Shown: positions 1 to 64,000, counted from the first letter of the stretch. The stretch: 64,000 bases of DNA from an uncultured Pseudomonadota bacterium (GCA_963749075.1 CAVVLJ010000016.1:512001-576000), one strand, 5' to 3'. A program made the numbers and translations. The notes: generated from the letters alone by a model not told the origin.

Positions 1-393
1 TCCTACGACTGCGACAGCGCCAATGACTGGACGTACAACTCCGGGACCATCCGCGCCGCCGATGCCGGCACGCTGACCCAGCGCATCACCTGGATCGACG
101 GGCTGCAGCGCTCAGCCGTGATCGCCAGCTACTCCGACTACATGTGGATGGCGTCCGGGATATCCGCCAACATCGGCATCGGGCTCAATTCGACCACGAG
201 CACCACCGCGTGGATGAATTCCTGCGGCTCCGGCAGCACCTCGCAGAATTGCTCAATCACATCGCCCTTAGGATCGGCGCCGCTTCTCGGCTTGAACTTC
301 GTCTCGGCGAACGAGAAGGCCGGGGACGGAACCGTCAATTTCGCGGGCGCGGGCTATGGCGGAAGCGGCTTCGTTTTCAATGCGGAGATGTAG
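1..393 (+). CDS. C-terminal part of a phage tail fibre-like protein (5' end outside window)
   Basis: Frame open from base 1 (SYDCDSANDWTYNSGTIRAADAG...FVFNAEM*). Ser/Thr/Gly-rich, and directly followed by a chaperone-like gene. Confidence 0.5.
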   Translation, partial: SYDCDSANDWTYNSGTIRAADAGTLTQRITWIDGLQRSAVIASYSDYMWMASGISANIGIGLNSTTSTTAWMNSCGSGSTSQNCSITSPLGSAPLLGLNFVSANEKAGDGTVNFAGAGYGGSGFVFNAEM

Positions 394-397
394 GACC

Positions 398-1003
398 ATG
401 CGTGTCGCCAAACTGCTCGCCATTGGTCTTCTCCTCATCGCCGGCCCCGTGCGCGCCCAGGCACCGCCGCAACTCGGCAGCGCTGTGGACAGTGCCGTAA
501 AGGCGGCCTGCGGCAACTGCACCGTCGGCGTCTCGATCGGCAACCCGTCAGACGAGACGACATGGCGGCTTGACTTCGCTGCCGGCGCGACCGCGGCCCA
601 ACAGGCGCAAGCCGCTGCGGCAATAGCAGCACTTACGCCAGCGCAGTGGCAGGCGCGCGCGCAGGCTCCGCTGCTTCTCGCGGCGGCGCTCGCGGCCGGC
701 TGCCAGATCTCCTCGAGCTCGACGCCGGCGCTCAACGGCACCTATGCGATCGACCCGGCGAGCCAGCAGCAGGTGGCGGCGATCTCGCTCTACATCCAGG
801 TCAACGGCAAGTTCCCGGCCGGAGAGACGGCACTCGCCTGGCCCGATGCGAGCGGCGTCACGCACAGCTTCCCGGCCATGGCGAGCTTCCAGGCCTTCGC
901 GACCGCACTCGGGGATTATGTGACGGCGCTCGCCCTCGCCTATCAGGCAACGCTCGCCGGGAGCGCCTGGTCGCCGCCGGCAATGCCGGTTGTTATTCCT
1001 TGA
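398..1003 (+). CDS. DUF4376-like tail fibre assembly protein with apparent N-terminal signal peptide
   Basis: ATG at 398, just after the previous stop. N-terminus MRVAKLLAIGLLLIAGPVRA-QA. C-terminal ALNGTYAIDPASQQQVAAISLYIQVNGKFP...WPDASG resembles phage DUF4376-type proteins. Confidence 0.55.
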   Translation: MRVAKLLAIGLLLIAGPVRAQAPPQLGSAVDSAVKAACGNCTVGVSIGNPSDETTWRLDFAAGATAAQQAQAAAAIAALTPAQWQARAQAPLLLAAALAAGCQISSSSTPALNGTYAIDPASQQQVAAISLYIQVNGKFPAGETALAWPDASGVTHSFPAMASFQAFATALGDYVTALALAYQATLAGSAWSPPAMPVVIP

Positions 1004-1010
1004 TTTTATG

Positions 1011-1038
1011 TTGCGAAAACCTCCGGTTGTGGTACTCT
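1011..1038 (+). promoter_or_regulatory. Candidate sigma70 promoter for the MTase-GT2 insert
   Basis: TTGCGA (1011-1016), 16-bp spacer, TG-n-TACTCT extended -10 (1033-1038), in a locally AT-rich intergenic stretch. Confidence 0.4.
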
Positions 1039-1069
1039 TGCGGAGGCGTCGCGCCCGGGGAGACTCTCC

Positions 1070-1657
1070 GTGTCCTATCGCGGGATGGAAATGGCCAAAA
1101 TCGCCGAGGAATCGCACCTCGGCGGCAACGTCTGGGTCGGCGACGCCTACACCTTCTGCCCTGCGGTATGGACTTACGTCGTACGAAGATTCTGCATCTT
1201 GAGCGTGCTGGATTTGGGGAGCGGCATGGGACACGCGAGCCGCTTCTTTCACGGCCAGGGGCTCATGACGGTGGCGGTGGACGGGCTCTCGGCGAACGTG
1301 GAGAAGGCGCTCTTCCCCACGGTGCAGCACGACATCGCGAAGGCACCCTTCGTCACCAAGGTCGATCTCGTGCATTGCCAGGAAGTCGTGGAGCACATCG
1401 AGCCGGAGTTCGTCGACAACCTCCTACGGTCGCTGATGGTCGGGCGCATCATCATGATGACGCACGCCTTGCCCGGCCAGGGCGGCTATCACCATGTCAA
1501 CCTGCAGCCCTCGGATTACTGGATCGCTCATATGGCGCACCGCGGTTGCCAGCTTCTCGAGGAGGATACCCGGCGGATCCGCGAGATGGCGCACGCGGAG
1601 GGCGCGAGATATGTCGCGGCATCCGGCCTGCTCTTCGTGAACGAAGCCCACGTCTAG
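1070..1657 (+). CDS. Class I SAM-dependent methyltransferase
   Basis: SAM-binding motif VLDLGSGMG; DLVHCQEVVEHI; GQGGYHHVN. Confidence 0.8.
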   Translation: MSYRGMEMAKIAEESHLGGNVWVGDAYTFCPAVWTYVVRRFCILSVLDLGSGMGHASRFFHGQGLMTVAVDGLSANVEKALFPTVQHDIAKAPFVTKVDLVHCQEVVEHIEPEFVDNLLRSLMVGRIIMMTHALPGQGGYHHVNLQPSDYWIAHMAHRGCQLLEEDTRRIREMAHAEGARYVAASGLLFVNEAHV

Positions 1658-1667
1658 AAGGCCGCCA

Positions 1668-2306
1668 TTGGAGCCCAACGTCACCGTCGTCATCACATCC
1701 TGCGGCCGCTACGACTTGCTTGAGCAGACACTGCGGAGCTTCCGCATCTTCAACACGGATCAGGGTGTCGCGCGTATGCTCGTGGTGGAGGACGGGGATG
1801 GTGAGCCGCGCGAGATCTGCGAGCGCTACCGTGCGGAGCTGATGCGCGTCGGCGAGCAAGTCGGCCAGGCGGCGGCAATCGATCGCGCCTATCGGACGGT
1901 CGGCACGCCATACGTCTTTCACTGCGAGGATGACTGGGAATTCTATCGGGAGGAATTCATCGAGAGAAGCCGTCGCGTTCTCGAGATCGACAAGTCCTGT
2001 GTCTGCGTGTGGCTCAGGGCGTGGGATGATCTGAACGGGCATCCTCTGTCGTTCGCCTCGCGCTGCCGCTCCTTTGGCGTCCTCGCCTACGGCTATCTTG
2101 AGAGGTGGCACGGCTTCACGTGGAATCCAGGCCTCCGTCGCCTCTCGGACTATCTGCAGATCGAATCCTTCGCACGCTTTGCCCGCGACGGCCACGAGGC
2201 CGAGGGCGGGGCGAATGAGGAATATCGCAAGTTGGGCTACCGCGCCGTCATCCTCGATGAGACGGGCTATGTTCGCCACATCGGCTACGGTCGCACGGTC
2301 AGGTAG
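1668..2306 (+). CDS. Glycosyltransferase family 2 (GT-A fold)
   Basis: VTVVITSCGRYDLLEQTLRSF N-terminus; YVFHCEDDWEF (DxD-like); C-terminal VRHIG. Confidence 0.8.
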   Translation: MEPNVTVVITSCGRYDLLEQTLRSFRIFNTDQGVARMLVVEDGDGEPREICERYRAELMRVGEQVGQAAAIDRAYRTVGTPYVFHCEDDWEFYREEFIERSRRVLEIDKSCVCVWLRAWDDLNGHPLSFASRCRSFGVLAYGYLERWHGFTWNPGLRRLSDYLQIESFARFARDGHEAEGGANEEYRKLGYRAVILDETGYVRHIGYGRTVR

Positions 2307-2329
2307 GCAAGTCGATCCATTGCGTGCCC

Positions 2330-2352
2330 AGGCCGCCCTGCGCGGCCTTTTT
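2330..2352 (+). terminator. Intrinsic terminator after the GT2 gene
   Basis: AGGCCGC-cctgc-GCGGCCT stem-loop followed by TTTT. Confidence 0.65.
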
Positions 2353-2461
2353 GCCGTCCGCGCTCAACGATAGCTGCCGCCTCGGGCAGAGCCGAAGCGC
2401 CGCCGGAGCAGAAGTCGAACGAGGGCCGCCATCGTGCGGCCCGTCTTATTTCGGAGACCCC

Positions 2462-4034
2462 ATGGACCGCGTGATCGTCTATCCGGGCGCCATTCCGCTC
2501 GAGACCGACCTCTTGAACACGAACCGCAACGTGCTGGTGGCGCTCGCCAAGCTGGCCCAGGCGGTATGGGGCACGAGCTCGAGCACGACGCCCTTCGCCC
2601 ACGGACTCGCCTGCGCGCCGACGAGCCCGGCCTCGCTCTCGGTCACCGTGGCGCCCGGCCAGAATCTATGCGGTCGAGGACCTGGATGCCGCCGCCTACA
2701 GCTCGCTCGCGGCCGACACCAGCGACCTCATCCTCAAGCAGGGCGTCATCCTGTCTTCGACGACCTTCACCCTGACCCCGCCGGCGGGCGCCGGCCAGTC
2801 GGTCGTCTATTTGATCGAGGCGGCCTTCGAGGAAGTGGACGGCGGTGCCGTCACCTTGCCCTACTACAACGCCTCCAATCCGGCGCAGGCCTATGCCGGG
2901 CCGAACAATTCCGGCGTTGCGCAAAATACCGTGCGCCAGGGCCAATGCGTGCTGCAGCTCAAGGAGGGCATCGCCGCCAACACGGGCACGCAGGCGGCAC
3001 CCGCCGCCGATCCCGGCTTTCTCCCGCTGTGGACCGTCACGGTCGCGAACGGCCAGACGCAGATCGCCTCACCGAATATCGCCGAGGCGGGCGGGGCTGC
3101 CTTCCTCGCCGGGCTCCTCAATTCCCACCACGGCGGCATTGCCGGAGAGGCGCCCAAGATCCAGCTCTCCGCCTCGGCCGAGGTGCAGGGCGTCCTGCCG
3201 CTCGCCAACCTGCCGGCCTCGGACTCCTCGTCGGCCGCCTACGGCCTGCCGGCCATGACGCTCATCAACGGCAATCCAAATGGCGCCAAGAGCGGCAACT
3301 GCAACGTCAATAATGCATCGGATCTGTGCTTCGACCTGACCAACGGCATCCTTTACGTCTGCGCCCAGACGGGCGGCACCACGACGGCCGTGTGGCGGCG
3401 TCTCACCGGCTTCAACGGACGACAGGTCTACGGCCAAGGTACTTACAGCTTCACCGTGCCGGCCGGCGTCTACACCATCTTCGGTCGCGTGTGGGGTGCC
3501 GGCGGCGGCGGCGGAGGTGCGAATAACAGCAACTTCGGGGATGGCGGCGGCGGCGGCGGCTACGCCGAGGGCTGGTTCTCGGTCACGCCCGGCCAGGTCA
3601 TCACGATCATCGTCGGCGCGGGCGGCGCCGCCGGCTACACGACCGGCGGCAATGGCGGCAATGGCGGCAGCTCGAGCATCGGCTCCTACATGTCGGCGAC
3701 CGGCGGCCTCGGTGGTCCCGGCGATATGTCGGCCGTGTCGACAGGCTCCTTCGCGGTGCCCGCCGGCGGAACGGGCTACGGCGGCGATGAGGAAATGGTG
3801 GGTGGCACGGGCGGCGTGACGATTGGTAGCTACGGCGCTCCCGGCGTCGTGCCGGGCGATGGCGGCGGCGCGCCAAAAGGCGGCCAAGGTGGGACGGCTG
3901 CTTGGAATCAGGAGGGCCAAAACGGCGTGCGACCCGGCGGCGGCGGAGCGGGCGGTGCTGCCGATTACTACAACGGCGGCAGCCCCAACCAAGGCGGCAA
4001 CGGCGCCGACGGCCTTGTCGAGCTCATGTGGTGA
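2462..4034 (+). CDS. Phage tail fibre protein with C-terminal glycine-rich domain (+1 frameshift at about 2663, probably a sequencing error)
   Basis: MDRVIVYPGAIPLETDLLNTNRN N-terminus. Removing one A in AGAATCT (2661-2667) joins PGQ to IYAVEDLD and the 2811-4034 frame. C-terminus has FTVPAGVYTI...WGAGGGGG...GADGLVELMW. Confidence 0.75.
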
Positions 4035-4037
4035 TCC

Positions 4038-4745
4038 ATGGCAAATAAAATCTACGCACGGATCGCGGCCGGAGTGGTCGCCGAGATCGTCACCCTCGAC
4101 GCCGGCATCAACATCGCGAGCGCGTTCCACGCCTCGCTCGCCTTCGTCGAGATCACCAGTCTCTCGCCGCAGCCGGCGGTCGGTTGGACGTACAACGGGA
4201 GCGCCTTTGCGGCTCCGGTGCCGACGCTCGCGGTGGCGCAGGACCTCGCAAATGCAGCCCTCATCGCCGCCTGCGCGAACGCGATCGCGGCCGGCTGCCT
4301 CTCCTCGGCGCTCGGCTCGCCGCACACCTATCCGACCGGCCAGACGGATCAAGCGAACCTCACCGCGAGTGCCGTCGATGCTCAGCGCGTGCCGGCGTCC
4401 TGGCAGGCATCCACCGCCTACACAGTGGGCCAGGACGTGATGGCAGGCGCCGTGCGGCTCATCTGCACTGCGCCGGGCACGTCAGGTGCGACCGTGCCGA
4501 GCGGGCCGGGCGCTGACGCCAGCGTCACCTGGGCGGCGTGGACGACGCCGGTCATGTGCGCCTCGGGCGATCCCACGGTCGCGGCCAACTGGTCGTTGGC
4601 ACCCCACAGCGCGGCGCAGGTCGAGCAGGCGGGCGCCGACGTGAAGGCCATGATCGTGGCGGCGCGCACGAAGCTCGCCCAGCTCAAGGCGCAGCTCGCC
4701 GCGGCCATGACCGCCGCCGCGGCTCAAGCGGTGGTGTGGTCGTGA
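4038..4745 (+). CDS. Tail fibre assembly/chaperone-like protein
   Basis: YARIAAGVVAEI...PQPAVGWTYNGSAFAAP; SSALGSPHTYPT...DQANL. Starts 3 bp after the fibre stop. Confidence 0.65.
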   Translation: MANKIYARIAAGVVAEIVTLDAGINIASAFHASLAFVEITSLSPQPAVGWTYNGSAFAAPVPTLAVAQDLANAALIAACANAIAAGCLSSALGSPHTYPTGQTDQANLTASAVDAQRVPASWQASTAYTVGQDVMAGAVRLICTAPGTSGATVPSGPGADASVTWAAWTTPVMCASGDPTVAANWSLAPHSAAQVEQAGADVKAMIVAARTKLAQLKAQLAAAMTAAAAQAVVWS

Positions 4746-4787
4746 GACGGCAATGCTCCGAGAGGCGCCTCAAAGGAGGCTCGCGCG

Positions 4788-5033
4788 ATGCTGGAAGCTA
4801 ACGGCATCCAGCGCGACCTCGGGCGCCACGAGGCCGAACTCCAGGCGCTGAGCCGCTTCATCGAGAAGATCGAGGAGACCCAGGAGGACCAGATGCGCGC
4901 GATCGACGCCATCAACCGCACGCTCGCGGAGGCGCGCGGAGGATGGCGCACGCTCCTTCTTGTCTGCGGCGCCTCGGGGGCGGTGGGAGCCGCCATGTGG
5001 AAGCTGCTCGCGCTTCTCGGCTACGTGCGCTGA
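4788..5033 (+). CDS. Small coiled-coil + C-terminal TM protein (holin/antiholin-like)
   Basis: RBS AGGAGG, charged N-terminal helix, hydrophobic C-terminus, directly upstream of the putative endolysin. Confidence 0.5.
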   Translation: MLEANGIQRDLGRHEAELQALSRFIEKIEETQEDQMRAIDAINRTLAEARGGWRTLLLVCGASGAVGAAMWKLLALLGYVR

Positions 5034-5065
5034 GCGGTGCCGACGCGGATAAGGGCTCGATCGCC

Positions 5066-5476
5066 ATGGCGACACCACGCGGCATCCGCAACAATAATCC
5101 GGGCAACCTGCGCCGCTCGGCCGACCGCTGGGCGGGCCTGGCGGAAATCCAGGTCGACGCCGAGTTCCTGCAGTTCGCGGAGCCGGTCTTCGGACTGCGG
5201 GCGCTGGCGCGCACCCTCTATAATTACCAGGCTAAGCATCGTCTCGGAACCATCCGCGCCGTCGTGTCGCGCTTTGCGCCGGCGAGCGAGAACGACACGG
5301 CGGCCTATGCGGCCGCCGTCTCGGCCGACATGCGCGCCTCGGCCGACGAGCCCGTCGATCTCGCCGACCCGGAGGAGCTCGCCGCACTCGTCAAGGCGAT
5401 CGTGCGCCACGAGAACGGCGAGCAGCCCTATTCCGACGATCTCGTCGACCAGGCGGTCAAGCGCGCGCTCGCCTGA
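5066..5476 (+). CDS. Lysozyme-like phage protein (structural protein P5-like), putative endolysin
   Basis: RGIRNNNPGNLR...F..P..GLRA...TIRAVVSRFAPASENDTAAY...AIVRHENG signature; lies in lysis-cassette position. Confidence 0.7.
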   Translation: MATPRGIRNNNPGNLRRSADRWAGLAEIQVDAEFLQFAEPVFGLRALARTLYNYQAKHRLGTIRAVVSRFAPASENDTAAYAAAVSADMRASADEPVDLADPEELAALVKAIVRHENGEQPYSDDLVDQAVKRALA

Positions 5477-5498
5477 GCGCACCCGGTCCGGTTCCCCC

Positions 5499-6146
5499 AT
5501 GACCCAGCTCGATGCATCGCCGTCTGCACGCGCGGCCGCGGCGGCCGTGCTTGCCGAGGCGGCCTACCGCGAGGCCCCGAGCTACCGCTGGCAGGACGTG
5601 CACGCTCTGCGCAGCGATGCCTGGGGAGCGCCGCTCATCGCCTTCCGCGGCACGACGCGCGATCTCGAGGACTGGCTCCGCGACCTCGAGGCGTGGCCCG
5701 AGCGCTGCCCGCAGCTCGGCTGGTGCCACGCGGGCTTTCTCAAGGGCGCGCGCCAGATCGAGCGCGCGCTCTGGCTCGAGTTCGTACGCAGCGGCGCGCG
5801 GCCGGTGCTCGCCGGGCATTCGCTTGGCGGCGCCCTGGCGCTCCTCACGGGCGCCCTCCTCGCGGCGCACGGAGTAATGCCCCGCGCGATCGTCACCTTC
5901 GGAGCGCCGCGCGCGGGCTTCGCCAAGCTGCGCCGCGTGCTGCGCGCGGTCGCGGTCGAGCAGTACCGCTTCGGCGAAGACGTTGTGCCGACCGTGCCGT
6001 GGGCGCTCTGGCCGCTCCTGCGCTACGCGCACGTGCGGGCGCCCACGCCCGTCGGCACCAGCACGGGCGACGCGCTCGCCGACCATCACATCGCCAATTA
6101 CGTCCGCGTCCTTGGCGCCACGCGCGCCGCCGCGGACGGCGACTAG
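5499..6146 (+). CDS. Class 3 lipase (alpha/beta hydrolase)
   Basis: IAFRGT, HAGF, GHSLGG nucleophile elbow, VTFGAPR, DVVPTVP, C-terminal DHHIANY (Ser-Asp-His triad). Confidence 0.85.
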   Translation: MTQLDASPSARAAAAAVLAEAAYREAPSYRWQDVHALRSDAWGAPLIAFRGTTRDLEDWLRDLEAWPERCPQLGWCHAGFLKGARQIERALWLEFVRSGARPVLAGHSLGGALALLTGALLAAHGVMPRAIVTFGAPRAGFAKLRRVLRAVAVEQYRFGEDVVPTVPWALWPLLRYAHVRAPTPVGTSTGDALADHHIANYVRVLGATRAAADGD

Positions 6147-6177
6147 CAGCAATCGCCTCTCGGAAGGAGCACTCGTC

Positions 6178-6432
6178 ATGAGCATCGATGCACTGCTCGC
6201 CCCTCTCGTAGCAGCCCTCGTCGGCGTGCCGCTGGCCGGGCGCTATCTCGCCTATCTGCCGCAGGCGCTCGCCGTCGCCTCGGCCGTCATCGGCTGCGCC
6301 TCGGCCATCGCCGCGGTGGTGCCGCATCCCGCCAACCTCGACGGCTGGCTCGGCAAGGCGCGCACGCTGCTCAACTGGCTCGCCCTCAACGTCGGCCAGG
6401 CCAAACCCGCCGCGACGCAATCTCGCGAATAG
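6178..6432 (+). CDS. Small membrane protein (holin-like)
   Basis: RBS AAGGAG; 84 aa, mostly hydrophobic; ends LNWLALNVGQAK. Confidence 0.55.
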   Translation: MSIDALLAPLVAALVGVPLAGRYLAYLPQALAVASAVIGCASAIAAVVPHPANLDGWLGKARTLLNWLALNVGQAKPAATQSRE

Positions 6433-6452
6433 ATCGATAGAAGGAGCATGCC

Positions 6453-6761
6453 ATGACACGTCCATTGCTCAAGTCCCTCGCGCTGGCCGCAGCACTCGCG
6501 CTCGCGGCGTGCGGCAGCGCGCAGCAGGACATCGCTGCGGCCTGCACGGCGCTCACGGCCGGCGACCAGGTCTTCCAGGATTTCGCCACGGCCGGCAAGG
6601 CAAGTGCGGCCGACCAGAAGGCCGAGGCCGAGGCGATGGCCGGCGTGAAGGTCCTCTGCACGCCGCCCTATCCGCAGGACACCGCCGGCGCGGTCGCCGA
6701 GGTGGTGAGCGCCACGGCCGCGGTCGCGGCACTCGCCGCCAACTACAAGAGCGGCCAATGA
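6453..6761 (+). CDS. Small lipoprotein
   Basis: RBS AAGGAG; lipobox LAA-C; Ala-rich helical mature part with two further Cys. Confidence 0.7.
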   Translation: MTRPLLKSLALAAALALAACGSAQQDIAAACTALTAGDQVFQDFATAGKASAADQKAEAEAMAGVKVLCTPPYPQDTAGAVAEVVSATAAVAALAANYKSGQ

Positions 6762-6988
6762 CTGCCTATGCCCTCATCGCCGCCGGCCTGCTGCTCGCCA
6801 TTTTCGTCGCCTGGTACGCCTTCCGTCAGGCGCGGCAGGCAGGCTCCGCCGAGGAACAGGCGGCGCTCAGCGCCGACCAGCTCGAGTCCACCAAGGAGAA
6901 GCTCGATGCCGCAGAGGATGCGAGCCTGCGCGCTGCTGGCGATTCTGGCTATGCTGAGCGGTTGCGCCAGCGCTATACCCAGCGTTGA
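6758..6988 (+). CDS. Putative inner-membrane spanin (Rz-like)
   Basis: ATGA overlap with previous gene; N-terminal TM (ALIAAGLLLAIFVAWYAF) plus coiled coil; overlaps a lipoprotein gene in another frame. Confidence 0.65.
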   Translation: MTAYALIAAGLLLAIFVAWYAFRQARQAGSAEEQAALSADQLESTKEKLDAAEDASLRAAGDSGYAERLRQRYTQR

Positions 6989-7121
6989 CGGCTGCCTCGA
7001 GTTCCGCCCGATCACGCCCACGGCCGACGACTGGAAGAGCCTCAGCCGCTCGCTCGCGCGCCAGATCATCGACCACGATGCGCGCTACGACCGCCTCTGC
7101 GCCAAGGAGCCCGTGAAGTGA
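6918..7121 (+). CDS. Putative outer-membrane spanin (Rz1-like lipoprotein)
   Basis: MRACALLAILAMLSG-C lipobox; short Cys-containing mature region; starts inside the Rz-like gene. Confidence 0.65.
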   Translation: MRACALLAILAMLSGCASAIPSVDGCLEFRPITPTADDWKSLSRSLARQIIDHDARYDRLCAKEPVK

Positions 7122-7162
7122 GCTAGCGCCGCCCGTCCGCCCGATAGACGACCCCCGACGTC

Positions 7163-7191
7163 GCCCGCGCCCTTCGGGGCGCGGGCTTTTT
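7163..7191 (+). terminator. Strong intrinsic terminator closing the phage-like operon
   Basis: Perfect 10-bp stem GCCCGCGCCC-TTCG-GGGCGCGGGC followed by TTTTT. Confidence 0.85.
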
Positions 7192-7332
7192 GCGTGTCCG
7201 GATGCCGCGCACCCTTGCCAGGCGCTGCGCCTTGCCGTCGCGGCCGGCAGGGTGCATCCTCGGGCTGAGAGCCACGGCCGGCCGGCGATTGCCGGGCGAG
7301 ATCCGACGCCGGCCGGGGAAGGAGTGCTGGGA

Positions 7333-7773
7333 ATGCCGATCGATCCGAAGGACGTCGCGGAGGCCTTCAAGGCCAGGCTCACGCAAGTGCGTGTCGATAA
7401 GACGGCGGCGCCGATGACCGAATTGGAGCTTGTCCAGGACGCCGAGCGGACATTCGCCGATCTCTGGGCGGTCCTGACCGGCATCAACAGCGCGGTGCGC
7501 GAGAAATTCGGCGTCGACGCCGGCATCACCTATCGCTTGAGCCACCTCGATCTCAAGCAGAGAGCGGTCGTCGGAGAGATCGCCGGGACGAAGCCGCTGC
7601 GTCAGCCGTTCCGCCAGACCTTCAAGATTCAGAACGGCCGCATTTGGATGAAGGCATTTCTTTATGACGACGGCAGACGAGGGGCGAAGCGCTACGACTA
7701 CGCGCCCGGCGAGAATCTCGACAAGCTGATCGATCGCCTCATCGAGACGCTGACGATTTATTTCGGCCTCTGA
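7333..7773 (+). CDS. Hypothetical protein
   Basis: RBS AAGGAG upstream of ATG 7333; globular-looking composition; no recognised motif. Confidence 0.6.
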   Translation: MPIDPKDVAEAFKARLTQVRVDKTAAPMTELELVQDAERTFADLWAVLTGINSAVREKFGVDAGITYRLSHLDLKQRAVVGEIAGTKPLRQPFRQTFKIQNGRIWMKAFLYDDGRRGAKRYDYAPGENLDKLIDRLIETLTIYFGL

Positions 7774-7798
7774 GCGCCCCCCGGCATGCCGCTGCCGC

Positions 7799-8776
7799 CT
7801 ATAGATGGAACAGGCGCCTGGCCGTCTCGCCGAGGATCGCCCTTCGCTCGGCTTGGCTGAGCGTTGCGCCCTCGACCACCTCTGTAGGCGCCTCGTCGCC
7901 GATCGGGAAGGGGTGGTCGGAGCCGAGCAGCAGCTTGTCCGCGCCGGCGAGATCGCAGAGGAATTCGAGCGCCCGCGGGTCGAACAGCACGGTGTCGAAA
8001 TAGAGCCGGCGGAAGCCGTCGAGCGCTTGGGCATATTGCCCCGGGTGGATGGCGTTGTTGCGCTGGAGGCGCCCGAGGGCGTAGGGGAGGGCGCCGCCGC
8101 CGTGGGAGACGATGAGATTGGCGCCCGCATATCTCTCGAGATGGCCCGAGTAAAGCAGCCGCGCCACCGCGATGCTGGTATCGGCCAGCCGGCCGACCGC
8201 GTTCAAGAGATCGTAGGCGTCGAGCCGGTCGTCGCCGCAGAGGAACATGGGATGGATGAAGACGGCGCACCGGTGCGCCGAGGCCGCCTCCCAGAACGGG
8301 TTGAGGTCGGGATCGTCGAGCACGCCGCCGGCACCCTTGGGCTGGGTCCCGATCATGACGCCCTTGAAACCCCGGGCGAGCGCCTCCTCGAGCAGGCGCG
8401 CAGCAGCCTCGCCGCTCTGCAGCGGCACCGAGGCCAGCGCGCTCAGCGCGGGAAATCTGCCGGCATCGGAGAGCATGGCCTCGTTCATGAAGCGGCACCA
8501 GTCGGCACCCTCGTCCGGCGGCAGCTCGTAGCCGAAAATGTCGAGCCAGCCGCCGGCCACCTGGCGGTCGATCTTCTGCTTGGCCAGCCACTCCCGCCGC
8601 TGCTCGAGATCGATGAGCTTGGGCGAGACGGGCCGGGTCGGCTTGCCGCCGGCAAAGGCGAGCCGCGCGCCGCCGCCTTCCCGCGTCAGCTTGACCGAGG
8701 GGAAGAGCCGGCGCTGTGCCGCCAGGGCATCGAGGAACGCGGCCGGCACGAAATGGGCGTGGGCATCGACGATCAT
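7799..8776 (-). CDS. Amidohydrolase_2 family protein (ACMSD-like decarboxylase/hydratase)
   Basis: IVDAHAH, FIHP, SHGGG, LYFDTV, LLLGSDHPF. Confidence 0.85.
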   Translation of the reverse strand: MIVDAHAHFVPAAFLDALAAQRRLFPSVKLTREGGGARLAFAGGKPTRPVSPKLIDLEQRREWLAKQKIDRQVAGGWLDIFGYELPPDEGADWCRFMNEAMLSDAGRFPALSALASVPLQSGEAAARLLEEALARGFKGVMIGTQPKGAGGVLDDPDLNPFWEAASAHRCAVFIHPMFLCGDDRLDAYDLLNAVGRLADTSIAVARLLYSGHLERYAGANLIVSHGGGALPYALGRLQRNNAIHPGQYAQALDGFRRLYFDTVLFDPRALEFLCDLAGADKLLLGSDHPFPIGDEAPTEVVEGATLSQAERRAILGETARRLFHL

Positions 8777-9600
8777 GGCGTGGGTCCCTGTTTGTCCGCG
8801 GGCTTGTCCTCGGCCTTGTCCTCGGCCTTGTCCTCGGCCTTTTCCTCTGGCCCGTCCGCGAGCGCTTGCAGGATCTCGTAGCGGACGGCCTCGCGTCCCG
8901 CGCATGACAGGTCCTCGGGGATGACGGCCGTATAGGCGATGCGCGCCGGGCGACGGAAGACCAGGATGCGCTCGCCCAATTGCAGCGCCTCGTTGATCGA
9001 ATGGGTGACGAAGATGCTCGTCGTCCCGCTGCCGCGCGTGAGCTCGCGGAACTCGGCGCGCAGCGCCTCGCCGGTCACCTCGTCGAGCGAGGCGAAAGGC
9101 TCGTCGGCAAGCAGGATGTCCGGCTTGCCGGCAAAGGCGCGCGAGATGCTGACCCTCTGGCGCATGCCGCCCGAGAGCGCGTGCGGATAGTCGTTCTCGT
9201 GGCCGCCGAGGCCGAGCCGCTCGAGCCAGTGCAGCGCTATGGCGCGGCGCTCCTCGGGCGGCATGTTGTTGAGCTCAAGCCCGAGCTCGACGTTGGCGCG
9301 CGCCGTGCGCCAGGGCATCAGGCGGTCGCTCTGGAAGACGATGCCGAGCTTGCCGCGGAACCAGGCGAAGTCGCGGTAGGGATCGCGGCCCTTGACGAGA
9401 ATGCGGCCGGCGCTCGGCCGGATGAGGCCGGCAAGGAGATTGAACATGGTCGACTTGCCGCAGCCGGTCTTGCCGAGCACGGCGACGCGCTCGCCGGGTG
9501 CCACCGTGAAGCTCAGCTCGCGCACGGCCTCGAAGGTGCCCCCGCCTTGCCGCGGAAAGGATTTGCTCACGCCCTCGAAGACGATCTCGGGCTCGCTCAA
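8773..9600 (-). CDS. NitT/TauT-type ABC transporter ATP-binding protein
   Basis: GKTGCGKST Walker A, LSGGMRQR, LLADEPF; TTG start overlapping the permease stop. Confidence 0.9.
   Translation of the reverse strand: MSEPEIVFEGVSKSFPRQGGGTFEAVRELSFTVAPGERVAVLGKTGCGKSTMFNLLAGLIRPSAGRILVKGRDPYRDFAWFRGKLGIVFQSDRLMPWRTARANVELGLELNNMPPEERRAIALHWLERLGLGGHENDYPHALSGGMRQRVSISRAFAGKPDILLADEPFASLDEVTGEALRAEFRELTRGSGTTSIFVTHSINEALQLGERILVFRRPARIAYTAVIPEDLSCAGREAVRYEILQALADGPEEKAEDKAEDKAEDKPADKQGPTP
8803..8847. repeat. 12-bp tandem repeat (3 perfect copies + 1 partial) encoding a KAED repeat tail of the ABC ATPase
   Basis: (CTTGTCCTCGGC)x3 then CTTTTCCTC. Confidence 0.9.
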
Positions 9601-10391
9601 AGGCCGCGCTCCGCGAGCGGCCGGTAGCGCAGCAGCCGGCCCTCGAGAAGCGTGATCAGGCGCTGGAGGACGAGGACGAAGATGACCAGCACCAGCGTCC
9701 AGGCGATGGCGCCGGCCATGTCGAACATCTGCTGCTGCTGCAGGAGCGCATAGCCGATGCCGCCCGTGGCGCCCACGAGCTCGGCCACCACCACGACGCG
9801 CGAGGCATTGCCCAGATTGACCTTCCACGCCGTGACGATGCCCGGCAGCACGGTCGGCACCACCAGCACGCGGAGGAGATCGTAGCGCGACGGCCGGAAG
9901 AACAGCGTCATCTCGAGCAGGTCCTTCGACATCGCGCGGTAGGCATCGAGCACCTGGAAGCTGAAGGCGGGCAGCGTCGTCACCACCATGATGAAGAAAA
10001 TGCGCACCTCGATGCCCCTGAGCCAGATGATGGAGATGACGACCCAGGAGAGCGCGGGCACGCCCTGGCAGAAGCTCAGGATCGGCTCGGCATAGCGCGC
10101 GAAACGCTCCGAGCGCCCCATCGCGAAAGCGAGGATGCTGCCGAGCACGAAGGCGCCGGCGAGGCCGGCCAGGATGCGGCCTGCCGTCGCGAGCACGTCC
10201 GAGAGGGTGTCCCAGGCGGTGAAGATGGCGATGAAATGCCCGGCCACGTCGGGAAGCGGCGGGAAGAGAAAATGCGGAAAGAAGTAGGAGGCGATCTGCC
10301 AGAGCGCGGCAAGGCCGGCGAGCGACAGCCATCCTTCGTAGCGGACGTGCGGCCGGACTGCCGCGGCAGGCGCCGGCGGAGCGGCCGTCAC
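9597..10391 (-). CDS. NitT/TauT-type ABC transporter permease
   Basis: Multiple TM segments; VVVVAELVGATGGIGY motif. Confidence 0.9.
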   Translation of the reverse strand: MTAAPPAPAAAVRPHVRYEGWLSLAGLAALWQIASYFFPHFLFPPLPDVAGHFIAIFTAWDTLSDVLATAGRILAGLAGAFVLGSILAFAMGRSERFARYAEPILSFCQGVPALSWVVISIIWLRGIEVRIFFIMVVTTLPAFSFQVLDAYRAMSKDLLEMTLFFRPSRYDLLRVLVVPTVLPGIVTAWKVNLGNASRVVVVAELVGATGGIGYALLQQQQMFDMAGAIAWTLVLVIFVLVLQRLITLLEGRLLRYRPLAERGL

Positions 10392-11362
10392 GGAATGTCC
10401 TCGCCGTAGATGGACGCACGCGAAGGCATCGCGGGGAGCGCGCCCACGGCGAGCCCGGCACGATAGACGGCCTCGATGGCCCCCGCAAGCTTCGCCGCCG
10501 GCTCGACGTTCATGCCGAGCCGCGTATTGTGGCTGATGAGGTCCTCGAGTGCCTTGCGGCCCGCGTCGCCGGCCTTGGGGCCGGCGATGATCGCCGCCGC
10601 TTCCACCGGATTGGCAAGGACCCATGCCGCCGCCGCGCGGTAGCAATGGTAGAGCGGCGCCACCAGATCGCGGTGCTTCGCGACCCACGCCGCCTGTGCC
10701 GCCATGCCGAGATAGGGGATCGCGTCCTCGTGCGCGAAGCTCCGCCAGCTCTTGGCGATGTCGAGATCGAGCGTGCGGATGTCCGGCTTTTTCGACAGCA
10801 GCACCGAATAGGCCGGCTCCCAGAGCTGCACGGCGTCGGCGCGGTCGGCAAGCGCGTAGCCGACAAGGCCGGGGGTTGCCGTATTGACGACCGAGAAAGA
10901 GGCCGGGTCGACGCCTTGCTGGCGCGCGAGCCACTCGAACATCGCGTAGTTGGTCGTGCCGCGCGCGGCTGCGAGCTCCTTGCCCTTGAGATCGGCGAGC
11001 GTCTTGATCCCGGGCCGGGAGGTCACCACCGCACCCCAATAATCGAAGAGGTTGAAGAGATAGACGGCCTTGACGCCGCGCGTGTCGGCGAGACCCACGG
11101 TCAGCACGGCGCCGCTGCCGCCGAGCTCGAACTCGCCGGAATTGAACTCGGTGGCATAGGCATCGGGCGTGCGCTCGGCAAAGCCGATGTCGAGCCCGTT
11201 CGCCTTGTCGAAGCCCTTCTCCTTGATCACCGGCGGCAGGAAGGCGCCGAGCGAGGGCGCGTTGAAGATCACGATGGTGAGCGGCGCCGCCGCAACGGCC
11301 GCCGCACTTCCGCCGAGCAGCGCCAGCGCCGCCGCGACGATCGAAAGCCGAAATCGAGTCAT
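10388..11362 (-). CDS. ABC substrate-binding protein (SsuA/THI5-like)
   Basis: Signal peptide; IKTLADLKGKELA; ADAVQLWEP. Confidence 0.85.
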   Translation of the reverse strand: MTRFRLSIVAAALALLGGSAAAVAAAPLTIVIFNAPSLGAFLPPVIKEKGFDKANGLDIGFAERTPDAYATEFNSGEFELGGSGAVLTVGLADTRGVKAVYLFNLFDYWGAVVTSRPGIKTLADLKGKELAAARGTTNYAMFEWLARQQGVDPASFSVVNTATPGLVGYALADRADAVQLWEPAYSVLLSKKPDIRTLDLDIAKSWRSFAHEDAIPYLGMAAQAAWVAKHRDLVAPLYHCYRAAAAWVLANPVEAAAIIAGPKAGDAGRKALEDLISHNTRLGMNVEPAAKLAGAIEAVYRAGLAVGALPAMPSRASIYGEDIP

Positions 11363-11390
11363 GAGCCGCCTCCTTTCCGCCCGCACCTGG

Positions 11391-13799
11391 TCAGCCGGCA
11401 TGATCCTCGTCCTTCGTGGCAAGCAGCGCACCGAGCGCGCCGATACTCATCGGCAGCGATGCGGTATGCAGGCCGAGCGGCGCCAGCGCATCGTTGACCG
11501 CACTCGCAACCGCCGCCGGTGCGCCGAGATAGCCCGCCTCGCCCGAGCCCTTCTGCCCGAAGGTGGTGAGCGGGGAAGGGGTGGCGTGGTCGACGATGGC
11601 GATGTCGGGCACCTCGTGCGAGGTGGGAATGAGATAGTCCATGAACGAGCCATTCAGGAGCTGGCCGTTGCCGTCGTACTCGAAGCGCTCGTAGAGCGCA
11701 GCGCCGATGCCGTGCGCGATGCCGCCGCAGGTCATGCCGTGGACGATGTCGGGATTGATCATCACGCCGCAGTCGTGGCCGACGAAATATCTCTTGAGCT
11801 TGGTCTGGCCGGTGATGCGGTCGACCTCGGCATAGACGAGGTGCGCCTCGAAGGCGTAGCAGGGATACATCTGCACGCGCCCGTCCGGCCCCGGCAAGCC
11901 GCCGCCGCCCGGCACCTGCCAGACCGAGAGCGCCTGCAGCCCCGGCTCGGCGCCGGGCGGCAGCGCGTGGAAGCGGCGATGCGCGATGTCGACGAGCTGG
12001 CTCCAGGCGAGCTTGCGCGCGGCATCGCCGCGGGCGCTCACGTCACCGTCGGCATAGAGGCAGGCCTCGGGTGCCAGGCCGAGATTGTGCGCGGCGATGG
12101 CGACGAGCTGCGTTTTCAGCTTGCGCGCGGCCTCCGCCGCGGCACCGCCCAGCATGATCGCCATGCGGCTGCCGACCGGGCTGTTGCTGGGGAGTGCAGC
12201 GAGGGAGTCGGCATGGACCACGCGGATGCTCTCCGGATCGCGCTCGAGGATCTCGCCGACCACGGTCGCGACCAGCGTCTCGTGGCCCTGGCCGGAGGAT
12301 GACGTCGCCATCGCGGCCACCACCGCTCCGGTCAGGTCGATCTTCACCTGACAGGATTCCATCCAGGTGGTGGTCTGGTTCTTGGGGTTGAGAAGCGGCT
12401 CGAAGGCGGCATTGCCGCCGCTCGGCTCGAGACAGCAGGAAAGACCGATGCCGGCAAGCCGGCCGGCCGTGCGCGCGGCGTCCCTCTCGCGGACGAGCGC
12501 CGGCCAACCGGCGGCGGCGAGCAGCTTCTCCAGCACTGCATGGTAATCGCCGCTGTCGTAGGTGCTGCCGCTCGGGATCCTGTAGGGGAACTCCTCCTTG
12601 CGGATGAAATTGCGGCGGCGCAGCTCGACGCGGTCCAAGCCGAGCCGGCGCGCCACGAGGTCCATGCCCGTCTCGATGGCGAAGTTGGTCGGCGACTGGC
12701 CGAAGCCGCGCACCGCCTCCTGCGGCGTCTTGTTGGTGCTGACGGAGATCGGCTCGTATTCCACGCTTGCGATGCGATAGGGCCCGACAATGGCGCCGAT
12801 GGGCTTGCCGAGCTGGAGCGGCGCGCGGCCGGCGTAGGCGCCCACGTCGTCGAGCGCCCGCATCCTCATGGCGCGCACGATGCCGTCGCCGTCGAAGGCC
12901 ATCTCTATGTCGAAGATGCGGTCGGGTCCGTGCGCGTCGCCGCCGCGCATGTTGTCGAGGCGGTCCTCCAGGAGGCGCACGGGCCGGCCGAGCTTGCGCG
13001 CGAGATAGCCCGCGAGGATGGCGTGCTTGAGCCCGCGCTTGACGCCGTAGCTGCCGCCCACGTCGACGTCGAAATGAACGCGCACGGCGCTTCCCGGCAG
13101 GCGCAGATGGCGGGCCAGGTGATCGGGGAATTTCGGCATCTGGATGGAGGCCCAGACGTCGAGGAGCTGCTGCGCCGGGCTCCAGCGCGCGAGCACCCCG
13201 AAGGTCTCGATCGGCACGGTGGCGCTGCGGTGCCAGCGCGCGCGATAGGCGATCCTGTGCGCCGCCGCGGCGAAGTCGTCCTCGACCGGGCCCCAGACGA
13301 ACTTGCGCCGGTAGAAGAGGTTGCTGCCGTGATCGGGATGGACGGGCGGCGAGGTGTCGAGCAGCGCCGCCTCGGGGTCGACGACGTGGGGCAGCGGCTC
13401 GTAGTCGACCTCGACCATCTCGGCCGCATCCTCGGCGAGCGCGCGGCTCGCAGCCACGACGGCCGCCACCCATTCGCCGACGTAGCGCGCGGAGCCGCGC
13501 GCGAGCGGATAGCGGCGCACATTGGGAAGGTCGATGCCGCTGAAGATCGCTTCGGTCGAGCGGGCGAGCTCGTCGCCGGTGAGCACGGCCGCGACGCCGG
13601 CAAGGCGCAGTGCCGGCGAGGCATCGATCGAGAGGATGCGCGCGGCAGGGTAGGGGCTTGCCACCAGCGCCACGTGCAAGGTGCCGGGAAGGGCGATGTC
13701 GGCGACGAAGCGGCCGGCGCCCGCGACGAAGCGGCGATCCTCCTTCGCCCGCCGCTTGCGGCCGATATAGCGGAAGGCGCCTGGGGCTTCAGCGCTCAA
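11391..13799 (-). CDS. Xanthine dehydrogenase family molybdopterin-binding large subunit (CoxL/CutL-like)
   Basis: [37 protein letters not shown]. Confidence 0.9.
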
Positions 13800-14299
13800 T
13801 GGCAGCCTCCCGCGGCTCGTTGGCGCCGCGCAAACGCTCGGCCGCAAGGGCGATCGCCTCGACGATCTGCTTGTAGCCGGTGCAGCGGCAGAGATTGCCG
13901 CCGATCGCCTCCCGGATCTCCTCTTCGCTCGGAGCGCCGTTTCGCGCAAGCAGCGCGTGCGCCGCGATCAGCATGCCGGGCGTGCAATAGCCGCACTGCA
14001 AGGCATGGGTTTCGCAGAACGAGTTCCTGCAGCACGGAGAGCCCCTCCGCGTCGGGTGCCAGGCCCTCCACGGTGACGACGGCGCTGCCGTCGAGCTGGG
14101 CCGCGAAGAGGAGGCAGGCGCGCACCGGCTCGCCGTCGAGCAGCACGGAGCAGGCGCCGCAGACGCCGTGCTCGCAGCCGACATGCGTGCCGGTGAGTGC
14201 CAACGTCTCGCGCAGGAAATCGACCAGGGTGAGCCGCGCCGCCACGCGCGCGCGCTGCAGCTTGCCGTTCACGTTCAGCGCGATGTCATGCTCCGACAC
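13789..14299 (-). CDS. (2Fe-2S) small subunit (CoxS-like), +1 frameshift at about 14024
   Basis: [10 protein letters not shown]...C in one frame; QCGYCTPG...GNLCRCTGY in the next. Joined by removing one T in GAGTTC (14021-14026). Confidence 0.9.
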
Positions 14300-14303
14300 C
14301 GGA

Positions 14304-15188
14304 TCAGCTCCTCTCCGCGCGCGCTTCGGCGCGCGCTTCGGCGAGTGCCCTCGCGACCAGCGCCGCCGCCATGCGCCGACGGTGGGCGGCACTCGCGTGG
14401 AGATCGTCCGTCGCCTCGATGGTCTCGCGCGCGAGGCGCGCGGCCTCGGCGATCGCCGCGTCCTCGAGCCGCGTCCCGAGCAGCATGGCCTCGACCGCGG
14501 CAAGCCGCACCGGCGTGGCGCCGGTGCCGCCGACCGCGACGGCGAGGCTTCGGCAGACGCCGCCGCCGTCGAGCCCAAGCTCGACCGCCGCGGCCGCCAG
14601 CGCGAAGTCGCTCCGCCGGATGCTGGTCTCCTGGAAGCCCGTGCCGCGGGCGCCGCCGCCCTCGGGCAGAGGAAAGCGCACCGCGGTCAGGCACTCGTCG
14701 GGCTCGAGGGCCGTGACCAGCGGGCCTGCGAAGAAGCGGGCGGCCGGGATGGTGCGTGCGGCTGCTGCCGACCGCACCTCGATCTCGGCATCGAGTGCGA
14801 GTGTCGCGAGCCCGATCTCGGCCGCGGGATCGCCGTGTGCCAAGCTTCCGCCGACGGTGCCGCGGTTGCGCGTCTGAACATGGCCCACGAAGCGAAGCGC
14901 CTTGGCGAGGAGCGGCAGGCGCCGGCGCACCGTGGCGTCGGCCAGCGCGCGCGCCTGGCGCGTGCAGGCGCGGATGGCGACGAAGCCGGCCGCTTCCTCG
15001 ATTCCCGCGAGCTCGGGGATGCGGTTGATGTCGATGAGAAGTGCGGGCCGTGCCAAGCGCATTGCCAGAAGCGGCACCAGCGTCTGGCCGCCGGCGATGA
15101 TCTTGGCGTCGTCCTTGGCTGCCGCCAGCAGGCCGCAAGCCTCGGCGAGAGTGTCGGGGCGCCGGTAATCGAAATCGATCGCCTTCAT
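14304..15188 (-). CDS. FAD-binding medium subunit (CoxM-like)
   Basis: IAGGQTLVPLL, RNRGTVGGS. Confidence 0.9.
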   Translation of the reverse strand: MKAIDFDYRRPDTLAEACGLLAAAKDDAKIIAGGQTLVPLLAMRLARPALLIDINRIPELAGIEEAAGFVAIRACTRQARALADATVRRRLPLLAKALRFVGHVQTRNRGTVGGSLAHGDPAAEIGLATLALDAEIEVRSAAAARTIPAARFFAGPLVTALEPDECLTAVRFPLPEGGGARGTGFQETSIRRSDFALAAAAVELGLDGGGVCRSLAVAVGGTGATPVRLAAVEAMLLGTRLEDAAIAEAARLARETIEATDDLHASAAHRRRMAAALVARALAEARAEARAERS

Positions 15189-15267
15189 GGCGGCTCACTA
15201 TAGTGCGCGGGAACCCGATGGGCGAACACGAGGACCTTCCGGCATCATGCGACATCATAGACTGGAT

Positions 15268-15392
15268 TTTCATCATACGAAAGAAGACCCGGAAAGGAGG
15301 TACTCAGGTGGCGAGCACCCCTGGCTTGCCGGCCGTGAGCCTCACTTGCCTGGCGCCCACTTATTTTACATTGCCGTGTGATATGCCATTAT
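15268..15392. promoter_or_regulatory. Divergent promoter region with candidate IclR-type operator and sigma70 promoter
   Basis: AT-rich intergenic region; imperfect palindrome TTTCATCATACGAAA (15268-15282); TTTACA (15365) with 16-bp spacer to CATTAT (15387). Confidence 0.35.
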
Positions 15393-15458
15393 GCGGAAGG
15401 CAGCAGCCGCAGCCGTGGATGGCCGCGCATACAAGCCAGGAGCGGAGGGCAAGCGAGC

Positions 15459-17256
15459 ATGGCGCGCATGAAGGGTGGCGAGCTCATCGCCGAGTTCCTG
15501 ATCCGCGAGAAGATACCGTATCTTTTCGGCATCTGCGGCCATGGCAACGTCGGACTTCTGGACGCGCTCTACGACGTGCGCGACAAGATCAAGCTGGTCT
15601 CGCCGCGCCACGAGCAAGTCGCCGGCCATATGGCCGACGGCTATTTCCGCGTCAAGCACCGGCCGGCGGCGACGCTCACCTCCTGCGGCCCGGGATCGGC
15701 CAACCTGGTGATGGCGCTCGCGGTCGCCCAGACGGATTCCTCGGCGTTCTTGGCCCTCACCGCCAATGTGCCGACCTCGCAGTTCAACCGCAGCCCGTTC
15801 CAGGAGCTCAACCGCCACAACCAGGCGGACTTCCCAAACGTGGTCCGGCCGGTGGTGAAGCGCAGCTTCCAGCCCTCGCGGGTCGACATGCTGCCGCTGG
15901 CCCTGCGCCAGGCGGTGACGACGATGACGAGCGGCCGGCCCGGGCCGGTCAACGTCGACATTCCCTTCAATCTCTTCCAGGAGGAAGCCGAGGTCACCCT
16001 CGAGCCCGTCTGGGACGGTTTCAACAAGCGGCGCAGCGGGGCGGCACCCGACGACATCAGGCGCTCTGCGGACATGATCCTCGCGGCGCGCCGCCCGGCC
16101 GTCTTCATCGGCCATGGCGTGACACTCTCGGAGGGCGGCAAGGAGCTGACCGAGCTCGCACACAAGTTGGCACTGCCGGTGCTGAGCTCGCCCAACGGCA
16201 TGGGCTGCCTCGATATGGCCGACCCGCTCTCGCTCGGCTTCATCGGCCGCAACGGCGCCTATCCCGCGAACCAGGCTGGGCGCCACGCCGATCTCGTGCT
16301 CGCTATCGGCGTGCGTTTCGACGACCGCTCCTCCTCCTCGTGGCTGCCCGGTTATTCGTGGAATTTCCCCGCGACCCAGCTCATTCACGTCGACCTCGAC
16401 CACGCCGAGCTCGGACGCAACTACGCCCCCGATCTCGCCATCCTCGCCGACGCGCGCACCTTCCTCCAGCAGCTCCTCGCCGAGCTCGCCGCGCGTAAAG
16501 CCCCGGCACCGGCCGAGCTCGCCCCCTGGCATGCCGAGATCGCCAAGTGGCGCTCCGAGTGGGAGGCCTTCGTGCGGCCCAATTTCGCCATCCATGCCTC
16601 GCCCATGCGGCCGGAGCGCGTCGTCGCGGATTGCCGGGCCGTGCTTCCCGACGACGCCATCCTGTCGCTCGATTTCGGGCGTCCATCACAATTGGTACAT
16701 GCAGTTCTGGCAGGCGCGCCAACCGCAGACCATGCTCAACACCTGGGGCTTCTCCGGCATGGGCTTCGGCCCCTCTTCGATCCTCGGCGCCAAGCTCGCG
16801 GCACCCGAGCGCGCTTGCGTGGCCGTGTGCGGCGACGGCGGCTTCACCATGGTGCCGCACGTGCTCTGCACCGCGGTCGAGTACGACATCCCCGTCGTGT
16901 GGGTGGTGTGGAACAATTTCTCCTGGGCTGCCATCCGCGACATCCAGTACGGCCTCTTCGACGGGCGCGAGCTCGGCACCGCCTTCTACCAGGGCCCCAA
17001 CAACAAGCCCTACAATCCGGATTTCGCCGCCTGGGCGCGCGCGTGCGGGGTCGAGGGCGTCACGGTCGCCAAGTCGGAGGACTTCAAGGGCGCTCTCGAG
17101 CACGCGGTCAAGCTCGGCAAGCCGTGCCTGATCGACGCCCACGTCGACGCCAACATCCGGCCGCCCTCGACCGGGACCTGGGCGCTGCCGCCGACGCCGC
17201 ACAAGGATCCCGTGTTCGGCAGCAAGCACCTGCCCGCGGCCGCCGGGGGAGAGTGA
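15459..17256 (+). CDS. Thiamine pyrophosphate-dependent enzyme (acetolactate synthase-like), +1 frameshift at about 16674
   Basis: FGICGHGN, RHEQ, GPGSAN, GDGGF...NN ThDP motif. Frames joined by removing one T in GATTTC (16671-16676). Confidence 0.9.
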
Positions 17257-17287
17257 GCGCCGAGTGCGGCGGCAACAGGAGACCGTC

Positions 17288-17674
17288 ATGGCAAAGAGAA
17301 TTCAGCGAGCCCTCGTCCGCAACATCGCCGAGGTGCCGTGGGACGAGCTTCCCGGCCACTTCGGCGGCGCCCTGTCGAAGCTCCTGGTCGATCCCGGCAG
17401 CGCCGGCTCGCGCCATCTCGACCACCGCATCTCGACCTACCAGCCGAGGGCGTACGTGGCGCCCCATCGCCACAAGGTGCAGGAGCAGGTCTATCACCTG
17501 CTCGCCGGCGAGGGGCTCATGGAGATCGACGGCGAGCGCCGGGTGGTGCGCGCGCACGACGTCATCTTCATCCCGCCGGGAGTCGAGCATGCCATCTACA
17601 ATACCGGCCTGGCACCCTTGACCTTCATCGTCGTCACCTCGCCGGTGAGCGACGACGAGCCGGTCGAGGTCTAG
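17288..17674 (+). CDS. Cupin domain protein
   Basis: PHRHKVQEQVYHLLAGEG...IFIPPGVEH. Confidence 0.85.
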   Translation: MAKRIQRALVRNIAEVPWDELPGHFGGALSKLLVDPGSAGSRHLDHRISTYQPRAYVAPHRHKVQEQVYHLLAGEGLMEIDGERRVVRAHDVIFIPPGVEHAIYNTGLAPLTFIVVTSPVSDDEPVEV

Positions 17675-17702
17675 CGCCGCCCGGCGCGGCAGGCAGAAGG
17701 AG

Positions 17703-18575
17703 ATGACCGAAGTGAAGAAAGCCGCCGACGCGCACAGCTTGGCCGAGGACGAGGCGGACGCCGGCGGCGGCCGCGAGCGCGGCGGCATCCAGTCGCTCGA
17801 GCGCGCCTTCGCCCTTCTCGAGGAGATCGCCGAGAGCCGCGACGGCATCAGCCTCGCGGAGCTCAGCAAGCGCGTCGGGCTGCACAACAGCACGACCTTT
17901 CACCTGGTCAAGACGATGGTCTCGCTCGGTTACGTCGAGCAGCTCCGCCAATCGAAGCGCTACCGCGTCGGGCGCCGCCTCTTCACCCTGGCCGCCGGCG
18001 CTCTGAACGAGATCGAGCTGGTCGGGCTCGCCACGCCCGCGCTCGAGAGGTTGACGCGGGAGACCGGGGAATGCAGCCACTTCGCCGTGCGCTCGGGCGA
18101 CAATATCGTCGTGCTCGCGCGGACCGCCGGCAGCGGCATCTTCCAGATGGCGGACCGCATCGGCGTGGTGCGCCCCGCCCATTGCACGGCCCTCGGCAAG
18201 GTCCTCCTCGCAGCACTCTCCCCCGAGCAGCTCGAGCGCTACTTGCGCGCCCATCCGCTGGAGCGCTTCACGGCCAAGACGATCGTCGAGCACGAGCCGT
18301 TGTTGCGCGAGATCGACGGCGTGCGACGCGACGGCATCGCCTTCGACGACGGCGAGTTCGACGCCGAAGCGCGCTGCGTCGCCGTCGCGGTGCGCGACTT
18401 CACGGGCAAGGTCGCGGGCGCCATCGGCATCTCGGGACCGATCTGGCGCCTCTCGATCCAGGCGCTCCATGAGAAGGCCCAGCAGGTGCGCCTCGCCGCC
18501 GCCGGCCTCTCGCAGGAGCTCGGCTTCGCGGCCAAGCCCGCAGCCTCGGCCGAGGCGGCGCGCGCGACGAGCTGA
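17703..18575 (+). CDS. IclR family transcriptional regulator
   Basis: IQSLERAFALLE HTH; PAHCTALGKVLLA; CVAVAV...GAIGISGP. Confidence 0.92.
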   Translation: MTEVKKAADAHSLAEDEADAGGGRERGGIQSLERAFALLEEIAESRDGISLAELSKRVGLHNSTTFHLVKTMVSLGYVEQLRQSKRYRVGRRLFTLAAGALNEIELVGLATPALERLTRETGECSHFAVRSGDNIVVLARTAGSGIFQMADRIGVVRPAHCTALGKVLLAALSPEQLERYLRAHPLERFTAKTIVEHEPLLREIDGVRRDGIAFDDGEFDAEARCVAVAVRDFTGKVAGAIGISGPIWRLSIQALHEKAQQVRLAAAGLSQELGFAAKPAASAEAARATS

Positions 18576-18604
18576 GCACCCTCGGGCGCGGCCCAGCCGC
18601 GGAC

Positions 18605-19033
18605 TCACCCCGGGCGCCGCAGCACCACGCGGCGCGAGAGCCGCAGCACGTTGCGGCCGCCGGTGCGGCTGTAGCACACCTCGTCCGCGAGCTCGCGCAC
18701 GATATGGAGGCCGAGGCGGCCGATCGGCCGCGCCTCGAGCGGGCGGTCGAGCTCCGGCGGCGGCTCGGCGAGCGGGTCGAACGCCGTGCCGTCGTCCGAG
18801 AACACGAGGGTCAGCCGGTCGCCCTCGAGCGACAGCATGAGCTCGGCCTCGAGGACCGGCATGCCCTCGGCGCGGCCGTATTTCATCACGTTGGTGAGGA
18901 GCTCGTCGGCGACGATCAGGAGGCGCGCGCGATCGGCGTCGTCGAGGCCGTGCTCGGCGGCGAAGGCGGCGATGAAGTCGCGCGCCTGCGACGTGGCGTT
19001 GCCCTCGGTGCGAAGGGCGAGGCGTGCCTGCAT
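18605..19033 (-). CDS. Anti-sigma factor Ser/Thr kinase (RsbW-like HATPase)
   Basis: ELLTNVMKYG (N box), SDDGTAFDP (G1), GRLGLHIV (G2). Confidence 0.85.
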   Translation of the reverse strand: MQARLALRTEGNATSQARDFIAAFAAEHGLDDADRARLLIVADELLTNVMKYGRAEGMPVLEAELMLSLEGDRLTLVFSDDGTAFDPLAEPPPELDRPLEARPIGRLGLHIVRELADEVCYSRTGGRNVLRLSRRVVLRRPG

Positions 19034-19190
19034 CCCCTGCTGCGCTCCCCTCGGAGCCGTACCCCCGCTGCCGCGGCGGCGCTCCAATAGCCAGTTTATC
19101 CGCCAGCGCCACCGCATTCCAACGGCCTTGCGCTGGATTCCGTCCCGACAACGCGCTAGCCTCTCGGAGCAACGAGCCGGGGAGAGCAGG

Positions 19191-19679
19191 ATGTCCGTCG
19201 TCCGCATGGTCGCGCGAGGCTGGCCGGGCTTGGTCGTGGCGGGCCTGGCCGCCGCGGTGCTCATGACGCTCTGCCTCGGGCCGGCCGTGGCCGCCGGGCC
19301 GCAGATCGGCATGGTGAAGACCGTGGCAGGAGACGCCGCGCTCTTGCGCGGGGGCAGCAAGCTCGCCGTCAAGGTGGGCGACCCGGTGTTCGAGAAGGAC
19401 ACGGTCGAGACCGGCCCGAACGGCACGATCGGCATCACCTTCATCGACAACACCGTGCTCTCGGCCGGCCCGAACAGCCGCCTCTCGCTCGAGGACTACA
19501 AGTTCGATTCGAGCAATTTCAAAGGCAGCATGCTCGCCGACATGCGCCAGGGCACGCTGGCCGTGGTCTCCGGCGACATCGCGCGGAGCTCGCCCGACGC
19601 CATGAAGATCAGGACGCCCGAGGCGATGCTCGCCGTGCGCGGCACGCGCTTCGTCGTCGAGGTGGGCGGGGGGCATTGA
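19191..19679 (+). CDS. Exported FecR-domain protein
   Basis: Signal peptide; GDPVFEKDTVETG; IRTPEAMLAVRGTRF. Confidence 0.85.
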   Translation: MSVVRMVARGWPGLVVAGLAAAVLMTLCLGPAVAAGPQIGMVKTVAGDAALLRGGSKLAVKVGDPVFEKDTVETGPNGTIGITFIDNTVLSAGPNSRLSLEDYKFDSSNFKGSMLADMRQGTLAVVSGDIARSSPDAMKIRTPEAMLAVRGTRFVVEVGGGH

Positions 19680-19682
19680 GCC

Positions 19683-20282
19683 ATGCGGCGGCTTCTCTCA
19701 GGCGTGCTCGCGGCACTGGCGCTCGCGGCGCTCGGAGCCTGCACGGCGCCCCGGCAGGAGCTCGTGGTCGTGCTGCCCAACCCGGGCGGCGGCTCGGGCG
19801 CGGTCACCCTCATCGAGGGCGGCACCTCGGTCCTCCTCGATCAGCCCTATGCCGCGGGCGAGGTGCGCGGCGGCGCTGCCGCCGCCGCCGCCGTCGGTCC
19901 CAACGACGTGCAGCAGATCTTCGGCCAGGCGCTCGCCGCAAGGCCCATTCTGCCGCGCCATTTCCTCCTCTATTTCATCAGCGACACGGACAAGCTCACG
20001 CCCGCCTCGATCCCGCAATACCGCGAGGTCTTCGCGGACATCAAGCGCCGCCCGGCCTACGAGGTCGAGGTCATCGGCCATACCGATACCCTCGGCGACA
20101 AGAGCTACAACCAGGCGCTCTCGCTCAAGCGGGCAGAGGCCATCCGCGACCAGCTCGTGCGCGACGGGCTCAACGCCAAGGCCATCTCGGTCGCCGGGCG
20201 CGGCGAGCTCGACCTCGCGGTCAAGACCGCCGATCAGGTTTCCGAGCCGCGCAACCGCCGAGTCGAGATCACGGTGCGCTGA
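19683..20282 (+). CDS. OmpA-family peptidoglycan-binding lipoprotein
   Basis: Lipobox LGA-C; GHTD...YNQALSLKRA...NRRVEI. Confidence 0.9.
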   Translation: MRRLLSGVLAALALAALGACTAPRQELVVVLPNPGGGSGAVTLIEGGTSVLLDQPYAAGEVRGGAAAAAAVGPNDVQQIFGQALAARPILPRHFLLYFISDTDKLTPASIPQYREVFADIKRRPAYEVEVIGHTDTLGDKSYNQALSLKRAEAIRDQLVRDGLNAKAISVAGRGELDLAVKTADQVSEPRNRRVEITVR

Positions 20283-22446
20283 TCAGCCTTCGTTCTGCGC
20301 CGGGCCGATCCAGTGCACCGCGAGCATGGTGATGTCGTCGGCCGGCTCGGCTTCGGCGGCGAAGCCGCGGATCTCGTCGCGCACGCAGTCCACGATCGCC
20401 TTGGCGCCGATCTTCGGTGCTGCGGCCAGGACACGCTGGAGGCGCTCCGAGGTGAAGAGGGCGCCCGTGGGGTCCATGGCCTCGGTGACGCCGTCGGTAT
20501 AGAGGAGGACGAGATCGCCGGCCTCGAGCTGGTGGCGGCCGACGGTATAGGGAAAGCCGTCGACGGTGCCGAGCGGCGGCCCGCCCTCCGTCGTGAGATG
20601 GCGGGGAGGTGCTCCCTCGCTGAGGACGAAGGGCGCGTCGTGTCCGGCATTGGCATAGACGACCACGCCGGTCTCCAAATCGAGCACGGCCGCGAAGGCG
20701 GTCACGAACATCATGTTGCCGCCGTCGGCGGCCAAGTCGTTGCTGGCGGCGGCGATGCGCGCGTTCGCCTCGGCCAGCACGAGGTCGAGCGCCTCGCCCT
20801 GCCGCGCGGTCGCCGGGCGCAGCACGCCCATGCTCATCGCCATGAGAAGGGCTGCCGGCACGCCGTGGCCCGAGACGTCGGCGATGACGAAGAAGAGGCG
20901 CTGCCCGTCGAGCATCACGGCGTCGTAGAGGTCGCCTCCCACCATGACGGCCGGCTCGATCAGGGCGTGAATCTCGAACGTCGTGCCGCTCGGGCGGGCC
21001 GGGGAAGCGCCGCGGCACGAGCCCCATCTGGATGGCGCGCGCCGCATCGAGCTCGCCTTCGAGGCGCAATTTGCCGGCATGCTCCTGGGCCAGCTCGACG
21101 GCGAGGCGCCGGCGCGCCGCCTCGGCGACGCGCAGTCCGGCTCCCAGCATGACGGCGAAGGTCGCGATCGACGCCAGGGCCGGATAGAGGCCGTCGAGCA
21201 GCAGGTTGCCGAAGCGGAAGGCCGCGAACTCGGAGCCGAGCAGCAGCACCACGATCCCGATGAGCGCAGCACTCGCAAGCTGCGGCCGCCAGTAGGGCAC
21301 GAGGAAGATCGTCGCCAGGCCGCCGGCGGCCGCGAGCAGTATCTCGACGCGGCCGAGCAGCGGGAAGCGGCGGAGAAGGTCTCCCGCGAGCATGGATTCG
21401 GCAAGCTGCGCGTGCACGACGACGCCCGGCATCGGGCCGAGCGGGGTCTGCCATACGTCGCTCAGCGCGAGACCCGTCACGCCGAGCAGCACGATCTGCC
21501 CTTCGAGGCCGGCGGGATCGTAGCGCCCGTCGAGAAGCTCCGCCGCGGGAACGTAGCCGACCGTTTGCGACGGCCTGAAGTGCGGATAGGCACGGGCACG
21601 GCGGTCCGTCGGGAGAAAGAAGTTGCCGAGTGTCACACCCTCGACGCCGTCGGCCAACGTCACGACCTCGAGCGAGCGAAATCCGAGCGCCACGCGGAGC
21701 GCCTCGAGGGCAAAGGCCGGCACCAGGTGGCCCTCGCCCTCGACGACGAGCGGAATGCTCCGCACGACGCCGTCGAAATCGGGCTCCGCGACCAGAGCGC
21801 CGCGCCCTTGCTCCGCGGCGGTGATCTCCGGCAGGTCGCGCACGAGCGTGCTGTAGGTGAAGAGGAATTTCCCCGGGTCCCCGCCCCTCTGCCGGATCAT
21901 CGTGACAGAGCTCGGCCCTCTTGCCGCCGGCGCCGGTCCGTTGGTCGGCAGGAGCCCGAGGACGGTCGGCACCATGCGCAGCGCGTACGCGAGGGCGGCT
22001 TCGTTCGGCGGCAATTGCGCGAGCTCGTGGGCGATCGGCGCCGGTATCTCCGGCACCGCCTCGACCAGCCGCGACGGCGACAGGCGGTCCGGCTCGAGAA
22101 AGGCGATGTCGACCGCAAGGACGCGCGGGTGGCCGGCCGCGATCGCCCGCACCAGCCGCGCCACGAGCGTGCGCGGCCACGGCCATTGGCCGAACTGGCG
22201 CAGGCTCGTCTCGTCGATGGCGACGATGTGCACGGGCAAGGTCTCGGCCGGCCGCGGGCGGAGTCGCGCCTCGATGTCGAAGCCGCGCAGCCTGATCTCG
22301 CCGAGAATGGCCGGATCGATGAAGCGCAGGAGCACGACGAGCGCCAGCACCGCGAGCGCCGCCAGGCGTCCGGGTGCCGCGAGGCCGTCGCGCAGGCGTG
22401 CCAGCAGCCGTGCCGCGCGCCCCCAGCCCTTGCCCTCAGAGACCAA
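20283..22446 (-). CDS. CHASE2 sensor - 3 TM - PP2C/SpoIIE phosphatase, +1 frameshift at about 20977
   Basis: IVAIDETSL..FGQWPWPR, DFDGVVR, PGVVVHA (CHASE2); VGGDLYD, ADVSGHG, LYTDGVTEA, DDIT (PP2C). Joined by removing one A in GAACGTC (20976-20982). Confidence 0.88.
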
Positions 22447-23401
22447 TCTCGAGCCCGTCGTAAGCGGTGCTGACGATCACCTTGTGCTTGACCCGGCTGA
22501 TCTCCTCGTAGCGGCGCGTCTCGGCGAGGATGGTCTCGATCGCGCGGTCGTCGAAGGCCGGCTCGTGGTGGTAGAGCACGAGGTGCTTGACCCGGGCGAG
22601 CTGTGCCAGCTCGACCGCGATCATGTTGCTCGAGTGGCCCCAGTCCTCCTTGACCGAGACCACGTCGGCAAGCGAGTACATGGCATCGAAGATCAGGAGG
22701 TCGGCATCGCGGTAGAAGCCGATGAAGGGGTAGCTCTCGTCGAGCACGTCGAACTTGTGCTCGCAGTCCGTCGAATAGACGACGCTCTTGCCCGCCTTCG
22801 AGAAGCGGTAGCCGTAGGAATCGCCGGCGTGGCGCTGCAGGAGCGCCCTGACCGAGAGCCCGGCGATCTCGTAGTCGCGCCCGGGCTCGAGCTCGACGAA
22901 CTCGATGGTCGCCCCGAGGGCGCTGAAATGCACGGGAAAGCACGGGTCCGATTGCTGGCGCAGGAGCGCCTCGCGCAGCACCTTGTGGCAGCCGTGGATG
23001 CGGATGACGTTGCCGGGAATATAGGCCGGCGTGAAGAACGGGAACCCCATGATGTGGTCCCAATGCACGTGGGAGAGGAAGACGTTGAAGCGGTGCTTGC
23101 GCGCCGGCCCGTGCTCGCCGAGCACGCGGTTGCCGAACTCGCGCACGCCGGTGCCGAGGTCGCAGAGCACGTACTCCTGGCCGCCGACGATCTCGACGCA
23201 GCTCGAATTGCCGCCGAAGGTGCCGCCGATCGAGAAGGGCAGCTCGCGCTCGATGAAGGCGTCGATCGCAGCCGGCCCGTCGAGGTGGCGGCCGCGCGCC
23301 GCGAGCAGCGCCTCGCGGAGCTTGTTGCGGAACGCCTGGTTGGTGAGCGGCGTCGGCAGCGAGCCGCGGGTGCCCCAGAAGCGGATCAGCATGGCCGTCA
23401 A
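22436..23401 (-). CDS. MBL-fold metallo-hydrolase (phosphodiesterase-like)
   Basis: FWGTRGS, SHVHWDH (HxHxDH), TDCEH, WGHS, HHEP. Start may be 23392. Confidence 0.88.
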   Translation of the reverse strand: MTAMLIRFWGTRGSLPTPLTNQAFRNKLREALLAARGRHLDGPAAIDAFIERELPFSIGGTFGGNSSCVEIVGGQEYVLCDLGTGVREFGNRVLGEHGPARKHRFNVFLSHVHWDHIMGFPFFTPAYIPGNVIRIHGCHKVLREALLRQQSDPCFPVHFSALGATIEFVELEPGRDYEIAGLSVRALLQRHAGDSYGYRFSKAGKSVVYSTDCEHKFDVLDESYPFIGFYRDADLLIFDAMYSLADVVSVKEDWGHSSNMIAVELAQLARVKHLVLYHHEPAFDDRAIETILAETRRYEEISRVKHKVIVSTAYDGLEIGL

Positions 23402-23760
23402 CCCTTGTGCTGCGCCCCGTCCGGCGCACCGAGCGCCAGCATCGCCTCGGCCGGAGTCTCGAACACCCGCACGACGTAGGAGAAGCGGCTGATCGCGAAG
23501 ATCTCCCTGACCACCGGCCGCAGCCCGGTCACGGCCAGTCGGCCGCCCTTCGCCTTCGATTGCCGGGCTCCCGCCATGAGGGCGCGCAGGCCGGCACTCG
23601 ACATGTACTCCACCCCGGCCAGGTCGACCAGCACGGCGGCACCCTCGGCACCGACGGCGGCGAGCAGCCTGCTCTGGAAGTCCGGGCTGGTGTCGTTGTC
23701 GACGCGGCCCTCCGGGCTCAGCACCACCACGCCGCTCTGCCGCCGCTCAGCGATCTCCAC
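23398..23760 (-). CDS. STAS domain anti-sigma factor antagonist (RsbV-like)
   Basis: GRVD, VDLAGVEYMSSAGLRAL with the conserved phospho-acceptor Ser region. Confidence 0.9.
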   Translation of the reverse strand: MEIAERRQSGVVVLSPEGRVDNDTSPDFQSRLLAAVGAEGAAVLVDLAGVEYMSSAGLRALMAGARQSKAKGGRLAVTGLRPVVREIFAISRFSYVVRVFETPAEAMLALGAPDGAQHKG

Positions 23761-23940
23761 GGCCTCCCCCTCGGCACTTTGCCCCGGCGCACCCCTGGGC
23801 GCATCTCCGGCCGGCCAATTCTCGACGGTTCTTCGGTCTTATACAAGCGCGCGGCTCAGATTTCGGCGGGCTCGCCACAGCAGCCCCGGGCGGCGGAGGG
23901 GTGCCGCCGGGGGTGCTTGCATCGCGCTGGCGCGGCGCCG

Positions 23941-25185
23941 TTATTTCCAGCCCTTCATCGGCCATTCGAGCTTGGCGGTCGCCCACTTCTGCGGCCAGAC
24001 CGCCTTGTATTCGCTGCCTTGCAGCTGGATGAGATAGGTCGCCGCGAGGGTGTTCTGGCCGCTCGTGTCGAACTTGACGCCGCGGTAGCCGATCATGAGC
24101 TGCCCGGGCTTGAGATCGGTCGCCGCGAGGGCCTTCTGGATCTTATCGGGCGCCGTCGAGCCGGCGCGGTTGATGGCGTCCGCCAAGACGAGGAAGCCCT
24201 GCATCCAGCGCGCGCTGGTGTCGTCCATCTCGCGGCCGGTCTTCGCCTTGTACATCTCGTTGATGCGGTAGCTGGCGCTGCCGGGCTTGCCGACCGACCA
24301 GGCGCTGCGGTTCATGACGCCTTGCACGATGCTGCCGACCGCGGGCACGAAGGACGGATCGGAGAAGCCGGCATCGTCGCCGATGATCATTGGCGGCAGG
24401 TAGCCGAGCTCCTTCATCGTCTTCATGTAGAGGATGGCGTCCGAGGTGTAGCTCACGAAGATCACCACGTCGGGGTTCTTCTCCTTGAGCTGCAGGACCT
24501 GCGCGGATACGTCGGCGCCGTTGGCGTTGTACGGTATCTGAGCCGCCACGTTGAGGCCGACCCGCTTCGCCGCCTCGAGAATGCTGCCGGCGACGGAGGT
24601 GCCGTAGTCGGTGTTCTCGTTGACCACCGCGATGCTGTCGATCTTCCTCCCCTCATGCTTGAGCTCGCTCAGGAACTCGGTATAGGCCTTGGCGAAGTCG
24701 CTGGCGATCGGCCCCGTGCGGAAGACCCACTTGAAGCCGCGCTGGGTGATGTTGAGCGCCACCGAATCGGCGACCAGGAACGGAATGCCGTAGCGCTCGG
24801 AGGCCGCCGTCGCGGTCAGCGCCACCGACGAGTGATAGGCGCCGAGCATCGCCACCACATGCTCCTGGGTGATCAGGCGGACGGTCTCGCTCTGGCCGAC
24901 CACCGGATTGCCCTGGTGGTCGACGCTGATGAGCTCGATCTTGGCGCCGCCGAGCGCGGGCAGCCCGGCCGCGGGTCCGAGCGGGATGGTTGCGAGCTCC
25001 GGATGCGCCTCGTTGACGATCGCGGCGCCGACCTCGACGGCGTCCTTGGCGGCCTTGCCGGCCGCGGCGGCATTGCCGGTGAGCGGGTAGATGACGCCGA
25101 TCTTGACCGCATCCGCGGCATGCGCAGGTGCGGCGAGCGCTGCTGCGGCAAATGCCGCGGCCACGATGCGAGCTCTCATCCTCAT
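23941..25185 (-). CDS. Branched-chain amino acid-type ABC substrate-binding protein
   Basis: Signal peptide; VKIGVIYPLTG; GAYHSSV; ENTDYG. Confidence 0.9.
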   Translation of the reverse strand: MRMRARIVAAAFAAAALAAPAHAADAVKIGVIYPLTGNAAAAGKAAKDAVEVGAAIVNEAHPELATIPLGPAAGLPALGGAKIELISVDHQGNPVVGQSETVRLITQEHVVAMLGAYHSSVALTATAASERYGIPFLVADSVALNITQRGFKWVFRTGPIASDFAKAYTEFLSELKHEGRKIDSIAVVNENTDYGTSVAGSILEAAKRVGLNVAAQIPYNANGADVSAQVLQLKEKNPDVVIFVSYTSDAILYMKTMKELGYLPPMIIGDDAGFSDPSFVPAVGSIVQGVMNRSAWSVGKPGSASYRINEMYKAKTGREMDDTSARWMQGFLVLADAINRAGSTAPDKIQKALAATDLKPGQLMIGYRGVKFDTSGQNTLAATYLIQLQGSEYKAVWPQKWATAKLEWPMKGWK

Positions 25186-25336
25186 GCGATCCTCCCTGTC
25201 GTCCGGCTTTGTGCGGGTTATGGCCTCCGAGGCCTGCCTTGCGGCCTTGCCGGATCGCGCGAGCTTAACGGGATTCGGCCTCCCCGGCCATAGCGCAGCC
25301 GGAGCGGAGCCGAGCGCAGCGGGAGCTCGACCCGCC

Positions 25337-28105
25337 TCAGCCGCTGTTGCGCAATCCCGCGGCGAGTCCGTTGATGGTGAGCCGGATGCCTTCCAAGACC
25401 CGCTCGTCGCCATCGCCGGCGCGGTGGCGCTTCAGGAGCTCGATCTGCACGTGGTTCAAGGGATCGAGGTAGGGAAAGCGGTTGCGGATGGAGCGTGCCA
25501 GGAGCGGATTGCGCTCGAGGAGCGTCTTTTGCTCCATGACGTCCAAGAGGCCATCGACCGCGTCCTGCCACTCGGCGCGCAGCCGCGGAAAGACCGCCTC
25601 GCTGAGCGCCGCGTCGCCGACGAGCTCCGCATAGCGCGAGGCGATCGCGATGTCGCTCTTGGCCAGCACCATGTCCATGTTGGAGAGGAGGCTCTGGAAG
25701 AACGGCCACTCGCGATACATGGCCCGCAGCATGGCGAGGCCGTCGTGCGGACGGGCGGCGCACCAGGCCTTCACCGCGGCGCCGAAGCCGTACCAGCCCG
25801 GCAGCATGAGCCGGCACTGGGCCCAGCCGAAGACCCAGGGGATCGCCCTCAGGTCCTCGATGCGCGTCGATTTCCGCCGCGAGGCGGGCCGGCTGCCGAT
25901 ATGGAGGTTGGCGATCTCGCCGACGACGGTCGTCTCCCAGAAGTAGCGCTCGAAGCCGGGCGTCTCGTAGACCAGGCCGCGATAGCTCCTGTAGGCGTGG
26001 GCCGAGAGCTCCTCCATCGCGGCGAGATAGGCCTCGCGGGGGGCGGCTTCGCGAGGCTGCAGCAGTGTCGCCTCGAGGGTCGCGGCGGCGAGTATCTCGA
26101 GATTGCGCCGGCCCACTTCGGGGTTGCCGTATTTCGCGGCGATCACCTCGCCCTGCTCGGTGATGCGGATGGCGCCCTCGACGGCACCGCCCGGCTGCGC
26201 GAGGATCGCCTGGTAGCTCGGGCCGCCGCCGCGCCCGACCGAGCCGCCGCGGCCGTGGAAGAGACGCAGCCTCACGCCGCGGCGCCGGAACGCCTCGATC
26301 AACGCGATCTCCGCCTTGTAGAGCTCCCAGCCGGAGGTGAGGAAGCCGCCGTCCTTGTTGCTGTCGGAGTAGCCGAGCATCACCTCCTGAGCGTTTCCGC
26401 GGCTGCCGAGGAGGCGCCGGTATGCGGGGAGTGCCAAGAGCTCGTCCATCAGCCGGGCGCAGTTGCGCAAATCATCGATGGTCTCGAAGAGCGGCACGAT
26501 GTTCACGTCGAGCTCGCCCGCGTGGGGCCTGAGGAGACCGGTCTCCTTGAGCAGCAGCGCCACCTCGAGCACGTCGGAAACGCTGTCGGCCTTGGAGATG
26601 ACGCAATTGGGCACCGCCGCCTTGCCGTATTGGCGCAGCGCCTCGGCGGCGGCGCGGAAGATCGCCAGCTCCGAGGCGGTCTCCGCCGAATAGGCGAGGA
26701 AGGGCGAGGCGAGGGGGCGAGGCGTCTCGAGCTCTTCGAGGAGGAGGGCCGTGCGCCCTGCCTCGGCGAGCTTGCCATAGGCCGTGCCCGGCCGCGTGCT
26801 CTCGAAGAGCTCGCCCACCGTACGCTCGTGCACGTCCGAATTCTGCCTCAGATCGATGCCCGCCAAGTGGAATCCGAAGACGTTGACCGCGCGGCGCAAG
26901 CTGCGCAGCCGGCCGCGCGCCAGCGCCGCCGATCCGTTGGCGGCAAGCGAGCGGCCGATGACGTCGAGGTCGGCGCGCAATTCGCCGGCCTCGCCATAGG
27001 GCGGCGCCTCGCCCACCGCATGGCGTGCCACCTCGAGCTGGTCGAGCGTGCGTGCGGTCGCGGCAAGCCGCGCATAGAGGCCGGCGATGGCGCGCCGGTA
27101 GGGTTCCTCGCGGCGGTGTGCCGAGGTATCGGGCGAGCGCGCGGCCAAGGCCTCGAGCTCGCCGGATACCTCGACAAGGCGCCCGTCGAGCGAAAGCTCG
27201 CCGCCCAGGAGGTGCAGCTCCTCGAGATAGAAGCTCAAGGCGCGCCCGCTCTGGAGACGCAGCGCCTGCTTGAGCGCCCCGGCCGTGACGAAGGGATTAC
27301 CGTCCCGGTCGCCGCCGATCCAGCTTCCCATGCGGAGGAAGGAGGGCAGCTCCATGCCGGCGCACGCCGGCTCGGCGGCGGCGAGCTGGTCCTCCAGTGC
27401 CGCATAGAAGCGCGGCAGCTCGCTCAAGAAGGTCTGGTCGTAATGGGAGAGGGCGTTCGCCACCTCGTCGGCGACGGCGAGCTCGCTGCGGCGGAGGATG
27501 CTGGTCTGCCAGAGCGTGAGCACGGCGCGGCGCAACGCCTCCTCGACCGCCGCTTCCTCCTCCGGCGTGAGCGCTCCGCGGTCGCGCGCCTCGAGCAGCC
27601 GCGCCACCTCCATCTCGCGCTCGATGGTGCTCTTGCGCCGCACCTCGGTCGGGTGGGCGGTGAGGACGGGGCTGACCAGGGCGTCTCTGAAAAACGCCGC
27701 GAGCCGGTCGGGTGGAATCGCCGCTTCGCGGGCGCGGGCGAGCGCGTGGGCGATGCTGCCTTCGCGCGGCGCCGAGGCGAGGAGCGCGTGGGCGCGCGTG
27801 CGGCGGATGTGATGGCGGTCCTCGGCGATGTTGGCCAGGTGCGAGAAGTAGCTGAAGGCGCGGATGATCCGGATGGTCTCGCCGGGCGGCAGGCTGTTCA
27901 GCACCAGGGCAAGCTCGTGGCGAGCCGTCTCATCCTCGTCGCGGCGGAAGCGCACCGAGGTCCGGCGGATGCGCTCGACGGTCGCGAAGACCGCCTCGCC
28001 CTCCTGCTCGCGCACCGTGTCGCCGAGGATGCGCCCGAGCAGGCGGATGTCGTCGCGCAGCGGCAGGTCCTTGTCGGGGACCTCGTGCGGACTGAGCGCC
28101 GTCAT
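25337..28105 (-). CDS. ppc: Phosphoenolpyruvate carboxylase
   Basis: [49 protein letters not shown], terminal RNSG. Confidence 0.97.
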
Positions 28106-28332
28106 GACTCGCACGCGTCCGCCGCGGCCGCGCGGCATGCGCGGCACGGCGCTGCGCTTAAGCGGTTGACGGCCTTGCGAAGAACGATGAGCATGACCCC
28201 CTCGTCGACGAGTGTTGCATGGGGTCGCCGGAGCGGCCAACCGAATATTGGCAAAGCGCCTCGGGAGTGCCCAATGCTCCTCGTCCGCAGCCGTTCGGCG
28301 CGCGCCGCGCTCGACAAGGGGAGTGATGCCCG

Positions 28333-29091
28333 ATGCCGCGTCTTAGCGATTTCACCACGCTCACCTTCGACTGCTACGGCACGCTCATCGATTGGGAGCG
28401 CGGCATCTTGGCCGAGCTCAGGCCCTGGGCGGCGCGGCACGGCTTGGCGGTCGGCGACGACGCCTTGCTCGAGGCGTTCGGCGCCGCCGAATCCCGCGCC
28501 GAGGCGGAGACCCCGGGAAAGCTCTACCCCGCGATCCTCGCGGACGTGCTGCAGGTGCTTGCCCGGCAGTGGTCCGTGCCGACGGATGACGCGGAGGCGG
28601 CGGCCTTCGGCGGCTCGGTCGGGCGCTGGCCGGCCTTTGCCGACAGTCCGGCGGCGCTGCAATATTTGAAGCGCCACTACAAGCTCGTCATCGTCTCGAA
28701 CGTGGACCGCGCCTCCTTCGCCGAGAGCCGCGAGCGGCTCGGCGTCGCCTTCGACCGCGTCATCACGGCGGAGGACGTGGGCTCCTACAAGCCGGACCTG
28801 CGCAATTTCGAGTACGCGCTCAATGACATCAAGGAGGCCCTCGGCGTCGAGCCGCACGAGGTGCTGCACACGGCGCAGAGCATCTACCACGACATCGTGC
28901 CGGCGAAATCGCTCGGCCTCGCCACCATGTGGATCAACCGGCGCAAGGGCCGCGGCGGCTGGGGTGCCACGCCGGCGCCCGGCGGCGGCGGCCGCGCGGC
29001 AAAACCGGATTTCGAGGCCGCCAGCCTTGCGGATTTCGTGGTACTCCACGAGTTGCGCGAGGCCACGCCGCCGCGCGGGAGCGGCCCGTGA
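28333..29091 (+). CDS. HAD-superfamily hydrolase (haloacid dehalogenase type II-like)
   Basis: [31 protein letters not shown]. Confidence 0.88.
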
Positions 29092-29711
29092 GCACCTTTG
29101 CACCCGCGTTGGCGCCGGCGCTGGCACTCGCTTTCTTCCCGCTCGCGGCATGGGCGGAGGCGAAACCGCTCCTCGAGAAGATCGAGGCTGTCACCTTTTC
29201 GGCCGAGCTCAGCGATAGCGAGGCGAAGGATTGTCCGGTCGACCTCAAGGACGTGGCGTCGACGATCAAGTTCTACGGCGGCCAGTCGCGGCTGCGCTGG
29301 TACGACCTCGACGAGGCACGCGCGCGATTGCGCAACGCGCCGGCCGGCGAGAAAGAGCCGCCGCCGCCCTCCCTTTCGGCCGACCAGCGCGCGTGGGACG
29401 GCTGGCTCGCGGGGCGCGAGGCCCTGCAGCGCGAGCACGACCGCAAGTTCGCCCTCCCGCTCTTCGAGCTCACCGTCTATCCGACGCGCTCGGGCGGCGA
29501 CTGCACGGCCTTCGTCCACGTGGGCGTCAGCGCCCCCTTGCGCGGCGCGCACATCGCCGAGACCGGCGTCTCCTTCAACGGCAGCGCCGAGATCTGGGAC
29601 AAATATTACTATCTCAAAGGCACTGCCGACTCCTTCGCCGGCCAGGTCAAGGAGGCGGCGGAGCGCGCGGTGCGCGATTTCGTGAACGACTGGAACGACA
29701 GCAATCGCTGA
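29088..29711 (+). CDS. Hypothetical exported protein
   Basis: GTGA overlap with the HAD gene; signal peptide ending AWA-EA; two Cys. Confidence 0.6.
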   Translation: MSTFAPALAPALALAFFPLAAWAEAKPLLEKIEAVTFSAELSDSEAKDCPVDLKDVASTIKFYGGQSRLRWYDLDEARARLRNAPAGEKEPPPPSLSADQRAWDGWLAGREALQREHDRKFALPLFELTVYPTRSGGDCTAFVHVGVSAPLRGAHIAETGVSFNGSAEIWDKYYYLKGTADSFAGQVKEAAERAVRDFVNDWNDSNR

Positions 29712-29763
29712 GGCCCCGAGGGCCGCGGCCCGAAGCGCCGAGGCGAGGGCGGGAAGGAGAGCC

Positions 29764-30696
29764 GTGCAATTGGCGGCGGCGACGCGGGGCTTCGGCGTGC
29801 CCGCGGGTTCCTTCTCGGCCGAGGTCGCGGCGGTCTATCGCGGCGCCTGTCTCATGGCGCTCGACGACGGCGCGCTCGTGACGCTCGCCGTCCGTGAGCT
29901 CGGCAGCCTGCCGCACGGCTTTTCCCTCAAGCGCGCGCGCGGCTTCGACTTCAGGGGCAGGCTCCTTCGCGGCATGCCCGCGAGTGCCAGAGGCGGCGTG
30001 CTGCGCTTTGCCGGCTCGGCGCTTGCCGTCGACCTCCGCCCGGCGCGCCCATGGCGGAGCAACCTTGCCGGCCTCGGCTTGACGCTCGACCATGCGGCGC
30101 AACAGGGTGCCTGGCAGGCCGCCCACGACGAGCTCGCGCGCGACGGACGAGCCGCGGACTTCGCCGTGGCTGCCGGGCAGCAGATCGCGGAGCTCTCGGC
30201 CACGGCCCGCGCGCTCGACGCCGGACGCACCATGGCGGCCGCCGGCCGCCTCATCGGCCTGGGCAAGGGCTCGACGCCCGCGGGCGACGATTTGCTCGTG
30301 GGCTTCCTTGCCGGCCTGTGGGCGAGCGCCGCTGCGGAACCCGCGCGCAGCACCTTCCTCTCGAGGCTCCACGGTCCGCTCGGCGAGGCGGCGGCGCGCA
30401 CCAGCCGCTTGAGCCGCCTCTATCTCATGGCGGCGGCGGCGGGCGAGGTGTCGGAGCGCCTGACGCGCTTAGCTGCGGCCGTGGCCGCGGGCGCCGCCGA
30501 GCCGCTCGCGCGCGCTCGCACGCGCCGGGCGCTCGCCGTCGGCCACAGCTCGGGCGCCTCGGGCGTGCTCGGCTTCCTCGCGGCGAGTGCCGCCTTCTCG
30601 CCCGCCGCTATGCTGCGTCTCGGCCTGGCACCTTACGTCGCCGCTGCCTCCTCGCGCATGCCGACCACCAGGCAGATTAGGCCGAGCAGCACGTAG
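29764..30696 (+). CDS. DUF2877 (YlbF/AllH-like) protein
   Basis: LIGLGKGSTPAGDDLLVG, RTSRLS, VGHSSG motifs. Confidence 0.8.
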   Translation: MQLAAATRGFGVPAGSFSAEVAAVYRGACLMALDDGALVTLAVRELGSLPHGFSLKRARGFDFRGRLLRGMPASARGGVLRFAGSALAVDLRPARPWRSNLAGLGLTLDHAAQQGAWQAAHDELARDGRAADFAVAAGQQIAELSATARALDAGRTMAAAGRLIGLGKGSTPAGDDLLVGFLAGLWASAAAEPARSTFLSRLHGPLGEAAARTSRLSRLYLMAAAAGEVSERLTRLAAAVAAGAAEPLARARTRRALAVGHSSGASGVLGFLAASAAFSPAAMLRLGLAPYVAAASSRMPTTRQIRPSST

Positions 30697-32177
30697 CCGA
30701 GCGCCACCATCGGCGAGGCGCCCACCGCGAGCTGCAGGCCGTGGATGAAGCCGAAGTACGAGAGCACGGCGCCGGCAAAGGCGTAGATCGTCGCCTTCTT
30801 GAACTGGCGGTCGATGATGAAGGCGGCAATGGCGCCGAGGATGAGGCCAGCGAGCACGGCACCGCCGCCGAGCAGCTGCATCCCGCGGTAGACGACGCCA
30901 GAGCCCATCAGTTTGTCGAGGCCGACCTTGTCCGCCGAGGTGCCGGCGGCATTGAGCGCGCCGTCGATCTGGATCTGCCCCCAGGCGGCGATGTTGGGGA
31001 TGATGGCGAGGACCACGGCCGGGGCGTGCTTGGACGGGCTCGCCTGGAAGGCCTGGGCACCGATCACGAGACCGATATAGAGAAGGATCGGCAGGATGGC
31101 GACGAGGGGCACCACGGCGAGGAGGAAGGCCGTGAGCCCGAGGAAGCAGACGAGTGCTATGACGACGCCCGTCGCGAGCGAATAGCCGATGCGGCCGCCG
31201 ACCGCCTTCCAGCCCGGATGGCCGATATAGACCGCCGGCGGGAAGGGGCTGCCGAGGATGGAGCCCACCACGGCGCCCACTCCGTCGGCAAGGAGGATGT
31301 GGCGCAGGTTGTAGCTGTCCCCGGCGGCAGAGGCACTCTCGACGTTGTTCATGCCCTCGGTGAAGTTATAGATGCCGAGCGGGATGGCGGTGACGAGGAG
31401 CGGCCCGATGTCGGAGAGCCCGGAGAACACATCGCCGCTCGGCCACGGCAGATAGAGGCCGAATTGCCCGAGTGCTGCGTGGACCTCGGCTGCCTTGACC
31501 ACGTCGCTCCAGCCGAAGGCCGAGACCACCCAGGCGATCACCGTGCCGACGATGACGGCGGCGAGCCCGCCCGGAATGCCGAAGGGCAGGCGCACGTTGG
31601 CGGTCCAGCTGATCAGCACGATGCCGAGCGAGACGAAGGAGATCCACGGCAGCTCCCACATCTGGAAGGCGGGCCGCATCGAGATGAAGGCGATCGAGAT
31701 GCCGGCGAGCGTTCCCAGCATCGCCGCGCGCGGCGTGAAGCGGCGCACGGCGGGTCCCACGAAGGCGCCGAGCAGCACGATGATGCCGATGATGAAGGCC
31801 CAGGCGAGGCCGGCGCGCCAGGCGAGGAGCGCATCGTGGGTCTTGAGGTAGACCGGCAGCATGATCACGAAGACGACGATGAACATGTGCGGCACGCTCG
31901 GCCCGTAGGGCATGGCCGCCACGTCGCTACGGCGCTCCGCCCGGGCGAGCCGGTAGGCGAGATAGGCGTAATAGAGATTGCCGATCGGCAGCGCTATGCC
32001 GAGGGCGGGCAGGATGCGCCCGAACACCACGTCCGCCGGCATCTTGACCACGCCGAGGGTCAACCCGGTCAGCACGATGACGTTGAGCACCACGTTGGTG
32101 AAGAGGCCGAAGAATGCATTCCAGTCGCCCGGTACCCACCAGCGCACCGGAGCGTGAGAGCCCTGTTCAGTGGTCAT
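30633..32177 (-). CDS. NCS2/AzgA-like permease
   Basis: GDWNAFFGL, AMPYGPSVPH, NVESASAAGD, VYIGHPGWKAVGGR; many TM segments. Confidence 0.85.
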   Translation of the reverse strand: MTTEQGSHAPVRWWVPGDWNAFFGLFTNVVLNVIVLTGLTLGVVKMPADVVFGRILPALGIALPIGNLYYAYLAYRLARAERRSDVAAMPYGPSVPHMFIVVFVIMLPVYLKTHDALLAWRAGLAWAFIIGIIVLLGAFVGPAVRRFTPRAAMLGTLAGISIAFISMRPAFQMWELPWISFVSLGIVLISWTANVRLPFGIPGGLAAVIVGTVIAWVVSAFGWSDVVKAAEVHAALGQFGLYLPWPSGDVFSGLSDIGPLLVTAIPLGIYNFTEGMNNVESASAAGDSYNLRHILLADGVGAVVGSILGSPFPPAVYIGHPGWKAVGGRIGYSLATGVVIALVCFLGLTAFLLAVVPLVAILPILLYIGLVIGAQAFQASPSKHAPAVVLAIIPNIAAWGQIQIDGALNAAGTSADKVGLDKLMGSGVVYRGMQLLGGGAVLAGLILGAIAAFIIDRQFKKATIYAFAGAVLSYFGFIHGLQLAVGASPMVALGYVLLGLICLVVGMREEAAAT

Positions 32178-32260
32178 TGTCGTCCCCCTGTCATGGAGTT
32201 GACGCTGGCTCGGGCGGCGCCCGGCCTATGCGCTTTTGCTTACGGGCTCCTCCACTACTT

Positions 32261-32959
32261 CTACTTCTTCTTTGTCGATTTCTTGGCCGGCTTGGCTTTT
32301 GCCAAGGCCGGCAGCAGATTCTCCGAGCGGCCGACCCAGCCGAAGATGCCGCCCTGCGCCTTGATCATCTTGAGGGCGTAGTCCTGGAACTCGGGAAAGT
32401 AGGAGGCGACGCAGTCCTCCAGCACGAGGGCGTCGTAGCCGCGGTCGTTCGCCTCGCGCACGGTCGTGTTGACGCAGACCTCGGTGGTGACACCGCAGAC
32501 GATGAGCTGCGTGATGCCGCGGCTCTTCAGCATGGCGTCGAGGTCGGTCGCGTAGAAGGCGCCCTTGCCCGGCTTGTCGACGACCGGCTCGTCGGCTAGA
32601 GGCTTGAGCTCGTCGATGATGTCGTGGCCGTACTCGCCGCGCACCAGGATGCGGCCCATGGGGCCCTTGTCGCCGATGCCGCTCTTGAGCTTGCCGCGCG
32701 CCTTCTTGGCGGGCGGCAGGTCGGAGAGGTCGGGGCGGTGGCCTTCGCGCGTATGGATGACGAGGAGGCCTGCCTTGCGCGCCGCATCCAGCACGCGCTT
32801 GGTGGGCGCGATCGCCTTCCTCAAGAGCGACACGTCGTTGCCCAGCGCCTCGCCGAAGCCGCCCGGATCGACGAAGTCGCGCTGCATGTCGATGATGACG
32901 AGCGCTGAGCTGGCCGGATCGAAGCTAAACGCGTAGGGCTCCGCGCGGACCTTTGTCAT
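32261..32959 (-). CDS. Isochorismatase-like cysteine hydrolase, triuret hydrolase (TrtA)-type signature
   Basis: Asp-Lys-Cys triad (IDMQ, DKPGK, TTEVC). [19 protein letters not shown] and QGGIF match the TrtA rather than BiuH residue pattern as I recall it. Confidence 0.75.
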
Positions 32960-33001
32960 GGTGATCTCCCGTCGCTGCGGGCATTGCCTCCCCCTTGGTC
33001 C

Positions 33002-34828
33002 TCATTGCTGCTGGCTTTGGGCCGCGAGAAAGCGGCGCCAGCTTACGAGCTCGGTGATGTCCTCTGCCTCCGCCGCGGCATAGGCCTCGCAGAGGAAGCC
33101 CTTGACCCGCTCGCCGTCCTCGAGCTCGAGCGTGCCGATGCCGAGCGGGCCGGCAATGCCGGCGACGAAGCTGCCGAAGGATGCCGCCGGCAGCTCCCAG
33201 ACCTCGACCTCGATGGCGCGGCCGGCGGCACTCCTCACCAGGCCGGGCCGCGCCGGCGGGCCGCCGGGCAGCGCATAGAGGCGGTAGTGCCGCGCCGTCG
33301 AGCAGCGGCGCACGAGCCGGCCGCCGCGCTCGACGAGCTGGTGGTTGAGCGGCAGGCCCGACATATGGGCGCCGCACACCGCGACGCGCACCAGGCCGTT
33401 GGGATGGCTGTGGCCCGGTGCTGCCGCGCGCGCCGGCGGCAAGGGAAGGCCGGTCGCACCCAGGGTAAGGCCCTCGGCGCGGTGGAGCTCGGCGCCCAAC
33501 GTCGCGAGCGCCTCGTCGCACCAGGCCGGTGCCACGAGTGTTGCGCCGAAGGGCAGCCCGCCTGCCTCGAAGCCGGCCGGGATGGCCAAGGCCGAGAGGT
33601 CGAGCAGGTTCACGAAGTTCGTGTAATAGCCGAGGTTGTTGTTGAGCCGCACCGGATCCGCCAGCATCTCGGCGATCCCGTAGCTGCGCCCCGCGGTCGG
33701 CGTCACGAGGAGATGGCAGCGCTCCCACAGCGGCTCCGCCAGGCGCCGCAGCTCCTTCAAGCGGTAATAGCCGAGGTAGGCGTCGGCGGCGAGCGGCTTG
33801 GCGCCGCCCGCGATGATCTGCCGCGTCACCGGGTGAAGCGCCTCAGGCCGCTTGTCGACGAAATCGCGGATGGCGGCATAGCGCTCCGCGACCCAGGGCC
33901 CGCCGTAGAGCAGGTGCGCCGCCTCGAGGAAAGGCGAGATGTCGACCTCGAGGAGGCGGCCGCCGAGGCGCTCGATGAGGCGAAGCAGCTCGGCGAAGCG
34001 CTCGGCGCCCGCGACATTGCCGAAGAACTCGAGCTGCTCCGGCCGCGGGACGCCGAAGCGGCAGCCGGCGATGCGGCCGGGGATGGCCGGACGCCGGGCG
34101 GGCTCGGGCTGCTTCGAGAAGGGATCGGCGGCATCGAAGCCCCTGGCAATCTCGAGCACGTCGTGCGCATCCTCGACCGTGAGCGCCAGGATCGAGACGC
34201 AGTCGAGCGAGCGGCAGGCCGGCACCACGCCGCGCGAGCTCAACAAGCCGCGGGTCGGCTTGAGGCCCACGACGTTGTTGAAGGCGGCCGGCACGCGGCC
34301 GGAGCCGGCCGTGTCGGTGCCGAGGGCGAAGCTCACCAAGCCGGCCGCCACGGCGACCGCCGAGCCCGAGCTCGAGCCGCCCGCGATGGTCTCTCGGTCG
34401 AAGGCGTTCGCCGGCGCGCCATAGGGCGAGCGCGTGCCGCTGAGCCCGGTCGCGAACTGGTCGAGGTTGCACTTGCCGATGGCGATGGCGCCCGCGGCCT
34501 CGAGCAGCACCACGGCACGGGCGCTCTCCCGCGGGCGATAGGCGAAGTCGGGGCAGGCGGCCGTGGTGGGATGACCCGCAAGGTCGATGTTGTCCTTGAT
34601 CGCGAAGGGAATGCCGTAGAGGGGGCGGCCCACGGCTCCGTCCTTGGCCAGCGCCTCCGCGCGCGCCACCAGCTCGCCGCGCGGCAAGAGGTGGATCCAC
34701 ACCTTGTCGTCGCCGCGCGCGGCGATGCGCTGCAGCACGCCGTCCACCACCTCGACCGGTGTCAGGGCAGCCGCACGCAAGCGCGTGCCAAGCGTCGCCA
34801 GATCGAGACTGTCGCTCGCCTCCAGCAC
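33002..34828 (-). CDS. atzF: Allophanate hydrolase
   Basis: AIKDNID, GGSSSGS, GTDTAGSGRVPA amidase signature; C-terminal VAVCGAHMSGLPLN domain. Confidence 0.92.
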   Translation of the reverse strand: MLEASDSLDLATLGTRLRAAALTPVEVVDGVLQRIAARGDDKVWIHLLPRGELVARAEALAKDGAVGRPLYGIPFAIKDNIDLAGHPTTAACPDFAYRPRESARAVVLLEAAGAIAIGKCNLDQFATGLSGTRSPYGAPANAFDRETIAGGSSSGSAVAVAAGLVSFALGTDTAGSGRVPAAFNNVVGLKPTRGLLSSRGVVPACRSLDCVSILALTVEDAHDVLEIARGFDAADPFSKQPEPARRPAIPGRIAGCRFGVPRPEQLEFFGNVAGAERFAELLRLIERLGGRLLEVDISPFLEAAHLLYGGPWVAERYAAIRDFVDKRPEALHPVTRQIIAGGAKPLAADAYLGYYRLKELRRLAEPLWERCHLLVTPTAGRSYGIAEMLADPVRLNNNLGYYTNFVNLLDLSALAIPAGFEAGGLPFGATLVAPAWCDEALATLGAELHRAEGLTLGATGLPLPPARAAAPGHSHPNGLVRVAVCGAHMSGLPLNHQLVERGGRLVRRCSTARHYRLYALPGGPPARPGLVRSAAGRAIEVEVWELPAASFGSFVAGIAGPLGIGTLELEDGERVKGFLCEAYAAAEAEDITELVSWRRFLAAQSQQQ

Positions 34829-35037
34829 CGAAGCCCCCGGTCCCCTGGTCAGGCGGGCCCGCATCCGACGGGGTGGGGAGGCGCCACCGAAGGAGCGCAG
34901 GACAAAGCCCGTGCGAATTCGTTAGAATTACGATAACCGATCCGGATTGCCCCGGACAAGCCGCCTCTCTGGTCTCGGCGGACAAAGGAGAAAGCGCTCG
35001 GCGATCGCAGTCGCGACGAACGAGGAGGGCCGGGCGA

Positions 35038-36622
35038 ATGGCGAGCGTCACCAAGATCATCGCGAATTTCTACCGCGACTCCGTGTCGCTCATGCAGCTC
35101 TCGGCGCGCGTAGCCAAGTTGCCGGGCGTGCGCGAGGCCTCGGCCATCATGGCGTCCGAGAGCAATCTGGCGCTCCTCCGCGGGGCCGGCCTGCTCGAAG
35201 GCGAGGTGAGCGCCGGGCCGAACGACCTCTTGATCGCCCTCCTCGGCGAGAGCGGCGAGGCGCTCGAGGCGGCCGCCGCCGAGGCGGAGACGCTGCTGAC
35301 CGAGAGTGCCGCACCTGCGCGGGGCTCAGGCGTGGCGGCGGAGCCCTTGCGCAGCCTCGAGATGGCGCTCCAGGCCGAGCCCTCGGCCAATCTGGCGCTC
35401 ATCTCGACCCCCGGCGAATACGCCGCCGCCGAGGCGGAGAAGGCGCTCAACCTCGGCCTCAACGTCATGCTCTTCAGCGACAACGTGGCGCTCGCCGACG
35501 AGGTCATGCTGAAGGAGAAAGCGGCCGCCGCCGGTCTTCTCGTCATGGGCCCCGATTGCGGCACGGCACTCATCGGCGGCATCCCGCTCGGCTTCGCCAA
35601 CGTGGTGCGGAGGGGCGAGATCGGCGTGGTCGCCGCCTCTGGCACCGGCCTCCAGCAGGTGAGCTGCCTCGTCGACCGCCTGGGCAAGGGCATCTCCCAC
35701 GCCATCGGCACGGGCGGGCACGATCTCCGCGCCGAGGTCGGCGGCATCACCATGAGCCGCGGCATCGAGGCGCTCGCCGCCGATCCGGCGACCAAGGTGA
35801 TCGTGCTCATCTCGAAGCCGCCCGCAGCCGCGGTCGCCGGGCGCGTGCTCGAGATCGCGCGCAGCACCGGCAAACCCGTCGTCGTCAATTTCCTCGGCGC
35901 CGACCCGGCTGCGACCGGCGGCGGCGGCCTCTTCGCCGCCGAGACGCTCGAGGACGCCGCGCGCGCCGCGGTCGCCCTTGCCGACGGACGCACGCCCGAC
36001 GGCACGGCCGCCGCATCGCCCGCGAGCGTGGCCCGCCCCGCTTTCGCAAGCACCCAGCGCTATATCCGCGGCCTCTATAGCGGCGGCACCTTCTGCTACG
36101 AGGCGTCGCTCCTGCTCTCCGAGGAGCTGGCGCCGGTCTTCACCAACACCCCGGTCGGCTCGGCGCGGGCACTCGAGGACGTTCTGGACGAGCCGCGCCC
36201 ACACGGTCATCGATCTGGGCGACGACCTCTTCACGCGCGGCCGGCCGCACCCCATGATCGACCACCGGCTGCGCAACGAGCGCATCCTCAAGGAGGCGGC
36301 CGATCCCGAGACGGCCGTCATCCTCCTCGACGTGGTGCTCGGCTACGGCTCCCATGCCGATCCGGCGGGCGAGATGGCACCGGTGGTGCGCGAGGCGCTG
36401 AGAGAGGCGGGGCGGGCCGGGCGGGAGCTCGCCGTGGTTGGCTTCGTCTGCGGCACCGCGGGCGACCCGCAAGGCCTCGCGCGCCAGGAGGAGGCGCTGA
36501 GAAGCGCAGGCATGCGCCTTTTCGAGAGCAACGCCCAGGCGGTGCGGCAGGCGGCCCGGATGGTGGGCGGGGAGCAGCCGCTCTCAGCACCGGCGCTCGC
36601 CAGCGCGAGGCCGCTGCCGTGA
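35038..36622 (+). CDS. fdrA: FdrA (AllF-like) acyl-CoA synthetase-fold protein, +1 frameshift at about 36182
   Basis: YRDSVSLM, MLFSDNV, MGPDCGT, ASGTGLQ, GLYSGGT; DLGDD.FTRGRPHPMID lies in the shifted frame. Joined by removing one T in GACGTTC (36178-36184). Confidence 0.88.
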
Positions 36623-38043
36623 GCCTTCTCGCCGGCAAGCTCCGCGTCGTCAACTTGGGCCTCGCCTCCTTTGCCGACGCCATAGCGGCGGCGGGCGGCG
36701 AGGTGGTGCAGCTCGCTTGGGTGCCGCCCGCAGGCGGCGACAGCGCGATAGGCCGGCAGCTCGCCCGCCTGGTCAACCACCCCCTGGTCGAGGCCGCCAA
36801 CCGCAAGGCGTATGCCGCCTATCTCGCAGCCCAGCCGGTGCTCGAGGGCATCGCCCCGGCGCGCGCGCTCGTCCCCGGCATGGGCCGGCGCATGATCCTC
36901 CACGCCGGCCCGCCGATCGCCTGGCAGCGCATGTGCGGTCCGATGCGGGGCGCCGTCATCGGCGCCATCCTCTTCGAGGGTTGGGCCGAGGATGCGGCGG
37001 CGGCCGAGCGGCTTGCCGCGAGCGGGAAAATCGCCTTCGCACCCTGCCATCACCATGGCGCCGTCGGCCCCATGGCCGGGATCATCAGCCCCTCCATGCC
37101 GGTCTGGGCCGTGCGCGAGCGCACGACCGGCCGCCTCGCCTTCAGCAATCTCAACGAGGGTCTCGGCAAGGCGCTGCGCTTCGGCGCCAACGGGCCGGAG
37201 GTCATCCAGCGCTTGAGATGGATGGCGAAGAGCCTCGCGCGCTCGCTCGCGGCCGGGCTTGCCGAGCTCGGGCCGCTCGAGCTCAAGCCGCTCATGGCCC
37301 AGGCGCTCCACATGGGCGACGAGGTGCACAACCGCAATTCGGCCGCCACGGCGCTCTTCTTGAAGCGCCTGGTCCCCGCCCTCCTCGGCGCGCGCACCGG
37401 CCGCAGCACAGTCGAGGAGGCCGTCGCCTTCATCGCCGGCAACGACCACTTCTTCCTCAACCTCTCCATGGCGGCCTGCAAGGCGATGCTGGATGCGGCG
37501 TGCTGTGTTCCGGCGAGCAGCATGGTGACGGCCATGGCGCGGAACGGCGTCGAGTTCGGCATCCAGCTGAGCGGGCTCGGCGGGCGCTGGCTCACCGCAC
37601 CCGCACCGCTCGTCGACGGCCTCTTCTTCCCCGGCTATACGATCGCCGACGCGGCCCCGGACTTGGGCGACAGCGCGATTGCCGAGACGGCCGGGTTAGG
37701 CGGCTTCGCCATGGCGGCGGCACCGGCGATCGTCCGCTTCGTCGGCGGCCGCTCCGCGGACGCCATCGCCAACACCCTCGCCATGGGCCACATCACGCTC
37801 GGGCGCAACGAGGCCCTGACGCTCCCCGCCCTCGACTTCGCGGGCACGCCCGCCGGCATCGACGCGCGCAAGGTGGTCGATACGGGCCTCCTCCCCATCA
37901 TCAATACCGGCATCGCTCACCGCGAGGCGGGGATCGGCCAGATCGGCGCCGGCATCACGCGTGCGCCGCTCGCCTGCTTTACGCAAGCCGTGGCGGCGCT
38001 TGCCGGGCAGCTCGATGAGGGGAGGGCGGGCGATGCCGGCTGA
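36619..38043 (+). CDS. DUF1116 (YlbE/AllG-like) protein
   Basis: GTGA overlap with fdrA; ILHAGPP, MGDEVHNRN, PDLGDSAIAE, INTGIAH. Confidence 0.88.
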   Translation: MSLLAGKLRVVNLGLASFADAIAAAGGEVVQLAWVPPAGGDSAIGRQLARLVNHPLVEAANRKAYAAYLAAQPVLEGIAPARALVPGMGRRMILHAGPPIAWQRMCGPMRGAVIGAILFEGWAEDAAAAERLAASGKIAFAPCHHHGAVGPMAGIISPSMPVWAVRERTTGRLAFSNLNEGLGKALRFGANGPEVIQRLRWMAKSLARSLAAGLAELGPLELKPLMAQALHMGDEVHNRNSAATALFLKRLVPALLGARTGRSTVEEAVAFIAGNDHFFLNLSMAACKAMLDAACCVPASSMVTAMARNGVEFGIQLSGLGGRWLTAPAPLVDGLFFPGYTIADAAPDLGDSAIAETAGLGGFAMAAAPAIVRFVGGRSADAIANTLAMGHITLGRNEALTLPALDFAGTPAGIDARKVVDTGLLPIINTGIAHREAGIGQIGAGITRAPLACFTQAVAALAGQLDEGRAGDAG

Positions 38044-38986
38044 GGTACCGCTCGCGGTCGTGGCGATCGGCGGCAACTCGCTCATCCGCGACAGGGAGCA
38101 CCTCTCGATCCCCGACCAGTACGACGAGGTGACGGTCACGGCGCGCAGCATCGCCGAGATGATCGCCCAGGGCTGGAACGTCGTCGTGACCCACGGCAAC
38201 GGGCCGCAGATGGGCTTCATCCTGCGCCGCTCCGAGCTCTCGATCCGCGAGGTGGCACCCGTGCCGATGGATTATGCGGGCGCCGACATCCAGGGCGCCG
38301 TCGGCTATATGTTCGTCAAGGCGCTACGCAACGAGTTCCGCCGCCGCGGCATCGCGCGCGAGCCGGTCGCGGTGGTGACCGAGACGCTGGTCGATCTCGC
38401 GGACCCCGCCTTCGCGGAGCCGAGCAAGCCGATAGGCTCGCACATGGCGGAGGCCGAGGCCAAGACGCTCGCGGCGGCACAGGGCTGGGTCGTCAAGGAG
38501 GACGCGGGCCGCGGCTGGCGCCGCGTCGTGGCCTCGCCCGCACCCAAGCGCATCGTCGATCTCGAGGTCATCGCCCATCTTGCCGGCAGCGGCTATGTGG
38601 TGATCGCCTGCGGCGGCGGCGGCGTCCCCGTGGCCGAGGACGCGTCAGGCGATCTCGGCGGCGTCGAGGCGGTGATCGACAAGGACCTCGCCTCGAGCCT
38701 GCTCGCGCGCGCGCTCGGCGCCGAGCTCCTCCTCGTCTCGACCGCGGTCGACAAGGTGGCGCTCGACTTCGGCAAGCCGGGCATGCGCTGGCTCGACCGC
38801 CTCACGCTCAGCGAGGCGAAGCGCTACTACGCCGAGGAGCAGTTCGACCGCGGCAGCATGGGGCCCAAGATCCAGGCCATCGTCGCCTTCCTCGAGGGCG
38901 GCGGGCGGCGGGGCATCATCACCAGCCCGCACAACATCGCAAAAGCGCTCGCCGGCTCGACCGGCACCCACGTGGTGCCGGGGTGA
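38033..38986 (+). CDS. arcC: Carbamate kinase
   Basis: AIGGNSL, THGNGPQ, GWRRVVASP, GGGGVPV, VEAVIDKD, GSMGPK. Confidence 0.93.
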   Translation: MPAEVPLAVVAIGGNSLIRDREHLSIPDQYDEVTVTARSIAEMIAQGWNVVVTHGNGPQMGFILRRSELSIREVAPVPMDYAGADIQGAVGYMFVKALRNEFRRRGIAREPVAVVTETLVDLADPAFAEPSKPIGSHMAEAEAKTLAAAQGWVVKEDAGRGWRRVVASPAPKRIVDLEVIAHLAGSGYVVIACGGGGVPVAEDASGDLGGVEAVIDKDLASSLLARALGAELLLVSTAVDKVALDFGKPGMRWLDRLTLSEAKRYYAEEQFDRGSMGPKIQAIVAFLEGGGRRGIITSPHNIAKALAGSTGTHVVPG

Positions 38987-39015
38987 GAGGCAAGGGCATC
39001 GCCAATGGCCGCCTC

Positions 39016-39176
39016 GCCCTTCGAGACGCGCGCCTCTCTTGCGTGATGCAAAAGGGCGGGCCTTCGGCCCGCGGCGCGCTCCTCAGGGCACTTCGTCCGG
39101 GGGGCGGCCCCCACGGTTGGCGGATTTCCTCGTCCTGAGGAGGGCTGCAGGCCCGTCTCGAAGGATGAGGAAATCC
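39016..39176. repeat. Pair of RIME/REP-like intergenic palindromes in inverted orientation
   Basis: CCTTCGAGACG...CTCCTCAGG (39016-39089) and CCTGAGGAG...CGTCTCGAAGG (39122-39176); same family as 56273-56380. Confidence 0.75.
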
Positions 39177-39221
39177 TATCGGCGCCAAATGCGATTGCCT
39201 TAGGGGTGAAGGGAGGCTGCC

Positions 39222-40070
39222 ATGGGAAAGCTGGCGCTCGCCGCCAAGGTCACGCACGTGCCGTCGCTCTATCTCTCGGAGCTGCCGGGCAAGCACCACG
39301 GCTGCCGCGAGGCGGCGATCGCCGGCCACCGCGAGATCGGCCGGCGCTGCCGCGCTGCCGGCGTCGATACCATCGTGGTGCTCGACGTGCATTGGCTGGT
39401 CAACGCCGGCTACCACGTCAATTGCGCGCCGCATTTCAAGGGCGTCTATACCAGCAACGAGCTGCCCCACTTCATCAAGGACATGGCCTACGAGTATGCG
39501 GGCAATGCGGCCCTCGGCCGGCTCATCGCCGCGACCGCGACGGCGGAGGGCGTCTTCACCCGCGCCCACGAGGTGGCGAGCCTCGATCTCGAATACGGCA
39601 CCCTCGTGCCCATGCGCTACATGAACGCTGACCGGCATTTCAAGGTGGTCTCGATCGCTGCCTGGTGCGCCTGGCACAAGCTCGACGAGAGCCGCCGCTT
39701 CGGCGCCGCCCTGCGCCGCGCGATCGAAGCGAGCGAGGCGAGCGTGGCCGTGCTGGCGAGCGGCTCGCTCTCCCACCGCTTCAACGACAACGGCAGCCCC
39801 GAGGCGGCGATGGACGAGATCAGCCGCGAGTTCTACCGCCAGGTGGATCTGCGCGTCGTCGAGCTGTGGCGGCGCGGCGACTTCAGGACCTTCGTCGCCA
39901 TGCTGCCGGAATACGCCGAGCTCTGCCGCGGCGAGGGCGACATGCACGACACCGCGATGCTGCTCGGCATGCTCGGCTGGGACGCCTACGACAAGCCGGT
40001 CGAGATCATAACCGACTATTTCGCGAGCTCGGGCACGGGCCAGATCAACGCCGTCTTTCCGCTCGGGTGA
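39222..40070 (+). CDS. hpaD: 3,4-dihydroxyphenylacetate (homoprotocatechuate) 2,3-dioxygenase
   Basis: MGKLALAAKVTHVPSLYLSELPG...HWLVN...ASGSLSHRF...SSGTGQINAVFP, close to the enterobacterial HpaD sequence as recalled. Confidence 0.92.
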   Translation: MGKLALAAKVTHVPSLYLSELPGKHHGCREAAIAGHREIGRRCRAAGVDTIVVLDVHWLVNAGYHVNCAPHFKGVYTSNELPHFIKDMAYEYAGNAALGRLIAATATAEGVFTRAHEVASLDLEYGTLVPMRYMNADRHFKVVSIAAWCAWHKLDESRRFGAALRRAIEASEASVAVLASGSLSHRFNDNGSPEAAMDEISREFYRQVDLRVVELWRRGDFRTFVAMLPEYAELCRGEGDMHDTAMLLGMLGWDAYDKPVEIITDYFASSGTGQINAVFPLG

Positions 40071-40289
40071 GCCGTGTCAGCTTGGCGTAAGCCGATTCGG
40101 CCGTCGCTGACGCAGGATATTGCGGCCCCACGGCGTAGAGAGCGCCACGGGCTGGTGGACCGCGCCAAGCCGCGCGGGACTTGGCATTGCCAACGGGAGC
40201 TTGCGAGGATTACGCTTAAGTCCCGAGTTCAGGCTCTCCGATGGAGGCCACGGCAACTTACGTTCCTGGCGACCGGCCGGTGAGGGACA

Positions 40290-40974
40290 ATGGGCTTCGC
40301 CTACGATCTGACTGGGAAAATCGTCCGGCAGATTCTACGACAGCCGCATCGCCGGCCCCCCCATCCTCGATTCCGAGGTCTATTTCCCGTCCGCCGGCAA
40401 GTTCGCCGGGGCCTGGCGCGAGATCCGCGGCGAAGCCGAGGGTCTCGCCGCGCGGCTCCAGCGCGTGCCGCGCTTCCATGACGTCATGCGCGAGCAGGAG
40501 GCGATCTCGGCCAACGACGGCCGCGACTGGCGGCTCTTCATCATGAAGGCCTATGGCGTCGAGTTCGCCGAGAACATGGCGGCCTGCCCGCGGCTTGCCG
40601 CCCTCGTGGCCGAGACCCCCGGCATCCTCTCCGTCTCGATCTCCTTCATGGCGCCGGGCAAGCACATTCCGGCCCATCGCGGACCCTTCCGCGGCATCGT
40701 GCGCTTCTACCTCGGCCTCACCGTGCCCCGCCGCGCGGACGGCAGCCCGGCCGCGGTGCTGAAGGTCGGCGGCAAGGAGTACCGCGTCGGCGAGGGCGAG
40801 TGGCTCCTCTGGGACGACACCTATACGCACGAAGTGCTGAACGAGAGCAATGCGGTGCGCAGCGTGCTCCTGCTCGATATCTGGCGCAAGGGCATGCCGC
40901 TCGACATGGAGGTCTTCTCGCGCCTGCTCATCGGCACGGCCGGCATCGGCGTGCGCTGGCGCGGCGTGGGGTAG
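40290..40974 (+). CDS. Aspartyl/asparaginyl beta-hydroxylase domain protein, +1 frameshift at about 40333
   Basis: HIPAHRGP, WDDTYTHEV.N, RSVLLLD. N-terminus joined by removing one T in AGATTCT (40330-40336). Confidence 0.85.
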
Positions 40975-41002
40975 CCAAGGCGCGGGGAGCGTGCCCGCGC
41001 GA

Positions 41003-41453
41003 TCAGAACGTCCAGTCGCTCCCGGGACAGAGGCTTGCGCGCGGCGACGTTGAAGCGGCCGTCGTAGACCGGCCGCCCGCCCGTGGTCGGCCCCTGATAC
41101 TGCACGAAAAGCATCACGCCGCCGCTCTCGGTGCTGAGCTCGTCTTCGTAGTGCGGGTCGGCGTGGAAGATCATCGTGCCCGGCCCCATGGTCTTGCCGC
41201 CGATCGTAAAGGTACCTTCGAGGATGTACCAGACTTGCGCGAAATCATGCCTGTGCAGCGGGTGGTGAGAGCCGGGCTCGTAGCGCACGAAACCGGCATT
41301 GGGCTCGGTCGGCCGCTCCGCATGGGGATGGAACAGCATCTTGCTCCATTGGCCGGGAAAACGCAGCATCTCCCATTCCCGCTCGCTCTCGTGGACCGCC
41401 TCCATGGCGTTGTCGCCCGCCTTGCGTTGGATCGTGGCCATCGTCTCCGACAT
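41003..41453 (-). CDS. Cupin domain protein (true stop probably masked by a +1 insertion at about 41007)
   Basis: HPLHRHDFAQVWYILEG. Removing one A from GAACGTC (41006-41012) gives ...ERLDV* and removes an implausible 154-bp convergent overlap. Confidence 0.75.
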
Positions 41454-41519
41454 GGTTTCCTCCTCGCGATTGCTCGTGGACAGCTTGCCTCGCATTCCCC
41501 CGCCCCCGCACCGCGAGCA

Positions 41520-42254
41520 TCAGTAGGAGCCTTGGTATCTCCTTCGGTGCGTCGCCGCGTAGACGTAATCGATCATGGTGACAAAGTCGAAGACTGGCAG
41601 TGCCAAGGCATCCTGGACCGCCTTGGCATAGGGCGGCAGCATCGAGCATTCCAGGAGGATGGCGCCCAGCTCGCCGTGCTCCGTCTTGAGCTGACGGCAG
41701 AGGGCGACGAGCTCGCTCTCGACGAGCTCGGCATCGATCGAGCCCTTTTCGTCGAACACCGCGGTCTTGAACTCGGGCTTGTCCTGCAATCCCCGGATGA
41801 GGATTTTGTTGGCGACGCTGATGCCCGACCGCGCCAGGAAATCCGGCGTCAGGTTGGTCGAATCGGCCGTGATGACGGCGATCGGGCGCGTCGCGGCGAG
41901 GCAGCTCGCGACCAGCGGCAATTGCAGAAGGCTCGACATGCACACAGGAATGCCGACGGCCTCGCGCACGGCGTCTTGAAACTGCAGCATGAAGCCGCAA
42001 TCGCTGCTGATCGCGCGAACGCCCTGGATCTCGAGCTCCTTGGCGGCGGCGACCGCGGCCGCTTCGAGCTCCGGGGCTCCTCTGAGGCAGGCGGCTGTCG
42101 ACAGCCCCGGCACCACCTTATAGATCACCGGATAGGGGTAGGTGGTGGCGTTGTCGACGTCGCCCGGGATGAACGGGAGCGAGCAATCGAGCTGCAGGAT
42201 GCCCACGGCAAAGCCGTAATTCCGCGCCCCGCGCCGCGTGCGAAATGTCGTCAT
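41520..42254 (-). CDS. Aspartate/glutamate racemase family protein
   Basis: PGDVDNATTY, ISSDCGFM, ILLECSMLPPY (two-Cys pattern). Confidence 0.8.
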   Translation of the reverse strand: MTTFRTRRGARNYGFAVGILQLDCSLPFIPGDVDNATTYPYPVIYKVVPGLSTAACLRGAPELEAAAVAAAKELEIQGVRAISSDCGFMLQFQDAVREAVGIPVCMSSLLQLPLVASCLAATRPIAVITADSTNLTPDFLARSGISVANKILIRGLQDKPEFKTAVFDEKGSIDAELVESELVALCRQLKTEHGELGAILLECSMLPPYAKAVQDALALPVFDFVTMIDYVYAATHRRRYQGSY

Positions 42255-42455
42255 GCATCCACCTCGCGGTCCGATCGCATGCCGCGGATCGACCCTAAAC
42301 CATTTCTTCCGCGGGGGCACCGGAAAACGCGGTCGGATTCCGCATCCGCCGATCCCTTGCCGGCCGCCCGGAAGCGCACCATAGTTAAGTGTCGACGCCA
42401 GCCGTCCGACGATTGCCGATCGCGCGAGGCGACCTCTTCAAGCGAGACGCAGCCA

Positions 42456-42866
42456 ATGACCATCCGACTAGACCACACGATCGTGCCGGCGCGAGACAAG
42501 ATCGCCTCGGCACGGTTCTTCGCCGAGATCTTCGGCCTGGAAGTGAAGCCGGGCGAGAGCCATTTCGCGCAAGTGCAGGTCAACGACAGCTTGACCTTCG
42601 ACTTCGCCGACGAGGCCGAGGCCTGGGGCGGTCCGGGCTTCGATCCGCGCACCGGCAAGAGCCATCATTACGCCTTCCATGTCGGCGAGGCCGAGTTCAA
42701 GGCCATCTTCGGCCGCGTGAAAGCCAAGGGCATCCCCTTCGGCAGCGGGCCATACAGCCATACCGACGGCCGCACTTACACGCGCCGCGGCGGACGCGGC
42801 CTCTACTTCGAGGATCCTTACGGCCACCTGCTCGAGGTGATGACCGTGCCCGAGACGGGCAGCTAG
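42456..42866 (+). CDS. VOC (glyoxalase/bleomycin resistance) family protein
   Basis: LDHTIV, HYAFHV, GLYFEDPYGHLLEV. Confidence 0.88.
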   Translation: MTIRLDHTIVPARDKIASARFFAEIFGLEVKPGESHFAQVQVNDSLTFDFADEAEAWGGPGFDPRTGKSHHYAFHVGEAEFKAIFGRVKAKGIPFGSGPYSHTDGRTYTRRGGRGLYFEDPYGHLLEVMTVPETGS

Positions 42867-42881
42867 GGCGCTCTTTCGCCT

Positions 42882-43730
42882 CTATCCGCCCGACACGAAC
42901 GCCTTGAGCGTGGCGATCTCCGGACCTTGCGCCGCCTGCTCCCGCGCCAAGCGGCCGTAGAGGCTGGCGGCCCCTTGGAAGATCGCGGCAGCGGCGGGAT
43001 CGGCCTCGAGATAGGCGGCGATCTCCTCCATCTCGGCGACCCAGCGGTAGGCCTTGGCGTACATGGCCGGCACTTGGCGCTCGAGATAGGCCTTGAGCGC
43101 CGGCTGGCTCTCGGCGAGCTCGCTCCTCAACGCGGCCCCCACGCCGGCGCGCTCGGCACCCAGCATTGCGACGGAGCCGAGTGCGGTGAGGCCCTTGGTG
43201 ATCGAGGCGTAGGACAGCTTGAGGGCCGAGGCACTGCCCACCGTCCCGTCGAGGAGGCGCACGTCGAGTTCGTAGTCCCTGAGCGTCGCGAAGGCGGCGG
43301 CCTGCGGGCCCGAGGCATAGAAGCGCGGGCCCGGCGTGCCCTCGCGCGGCGGACCGCCGATGATGCCGGCGTCGACGAAGGGGGCACCCGCGGCTGCGAT
43401 CACCCCGGCCGTCTTACGCGCCGTCTCCGGGCTCACCGCATTGCAGTCGACGAAGACCGCGCGGCGGTTGCTCTCGCGGAGGGGTGGGGCCATGCGCTCG
43501 CCAAAGGCCAGCGCTTGGCCGGGCGGCACGATGGAGAGCACGAAATCCGCGTCTGCTAAGAGCGACAAGTCGTCCTCGACGCTTGTGACGCCGGCGCGCT
43601 CGGCTCGCGCCCTGCTGGCACTGCTGCGCCCGGCAAGCGAGGTGAGGACGCGCGCGCCGCGCTCATGGAGGCGGCGGGCCACGCCGCTTCCCATCTCGCC
43701 CATTGCGATGACGACTACCGTCGGAGCCAT
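42882..43730 (-). CDS. NAD(P)-dependent oxidoreductase, 6PGD/3-hydroxyisobutyrate dehydrogenase-like (DUF1932)
   Basis: IAMGEMG, VDCNAVSP, ASALKLSYA, KAYRWVAEMEEIA. Confidence 0.85.
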   Translation of the reverse strand: MAPTVVVIAMGEMGSGVARRLHERGARVLTSLAGRSSASRARAERAGVTSVEDDLSLLADADFVLSIVPPGQALAFGERMAPPLRESNRRAVFVDCNAVSPETARKTAGVIAAAGAPFVDAGIIGGPPREGTPGPRFYASGPQAAAFATLRDYELDVRLLDGTVGSASALKLSYASITKGLTALGSVAMLGAERAGVGAALRSELAESQPALKAYLERQVPAMYAKAYRWVAEMEEIAAYLEADPAAAAIFQGAASLYGRLAREQAAQGPEIATLKAFVSGG

Positions 43731-43771
43731 GACGCCTGTTCCCTTTGCCTGGCCGCGCGCCGCGCGGCACC

Positions 43772-44638
43772 TCATTGCCCGGCGAGGAATTCCCCCATCC
43801 AGCGCCGGTAATCCGCGTCGCGCGTCACGCGCTTCATGAGCTCGCCCGAGGCGACGCCCGCGAGCTTCGCCGGCGGCGTGCCGTCCTTGAGCGCCTTGAG
43901 CGTGGCATGCACGGCCGCCACCGCCGCCATGATGGACTGGTGCCCCTGGAGGCAGATGCGCACGCCCTTGGCGCCGAGGTAGTCGAGGTCCATGACCTCG
44001 GGGCCGGCGCCGCCGAGGATGATGGGCAGCTTGACCCGTGCTGAGAGCGCCTCGAGCTGGGTGCGCGTGCGCACGCCCACGAAGAAGAGCGCGTCCACCC
44101 CCGCGGCCTCATAGGCGCTGGCGCGCGCGACGGCGTCCTCGACGCTGGTGGCCGAGACCGCGCTCGTGCGCCCGACGACGACGAGCTCCGGGTCCTGGCG
44201 TCCGGCGCGTGCCGCGCGCATCTTGCCGACGCCCTCGGCGAGCGAGACGAGCCGGGTCTCCTCGGCCGAGCCGAAGGAGGCCGGCAGCAGCGTATCCTCG
44301 ATGGTGAGTGCTGCCACCCCCGCCGTCTCGAGCTCCTCCACCGTGCGCTTCACGTTGAGGGCATTGCCGTAGCCGTGGTCGGCGTCGACCAGGAGCGGCA
44401 GGTTGCCGGCGCGGCAGATGCGATAGGCCTGCCCGGCGAATTCCGTGAGCGAGAGCAGCATCAGATCGGGGGCGCCGAGCACCGCAAGGGCCGCGACCGA
44501 GCCGGCGAACATGCCGGCCTCGAAGCCGAGATCCTCGGCGATGCGCGCCGAGAGTGGGTCGAAGACGGAGCCCGGATGGATGCAGCGCGTGCCGGAGAGG
44601 ATGGCGCGGAAGCGCCGGCGGCGGTCGGTCCAATTCAT
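43772..44638 (-). CDS. Oxaloacetate decarboxylase (isocitrate lyase/PEP mutase family)
   Basis: SVFDPLSARIAEDLGFE, VDADHGYGNALNV, TIEDTLLP. Confidence 0.85.
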   Translation of the reverse strand: MNWTDRRRRFRAILSGTRCIHPGSVFDPLSARIAEDLGFEAGMFAGSVAALAVLGAPDLMLLSLTEFAGQAYRICRAGNLPLLVDADHGYGNALNVKRTVEELETAGVAALTIEDTLLPASFGSAEETRLVSLAEGVGKMRAARAGRQDPELVVVGRTSAVSATSVEDAVARASAYEAAGVDALFFVGVRTRTQLEALSARVKLPIILGGAGPEVMDLDYLGAKGVRICLQGHQSIMAAVAAVHATLKALKDGTPPAKLAGVASGELMKRVTRDADYRRWMGEFLAGQ

Positions 44639-44763
44639 GACGCGAGGATAGCAGAGGGCGGCGGCGGCGGCGAGTCTGGCCAGCGCCGCGAAGCGTGCTA
44701 TCCTCTGCGCAATAGGCGTGCCTGCCACGCGTGCGGTGCGCAGCCAAGGGGAGAGAGACGCCG

Positions 44764-45918
44764 ATGTCGCAACGAAAAGACCCGAGAGCGGGGAGCATGG
44801 CCGCCTCGAGTGCGGCGGGTGCCGCCCGCGGCAACGATGCGGTCGACTTCGAGAACCTGCATGAGATCGTGCGCAAGGCGCGCCAGAATCTCGACCAGAA
44901 CAATTGGGACTACATCGTCGGCGGCACCGAGAGCGAGACGACGCTGAGACGCAACCGCCTGGCCCTCGATCAGCTTGCCTTCCGGCCGCGCGTGCTGCGC
45001 GACGTGAGCAGGGTCGACGCTACGGTCGAGCGCCTCGGCCGCCAGCTGCGCCTGCCGGTCCTGCTCGCACCCGTGGGCAACCTCGAGACCTTCGAGGCGG
45101 GTGCTGCTGCGAGCGTCGTGCGCGCGGCGCGCGAGTTCGGCGTGGCGCATATGGTGAGCTCGGTGTGCGAGCCCGGGCTCGAGGGCGTAGCAAGGGCGGC
45201 ACCCGAGGCGCTGCGCCTCTTCCAGCTCTACGTCCGCGGCGACGACGCCTTCGTCGACGATCACGTGCGCCGCGCCATCGACCGGGGCTACGCCGCCTTC
45301 TGCCTGACCGTCGACACGGCGCATTACAGCCGGCGCGAGCGCGACATCGCCAAACGGCATTTCACCGCCGGCCGCCTGAGGGTCGAGGGGCGCGACTTCC
45401 AGCAGGCGCTCGACTGGCGGACGGTGCGCCGCATCAAGGACAAGTTCGACATCCCGTTAGCACTCAAGGGCATCGCCACCCGGGAGGATGCACGCACGGC
45501 CATCGAGCACGGCGTCGAGTGGATCTACGTGTCGAACCACGGCGGCCGCCAGCTCGACCACGGGCGCGGCTCGATCGAGGTGCTGCCCGAGATCCGCGAC
45601 GAGGTGGCGGACCGCGCCAAGATCATGATCGACGGCGGCTTCTGCCGCGGCACCGACGTGGTGAAGGCGATCGCCGCGGGCGCCGATCTCGTCGGCCTCG
45701 GCCGCATGCAGTGCTACGGCCTGGCCGCCGCGGGCCAGGCGGGCGTGGTGCGCATGCTGGAGCTCCTCGAGGACGAGGTGCGGCGCTGCCTGGGCCTCCT
45801 CGGCGTCAACCGCTTCGCCGAGCTCGACCAGAGCTATCTGCATGCGGCGGCACCGGCCAACGCGCCGCACGTCTTGAGCGCCTTCCCGCTCCTCGAGATC
45901 GAGCCCTATCGGTACTGA
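44764..45918 (+). CDS. FMN-dependent alpha-hydroxy acid oxidase/dehydrogenase
   Basis: LFQLY, LTVD, SNHGGRQLD, IDGGFCRGTDVVKA. Confidence 0.92.
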   Translation: MSQRKDPRAGSMAASSAAGAARGNDAVDFENLHEIVRKARQNLDQNNWDYIVGGTESETTLRRNRLALDQLAFRPRVLRDVSRVDATVERLGRQLRLPVLLAPVGNLETFEAGAAASVVRAAREFGVAHMVSSVCEPGLEGVARAAPEALRLFQLYVRGDDAFVDDHVRRAIDRGYAAFCLTVDTAHYSRRERDIAKRHFTAGRLRVEGRDFQQALDWRTVRRIKDKFDIPLALKGIATREDARTAIEHGVEWIYVSNHGGRQLDHGRGSIEVLPEIRDEVADRAKIMIDGGFCRGTDVVKAIAAGADLVGLGRMQCYGLAAAGQAGVVRMLELLEDEVRRCLGLLGVNRFAELDQSYLHAAAPANAPHVLSAFPLLEIEPYRY

Positions 45919-45948
45919 GCGCCGCCGGCAGCACGGCTGGGAGGTCGC

Positions 45949-48432
45949 GTGCGCGAGAAGGAGCTGCGTCTGGCCCTGGTGTTCTTCGGCGGCATCTCGC
46001 TCGCCGTCTACATGCACGGCATCAGCAAGGAGATTCTCAAGCTCGTGCGCGCGTCGAAGGCGCTGCACGCCATCGTCAACCGCAGCGAGCGGCTCAAGTC
46101 GCGCTACCCCAAGTCGGCCGCCGGCGGCGAGCGCGAGGACGACACCGAGGTCCTTTATTTCGAGCTCTTGCGCGAGATCGGGCGCAAGACGGAGCTCCGC
46201 GTCATCGTCGACGTGATCGCGGGCGCCTCCGCCGGCGGCATCAACGGAGTCATGCTGGCGAGGGCGCTGGCGCACGATCTCCCGATGGCCAGGCTGCGCG
46301 ACCTCTGGCTCGAGGAAGCCGACGTGAGCGGCCTGCTCTCGCGCCGCAGCCGCGCGCGCACCTGGAGCAAAATGTTCCTGATGCCCTTCATCTGGGGTGC
46401 CGGCCACATGAGCTGGCTCGAGTCCGTTCACGACAAGGAGGTGCGCCGCAAGCTCTCCCTCTTCGTGCGCTCGCGCTGGTTCAAGCCGCCCTTCGGCGGC
46501 CACCGCATGTCGCTCCTCATGCTGAACGCGCTGCGCAGCATGGGCGACGGCGAGGGCTCGCTCCTCCCGGCCGGCATGGGGCTCGAGCTCTTCGTGACGC
46601 TGACCGACTTCTTCGGTTACCAGCAGCTCATCCAGATTCACGACCCGCCGCTCATCCGCGAGCGCGAGCACCGCCACATTCTCAAGTTCGGCTACCGGCG
46701 CTCGTCCTCCGGCGAGATCGAGAGCGACTTCACCCTCGCCGATACGCCGGCGCTCGCCTTCGCGGCGCGCGCCACCTCCTCCTTCCCGGGCGCCTTTCCC
46801 CCGATGCAGATCGCCGAGATCGACGAGCTCCTCGAGGAGCGGGGCCTCGCGTGGCCGAGCCGCCAGCACTTCCTCGCGCGCAACTTCGCGCGCTATGCCC
46901 GCGCGGGCGTCGACCCGGAGCGCGCCTCCTTCATCGACGGCAGCGTTCTCGACAACAAGCCGTTCCGCGAGGCCATCCAGTCGATCCGCGGCCGGCCGGC
47001 CTATCGCCAGGTGGACCGGCGCCTCGTCTACGTCGAGCCCGATCCCGTGCGGCTCGCCGCCAAGACGGCACGCTACAGGCCCGGCTTCTTCACGGCGCTC
47101 AAGGGTGCGCTCTCGGACATCCCGCGCAACGAGCCGATCGCCGAAGAGCTCGATTGGGTCAACGGCTTCAACGAGCGGGTGCGCCGCCTCAAGTCCATCG
47201 TCGAGGCGGCGCGGCCGGAAATCTCCGGCCTCGTCGCCGATGCCTCGGCCGCCCTCGACCGGCCCTTCGGCGCCGAGGAGCTGGCAAGCTGGCGCGAGAA
47301 GGTCAACCGCCGGGTGCGCACGAACGCCGGCTTCGCCTACGAGGGCTACGTGCGTCTCAAGATGGCGTCGGCGCGCGCTTTCGTCGTGCGCCTCATCGCC
47401 GCAGCCGCTGCGGCCGAGCCGCGCTCGCCGGGCGCGCGGCTGATCGCCGAGGTGGTGGAAGCGTGGGCGCATTTGCGCGGCATCGCCTACGGTACGCACG
47501 GCAGCGAGGCGCTCGCGGGAGAGACGGCCGCAGCCTCCGCGGCGACGCCTTGGGTCGCCTTTCTCCTCGCCTTCAACGTCGATTACCGCATGCGCCGGCT
47601 GAGCTTCCTCATCCAGGGGCAGAACCGGCTCTACGGCATGATGGACGAGGTCGGGGCGGGCAGCGAGACCGCACGGCTGGTGGACCGCCTGAAGCGCGAC
47701 TTCTACCATTGCCTCGACGTGCTCGGGCACTGCGAGCGGGCCAACCGCCTGACGCCTGCTGTGCGCGAGGCGGCGGCGGCGCTCTTCGCCGAGACGCCCT
47801 CGGCCGCCGACGCCCGGCGCATCGCCGACCACGCCAGGAGCTTCGCCGAGCGGCACGCGGGGGAGATCGATGCGCTGGTCAAGAGCCTCGGCCGCGAGGT
47901 GGCACTCGAGGGCGCCACCCACGACGTGGATGCGCTTCTCGCCGGCATGGATCACGGCGCCTGGACGCCGCTCGTGCGCCGCGAGGTCCTGACCAACTAT
48001 CTCGGCTTCCCCTTCTGGGACGTGCTCACCTTTTCCGTCACGAGCTGGCGCGACGTGGGCGAGTTCGACGAGATTCGCATCGACCGCATCAGCCCGGAGG
48101 ACGCCCGCGCGATCCCCATAGAACCGCGCCTCGCCCGGCTCAGGGGCACCAGCCTCGGCCACTTCGGCGCCTTCTTCTCGCGCACCTACCGGGAGAACGA
48201 TTACCTCCTGGGACGCCTCCACGGCGCCGATCGTCTGGTCGACATCGTCTGCGATGCCGCCGGCATCGAGCGGCAGGGGGACGGCATCGACGTGGACGAG
48301 CTGAAGCGCCGGCTCTTCGCGCGCATCCTCGATGCCGAGGAGCCGCATCTCCCCAACAGCCGCGCGCTGATGGCGGCCCTGCGCGCGGCGCTCGCGGGCG
48401 GGGATGGCGGCGGCGGCTCCGGGGCCGCGTGA
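45949..48432 (+). CDS. Patatin-like phospholipase with DUF3376 domain
   Basis: FGGISLAVYMHG, GASAGG, DGSVLDNKP, HFGAFFSR..RENDYLLGR. Confidence 0.88.
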   Translation: MREKELRLALVFFGGISLAVYMHGISKEILKLVRASKALHAIVNRSERLKSRYPKSAAGGEREDDTEVLYFELLREIGRKTELRVIVDVIAGASAGGINGVMLARALAHDLPMARLRDLWLEEADVSGLLSRRSRARTWSKMFLMPFIWGAGHMSWLESVHDKEVRRKLSLFVRSRWFKPPFGGHRMSLLMLNALRSMGDGEGSLLPAGMGLELFVTLTDFFGYQQLIQIHDPPLIREREHRHILKFGYRRSSSGEIESDFTLADTPALAFAARATSSFPGAFPPMQIAEIDELLEERGLAWPSRQHFLARNFARYARAGVDPERASFIDGSVLDNKPFREAIQSIRGRPAYRQVDRRLVYVEPDPVRLAAKTARYRPGFFTALKGALSDIPRNEPIAEELDWVNGFNERVRRLKSIVEAARPEISGLVADASAALDRPFGAEELASWREKVNRRVRTNAGFAYEGYVRLKMASARAFVVRLIAAAAAAEPRSPGARLIAEVVEAWAHLRGIAYGTHGSEALAGETAAASAATPWVAFLLAFNVDYRMRRLSFLIQGQNRLYGMMDEVGAGSETARLVDRLKRDFYHCLDVLGHCERANRLTPAVREAAAALFAETPSAADARRIADHARSFAERHAGEIDALVKSLGREVALEGATHDVDALLAGMDHGAWTPLVRREVLTNYLGFPFWDVLTFSVTSWRDVGEFDEIRIDRISPEDARAIPIEPRLARLRGTSLGHFGAFFSRTYRENDYLLGRLHGADRLVDIVCDAAGIERQGDGIDVDELKRRLFARILDAEEPHLPNSRALMAALRAALAGGDGGGGSGAA

Positions 48433-48470
48433 TTGGGGGCTTCGAACTGCGCCGTGTCTTTCTCCTGGAA

Positions 48471-48551
48471 CGTCATGGCCGGCGAAGGCCGGCCATCCAC
48501 GTTTCACGCCGGCCAGAAAAAGACGTGGATGGCCGCGACATGCGCGCTCAT
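48471..48551. repeat. Intergenic palindromic repeat element between convergent genes
   Basis: GTCATGGCCGGC...GCCGGCCATCCACGT...ACGTGGATGGCC, resembling alphaproteobacterial intergenic repeats. Confidence 0.6.
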
Positions 48552-48602
48552 GGCGATAGGGAGACGGAATGCCTCCCGTTGCCGCGCCGCCGCCGCAGCA
48601 CC

Positions 48603-49889
48603 TCAGACGGCTGCCGCCCCCAAAAGGGTCAACGCCGCCGCCGCCATCACCTTGGCGGAGGCGATCATGTCGTCCACGAGGACGTATTCGTCGGGCTGGT
48701 GGGCGAGGTCGAGAATGCCGGGGCCGTAGGCGATGCAGTCCTTGAGCTTGCCCACGCGCACGATGTGCTTCTGGTCGTAGGTGCCGGGGGAGACGACCTG
48801 CACAGCGGGCCGGCCGAGCACGCGCTCGATCTCGGCGGCGACCGCCTTGACCACGGGCGCATCCGCATCGGTGAGCGTGGGCGGGAAGTGCAGCACCTCG
48901 GCGAGGTCATAGGCGAAGCCTGGCCGCTCGCGCCTCAAGGTCTCGAGGAGATCGGCGATCTCGCGGCGCACCTCCTCGAGGTTCTCCTCGATGAGATAGC
49001 GCCGGTCGATCACCAGGCGGCAGCTGTCGGGCACCATGGGGCTCGGCAGGCCCTCGTAGTCCTCGCCGAGCCCTCCATGGATCGAGCTCAGGTTGATGGT
49101 CGAGCTCTTGGCGCCCTCGGGCACCACCGGCATGCGGGTATGCTTCTGGGCGAGGCGCGGGATGAGGTTCTGCTCGATGCGCTCGAGCACGGCGCCCATG
49201 TGGCGCACCGCGCAATTGCCGAGGAAGGGCATGGAGCCGTGCGCGGTGCGGCCGTGGGTCTCGATGCGCGCCCACCACACGCCGCGGTGCCCGATGCAGA
49301 TGCGGTCGACGTTGAGCGGCTCGGGGATGATCACGTGGTCGACCCGCGGCGGCGAGAAGTAGCCGCGCTCGGCCAAGTAGCCGACGCCGCCATAGCCGCC
49401 CGACTCCTCGTCGACCGTGCCGGAGATCTCGAGGGCGCCGGGATAGGCGATGCCCTCGTCGAGGATGGCCTCGACGGCGATGAGCGAGGCGGCGAGCCCG
49501 CCCTTCATGTCCGAGGCGCCGCGGCCGTAGAGCCGGCCGCCGTCGAGCTCGCCCGCGAAGGGATCGCGCGTCCAGCCGCGCCCGGCCGCCACCACGTCGA
49601 TGTGGCTGTTGAAATGCACGCAACGGCCGGGCCCCGTGCCCGTCTTGCGGGCGATGACGTTGGTGCGCGGGTAGCGCTCGTTGTCGCCGGGGCTGCCGAG
49701 GCCGCGCTCGTAGCGCACCTCGAAGCCGCGCGCGGCGAGCCGGGAGCCTATGAGCTCGGCGCAAGGAGCATAGGCGTCGCCCGGCGGATTGACCGTGGGG
49801 ATGCGGATGAGCGCGCGCGCGAGCGCCACCAGCTCGTCGGTGCTGCTCTCGATGCGGCGAAAAAGCCCGTCGCGGAAATCGCGCGGCAT
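48603..49889 (-). CDS. M20 family acetylornithine deacetylase/succinyl-DAP desuccinylase-like hydrolase
   Basis: FNSHIDVV, GRGASDMKGG, DEESGG, AHQPDE. Confidence 0.9.
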   Translation of the reverse strand: MPRDFRDGLFRRIESSTDELVALARALIRIPTVNPPGDAYAPCAELIGSRLAARGFEVRYERGLGSPGDNERYPRTNVIARKTGTGPGRCVHFNSHIDVVAAGRGWTRDPFAGELDGGRLYGRGASDMKGGLAASLIAVEAILDEGIAYPGALEISGTVDEESGGYGGVGYLAERGYFSPPRVDHVIIPEPLNVDRICIGHRGVWWARIETHGRTAHGSMPFLGNCAVRHMGAVLERIEQNLIPRLAQKHTRMPVVPEGAKSSTINLSSIHGGLGEDYEGLPSPMVPDSCRLVIDRRYLIEENLEEVRREIADLLETLRRERPGFAYDLAEVLHFPPTLTDADAPVVKAVAAEIERVLGRPAVQVVSPGTYDQKHIVRVGKLKDCIAYGPGILDLAHQPDEYVLVDDMIASAKVMAAAALTLLGAAAV

Positions 49890-49907
49890 GGTGCCTCCCG
49901 AGCAACG

Positions 49908-50618
49908 CTACGGGGAGGGCTGCCGCTCTGTCAATCGCGCGGGCGGGAAGAGGCGGTCGAAGGCGGCGCCGCCTTCCTCCGAGAACAGCACCGTGCGGCT
50001 CCGGCGGCCGCGCCTGGCCCAGCCGCGCGCGAAGAGCTCATGGAGGATCGCAGCACCGAGCGCGCCGCCGAGATGGTTGCGCCGCTCGCTCCAGTCGAGG
50101 CAGGCGCGGCAGAGCGGGCGGCGCGTGCCCCCGAGCGAGGTGCTGTCGACGCCCAGGCCGCGCAAGAAGCGGCGCCCGCCGTCCGCGAGCTGGAGTTCCT
50201 CGTCGTCGCCCACGATCACGCCGCGCGCGCGCAAGCCCTCGAGCATGCGCACCCCGCGCTCGCCGGCTAGATGATCGTAGCAGACGCGCGCCTGGCGCAG
50301 CGCCGGATCGTTCGGTCCGGTGCGCACGCGGCGCTGCCCCGTCCGCATGGCGAGCCCCATCAGCCCTTCGAGCACGGCCGCCACGTCGGCGCCCGAGAGG
50401 CGGAAGTAGCGGTGGCGGCCCTGCTGGCGCGTGGCCAGGAGGCCGGCGCTCGCGAGCTTGGCCAGGTGGCTGCTTGCCGTGGAGGGCGCCACCCCCGCCT
50501 CGAGCGCCAGCTCGCTCGCGGTCAGCGCGCGGCCGTCCATGAGCGCCGTGAGCATATTGGCGCGCGCCGGGTCGCCGAGGAGGGCCGCGATCGCGGCAAT
50601 GTCCGGTCCGTCCTTCAT
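49908..50618 (-). CDS. ArsR family transcriptional regulator
   Basis: GDPARANML, TASSHLAKL, QGRHRYFRL, RVCYDHLAG, CLDWSERR. Confidence 0.88.
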   Translation of the reverse strand: MKDGPDIAAIAALLGDPARANMLTALMDGRALTASELALEAGVAPSTASSHLAKLASAGLLATRQQGRHRYFRLSGADVAAVLEGLMGLAMRTGQRRVRTGPNDPALRQARVCYDHLAGERGVRMLEGLRARGVIVGDDEELQLADGGRRFLRGLGVDSTSLGGTRRPLCRACLDWSERRNHLGGALGAAILHELFARGWARRGRRSRTVLFSEEGGAAFDRLFPPARLTERQPSP

Positions 50619-50685
50619 AGTTCGATCATGGCAGAAATGTCGCAGCCGCGCAAGCCGCCACCGCAACAGCCGCCACCGCAACGGC

Positions 50686-51217
50686 TTACTCCGGAGGTGC
50701 TACGCGATACCAGTAGGCCGAGGGATAGCCCTCGGCGTCGACGTTCGAGCACTTGGCGCCCGACGGCCGGCCGGTTCCCGACGCAGTGCCAGGCGTAGAT
50801 CGTGCTATGGCCGGTCGCATAAGCGGGGACGATCTCGGCGCCGGGATTGTCGCGGCAGTACTCGCGCGCGCCGGGACCCGGCGTTGTGCGCGTATCGGCC
50901 TTGCCGTCGCAGGGGATATTGGCGCCGTAGGTGCAGGCGAGCACGGTCCCTGCGGCACAGCGCCAGATGCCGCGCTTGAAGATCTCGAGCGGCGCTCCGG
51001 GTGCCGCCCCGCTTGCCCGCTTGAGGGCCTCGGCGACCCAGTCGGGCATCGCCGGGCCTGTGTAGCGTGCGTCCGGCCGGTCGATCGTGCCGACCGCGGC
51101 GCAATAGGGCGCCGGGTCGTCGAAGCGCTTGGCGCCGCCGGATTGCGCGTGCGCCGAGGCGAAGGCGAGCGTCATGCCGCAGCAGAGGACGATCGCGGCC
51201 GCCGCCGCACTTCGCAT
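50686..51217 (-). CDS. Cys-rich exported hypothetical protein, +1 frameshift at about 50744
   Basis: Signal peptide ending AHA-Q; six Cys in the mature part. Removing one T in GACGTTC (50740-50746) gives ...VLDVDAEGYPSAYWYRVAPPE*. Confidence 0.7.
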
Positions 51218-51218
51218 G

Positions 51219-52853
51219 TTACGCGAGCCCGGCCGCATAGCCGTCGCGCTGCGGATCGGCGCCGCCCTCCAATTCGCCGTCCCAGCAGGCGATGCCGTGA
51301 GGTGCCGCGAAGGGAAACGTGAGGGGCGAGCGCCTGACCTCGTAGCCCATGGCCTCGAGTGCCTCTTGCGTTCTTCTCGGGATGCGGTTGGCGATGTCGA
51401 TCGCGTTGGAGGTGGCGCTGAAGCGCGGGGCGGCGACCGCCTCCGGAAGCGGCATTCCCCAATCGAGCACATTGAGCAGCACTTGCAGGATGGCGATACC
51501 GATCCACGCGCCGCCCGGTGCGCCGAGCGTCAAGACCGGCGTCTCGCCCTCGAAGACGATGCTCGGCGTCATCGAGGAGAAGCGGCGCTTGCCGGGTGCG
51601 ATCGAGCCGGCGCGGCCGGGCCTGGGATCGTACCAGTTCATGGCCCCGTTCAGCATGAAGCCGGTGCCGGGCGGAATGACGCCCGAAGGCAGGCCGTTGG
51701 TATGGGTGAGCGACACCACCATGCCGTCGCGATCGATGCAGGACACCGTGGTGGTATCCTTGCCGTCCGAGCTCGCGCGGGCAAGCGGCGTCTTCTCGCG
51801 GCACCTGATGCGCGCAGCGCACTCGTCCGCGTAAGCGTCCGAGAGGAGGCGCTCCACGGGCGGGGCCGCGAAATCCGGATCGCCGATATGGCGGTCCTTG
51901 TCGCCGCCGGCGATCTTCATCGCCTCGGCGATGACGCGGATGTATTCGGGCTCGTTGTGGCCGAGAGCCGTGAGTTCGAAGCGCTCGAGGATGCGCAGCA
52001 TCTCGGCGACGACGATGCCGCCGCCGGGCGGCGGCGGCGTGGCGACCGCCCGGCCGCGATAGGAGACCTTGAGCGGCGCCCGCGTCCTGACCTTGAAGCC
52101 CGCGAGATCCGCGAGCGTCAGCGGGCCGCCGTGGGTGCGCATGTCGTCGGCGATGCGCCGCGCGATCTCGCCCTCATAGAAGCTCTCGGCGCCGTCGCGC
52201 GCGAGACCGCGCAAGGTTGCCGCGAGATCGGGATTGCGCACGCTGTCGCCGAGGCGCTTGGGCGTCCCGTCGGGGCGCAGATAGAGCGCCCGCCCATCGG
52301 GCGTGAACGCGAGCTTCCGGACATAGGGGAGGCGCCCATAGGCCGTCTCGTCGAGGGCGAACATGCCGGCCACATGCGGGCGCACCAGCCAGCCGCTCTC
52401 GGCCAAGCCGATGGCGGGCTCGAACAATGCGGCCCAGGGCAGCTTCCCGAAGGCCGCGTGGGCCTCGCCGAAGACGCGCACGATGCCGGGCGTCGTCACC
52501 GCCCCATGGCCCAGCTCGTTGACGCCGCCCCGCAGCACATAGCCGTAGCCGTCGCTGCATTCGCGCTCGAAGAGCGCCGTCCACATCTCAGGATTGCTGG
52601 CGGCCGGGCAGGTGGAGAGCCCGTCGAGCACGAGGTTCTTCCCCGATGCGGGATCGAAGAGGTGCAGGCTGCCGAGGCCGCCGATGCCGCACATCAAGGG
52701 ATCGACCACCCCTTGGGCGAGGGCTGAGGCAATGACCGCATCGAGCGCATTGCCGCCGCATTCGAGCACGCCGAGGCCCGCTTCCGTCGCCTCGGGTTGC
52801 GCTGCCACGATCATGGCCTTGTAGGCCGGGCGAATGCGTTTGGGCTTCGGCAT
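51219..52853 (-). CDS. ggt: Gamma-glutamyltransferase family protein
   Basis: GGNALDA, CGIGG, DTTTVSC (Thr nucleophile), SSMTP, GAPGG, GGADPQRDG. Confidence 0.88.
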   Translation of the reverse strand: MPKPKRIRPAYKAMIVAAQPEATEAGLGVLECGGNALDAVIASALAQGVVDPLMCGIGGLGSLHLFDPASGKNLVLDGLSTCPAASNPEMWTALFERECSDGYGYVLRGGVNELGHGAVTTPGIVRVFGEAHAAFGKLPWAALFEPAIGLAESGWLVRPHVAGMFALDETAYGRLPYVRKLAFTPDGRALYLRPDGTPKRLGDSVRNPDLAATLRGLARDGAESFYEGEIARRIADDMRTHGGPLTLADLAGFKVRTRAPLKVSYRGRAVATPPPPGGGIVVAEMLRILERFELTALGHNEPEYIRVIAEAMKIAGGDKDRHIGDPDFAAPPVERLLSDAYADECAARIRCREKTPLARASSDGKDTTTVSCIDRDGMVVSLTHTNGLPSGVIPPGTGFMLNGAMNWYDPRPGRAGSIAPGKRRFSSMTPSIVFEGETPVLTLGAPGGAWIGIAILQVLLNVLDWGMPLPEAVAAPRFSATSNAIDIANRIPRRTQEALEAMGYEVRRSPLTFPFAAPHGIACWDGELEGGADPQRDGYAAGLA

Positions 52854-52898
52854 GGGGAGACCCTGGGGGACAAACGCAAGCATAGTCAAGCCCGTAGG

Positions 52899-52924
52899 TC
52901 CCTCTCCCGCTTGCGGGCGAGGGA
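52899..52924. repeat. REP-like palindrome / possible terminator after hrpB
   Basis: TCCCTCTCCCGC-TT-GCGGGCGAGGGA; same family as 58814-58862. Confidence 0.65.
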
Positions 52925-52925
52925 T

Positions 52926-55421
52926 TTAGCGCGTGCGCTTGACGCCGTGCTGGGGTGCGCCACTCGCGGGATCTTCGGGCCACGCGTGCTTGGGATAGCG
53001 TCCGCGCATGGTGCGGCGCACCTCGGCATAGCCGGCGCGCCAGAAACTCGCGAGGTCGCGCGTCATCTGGAGCGGGCGGCCGGCGGGCGAGAGGAGATGC
53101 AGCAGCACCGGCACGCGGCCGGAGGCTATGCGCGGCGTCTCGGCCAGGCCGAAGAGCTCCTGGAGCTTGACCGCGAGCACCGGTGCCTCGGCGCCCGAAT
53201 AGTCGAGCTGTACCAAGCGGCCGCTCGGCACGGCGATCGCGCGCGGCGCCTCGGCATCGAGACGGCGGTGCTGGCGATGATCGAGGGCGGCTGCGAGGAT
53301 CGCCGCGAGATCGAGCCGCGCGAGATCGGCGCGGCTGCGGCGGCCCGCGAGATGGGGGAGGAGCCAGCGCTCGAGCGTGCGCTCCAGTGCGGCGTCCGCA
53401 AGATCCGGCCAATCGCCTTTTGCGCCGTCGAGCGAGCGGAGAAAGGCGACGCGCGCCTGAAGATTGCGCGCCTCGGCACTCCACGGGAGCGCTGCAAGGC
53501 CGAGTGTGCACAGGCCCTCGAGGAGTGCCGCGGCGACGCGCTCGGCCGGAGCCTCCGGCCACGGCCGGGCCTCGAGGACGAGTGCTCCCAGGCGCCGCTG
53601 CCGCCGCGTCTCGACGGCTTCCGTCGCCTTGTTCCACGCGACTTCCTCGACGCTCGCGATGGCGTCGGCGAAGTTCTCCTCGATCTCATCGAGTGCCATC
53701 GGAGCCGCGAGGAGGACGCGGCCGCCGCCGCCGCCGCCGACCGACGCGATGGCGAGCCAGGGCTCGCGCGCAAGCGGGTCCTCCGCGGCGAGGACGGCGC
53801 CGCGCCCGTTCGCCATGCGGAAGCCGCCCGCGGGCCTTAGCTTGGCGATGCGCTCGGGATAGGCAAGGGCGGCGAGGAGGCCGGCATGCGCCGGCTCGAG
53901 CGCGCGCTCGGGGAGTGCCAAGAGGCGGCGGACCTGGCGCGCCGCCTCGCGCGCACGTCTCAGGGCGCCCTCGTTGAGCGTGCAGCCGGGCGGCAGGGCG
54001 CCTTTGCGCGCCATGAGCTCGAGCCGCGGCCTGAGATCGGCGTCGCGCGCGGCCCCTGGGCCTGCGAGGATGTCGCGCTCCTCGAGCAGTGCGGCGAGTG
54101 CCGCCGCCTCCTGGCCGAGCCCGCGCGACTTGGCCGCGAGCGCCATGTGGGCAAGGCGGGGATGCATGGGGAGCCGCGCGAGCGCCCGGCCGTGCTCGGT
54201 GGCGTGGCCCTCGCGGTCGATGGCGCCGAGTGCCTCCAGGAGATGCCGCGCTTCGGCGAGCCTCCGTGCGGGCGGCGGGTCGAGCCAGGCGAGCGTGGCC
54301 GGATCGCGGCAGCCCCAAAGCGCCAGCTCGAGTGCCAGGCCTGCGAGATCGGCTTGCAGGATCTCGGGTGCGGCATGGGGCGGCAAGCCGCGCGTCGCGG
54401 CTGCGGGCCACAGGCGATAGCAGAGCCCCGGCCCGAGCCTTCCGGCGCGGCCGCGGCGCTGCTCGGCCGCGGCCTGGGAGACGCGCACGGTCTCGAGCCG
54501 CGAGAGGCCGCTCGCCGGATCGAAGGACGGCGCGCGCGAGAGACCGCTGTCGACGACGGCGCCGATGCCCTCGATGGTGAGGCTGGTCTCGGCGATCGAG
54601 GTGGCGAGCACGATCTTGCGCTTTCCCGGCGGCGCCGGCGCCAAGGCGGCGTCCTGCGCGGCGGGCGGCAGTGCGCCATAGAGCGGTGTTACGATGACGT
54701 CGGGTCCGAGACCGCTCTCGCGCAAGAGCCGCTCGACGGCGCGGATCTCGCGCTCGCCGGGGAGGAAAACGAGCACGTCGCCGCTGCCCTCGCCGAGCGC
54801 GCGCCCGGCCGCCGCCGCCACGGCGGGGACGAGGCGCTCGCGCGGCGGTGCGGCGAGGGAGCGCGTCTCGACGGGAAAGCTGCGCCCCTCGCTCTCGAGC
54901 AGCGGAGCGTCACCCAGCAGCCCCGCCACGCGCGCGCCGTCGATCGTCGCCGACATGACGAGGAGGCGCAAGCTCGGCCGCAGGTTGCGCTGCAAATCGA
55001 GCGTCAGCGCCAAGCCGAGGTCGCTCGCCAGGCTGCGCTCATGGAACTCGTCGAAGATGACGAGGCCGACGCCCTCCAATCCGGGGTCGTCCTGCAGGCG
55101 GCGCGCGAGGATGCCCTCGGTCACCACCTCGATGCGCGTGCGAGGGCCAACGCGGCGCTCGAGGCGGATGCGGTAGCCGACCGTCTCGCCGACTGTCTCC
55201 CCGAGTACGGCTGCCATGCGGTGTGCTGCCGCGCGCGCGGCGAGGCGGCGCGGCTCGAGCATGAGGATGCCCTGGCCCGCGAGCCACGGCTCAGCTAAGA
55301 GGGCGAGCGGCACCCGCGTCGTCTTGCCCGCGCCCGGCGGTGCCACGAGCACGAGGGCTGCGTGGCCCTCGAGCTCGGCTGCGATGCGCGGCAAAAGCGG
55401 GTCGATGGGAAGCGGCGTCAT
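52926..55421 (-). CDS. hrpB: ATP-dependent RNA helicase HrpB
   Basis: PPGAGKTT, DEFHER, MSAT, QRRGRAGR, C-terminal RGRYPKHAWPEDP. Confidence 0.95.
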   Translation of the reverse strand: MTPLPIDPLLPRIAAELEGHAALVLVAPPGAGKTTRVPLALLAEPWLAGQGILMLEPRRLAARAAAHRMAAVLGETVGETVGYRIRLERRVGPRTRIEVVTEGILARRLQDDPGLEGVGLVIFDEFHERSLASDLGLALTLDLQRNLRPSLRLLVMSATIDGARVAGLLGDAPLLESEGRSFPVETRSLAAPPRERLVPAVAAAAGRALGEGSGDVLVFLPGEREIRAVERLLRESGLGPDVIVTPLYGALPPAAQDAALAPAPPGKRKIVLATSIAETSLTIEGIGAVVDSGLSRAPSFDPASGLSRLETVRVSQAAAEQRRGRAGRLGPGLCYRLWPAAATRGLPPHAAPEILQADLAGLALELALWGCRDPATLAWLDPPPARRLAEARHLLEALGAIDREGHATEHGRALARLPMHPRLAHMALAAKSRGLGQEAAALAALLEERDILAGPGAARDADLRPRLELMARKGALPPGCTLNEGALRRAREAARQVRRLLALPERALEPAHAGLLAALAYPERIAKLRPAGGFRMANGRGAVLAAEDPLAREPWLAIASVGGGGGGRVLLAAPMALDEIEENFADAIASVEEVAWNKATEAVETRRQRRLGALVLEARPWPEAPAERVAAALLEGLCTLGLAALPWSAEARNLQARVAFLRSLDGAKGDWPDLADAALERTLERWLLPHLAGRRSRADLARLDLAAILAAALDHRQHRRLDAEAPRAIAVPSGRLVQLDYSGAEAPVLAVKLQELFGLAETPRIASGRVPVLLHLLSPAGRPLQMTRDLASFWRAGYAEVRRTMRGRYPKHAWPEDPASGAPQHGVKRTR

Positions 55422-55495
55422 GCCGGCGCAAGCTAGCCCCGAGTGCGCTCCGGCGCGCGGGGCCTGCGGGGCGGGCCGCGGCGCTGCCGCCCCGC

Positions 55496-56251
55496 TCACC
55501 GCGGCTCGACGCGCCGGCGTCGGCCTGGCGTGTGCTGCCCTTCGGTCGCGAGGTCGCGGGCGCCCGCGAGCACCGCCTCGACATGGGCGAGGTGTGCCGC
55601 CATGGCGGCGCGCGCGCCCGCCGCATCGCGCCGCCGCAGGCACTCGTAGATCGTCCGGTGGTCGCTGATGGTCATCTGCTGCTGGTGGGGAAGACCGGTA
55701 TGGCTGCTGAGATGGTGGAAGAGGGGTGCGGACATGCCTTCCCACAAGCCGTCGACGAGGCTCGCGAGCACGCTGTTGTGCGTCGCCTCGGCGATGCAGG
55801 CATGGAAGAGGCGGTCGGCGCTGCGGCCGTCGCCGCCCGCCGCCATATGGCGCTCCATCTCCTCGATCGCCTCGCCGATACCCGCGAGCTCCGCGGCAGT
55901 GGCGTGCTCCGCCGCGCGCGCCACGATCTCGCACTCGAGGAGGCGGCGGGCGTCGAGCAGATCGAACGGGCTCGGTCCGGCGTCGAGAGGAGGCGGATGG
56001 GCCTGCGCCTCGCGCACCTGCTCCTCCAGCACGTAGATGCCGGCGCCGGCGCGGATCGCGACGACGCCGGCGATCTCGAGGGCGATCATCGCCTCGCGCA
56101 CGGTCGGCCGGCTCACGCCGAGCCGCCGGGCGAGCTCGCGCTCGGGCGGCAGACGGTCGCCCGGCCGGTATTCGCCGGCGCGGATCAGCTCGCGGATCTG
56201 TCCGGCCGCCTGCTGGTAGAGGCGCTGCGATTCGAGGGGCTGGAGCGGCAT
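55496..56251 (-). CDS. FadR/GntR family transcriptional regulator
   Basis: RLPPERELA..LGVSRPTVREA; FCD domain DRLFH. Confidence 0.92.
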   Translation of the reverse strand: MPLQPLESQRLYQQAAGQIRELIRAGEYRPGDRLPPERELARRLGVSRPTVREAMIALEIAGVVAIRAGAGIYVLEEQVREAQAHPPPLDAGPSPFDLLDARRLLECEIVARAAEHATAAELAGIGEAIEEMERHMAAGGDGRSADRLFHACIAEATHNSVLASLVDGLWEGMSAPLFHHLSSHTGLPHQQQMTISDHRTIYECLRRRDAAGARAAMAAHLAHVEAVLAGARDLATEGQHTPGRRRRVEPR

Positions 56252-56272
56252 TCAACAGTCCATTTCACCGCT

Positions 56273-56380
56273 CTCATCCTTCGAGACGCAATCCTTCGGA
56301 TTGCTCCTCAGGATGAGGACCGAGACCAAGTTCCTCATGGTGAGGAGCGTCGCGTGAGCGACGCGTCTCGAACCATGAGG
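56273..56380. repeat. Pair of RIME/REP-like palindromes
   Basis: CTCATCCTTCGAGACG...CTCCTCAGGATGAG and CCTCATGGTGAGGAG...CGTCTCGAACCATGAGG. Confidence 0.8.
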
Positions 56381-57570
56381 TCGGGCAGAGCGTCCTGCCG
56401 GGCGGGCAGCGTTGGCCACAGCCGCAACAGCTCGGCCAGGCAATAGAAGAGATGATAGAAGACGCGCACCGGGAGCTCGCGCGAGAGCTCGCGGCCGTCG
56501 CGCGCGAGCTGGTTGCGCCAGCGCGCATTGGGCGCCACGAGATAATGCTCGAACAGCATGGCCGTCTGGGTCTTGGCGGCTTCGGCCGCGCGTGCGTCGC
56601 CGAGGAACTCCCAGCGCGCGAGGTGCGCCTGGATCGCCTCGGTCTGCGGCCACAGGAGCTTGCTCGATGCTACCACCATGCCGTCGGGATAGACCTCGTC
56701 GAAGGCGGCGCGGACGAAGTGCGGGTCATATTCCATGCCGCGCTCCTCGGCGAAACGATAGAGCCGCTCGGCCGGCTCGAGCAGGCTCCCATCGCCGCCG
56801 AGCCGGGTATAGCGATGGAGGAGGCGGACCCACTCGAAATGATGGCCCGGCTCGCGCAGGCGTCCGGCAGCACCCGGCGCCGGGCGCCAATCGGCGGTGA
56901 AATACTCGCCGAGCGTGCCGCTGCCCGCATCGAAGAAATGCGCCTTGAAGAGACCGGCCATGGTCTCGGCGCGCGCGGCCCAGCGGGCGTCGCCGCTCGC
57001 CTCGTAGAGTGCCAAAAAGGCCTCGAGGAGATGCATGTGCGGGTTCTGCCGGCGGGGCAGCGCGTCGGGCGCGCCGGCGAGGTGCCGCTCGCGATAGCCG
57101 CCGAACCTCCGGTCGAGGAGGACGGCGTCCATGTAATCGGCGATGCGCGCGGCCCAGACGAGCGGCGCCGCATCGCCGCTCGCGCGATGAAGCCACGCGC
57201 AGGCGAAGAGTGCGAAGGCGTGGTCGTAGGCGTCCTTCTCGCGCGCGAGCGGGGTGCCGTCGGCCGCGATCTGATGGAAGAAGCCGCCCTCGCCCGCGTC
57301 CCAAGAGCGCTCCACGAGGAAGGCGAAGCCGCGCTCGGCCGCGGCAAGCGCACCCCCGCCGAGGCCGAGCATTGCTGCATGGGCGAAGCCATAGACGAGG
57401 CGCGCGGTGACGAGCGGCGTCTTGACGGGCCGCCGGTCCGGCATTCCGTCGGGCGTCAGGTACTCGACGTAGCCCGCGGGCTCCGCCGCGACGTTGGCCA
57501 CCCACCAGGGCACCACCTCAAGGGAGAGCCAGCGCCGCCATGCCGCCGTCGTCTTAGGCAGTGCTATCAC
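56335..57570 (-). CDS. AGE family epimerase/isomerase
   Basis: YDHAFALFA, QNPHMHLLEAFL, EPGHHFEW, LWPQTE, FYHL. Confidence 0.88.
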   Translation of the reverse strand: MIALPKTTAAWRRWLSLEVVPWWVANVAAEPAGYVEYLTPDGMPDRRPVKTPLVTARLVYGFAHAAMLGLGGGALAAAERGFAFLVERSWDAGEGGFFHQIAADGTPLAREKDAYDHAFALFACAWLHRASGDAAPLVWAARIADYMDAVLLDRRFGGYRERHLAGAPDALPRRQNPHMHLLEAFLALYEASGDARWAARAETMAGLFKAHFFDAGSGTLGEYFTADWRPAPGAAGRLREPGHHFEWVRLLHRYTRLGGDGSLLEPAERLYRFAEERGMEYDPHFVRAAFDEVYPDGMVVASSKLLWPQTEAIQAHLARWEFLGDARAAEAAKTQTAMLFEHYLVAPNARWRNQLARDGRELSRELPVRVFYHLFYCLAELLRLWPTLPARQDALPDLMVRDASLTRRSSP

Positions 57571-57578
57571 CGCACCTC

Positions 57579-58787
57579 CTACCAGTCGTGCATGGTGCCG
57601 TCGATGAGACGGTTCACCGGCAGATAGGCGCGCGCATAGGGGAACTTGGCGGCGAGCGCCTCGTCGATATCGACGCCGTGCCCCGGCGCCTCGCCGGGAT
57701 GGAGGCAGCCATCGGAGAATGCGTAGGCGTGGGGGAAGACCTCGTCGGTCCGGGCCGTGTGCAGCATGTATTCCTGGATGCCGAAGTTGGGCACCGAGAT
57801 GTCGAAGTGGAGCGCCGCCCCCATGCACACGGGCGAGAGGTCGGTGGCGCCGTGGCATCCCGTGCGCACGCCGTAGAGATCGGCGAGCGAGGCGATGCGC
57901 CGCAGGTGGCTGATGCCGCCGGCATGGACCACGGTCGCGCGGAGATAGTCGATGAGCTGCTCGGTAATAAGGGTGCGGCAGTCATGGATCGAGTTGAACA
58001 CCTCGCCCACGGCAAGCGGCGTCGTGGTGTGCTGGCGGATGAGGCGGAAGCCCTCCTGGTTCTCGGCCGGCGTGGCGTCCTCGAGCCAGAACAGGCGATA
58101 GGGCTCGAGCGACTTGCCGAGCCGCGCCGCCTCGATCGGCTTGAGCCGGTGGTGCACGTCGTGGAGGAGGTGCGGCCCGAAGCCGACGCGCTCCCGGAGG
58201 CGCGCGAAGAGGGCCGGCACGAAGTCGATGTACTTCTCCGTCGACCACAGATTCTCGCTCGGGAGATCGGCGTCCGCGGGCTCGTAATACATCTTGTGTT
58301 TGGCGACGCCGTAGGTGGAGGCGAGGCCGGGCACGCCCGCCTGCGCGCGGATCGCCTTGTAGCCGAGGCCCACGTAGCGCTCGACCTCGTCGAGGCACTC
58401 CTCGAGATCGCGGCCGTTGGCGTGGCCGTAGACGAGCACCGCGTCGCGGCTGCGGCCGCCGAGGAGCTGGTAGAGCGGCATGCCCGCGGCCTTGGCCTTG
58501 ATGTCCCAGAGTGCTGTGTCGACCGCCGCGATCGCGGTCATGGTCACCGGCCCGCGCCGCCAATAGGCGCCCTTGTAGAGGTACTGCCAGATGTCCTCGA
58601 TGCGGCGCGCGTCGCGGCCGATGAGGCAGGGCACGACGTGGTCCTTGAGGTAGGAGGCAACCGCCAGCTCGCGGCCGTTGAGCGTCGCGTCGCCGAGGCC
58701 GTAGACGCCCTCCTCGGTCACCATCTTGAGGGTGACGAAGTTGCGCCCCGGCGAGGTGACGATGACGCGCGCTTCCCTGATCTTCAC
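57579..58787 (-). CDS. manD: D-mannonate dehydratase (enolase superfamily, ManD/RspA)
   Basis: [45 protein letters not shown]. Confidence 0.92.
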
Positions 58788-58813
58788 GAAATCCTCTCTA
58801 CGAAAGAGCCCGT

Positions 58814-58862
58814 CCCTCACCCGGCCGCTTTGCGGCCACCCTCTCCCGCAAGCGGGAGAGGG
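58814..58862. repeat. REP-like double hairpin
   Basis: CCCTCACCCGGCCGC-TTT-GCGGCCACCCTCTCCCGC-AA-GCGGGAGAGGG. Confidence 0.7.
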
Positions 58863-58868
58863 AAGCGG

Positions 58869-59750
58869 CTACGTCCGCGGCTTCTCCTTGACGCGGGTGA
58901 CGAGCTGGGTCGGGTTGACGAAGCGCAGTGCGAAGAGCAGCCAGACCAGCATGGTGACCATGTAGGTGACCGCCATGGCGTCGACCGACTGACCTGCTCG
59001 CACGCCGGCCGCGAAGACCGAGTAGTAGAGCGCCACCACGAGCGTCTGGCTGTCGGGACCTGCGGTGAGGAAAGTGAGCTCGAACATGGCGAAGGCGCGC
59101 ACCAGCACGAGCAGGCCCGCGGCGAGAATGCCGGGGGCGAGGAGCGGGACCAGCACGTGGACGAAGACGCGGAACGTGCCGGCCCCGAAGACGCGCGCCG
59201 CCTGCTCGAGACGCGGATCGATCTGCTCGATGAAGGGCGTCATGACGAGCACGACGAAGGGCACGGACGGCACCAGGTTGGCGAGGATGACGCCGGTCAT
59301 GGTGCCGCCGAGGCCGTAGCGGTAGAGCACGGTCGCGAGCGGGATGCCGTAGGTGATGGGCGGCACCAGGAGCGGCAGCAGGAAGAGCAGCAGCACGAGG
59401 CGCTTGCCCGGAAATTCCCGGCGCGCGAGGGCGTAGGCCGCGGGCACGCCGCAGAGGACCGAGACTGCGACCACGATGAAGACGATCTCGAGCGTCACGG
59501 TCAGCACGTCGCCGAGCTGGAACTCGTCCCACGCGTCGGCGTACCAATGCGTCGTGTAGCCGGGCGGAAGCCAGGTGCCGAACCAGCGCGTCGCGAAGGA
59601 GTTCACGAGCACCGAGGCGATCACCGCCGCGACGTTCATCAGGAAGAAGGCCATGGTCGCCCACACGATGGACGTCCAGACGATCTCACCCCACGTGCGG
59701 CGCTCGCGCCTGGCGGCCATGTCGAGCGTGCCGAGCACGGCTTCGCTCAT
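58869..59750 (-). CDS. ABC transporter permease (PotC-like)
   Basis: LEQAARVFGA EAA motif; multiple TM segments. Confidence 0.9.
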   Translation of the reverse strand: MSEAVLGTLDMAARRERRTWGEIVWTSIVWATMAFFLMNVAAVIASVLVNSFATRWFGTWLPPGYTTHWYADAWDEFQLGDVLTVTLEIVFIVVAVSVLCGVPAAYALARREFPGKRLVLLLFLLPLLVPPITYGIPLATVLYRYGLGGTMTGVILANLVPSVPFVVLVMTPFIEQIDPRLEQAARVFGAGTFRVFVHVLVPLLAPGILAAGLLVLVRAFAMFELTFLTAGPDSQTLVVALYYSVFAAGVRAGQSVDAMAVTYMVTMLVWLLFALRFVNPTQLVTRVKEKPRT

Positions 59751-60616
59751 CCCTTCGCTCCCGCCGTCGAGCCGCGATAGAAGAAGCCGCGCATGGCGAG
59801 CACGGCGGCGAAAACGATGAGCTGGAGGGCGGCCATGATCATGGCGACGGCCAACGCCATGGAATAGTCGTAGTCCTCGAAGGCGGACTGATAGGCCGCG
59901 ATCGAGAGCACCCGCGTGGGGCCCGCGGGTGCACCGAGCAGCACCGCCGAGGGAAACACCGAGAAGGCCTGGACGAAGGAGAGGCAGAAGGTGATCGCCA
60001 GGCCCGGTACCAGGAGCGGCCAATAGATGTAGAAGAACTGGCGCGCCCGACCGGCGCCGAGCGTCGAGGCCGCCTGCGCCAGAGTCGGGTCGATCCCCGT
60101 CAGATAGGAGAGCGTCAGGAGGAACGAGAAGGGGAAGCCGGTGATGACGAGGGAGAGCAGCACGCCCCAATAATTGTGGGTGAGGCGGACGGCCGAGCTG
60201 ACGAGGCCGAGATCGAGGAGCGTGCGGTTGAGCCAGCCCTGCGGCCCCAGGTAGTTGAGCAGGCCCTCCGCGACGAGCACGGTGCCGAGCGTGATGGGCA
60301 CCACCAGGAGGGTGGTGACGAGGCGCTGCAGGCCTCCCGGGCGGCGCAGCTTGAAGGCGAGCGGCACCGCGAGGCCGACGTTGACGAGCGTCGCCGGCAC
60401 GGCGAGCCAAAAGGTGGTGGCGATCGTGCCGCTGAAGCGAGGCTCGCCGAAGAACCGGGCGTAATTGGCCCACATGCCGTGCGCCTTGGGCTCGAAGGAG
60501 AGCTCCAAGCCGTAGAGGAAGGGATAGATGAAGAGGAGCACCACCACGAGCGCCCCCGGCACGATGAGGAGGAGCGAGCGGTCGAAGCCGGCGTCCGCGA
60601 GGTCGCGGCGAGCCAT
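59747..60616 (-). CDS. ABC transporter permease (PotB-like)
   Basis: LAQAASTLGA; GPQGWLN; TM segments. Confidence 0.9.
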   Translation of the reverse strand: MARRDLADAGFDRSLLLIVPGALVVVLLFIYPFLYGLELSFEPKAHGMWANYARFFGEPRFSGTIATTFWLAVPATLVNVGLAVPLAFKLRRPGGLQRLVTTLLVVPITLGTVLVAEGLLNYLGPQGWLNRTLLDLGLVSSAVRLTHNYWGVLLSLVITGFPFSFLLTLSYLTGIDPTLAQAASTLGAGRARQFFYIYWPLLVPGLAITFCLSFVQAFSVFPSAVLLGAPAGPTRVLSIAAYQSAFEDYDYSMALAVAMIMAALQLIVFAAVLAMRGFFYRGSTAGAKG

Positions 60617-60619
60617 GGT

Positions 60620-61715
60620 CTAGACCTCGCCATAGACGAGGACGCGCTCGGTCGGCACATGGCAGCGCAGCGCCTCGCCCGGAGCGACGCGCACGACGCT
60701 CCGCGCATGAAGTCTCTGGCCGTCCGCGGTCAGGAAGTCGATGAGATAATCGTGCCCGCAATATTGGACGGCCTCGGCGCGGCCCTCGATTGTGTTGGGC
60801 CCGTCGCCGGGCGTGAGATCCTCGGGCCGGATCGCAACGCGCGCTGCGGCGCCGGCGGCGAGCGGCTCTCGGCAGATGCCCTCGAGGCGCAGGCCGCCCG
60901 CGGCGACGAAGCCGCGTCCGCCCTCCACGCGCTCGAACTCGGCACGAGAGCGCGTTGCGATAGCCCATGAAGAGGGCGACCGCGAGATTGGCGGGGCGTC
61001 CGTAGAGCTCCTCGGGCGTGCCGATCTGCTGAGTGACCCCGTCCTTGAGCACGACGATGCGGTCCGCGAGCGAGAGCGCCTCCTCCTGATCGTGCGTCAC
61101 ATAGACGGTGGCTCGGCCGAGCTCGAGATGGATGCGCTTGATCTCCGAGCGCATCTCGAGCCTCAGCTTGGCGTCGAGATTGGAGAGCGGCTCGTCCATC
61201 AGCACGACCGGCGGCTCGACCACGATGGCGCGCGCGATCGCGACGCGCTGCTGCTGGCCGCCGGAGAGCTGGCCGGGCAGCCTATCCGCGTGGGCCTGGA
61301 GCTGGACGAGCGCCAGCACGCCATCGACCCGCCGCTTGATCTCGGCCGCGGGCAGCCGCCGCATGGCGAGCCCGAAACCGACGTTCTTGCGCACCGTCAT
61401 GTGCGGGAAGAGCGCGTAGTTCTGGAAGATCATGCCGAAGCCGCGCTCCTCCGGGCGGAGCGTGTCGATGCGCCGCTCGTCGAGCCAGATGCTGCCCGAG
61501 GAGAGCGGCAGCAGGCCGGCCAGGCAATTGAGCGCCGTCGTCTTGCCGCAACCGGAGGGGCCGAGGAGGGCGATGAACTCGCCGCGCCGGATGGCGAGCG
61601 TGAGGCGGTCGAGCGCCAGCGTGCCGGCAAAGCGCCGGCTCACCGCCTCGAGCCTCAGCTCGGCAAAGCCTCCATCCTGCGCCTTGCTTGCGGCGCGGCT
61701 CCTCTCGCCCTCCAT
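60620..61715 (-). CDS. ABC transporter ATP-binding protein (PotA-like, TOBE domain), +1 frameshift at about 60936
   Basis: GPSGCGKTT, LSGGQQQR, DEPLSNLD; VAIRPEDL TOBE tail lies in the shifted frame. Joined by removing one A in GAACTC (60935-60940). Confidence 0.9.
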
Positions 61716-61758
61716 GGCCTCCCGTCCCCCCGGCTGACGCCGTGCTGCGGCGCCGCCG

Positions 61759-62955
61759 CTACTTCATCTTGCTCGCACCAACCTCCTCGTCCCATTTGTG
61801 GAAGGCGACGACGAGGTCGTTGCCGAAGAGCGGCGCCACGGTCGGGTACTTCTTGATGAGCGCGTCATATCCGGGCCGGCCGAACTCCTTGAGCGTCTCC
61901 TGGCTCTCCTTGGGCGCCATCGAGACGGGCACGCCCTTCATCGCGGGCCCGGGATAGAAATAGCCCGCGTCATAGGCGAAGGCCTGCTGCTGGGGCTTGA
62001 GCACGAAGGCGATGAGATCGAGGGCGACGGCGAGCTTGGCCCCGGTGACGCCCTTGGGGATCGCCATATACTGGGCGTCCGCCACCCAGCGGAAGCCCGC
62101 CGGGCCGGAGAGAATCGTCGTCTCCGCCGACTTCGGCACGGTGCCGAGGGCGCGCGGGTTGATGTCCCAGCCGATGGTCGAGGCGATGATGTCGCGCGAG
62201 CCCTCGCCGAGCTCCTTCATCGTCACCCCCGTGCCGCTGGGATAATACTCGATGCAGCTGTTGAGCTCTTTGAGATAGGCCCAGGTCTTGGCCCAGCCGT
62301 TGACCGGATCGCGCGGGTTGCTGTCGCCGAGCAGATAGGGCAGCCCCTGGAGGAAGGTGCGGCCGGGGCCCGAGTTGGCGGGACGCGCGTAGAAGAAGCG
62401 GTTGGGATGCGCCTTGCACCAGGCAAGCAGCGCCTCGGTCGTCTTGGGCACGTCCTTGACGCGCTCCGGCGCGTATTCGAGGAGCGGGCCCGAGGGCGTG
62501 TAGACGTTCTCGATGGCGTCGCCCTCGGTCGGCTTCTGCATGACGTCGGCGCCGGGGACGTAGTTCGCCATCAGGCCGGGAAACTTCGCCGCATAGTCGG
62601 GCAGTATCTTCGTCCACAGATGCTGCTCGATGCCGGCGGAGATGCCGTCGGTGCCGCTCAGCACCAGCTCGATGTCCATGCGGCCGGCGTCCTGCATCGC
62701 CTTGAGCTTGGCCGGCAGCTCGGGCGCCGGAGCCTGGGTAAAGGTGAACCGCGAGACGAGCTCGGGATGGGCCGTGCGATAGGCCTCGATCGCCTTCTGC
62801 ATGAGGGCGAGCTGGCCCGCCACGTCGATGATGTTGATGACCACCGGCGACTTGGGCAGCGCCGGCATCTCGGCCGCGTAAACCGGACGCGGTGCTCCGG
62901 CAAGGAGCGCCGTAGCGAACGCCGCGGCGACAAGACACTTCGCAAAGCTTCTCAT
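61759..62955 (-). CDS. ABC substrate-binding protein (PotD/SBP_bac_8-like)
   Basis: Signal peptide; YARPANSGPGRTF; GWDINPRALG. Confidence 0.88.
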   Translation of the reverse strand: MRSFAKCLVAAAFATALLAGAPRPVYAAEMPALPKSPVVINIIDVAGQLALMQKAIEAYRTAHPELVSRFTFTQAPAPELPAKLKAMQDAGRMDIELVLSGTDGISAGIEQHLWTKILPDYAAKFPGLMANYVPGADVMQKPTEGDAIENVYTPSGPLLEYAPERVKDVPKTTEALLAWCKAHPNRFFYARPANSGPGRTFLQGLPYLLGDSNPRDPVNGWAKTWAYLKELNSCIEYYPSGTGVTMKELGEGSRDIIASTIGWDINPRALGTVPKSAETTILSGPAGFRWVADAQYMAIPKGVTGAKLAVALDLIAFVLKPQQQAFAYDAGYFYPGPAMKGVPVSMAPKESQETLKEFGRPGYDALIKKYPTVAPLFGNDLVVAFHKWDEEVGASKMK

Positions 62956-62988
62956 GGTTTCCTCCCTATGAACGCATGTGTCGGACGC

Positions 62989-63090
62989 ACCCCCCACCCC
63001 AACCCTCCCCCTCAAGGGGGGAGGGGGTTCTTTTAGTGAGACGCCTGACCTTTTCCCTCCCCCCTTGAGGGGGAGGGTAGGGTGGGGGGT
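62989..63090. repeat. Inverted pair of REP-like elements (REPIN/BIME-like)
   Basis: CCCCACCCCAACCCTCCCCCTCAAGGGGGGAGGG ... CCCTCCCCCCTTGAGGGGGAGGGTAGGGTGGGG. Confidence 0.8.
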
Positions 63091-63122
63091 ATGAAGGGCG
63101 TCACTCATTCTCGATCGGGCTC

Positions 63123-64000
63123 TCACAGTTTATAGGCCTTCTTGACGAGGCGGTAGGCGAGATCGACGGCGACCTCGCGTGCCTCGTCCTCGGCGAGCCG
63201 GTGGTCGGCCACGAGCCCGGCGAGATAGGAGCAATCGACGCGGCGGGCCACGTCGTGGCGCGCCGGGATCGAGAGGAAGGCGCGCGTGTCGTCGTTGAAG
63301 CCGACCGTGTTGTAGAAGCCGGCCGTCTCGGTCACCGCCTCGCGGTAGCGCCGCATGCCCTCCGGGCTGTCGTAGAACCACCAGGCGGGCCCGAGCCTGA
63401 GCGCGGGGTAGACGCCTGCAAGCGGCGCCAGCTCGCGCGAATAGGCCGATTCGTCCAGGGTGAAGAGGATGAGGGTGAGGCCGGGCGCGTCGCCGTATTT
63501 GTCGAGGAGGGGGCGGAGTGCGCGCACGTAATCGGTCGGCGTCGGAATGTCGAAGCCCTTGTCGCGGCCGAAGCGGCGGTGCACGGACGTGCTGTGATTG
63601 CGCAGCGAGCCCGGATGGAGCTGCATGACGAGCCCGTCCTCGATGCTCATGCGCGCCATCTCGGTGAGCATCTGGGCGCGGAAGAGCTCGGCGTCCGCGG
63701 GCGATGCCGGACCGCGCCGCACCTTGCGGTAAAGTGCCTCGGCCTCGGCGCGCGTGAGATCGGCGCTGCCCGCCGTGGGATGGCCGTGGTCGGTCGAGGT
63801 GGCGCCCATGGCGGCGAAATAGCGCCGGCGCTCCATGAGCGCCTCGAGATAGCCGTGCCAGCTCCCGGTATCGCGGCCGGTGATCTCGCCGAGCCGGTCC
63901 AGGTTCTCGGCAAAGCCGTCGAAGGCGGGGTCCACCACTGGATCGGGGCGATACGCGGTCAGCACGCGGCCGCGCCAGTTGCTCGCGCGCAGCGTCCGGT
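63123..64000 (-). CDS. uxaC: Glucuronate (uronate) isomerase, 5' end outside window
   Basis: STDHGH, MQLHPGS, LGPAWWFYDS, GFNDDTRAFLSIPARHD, LVKKAYKL. Confidence 0.93.
   Translation of the reverse strand, partial: RTLRASNWRGRVLTAYRPDPVVDPAFDGFAENLDRLGEITGRDTGSWHGYLEALMERRRYFAAMGATSTDHGHPTAGSADLTRAEAEALYRKVRRGPASPADAELFRAQMLTEMARMSIEDGLVMQLHPGSLRNHSTSVHRRFGRDKGFDIPTPTDYVRALRPLLDKYGDAPGLTLILFTLDESAYSRELAPLAGVYPALRLGPAWWFYDSPEGMRRYREAVTETAGFYNTVGFNDDTRAFLSIPARHDVARRVDCSYLAGLVADHRLAEDEAREVAVDLAYRLVKKAYKL

Follow-up and report, generated by a model that had tools for sequence, protein, structure and literature searches.

How might triuret be broken down by a bacterium whose predicted triuret hydrolase gene lies among genes for a transcarbamoylase and a carbamate kinase, with no biuret hydrolase found in its assembled genome? 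Triuret and biuret are fertilizer impurities and products of urate oxidation, and to our knowledge the sole route for their breakdown is purely hydrolytic, running through TrtA, BiuH and AtzF. The locus considered here occupies positions 29764-38986 of a 64,000-nucleotide stretch of DNA (the window) from a soil-type alphaproteobacterium (G000; assembly 96% complete), and by genome comparison the cluster is kept in six relatives of the same family. Its order is allH (+), permease-trtA-atzF (-) and a divergent allF-allG-arcC set (+); profile matches and coordinates bear out the gene content, order, strands and identifications given in an earlier note on this DNA. Our main reading, at a probability of roughly 45% and drawn from gene content, is that AllFGH phosphorolyzes the TrtA product, carboxybiuret, to allophanate and carbamoyl phosphate, from which ArcC would then make ATP.

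The trtA-type gene (32261-32959, minus strand) encodes an isochorismatase-like cysteine hydrolase (PF00857, E 1.8e-49), a predicted triuret hydrolase of the TrtA type. On the BiuH equivalog model NF050097 it scores 283.5 bits, under the cut-off of 370, with true BiuH proteins in the surveyed genomes reaching 376-427 bits, and its closest solved structures are those of TrtA (6XIX/6XJ4, E 2e-81). Alignment places in it the catalytic triad D24-K129-C162 and the substrate contacts E72, K132 and Q202, and at the six positions that separate TrtA from BiuH it reads F35, N41, A134, E160, Y187 and I205, all six TrtA-type (residue roles and separating positions as defined in PMC7948467). The same six residues are present in the hydrolases of five relatives; BiuH-type paralogues of G008 and G009 read Y, Y, S, D, T and V at these sites. 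The hydrolase motifs quoted in the earlier note are present and coincide with the TrtA-versus-BiuH positions of PMC7948467, and the six residues, the score under the NCBIfam cut-off and the TrtA structures as closest solved match all favor its assignment to TrtA over BiuH. The 13-site signature of the protein, DFFNEKKAECYQI, is identical in 62 of 79 TrtA-type loci, and 13 more differ by A134S alone, a change reported as not deleterious in TrtA (PMC7948467). Besides triuret, the compounds on which TrtA was tried in Table 2 of that paper number eight, with no oxalyl ureide among them.

On the same strand lies a gene for a 514-residue permease (30633-32177), whose 3' end overlaps that of allH convergently by 64 nt. 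Profile searches of the permease returned no Pfam or NCBIfam match even at E 10, including the NCS2/xanthine-uracil permease profile PF00860, and the Atlas clusters nearest to it are annotated "hypothetical protein", the nearest named one being Xan_ur_permease at 0.89. Its AlphaFold model (pLDDT 87.3, pTM 0.81) has a UraA/NCS2-SLC26-type 7+7 fold, which is all that it has in common with the NCS2 family; the best Foldseek matches in the PDB are SVCT1, SLC26Dg, UraA, UapA and AZG1 (E 3e-8 to 2e-6, TM 0.5-0.6). Proteins of this permease family adjoin TrtA in 63 of the 79 surveyed loci, making them its most constant neighbor, and we regard the permease as a putative importer of triuret, a ureide.

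The allophanate hydrolase gene atzF (33002-34864, minus strand; amidase and AH_C domains; PF01425, E 1.4e-82, and PF21986, E 2.2e-48) is the sole above-cut-off match of its kind in the genome, with 820.7 bits on NF006043 (cut-off 487) and 765.9 bits on TIGR02713 (cut-off 511). A literature search on the function of the AH_C domain returned no paper. The window had been described as free of BiuH, an AtzE-type amidase and allantoin genes, and this holds for the whole genome as assembled. No BiuH was found in the 96%-complete genome, where, apart from the TrtA-type protein, no isochorismatase exceeds 43.8 bits on the BiuH profile, and the assembly likewise yielded no AtzE equivalog (at best 304.8 bits, cut-off 425.75), no urea carboxylase (best 570 bits against 1304), no AtzD, and no AllD equivalog that would form oxalurate (best 137.9 bits against 496); within the window, none of the oxalurate-forming genes allD, allC and allE was found. 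A 1192-residue open reading frame at 25091-28669, considered as a urea carboxylase partner of AtzF, was rejected: it has no Pfam hit, its opposite strand encodes PEP carboxylase, and the genome is without urea carboxylase. The genome as assembled thus has no other evident supplier of allophanate for AtzF, although atzF sits in the trtA operon.

All three subunit families of the transcarbamoylase (FdrA, DUF1116 and DUF2877) are present, with allF split by a frameshift that makes an intact AllF uncertain. The ylbF-like allH, which would encode the small subunit (29764-30696, plus strand; DUF2877; PF11392, 78.8 bits, E 6.1e-22) is the sole PF11392 match in the genome and scores 324.9 bits on an HMM built from cluster-linked AllH; in the congeners G002-G005 it is unlinked and has no counterpart at this position. 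On the other side of the minus-strand operon, the divergent intergenic region (34865-35037) holds an AT-rich element, TTAGAATTACGATA, at about 34921-34934, which is conserved in an alignment of six relatives and could serve both flanking operons as a common operator or promoter. The ATG of allF at 35038 follows a Shine-Dalgarno-like GAGGAGGG; the gene (35038-36622, plus strand) is fdrA-like and is that of the succinyl-CoA-synthetase-alpha-like subunit (NF004760). The ylbE-like allG (36619-38043, plus strand; DUF1116; PF06545, 307.1 bits, E 7.7e-92) begins at a GTG that overlaps the allF stop (GTGA), and its first ~45 codons encode what in E. coli is the C-terminal tail of AllF, residues 3-44 of AllG aligning to 513-554 of E. 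coli FdrA. The carbamate kinase gene arcC/allK (38033-38986, plus strand) starts with an ATG that is 11 nt within the 3' end of allG; its product scores 356.3 bits on NF009007 (cut-off 266) and 348.9 bits on the stricter TIGR00746, just under the cut-off of 358.25. Identity to the E. coli proteins is 50% for AllG (YlbE), 43% for AllF, 38% for AllK and 28% for AllH (YlbF). In an AllG tree, from a quick search and of modest support, the window AllG falls in a 20-row group (SH-aLRT 86) apart from that of E. coli AllG, which groups with allB/allC-linked copies; this one 20-row group takes in 17 of the 28 TrtA-linked AllG sequences, and on this tree the TrtA-AllG linkage arose at least twice.

Read together, these genes would form the following pathway, in which we infer what the permease imports, what AllFGH cleaves and that ATP results. 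The UraA-fold permease would import triuret, from which TrtA would strip one terminal amide to give 1-carboxybiuret and NH3. AllF, AllG and AllH would then use phosphate to cleave the terminal carbamoyl of 1-carboxybiuret, an anionic acyl-ureide that equals oxalurate with one inserted NH, releasing allophanate and carbamoyl phosphate. ArcC would convert carbamoyl phosphate and ADP to ATP, NH3 and CO2, and AtzF would take allophanate to 2 NH3 and 2 CO2, so that each triuret would yield, on balance, four NH3 and roughly one ATP. Carboxybiuret would be used before it decays spontaneously to biuret, which in this genome is a dead end.

The distribution of these genes elsewhere was followed in 79 TrtA-type loci (one unpublished genome left out), with a neighborhood of 10 kb and genome-wide counts on 74 TrtA genomes. 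AllF and/or AllG lie within 10 kb of trtA in 25 of the 79 loci, from 12 Pseudomonadota, 7 Actinomycetota, 5 Chloroflexota and 1 Methylomirabilota. Within the same distance AllG is found in 23/79 and BiuH in 22/79, the two occurring together in 2/79, AllG without BiuH in 21 and BiuH without AllG in 20; the usual pairing of TrtA with biuH, a feature of context rather than a property of the protein, is absent from the window. Genome-wide, BiuH above cut-off is present in 5/25 AllFG-linked versus 32/49 unlinked genomes (Fisher p 4.5e-4, ancestry ignored). The negative AllFG-BiuH link follows clades of the TrtA tree, and its significance does not outlast a correction for ancestry, which leaves just two independent pairs on well-supported branches, too few to confirm the association. 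Among loci with TrtA and AllF or AllG, 18 of 33 are co-directional, apparent single operons (for example trtA-perm-allH-allF-allG-arcC), and in a Mycobacterium MAG trtA and allF overlap.

The AllFG-linked module often stands without either hydrolytic partner, given that AtzF is absent in 14 of the 25 AllFG-linked genomes and full or partial BiuH in 19 (it is present in six, counting one partial copy). Three genomes show no biuret hydrolase, allophanate hydrolase or urease. TrtA does not strictly need BiuH or AllG, since nine of the 74 genomes with TrtA show no sign of the one or the other, and in G134, where no TrtA was found, AtzF and a xanthine/uracil permease are divergent from AllF-AllG-ArcC. 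In five Solirubrobacteraceae-type loci trtA has only a divergent DUF1116 gene at its side, and the vicinity yielded neither AllF nor ArcC. The earlier note had proposed that the FdrA/YlbE/YlbF complex fills the missing step. That proposal is consistent with the linkage in four phyla, often in one operon, with the negative BiuH association and with the lack of another allophanate source in this genome; it is weakened by the dependence of the association on shared ancestry, by the nine TrtA genomes without BiuH and AllG, and by the occurrence of an AllFG-ArcC-AtzF set without TrtA. The gene patterns in other bacteria suggest, short of proof, that AllFGH-ArcC replace biuret hydrolase and yield ATP. 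Our main reading also has against it the unlinked allH of the congeners, the broken allF of this assembly and the six AllFG-linked genomes that keep BiuH. A wider claim, to which we give slightly less weight than to our main reading, is that the FdrA/DUF1116/DUF2877 complex of this clade may be a polyureide phosphorylase acting on 1-carboxybiuret, and possibly also on allophanate, such that triuret would be mineralized with substrate-level ATP formation without biuret hydrolase and, in some lineages, also without allophanate hydrolase or urease.

The main rival, doubtful on balance, holds that the locus joins two independent ureide pathways. AllFGH would be a true oxamate transcarbamoylase that, with ArcC, works on imported oxalurate, TrtA-AtzF would work on triuret, and the two would be clustered and co-regulated only since oxidation of purines or urate gives rise to both nitrogen-rich substrates. 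Where BiuH is missing, carboxybiuret would then be handled by AtzF, through an AtzE-like deamidation and decarboxylation to allophanate, or would decay to biuret and be lost. The only paper to report the co-location takes this view (PMC12625717). AllG and AllF share, moreover, 50% and 43% of their residues with the enzyme proven in E. coli; AtzE, an amidase-signature enzyme like AtzF, deamidates 1-carboxybiuret (PMC6219798); and AtzF alone might suffice, because Pseudomonas AtzF has some, albeit weak, activity on 50 mM biuret (PMC3944691). The G134 locus and the six AllFG-linked genomes that also contain BiuH point the same way. Side-by-side pathways fit less well with a genome that has neither an AllD equivalog nor another known oxalurate source, and the single operons with one permease, seen against the frequent absence of AtzF and BiuH, would imply a full oxalurate route joined to a triuret route of a single step. 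Independence also leaves unexplained the near-exclusion of BiuH and AllG around TrtA, and most TrtA-linked AllG stand apart from E. coli AllG in the tree.

Somewhat less probable still is that the module is decaying. An extra T at 36182/36183, missed by the earlier note, shifts the frame of allF: G003, G004 and G005 read GA(C/T)GTCTGG in frame where the window has GACGTTCTGG, and NF004760 matches the N-terminal part with 394.2 bits and the C-terminal part, in another frame, with 141.2 bits. No stop interrupts the wrong frame, so that one 1094-residue open reading frame (34759-38043) runs from the AllF N-terminal part through ~150 junk residues into AllG. A programmed frameshift was set aside, as the congeners are in frame and the site, judged by eye, has no slippery run. 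The module's function in this strain turns on the frameshift: if it is real, there would be no working AllFGH, and only permease, TrtA and AtzF would function. Decay would agree with the one-base insertion relative to three congeners, with the allF of G009, which is also frame-broken, at another site, and with the movement of allH relative to its position in the congeners. The source genome, however, has frame breaks in three distinct genes among 66 ortholog queries and a split isochorismatase gene, a rate that suggests assembly indel errors, and other long-contig MAGs are similarly broken, as in L037, where ArcC and AtzF are each in three pieces. The rest of allF, allG and arcC is without stops, and translational coupling is kept. 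The allF insertion is probably an assembly error; in public reads, only three runs contain words of 35700-36700 (5-6% of those sampled), and none contains the stretch.

Very improbable is a third alternative, in which the whole cluster serves an oxalurate-type pathway and the TrtA-like hydrolase deamidates another amide, such as oxalurate amide, to oxalurate for cleavage by AllFGH as in E. coli: it would explain the TrtA and AllFGH-ArcC operons without BiuH or AtzF, and no oxalyl ureide is among the eight compounds on which TrtA was tried, but AllFG-linked and BiuH-linked TrtA are ~65-75% identical with unchanged specificity and substrate-contacting residues, AtzF, an allophanate enzyme, is in the same operon here, and we know of no natural source of an oxalurate-amide-like substrate.

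If AllFGH does act with phosphate on a triuret-derived ureide, triuret and biuret would have a second, energy-conserving route of breakdown, and the recently identified three-subunit transcarbamoylase its first alternative substrate. This would explain allFGHK without allantoin genes in nitrifiers, Chloroflexota, Actinomycetota and Proteobacteria and give a role to a widespread, nameless family of membrane proteins, and the hypothesis is directly testable with four purified proteins. In the arginine deiminase, agmatine and oxalurate pathways, a carbamoyl compound is phosphorolyzed to carbamoyl phosphate, which yields ATP via carbamate kinase. The same logic is proposed for the present locus, although its enzyme is of the FdrA/DUF1116/DUF2877 type instead of the ATCase/OTCase fold, and its proposed donor is a polyureide.

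The triuret pathway of Herbaspirillum sp. BH-1 and Rhizobium leguminosarum is trtA-biuH-atzF (Tassoulas et al., PMC7948467). The window shares with it the TrtA catalytic and specificity residues and an AtzF in the same operon, but has no BiuH in locus or genome, and AllFGH, carbamate kinase and a permease of an unnamed family are attached instead. In E. coli, allFGHK (fdrA-ylbE-ylbF-ybcF) encodes oxamate transcarbamoylase, the enzyme that interconverts oxalurate and phosphate with oxamate and carbamoyl phosphate, and a catabolic carbamate kinase (Kim & Kim, PMC11326118; see also PMC9843812), and the assays described in the part of PMC11326118 on which we rely used oxamate and carbamoyl phosphate only. 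The same four protein families and translational coupling are found here; in contrast to E. coli, the genes do not adjoin allECD or allB, allH is apart from allFG, the AllF C-terminal tail is encoded at the start of allG, and AllG belongs to another tree group.

Contigs of comammox Nitrospira and ammonia-oxidizing archaea carry trtA/biuH/atzF beside allFGHK (PMC12625717, 2025), a report that is prior knowledge missed by the earlier note. They resemble the window in having the same families side by side with upstream purine and allantoin genes absent, but the bacterial clusters described there keep biuH and are read by the authors as two pathways, whereas BiuH is missing here and AllFG and BiuH are mostly mutually exclusive in our survey. 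The phosphorolysis idea was found in no paper, and the Supplemental Results of PMC12625717 on allFGHK could hold a similar one. The AtzEG-AtzH route of Pseudomonas sp. ADP acts on 1-carboxybiuret before its decay to biuret and ends at AtzF (PMC6219798). An enzymatic step on 1-carboxybiuret that avoids the dead end and leads to AtzF is likewise proposed here, but where the Pseudomonas route is hydrolytic, with an amidase and a DUF3225 decarboxylase, the proposed step, in a genome without an AtzE equivalog, would be phosphorolytic and energy-conserving.

The locus at 29764-38986, in a window of 70% G+C from an assembly (G000) of 5.49 Mb in 23 contigs that is 96.3% complete and 5.15% contaminated, is comprised of allH (+; PF11392), a minus-strand set transcribed in the order atzF, trtA-type isochorismatase-family hydrolase and 514-aa membrane protein, and a divergent plus-strand set of allF (fdrA-like), allG (PF06545) and a carbamate kinase gene (arcC). 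AtzF possesses Amidase and AH_C domains and scores far over both NCBIfam allophanate hydrolase cut-offs. The GTG start of allG overlaps the allF stop codon, and the ATG of arcC lies 11 nt within allG. The first ~45 residues of AllG (36619-36760) align with the C-terminal tail of E. coli AllF (residues 507/513-554), indicating that the AllF/AllG subunit boundary varies between lineages, as would be expected of proteins of one complex. The flanking genes, encoding a HAD hydrolase, a conserved 260-aa ORF, a PEP carboxylase (25337-28240, minus strand; PF00311, 1076.6 bits) and a LigB dioxygenase, look unrelated to the locus; a 1192-aa ORF opposite the PEP carboxylase gene was rejected as a high-GC shadow ORF. 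An AT-rich element, TTAGAATTACGATAAC (34918-34940), occupies the atzF/allF intergenic region and is kept in three congeners (G003, G004 and G005), while G008 and G009, from two related genera of the same family, carry a related form, TTTAGTATACAA, whose sequence is similar to that of a GntR-type operator. In the window, the element has no regulator gene beside it. A urease alpha subunit is encoded at G000:C16:584481-586181, 8.5 kb past the window end and ~38 kb from trtA; in another genome, G047, the two are separated by 12 kb.

The genes are as the earlier note described them, but it overlooked a break in the frame of allF at 36182/3, where G000 reads GACGTTCTGG and three in-frame congeners read GA(C/T)GTCTGG. 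The shifted frame meets no stop codon, resulting in a single 1094-aa ORF that reads on into allG. Such breaks affect three distinct genes among 66 ortholog queries in G000, plus one split isochorismatase gene; one-base breaks in at least three genes besides allF lie at G000:C16:918835-918850, G000:C21:719718 and G000:C16:764980. These point to indel errors of the sort common in long-read MAGs or, failing that, to an unusual degree of gene decay. Given the breaks elsewhere in G000 and comparable ones in other long-contig MAGs of the survey, we consider the allF break roughly three times as likely to be an assembly error as a pseudogene. The stretch around it was absent from all public sequencing runs searched.

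The hydrolase is of TrtA type (a predicted triuret hydrolase) rather than a biuret hydrolase (BiuH), in line with its original assignment. Its closest solved structures are those of Herbaspirillum TrtA (6XIX and 6XJ4; E 2e-81), with the Rhodococcus and Rhizobium biuret hydrolases ranking below them, and it scores 283.5 bits on the NCBI BiuH equivalog against a cut-off of 370. The available text of PMC7948467 gives D24, K129, C162, Q202, E72 and K132 as common to TrtA and BiuH, and F35/Y, N41/Y, E160/D, Y187/T, I205/V and A134/S as consensus differences; in our alignment, the window hydrolase carries the TrtA-type residue at all six of the latter. Two hydrolase paralogues in G008 and G009 possess the BiuH-type residue at every specificity site, demonstrating that the alignment tells the two enzymes apart. 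A third TrtA/BiuH-like kind, 45% identical, is encoded by another genome, G010 (L019:2061-2741), with K replacing Q202 and other specificity sites changed. The adjoining 514-aa permease matches no Pfam or NCBIfam family model, and its closest Atlas clusters are unnamed. Its confident structure model (pLDDT 87.3) predicts a 7+7 elevator fold, matching SVCT1, SLC26Dg, UraA, UapA and AZG1, which have this fold of nucleobase and anion carriers.

G000 encodes one allophanate hydrolase, AtzF. The absence of BiuH extends beyond the window to the rest of this genome, where the next isochorismatase scores just 43.8 bits on the BiuH model. Neither the AtzE equivalog (best 304.8 bits, cut-off 425.75) nor urea carboxylase (570 against 1304 bits) was found in G000, and AtzD gave no match there in a weak search that returned none in any control genome either, leaving AtzF without an evident allophanate supplier. 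The most economical account, to which we assign a probability of roughly 0.45, is one single triuret pathway through TrtA, AllFGH, ArcC and AtzF. TrtA would make 1-carboxybiuret from triuret; AllFGH, with phosphate, would split this oxalurate look-alike into allophanate and carbamoyl phosphate; ArcC would then yield ATP, with the final step falling to AtzF or, after decay, to urease. The chief rival, that oxalurate and triuret genes merely stand side by side, seems to us somewhat less likely. PMC12625717 (2025), in its available text, takes its nitrifier clusters in just this way, as co-located oxalurate and triuret genes; in G000, the AllD equivalog was not found (best 137.9 bits against 496) and the other E. 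coli allantoin proteins gave distant matches only, which leaves AllFGH without an evident oxalurate supplier.

Seven of the ten other genomes of the family contain a close hydrolase homologue. In six, atzF-trtA adjoins allF, and the permease and allG-arcC are also present wherever the contig extends far enough. Among family genomes, allH is adjacent to the cluster in G000 and G008 alone; the sole PF11392 gene of G003, G005 and G009 sits on a different contig. BiuH was not found in any of the five genomes that represent the window's genus. G008 (L017:9706-10407) and G009 (L018:9623-10270) each carry a true BiuH-type gene next to an ABC transporter, without linkage to the trtA cluster.

To survey trtA loci more widely, we scanned one genome per species, obtaining at least 555 relatives, and kept the most similar 80 loci, one of which (from an unpublished genome) was left out. 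All 79 remaining loci have the TrtA-type signature. Within 10 kb of trtA, the permease is present in 63 of 79, AtzF in 25, AllG in 23, BiuH in 22, AllF in 18, ArcC in 15 and AllH in 10 (13 by HMM), with both AllG and BiuH at only two. The AllF/G-linked loci (n=25) span Pseudomonadota, Actinomycetota, Chloroflexota and Methylomirabilota. Of 33 loci drawn from the survey and the relatives, 18 have trtA reading in the same direction as allF/G, uninterrupted by any opposed gene, typically as trtA-perm-allH-allF-allG-arcC. Genome-wide counts, covering 74 of the 79 loci, place BiuH over cut-off in 5/25 linked genomes (plus one partial copy) versus 32/49 unlinked ones (Fisher p = 4.5e-4, in a test that ignores descent); AllG occurs elsewhere in the genome in 9 of 50 unlinked genomes. 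Both traits track TrtA-tree clades, with only two independent contrasts on well-supported branches. The association between the trtA-AllFG link and the scarcity of BiuH, which the earlier note proposed to examine across genomes, is therefore real as a pattern but may reflect shared descent. AtzF is encoded in 10/25 linked genomes (plus one split copy) and urease in 21/25; in 3/25 assemblies, which may be incomplete, none of BiuH, AtzF and urease was found. Halomonas saccharevitans CGMCC 1.6493, a cultured carrier, encodes TrtA and a type-1 AllG and lacks BiuH.

Some surveyed loci depart from this arrangement. In a Mycobacterium sp. MAG, a trtA-allF-allG-arcC operon, with trtA overlapping allF, encodes a carbamate kinase fused to an allophanate hydrolase C-terminal domain (L085:13556-14965, plus strand; PF21986, E 3e-37) in a genome where full AtzF is absent; the fusion may hint at the pathway's intermediates. 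A short AH_C-like match similarly follows arcC in L089. At five loci from Solirubrobacteraceae and related MAGs (L073, L075, L077, L100 and L104), trtA-permease(-atzF) is divergent from a DUF1116 (AllG-like) gene that branches deeply, and neither AllF nor ArcC was detected near trtA; in L075, a GntR/FCD regulator adjoins the DUF1116 gene.

In a quick-search tree of 47 AllG sequences, 17 of the 28 TrtA-linked ones, the window's included, make up most of one 20-row group (SH-aLRT 86). E. coli AllG falls in another group, with alphaproteobacterial copies of order allG-allF near allB- or allC-like genes. Three further positions also hold TrtA-linked AllG, indicating that the linkage arose more than once, with at least two changes on well-supported branches. 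Among 401 sampled Alphaproteobacteria, AllG is present in 32 (one unpublished) and a TrtA/BiuH-like gene in 44. Fourteen have a TrtA-like match with a second paralogue ~2 kb away, by position the published pair layout; none of the 14 encodes AllG. At L138 (G134:C3:49000-68900), AtzF, accompanied by a GntR regulator and a PF00860 xanthine/uracil permease, is divergent from AllF-AllG-ArcC, and no TrtA-like gene was found anywhere in that genome, so AllFG-ArcC is linked to AtzF even where TrtA is absent.

E. coli AllFGH, according to PMC11326118, was assayed with oxamate and carbamoyl phosphate only, so that both the single-pathway and the co-location readings are compatible with the data. A full-text literature search, which covered the main text of PMC12625717, did not find the BiuH-less form of the locus, the tendency of AllFG and BiuH to exclude each other near trtA, a separate AllG subgroup or the phosphorolysis hypothesis. 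Co-location of trtA with allFGHK is itself already published: PMC12625717 describes it in comammox Nitrospira and in ammonia-oxidising archaea.
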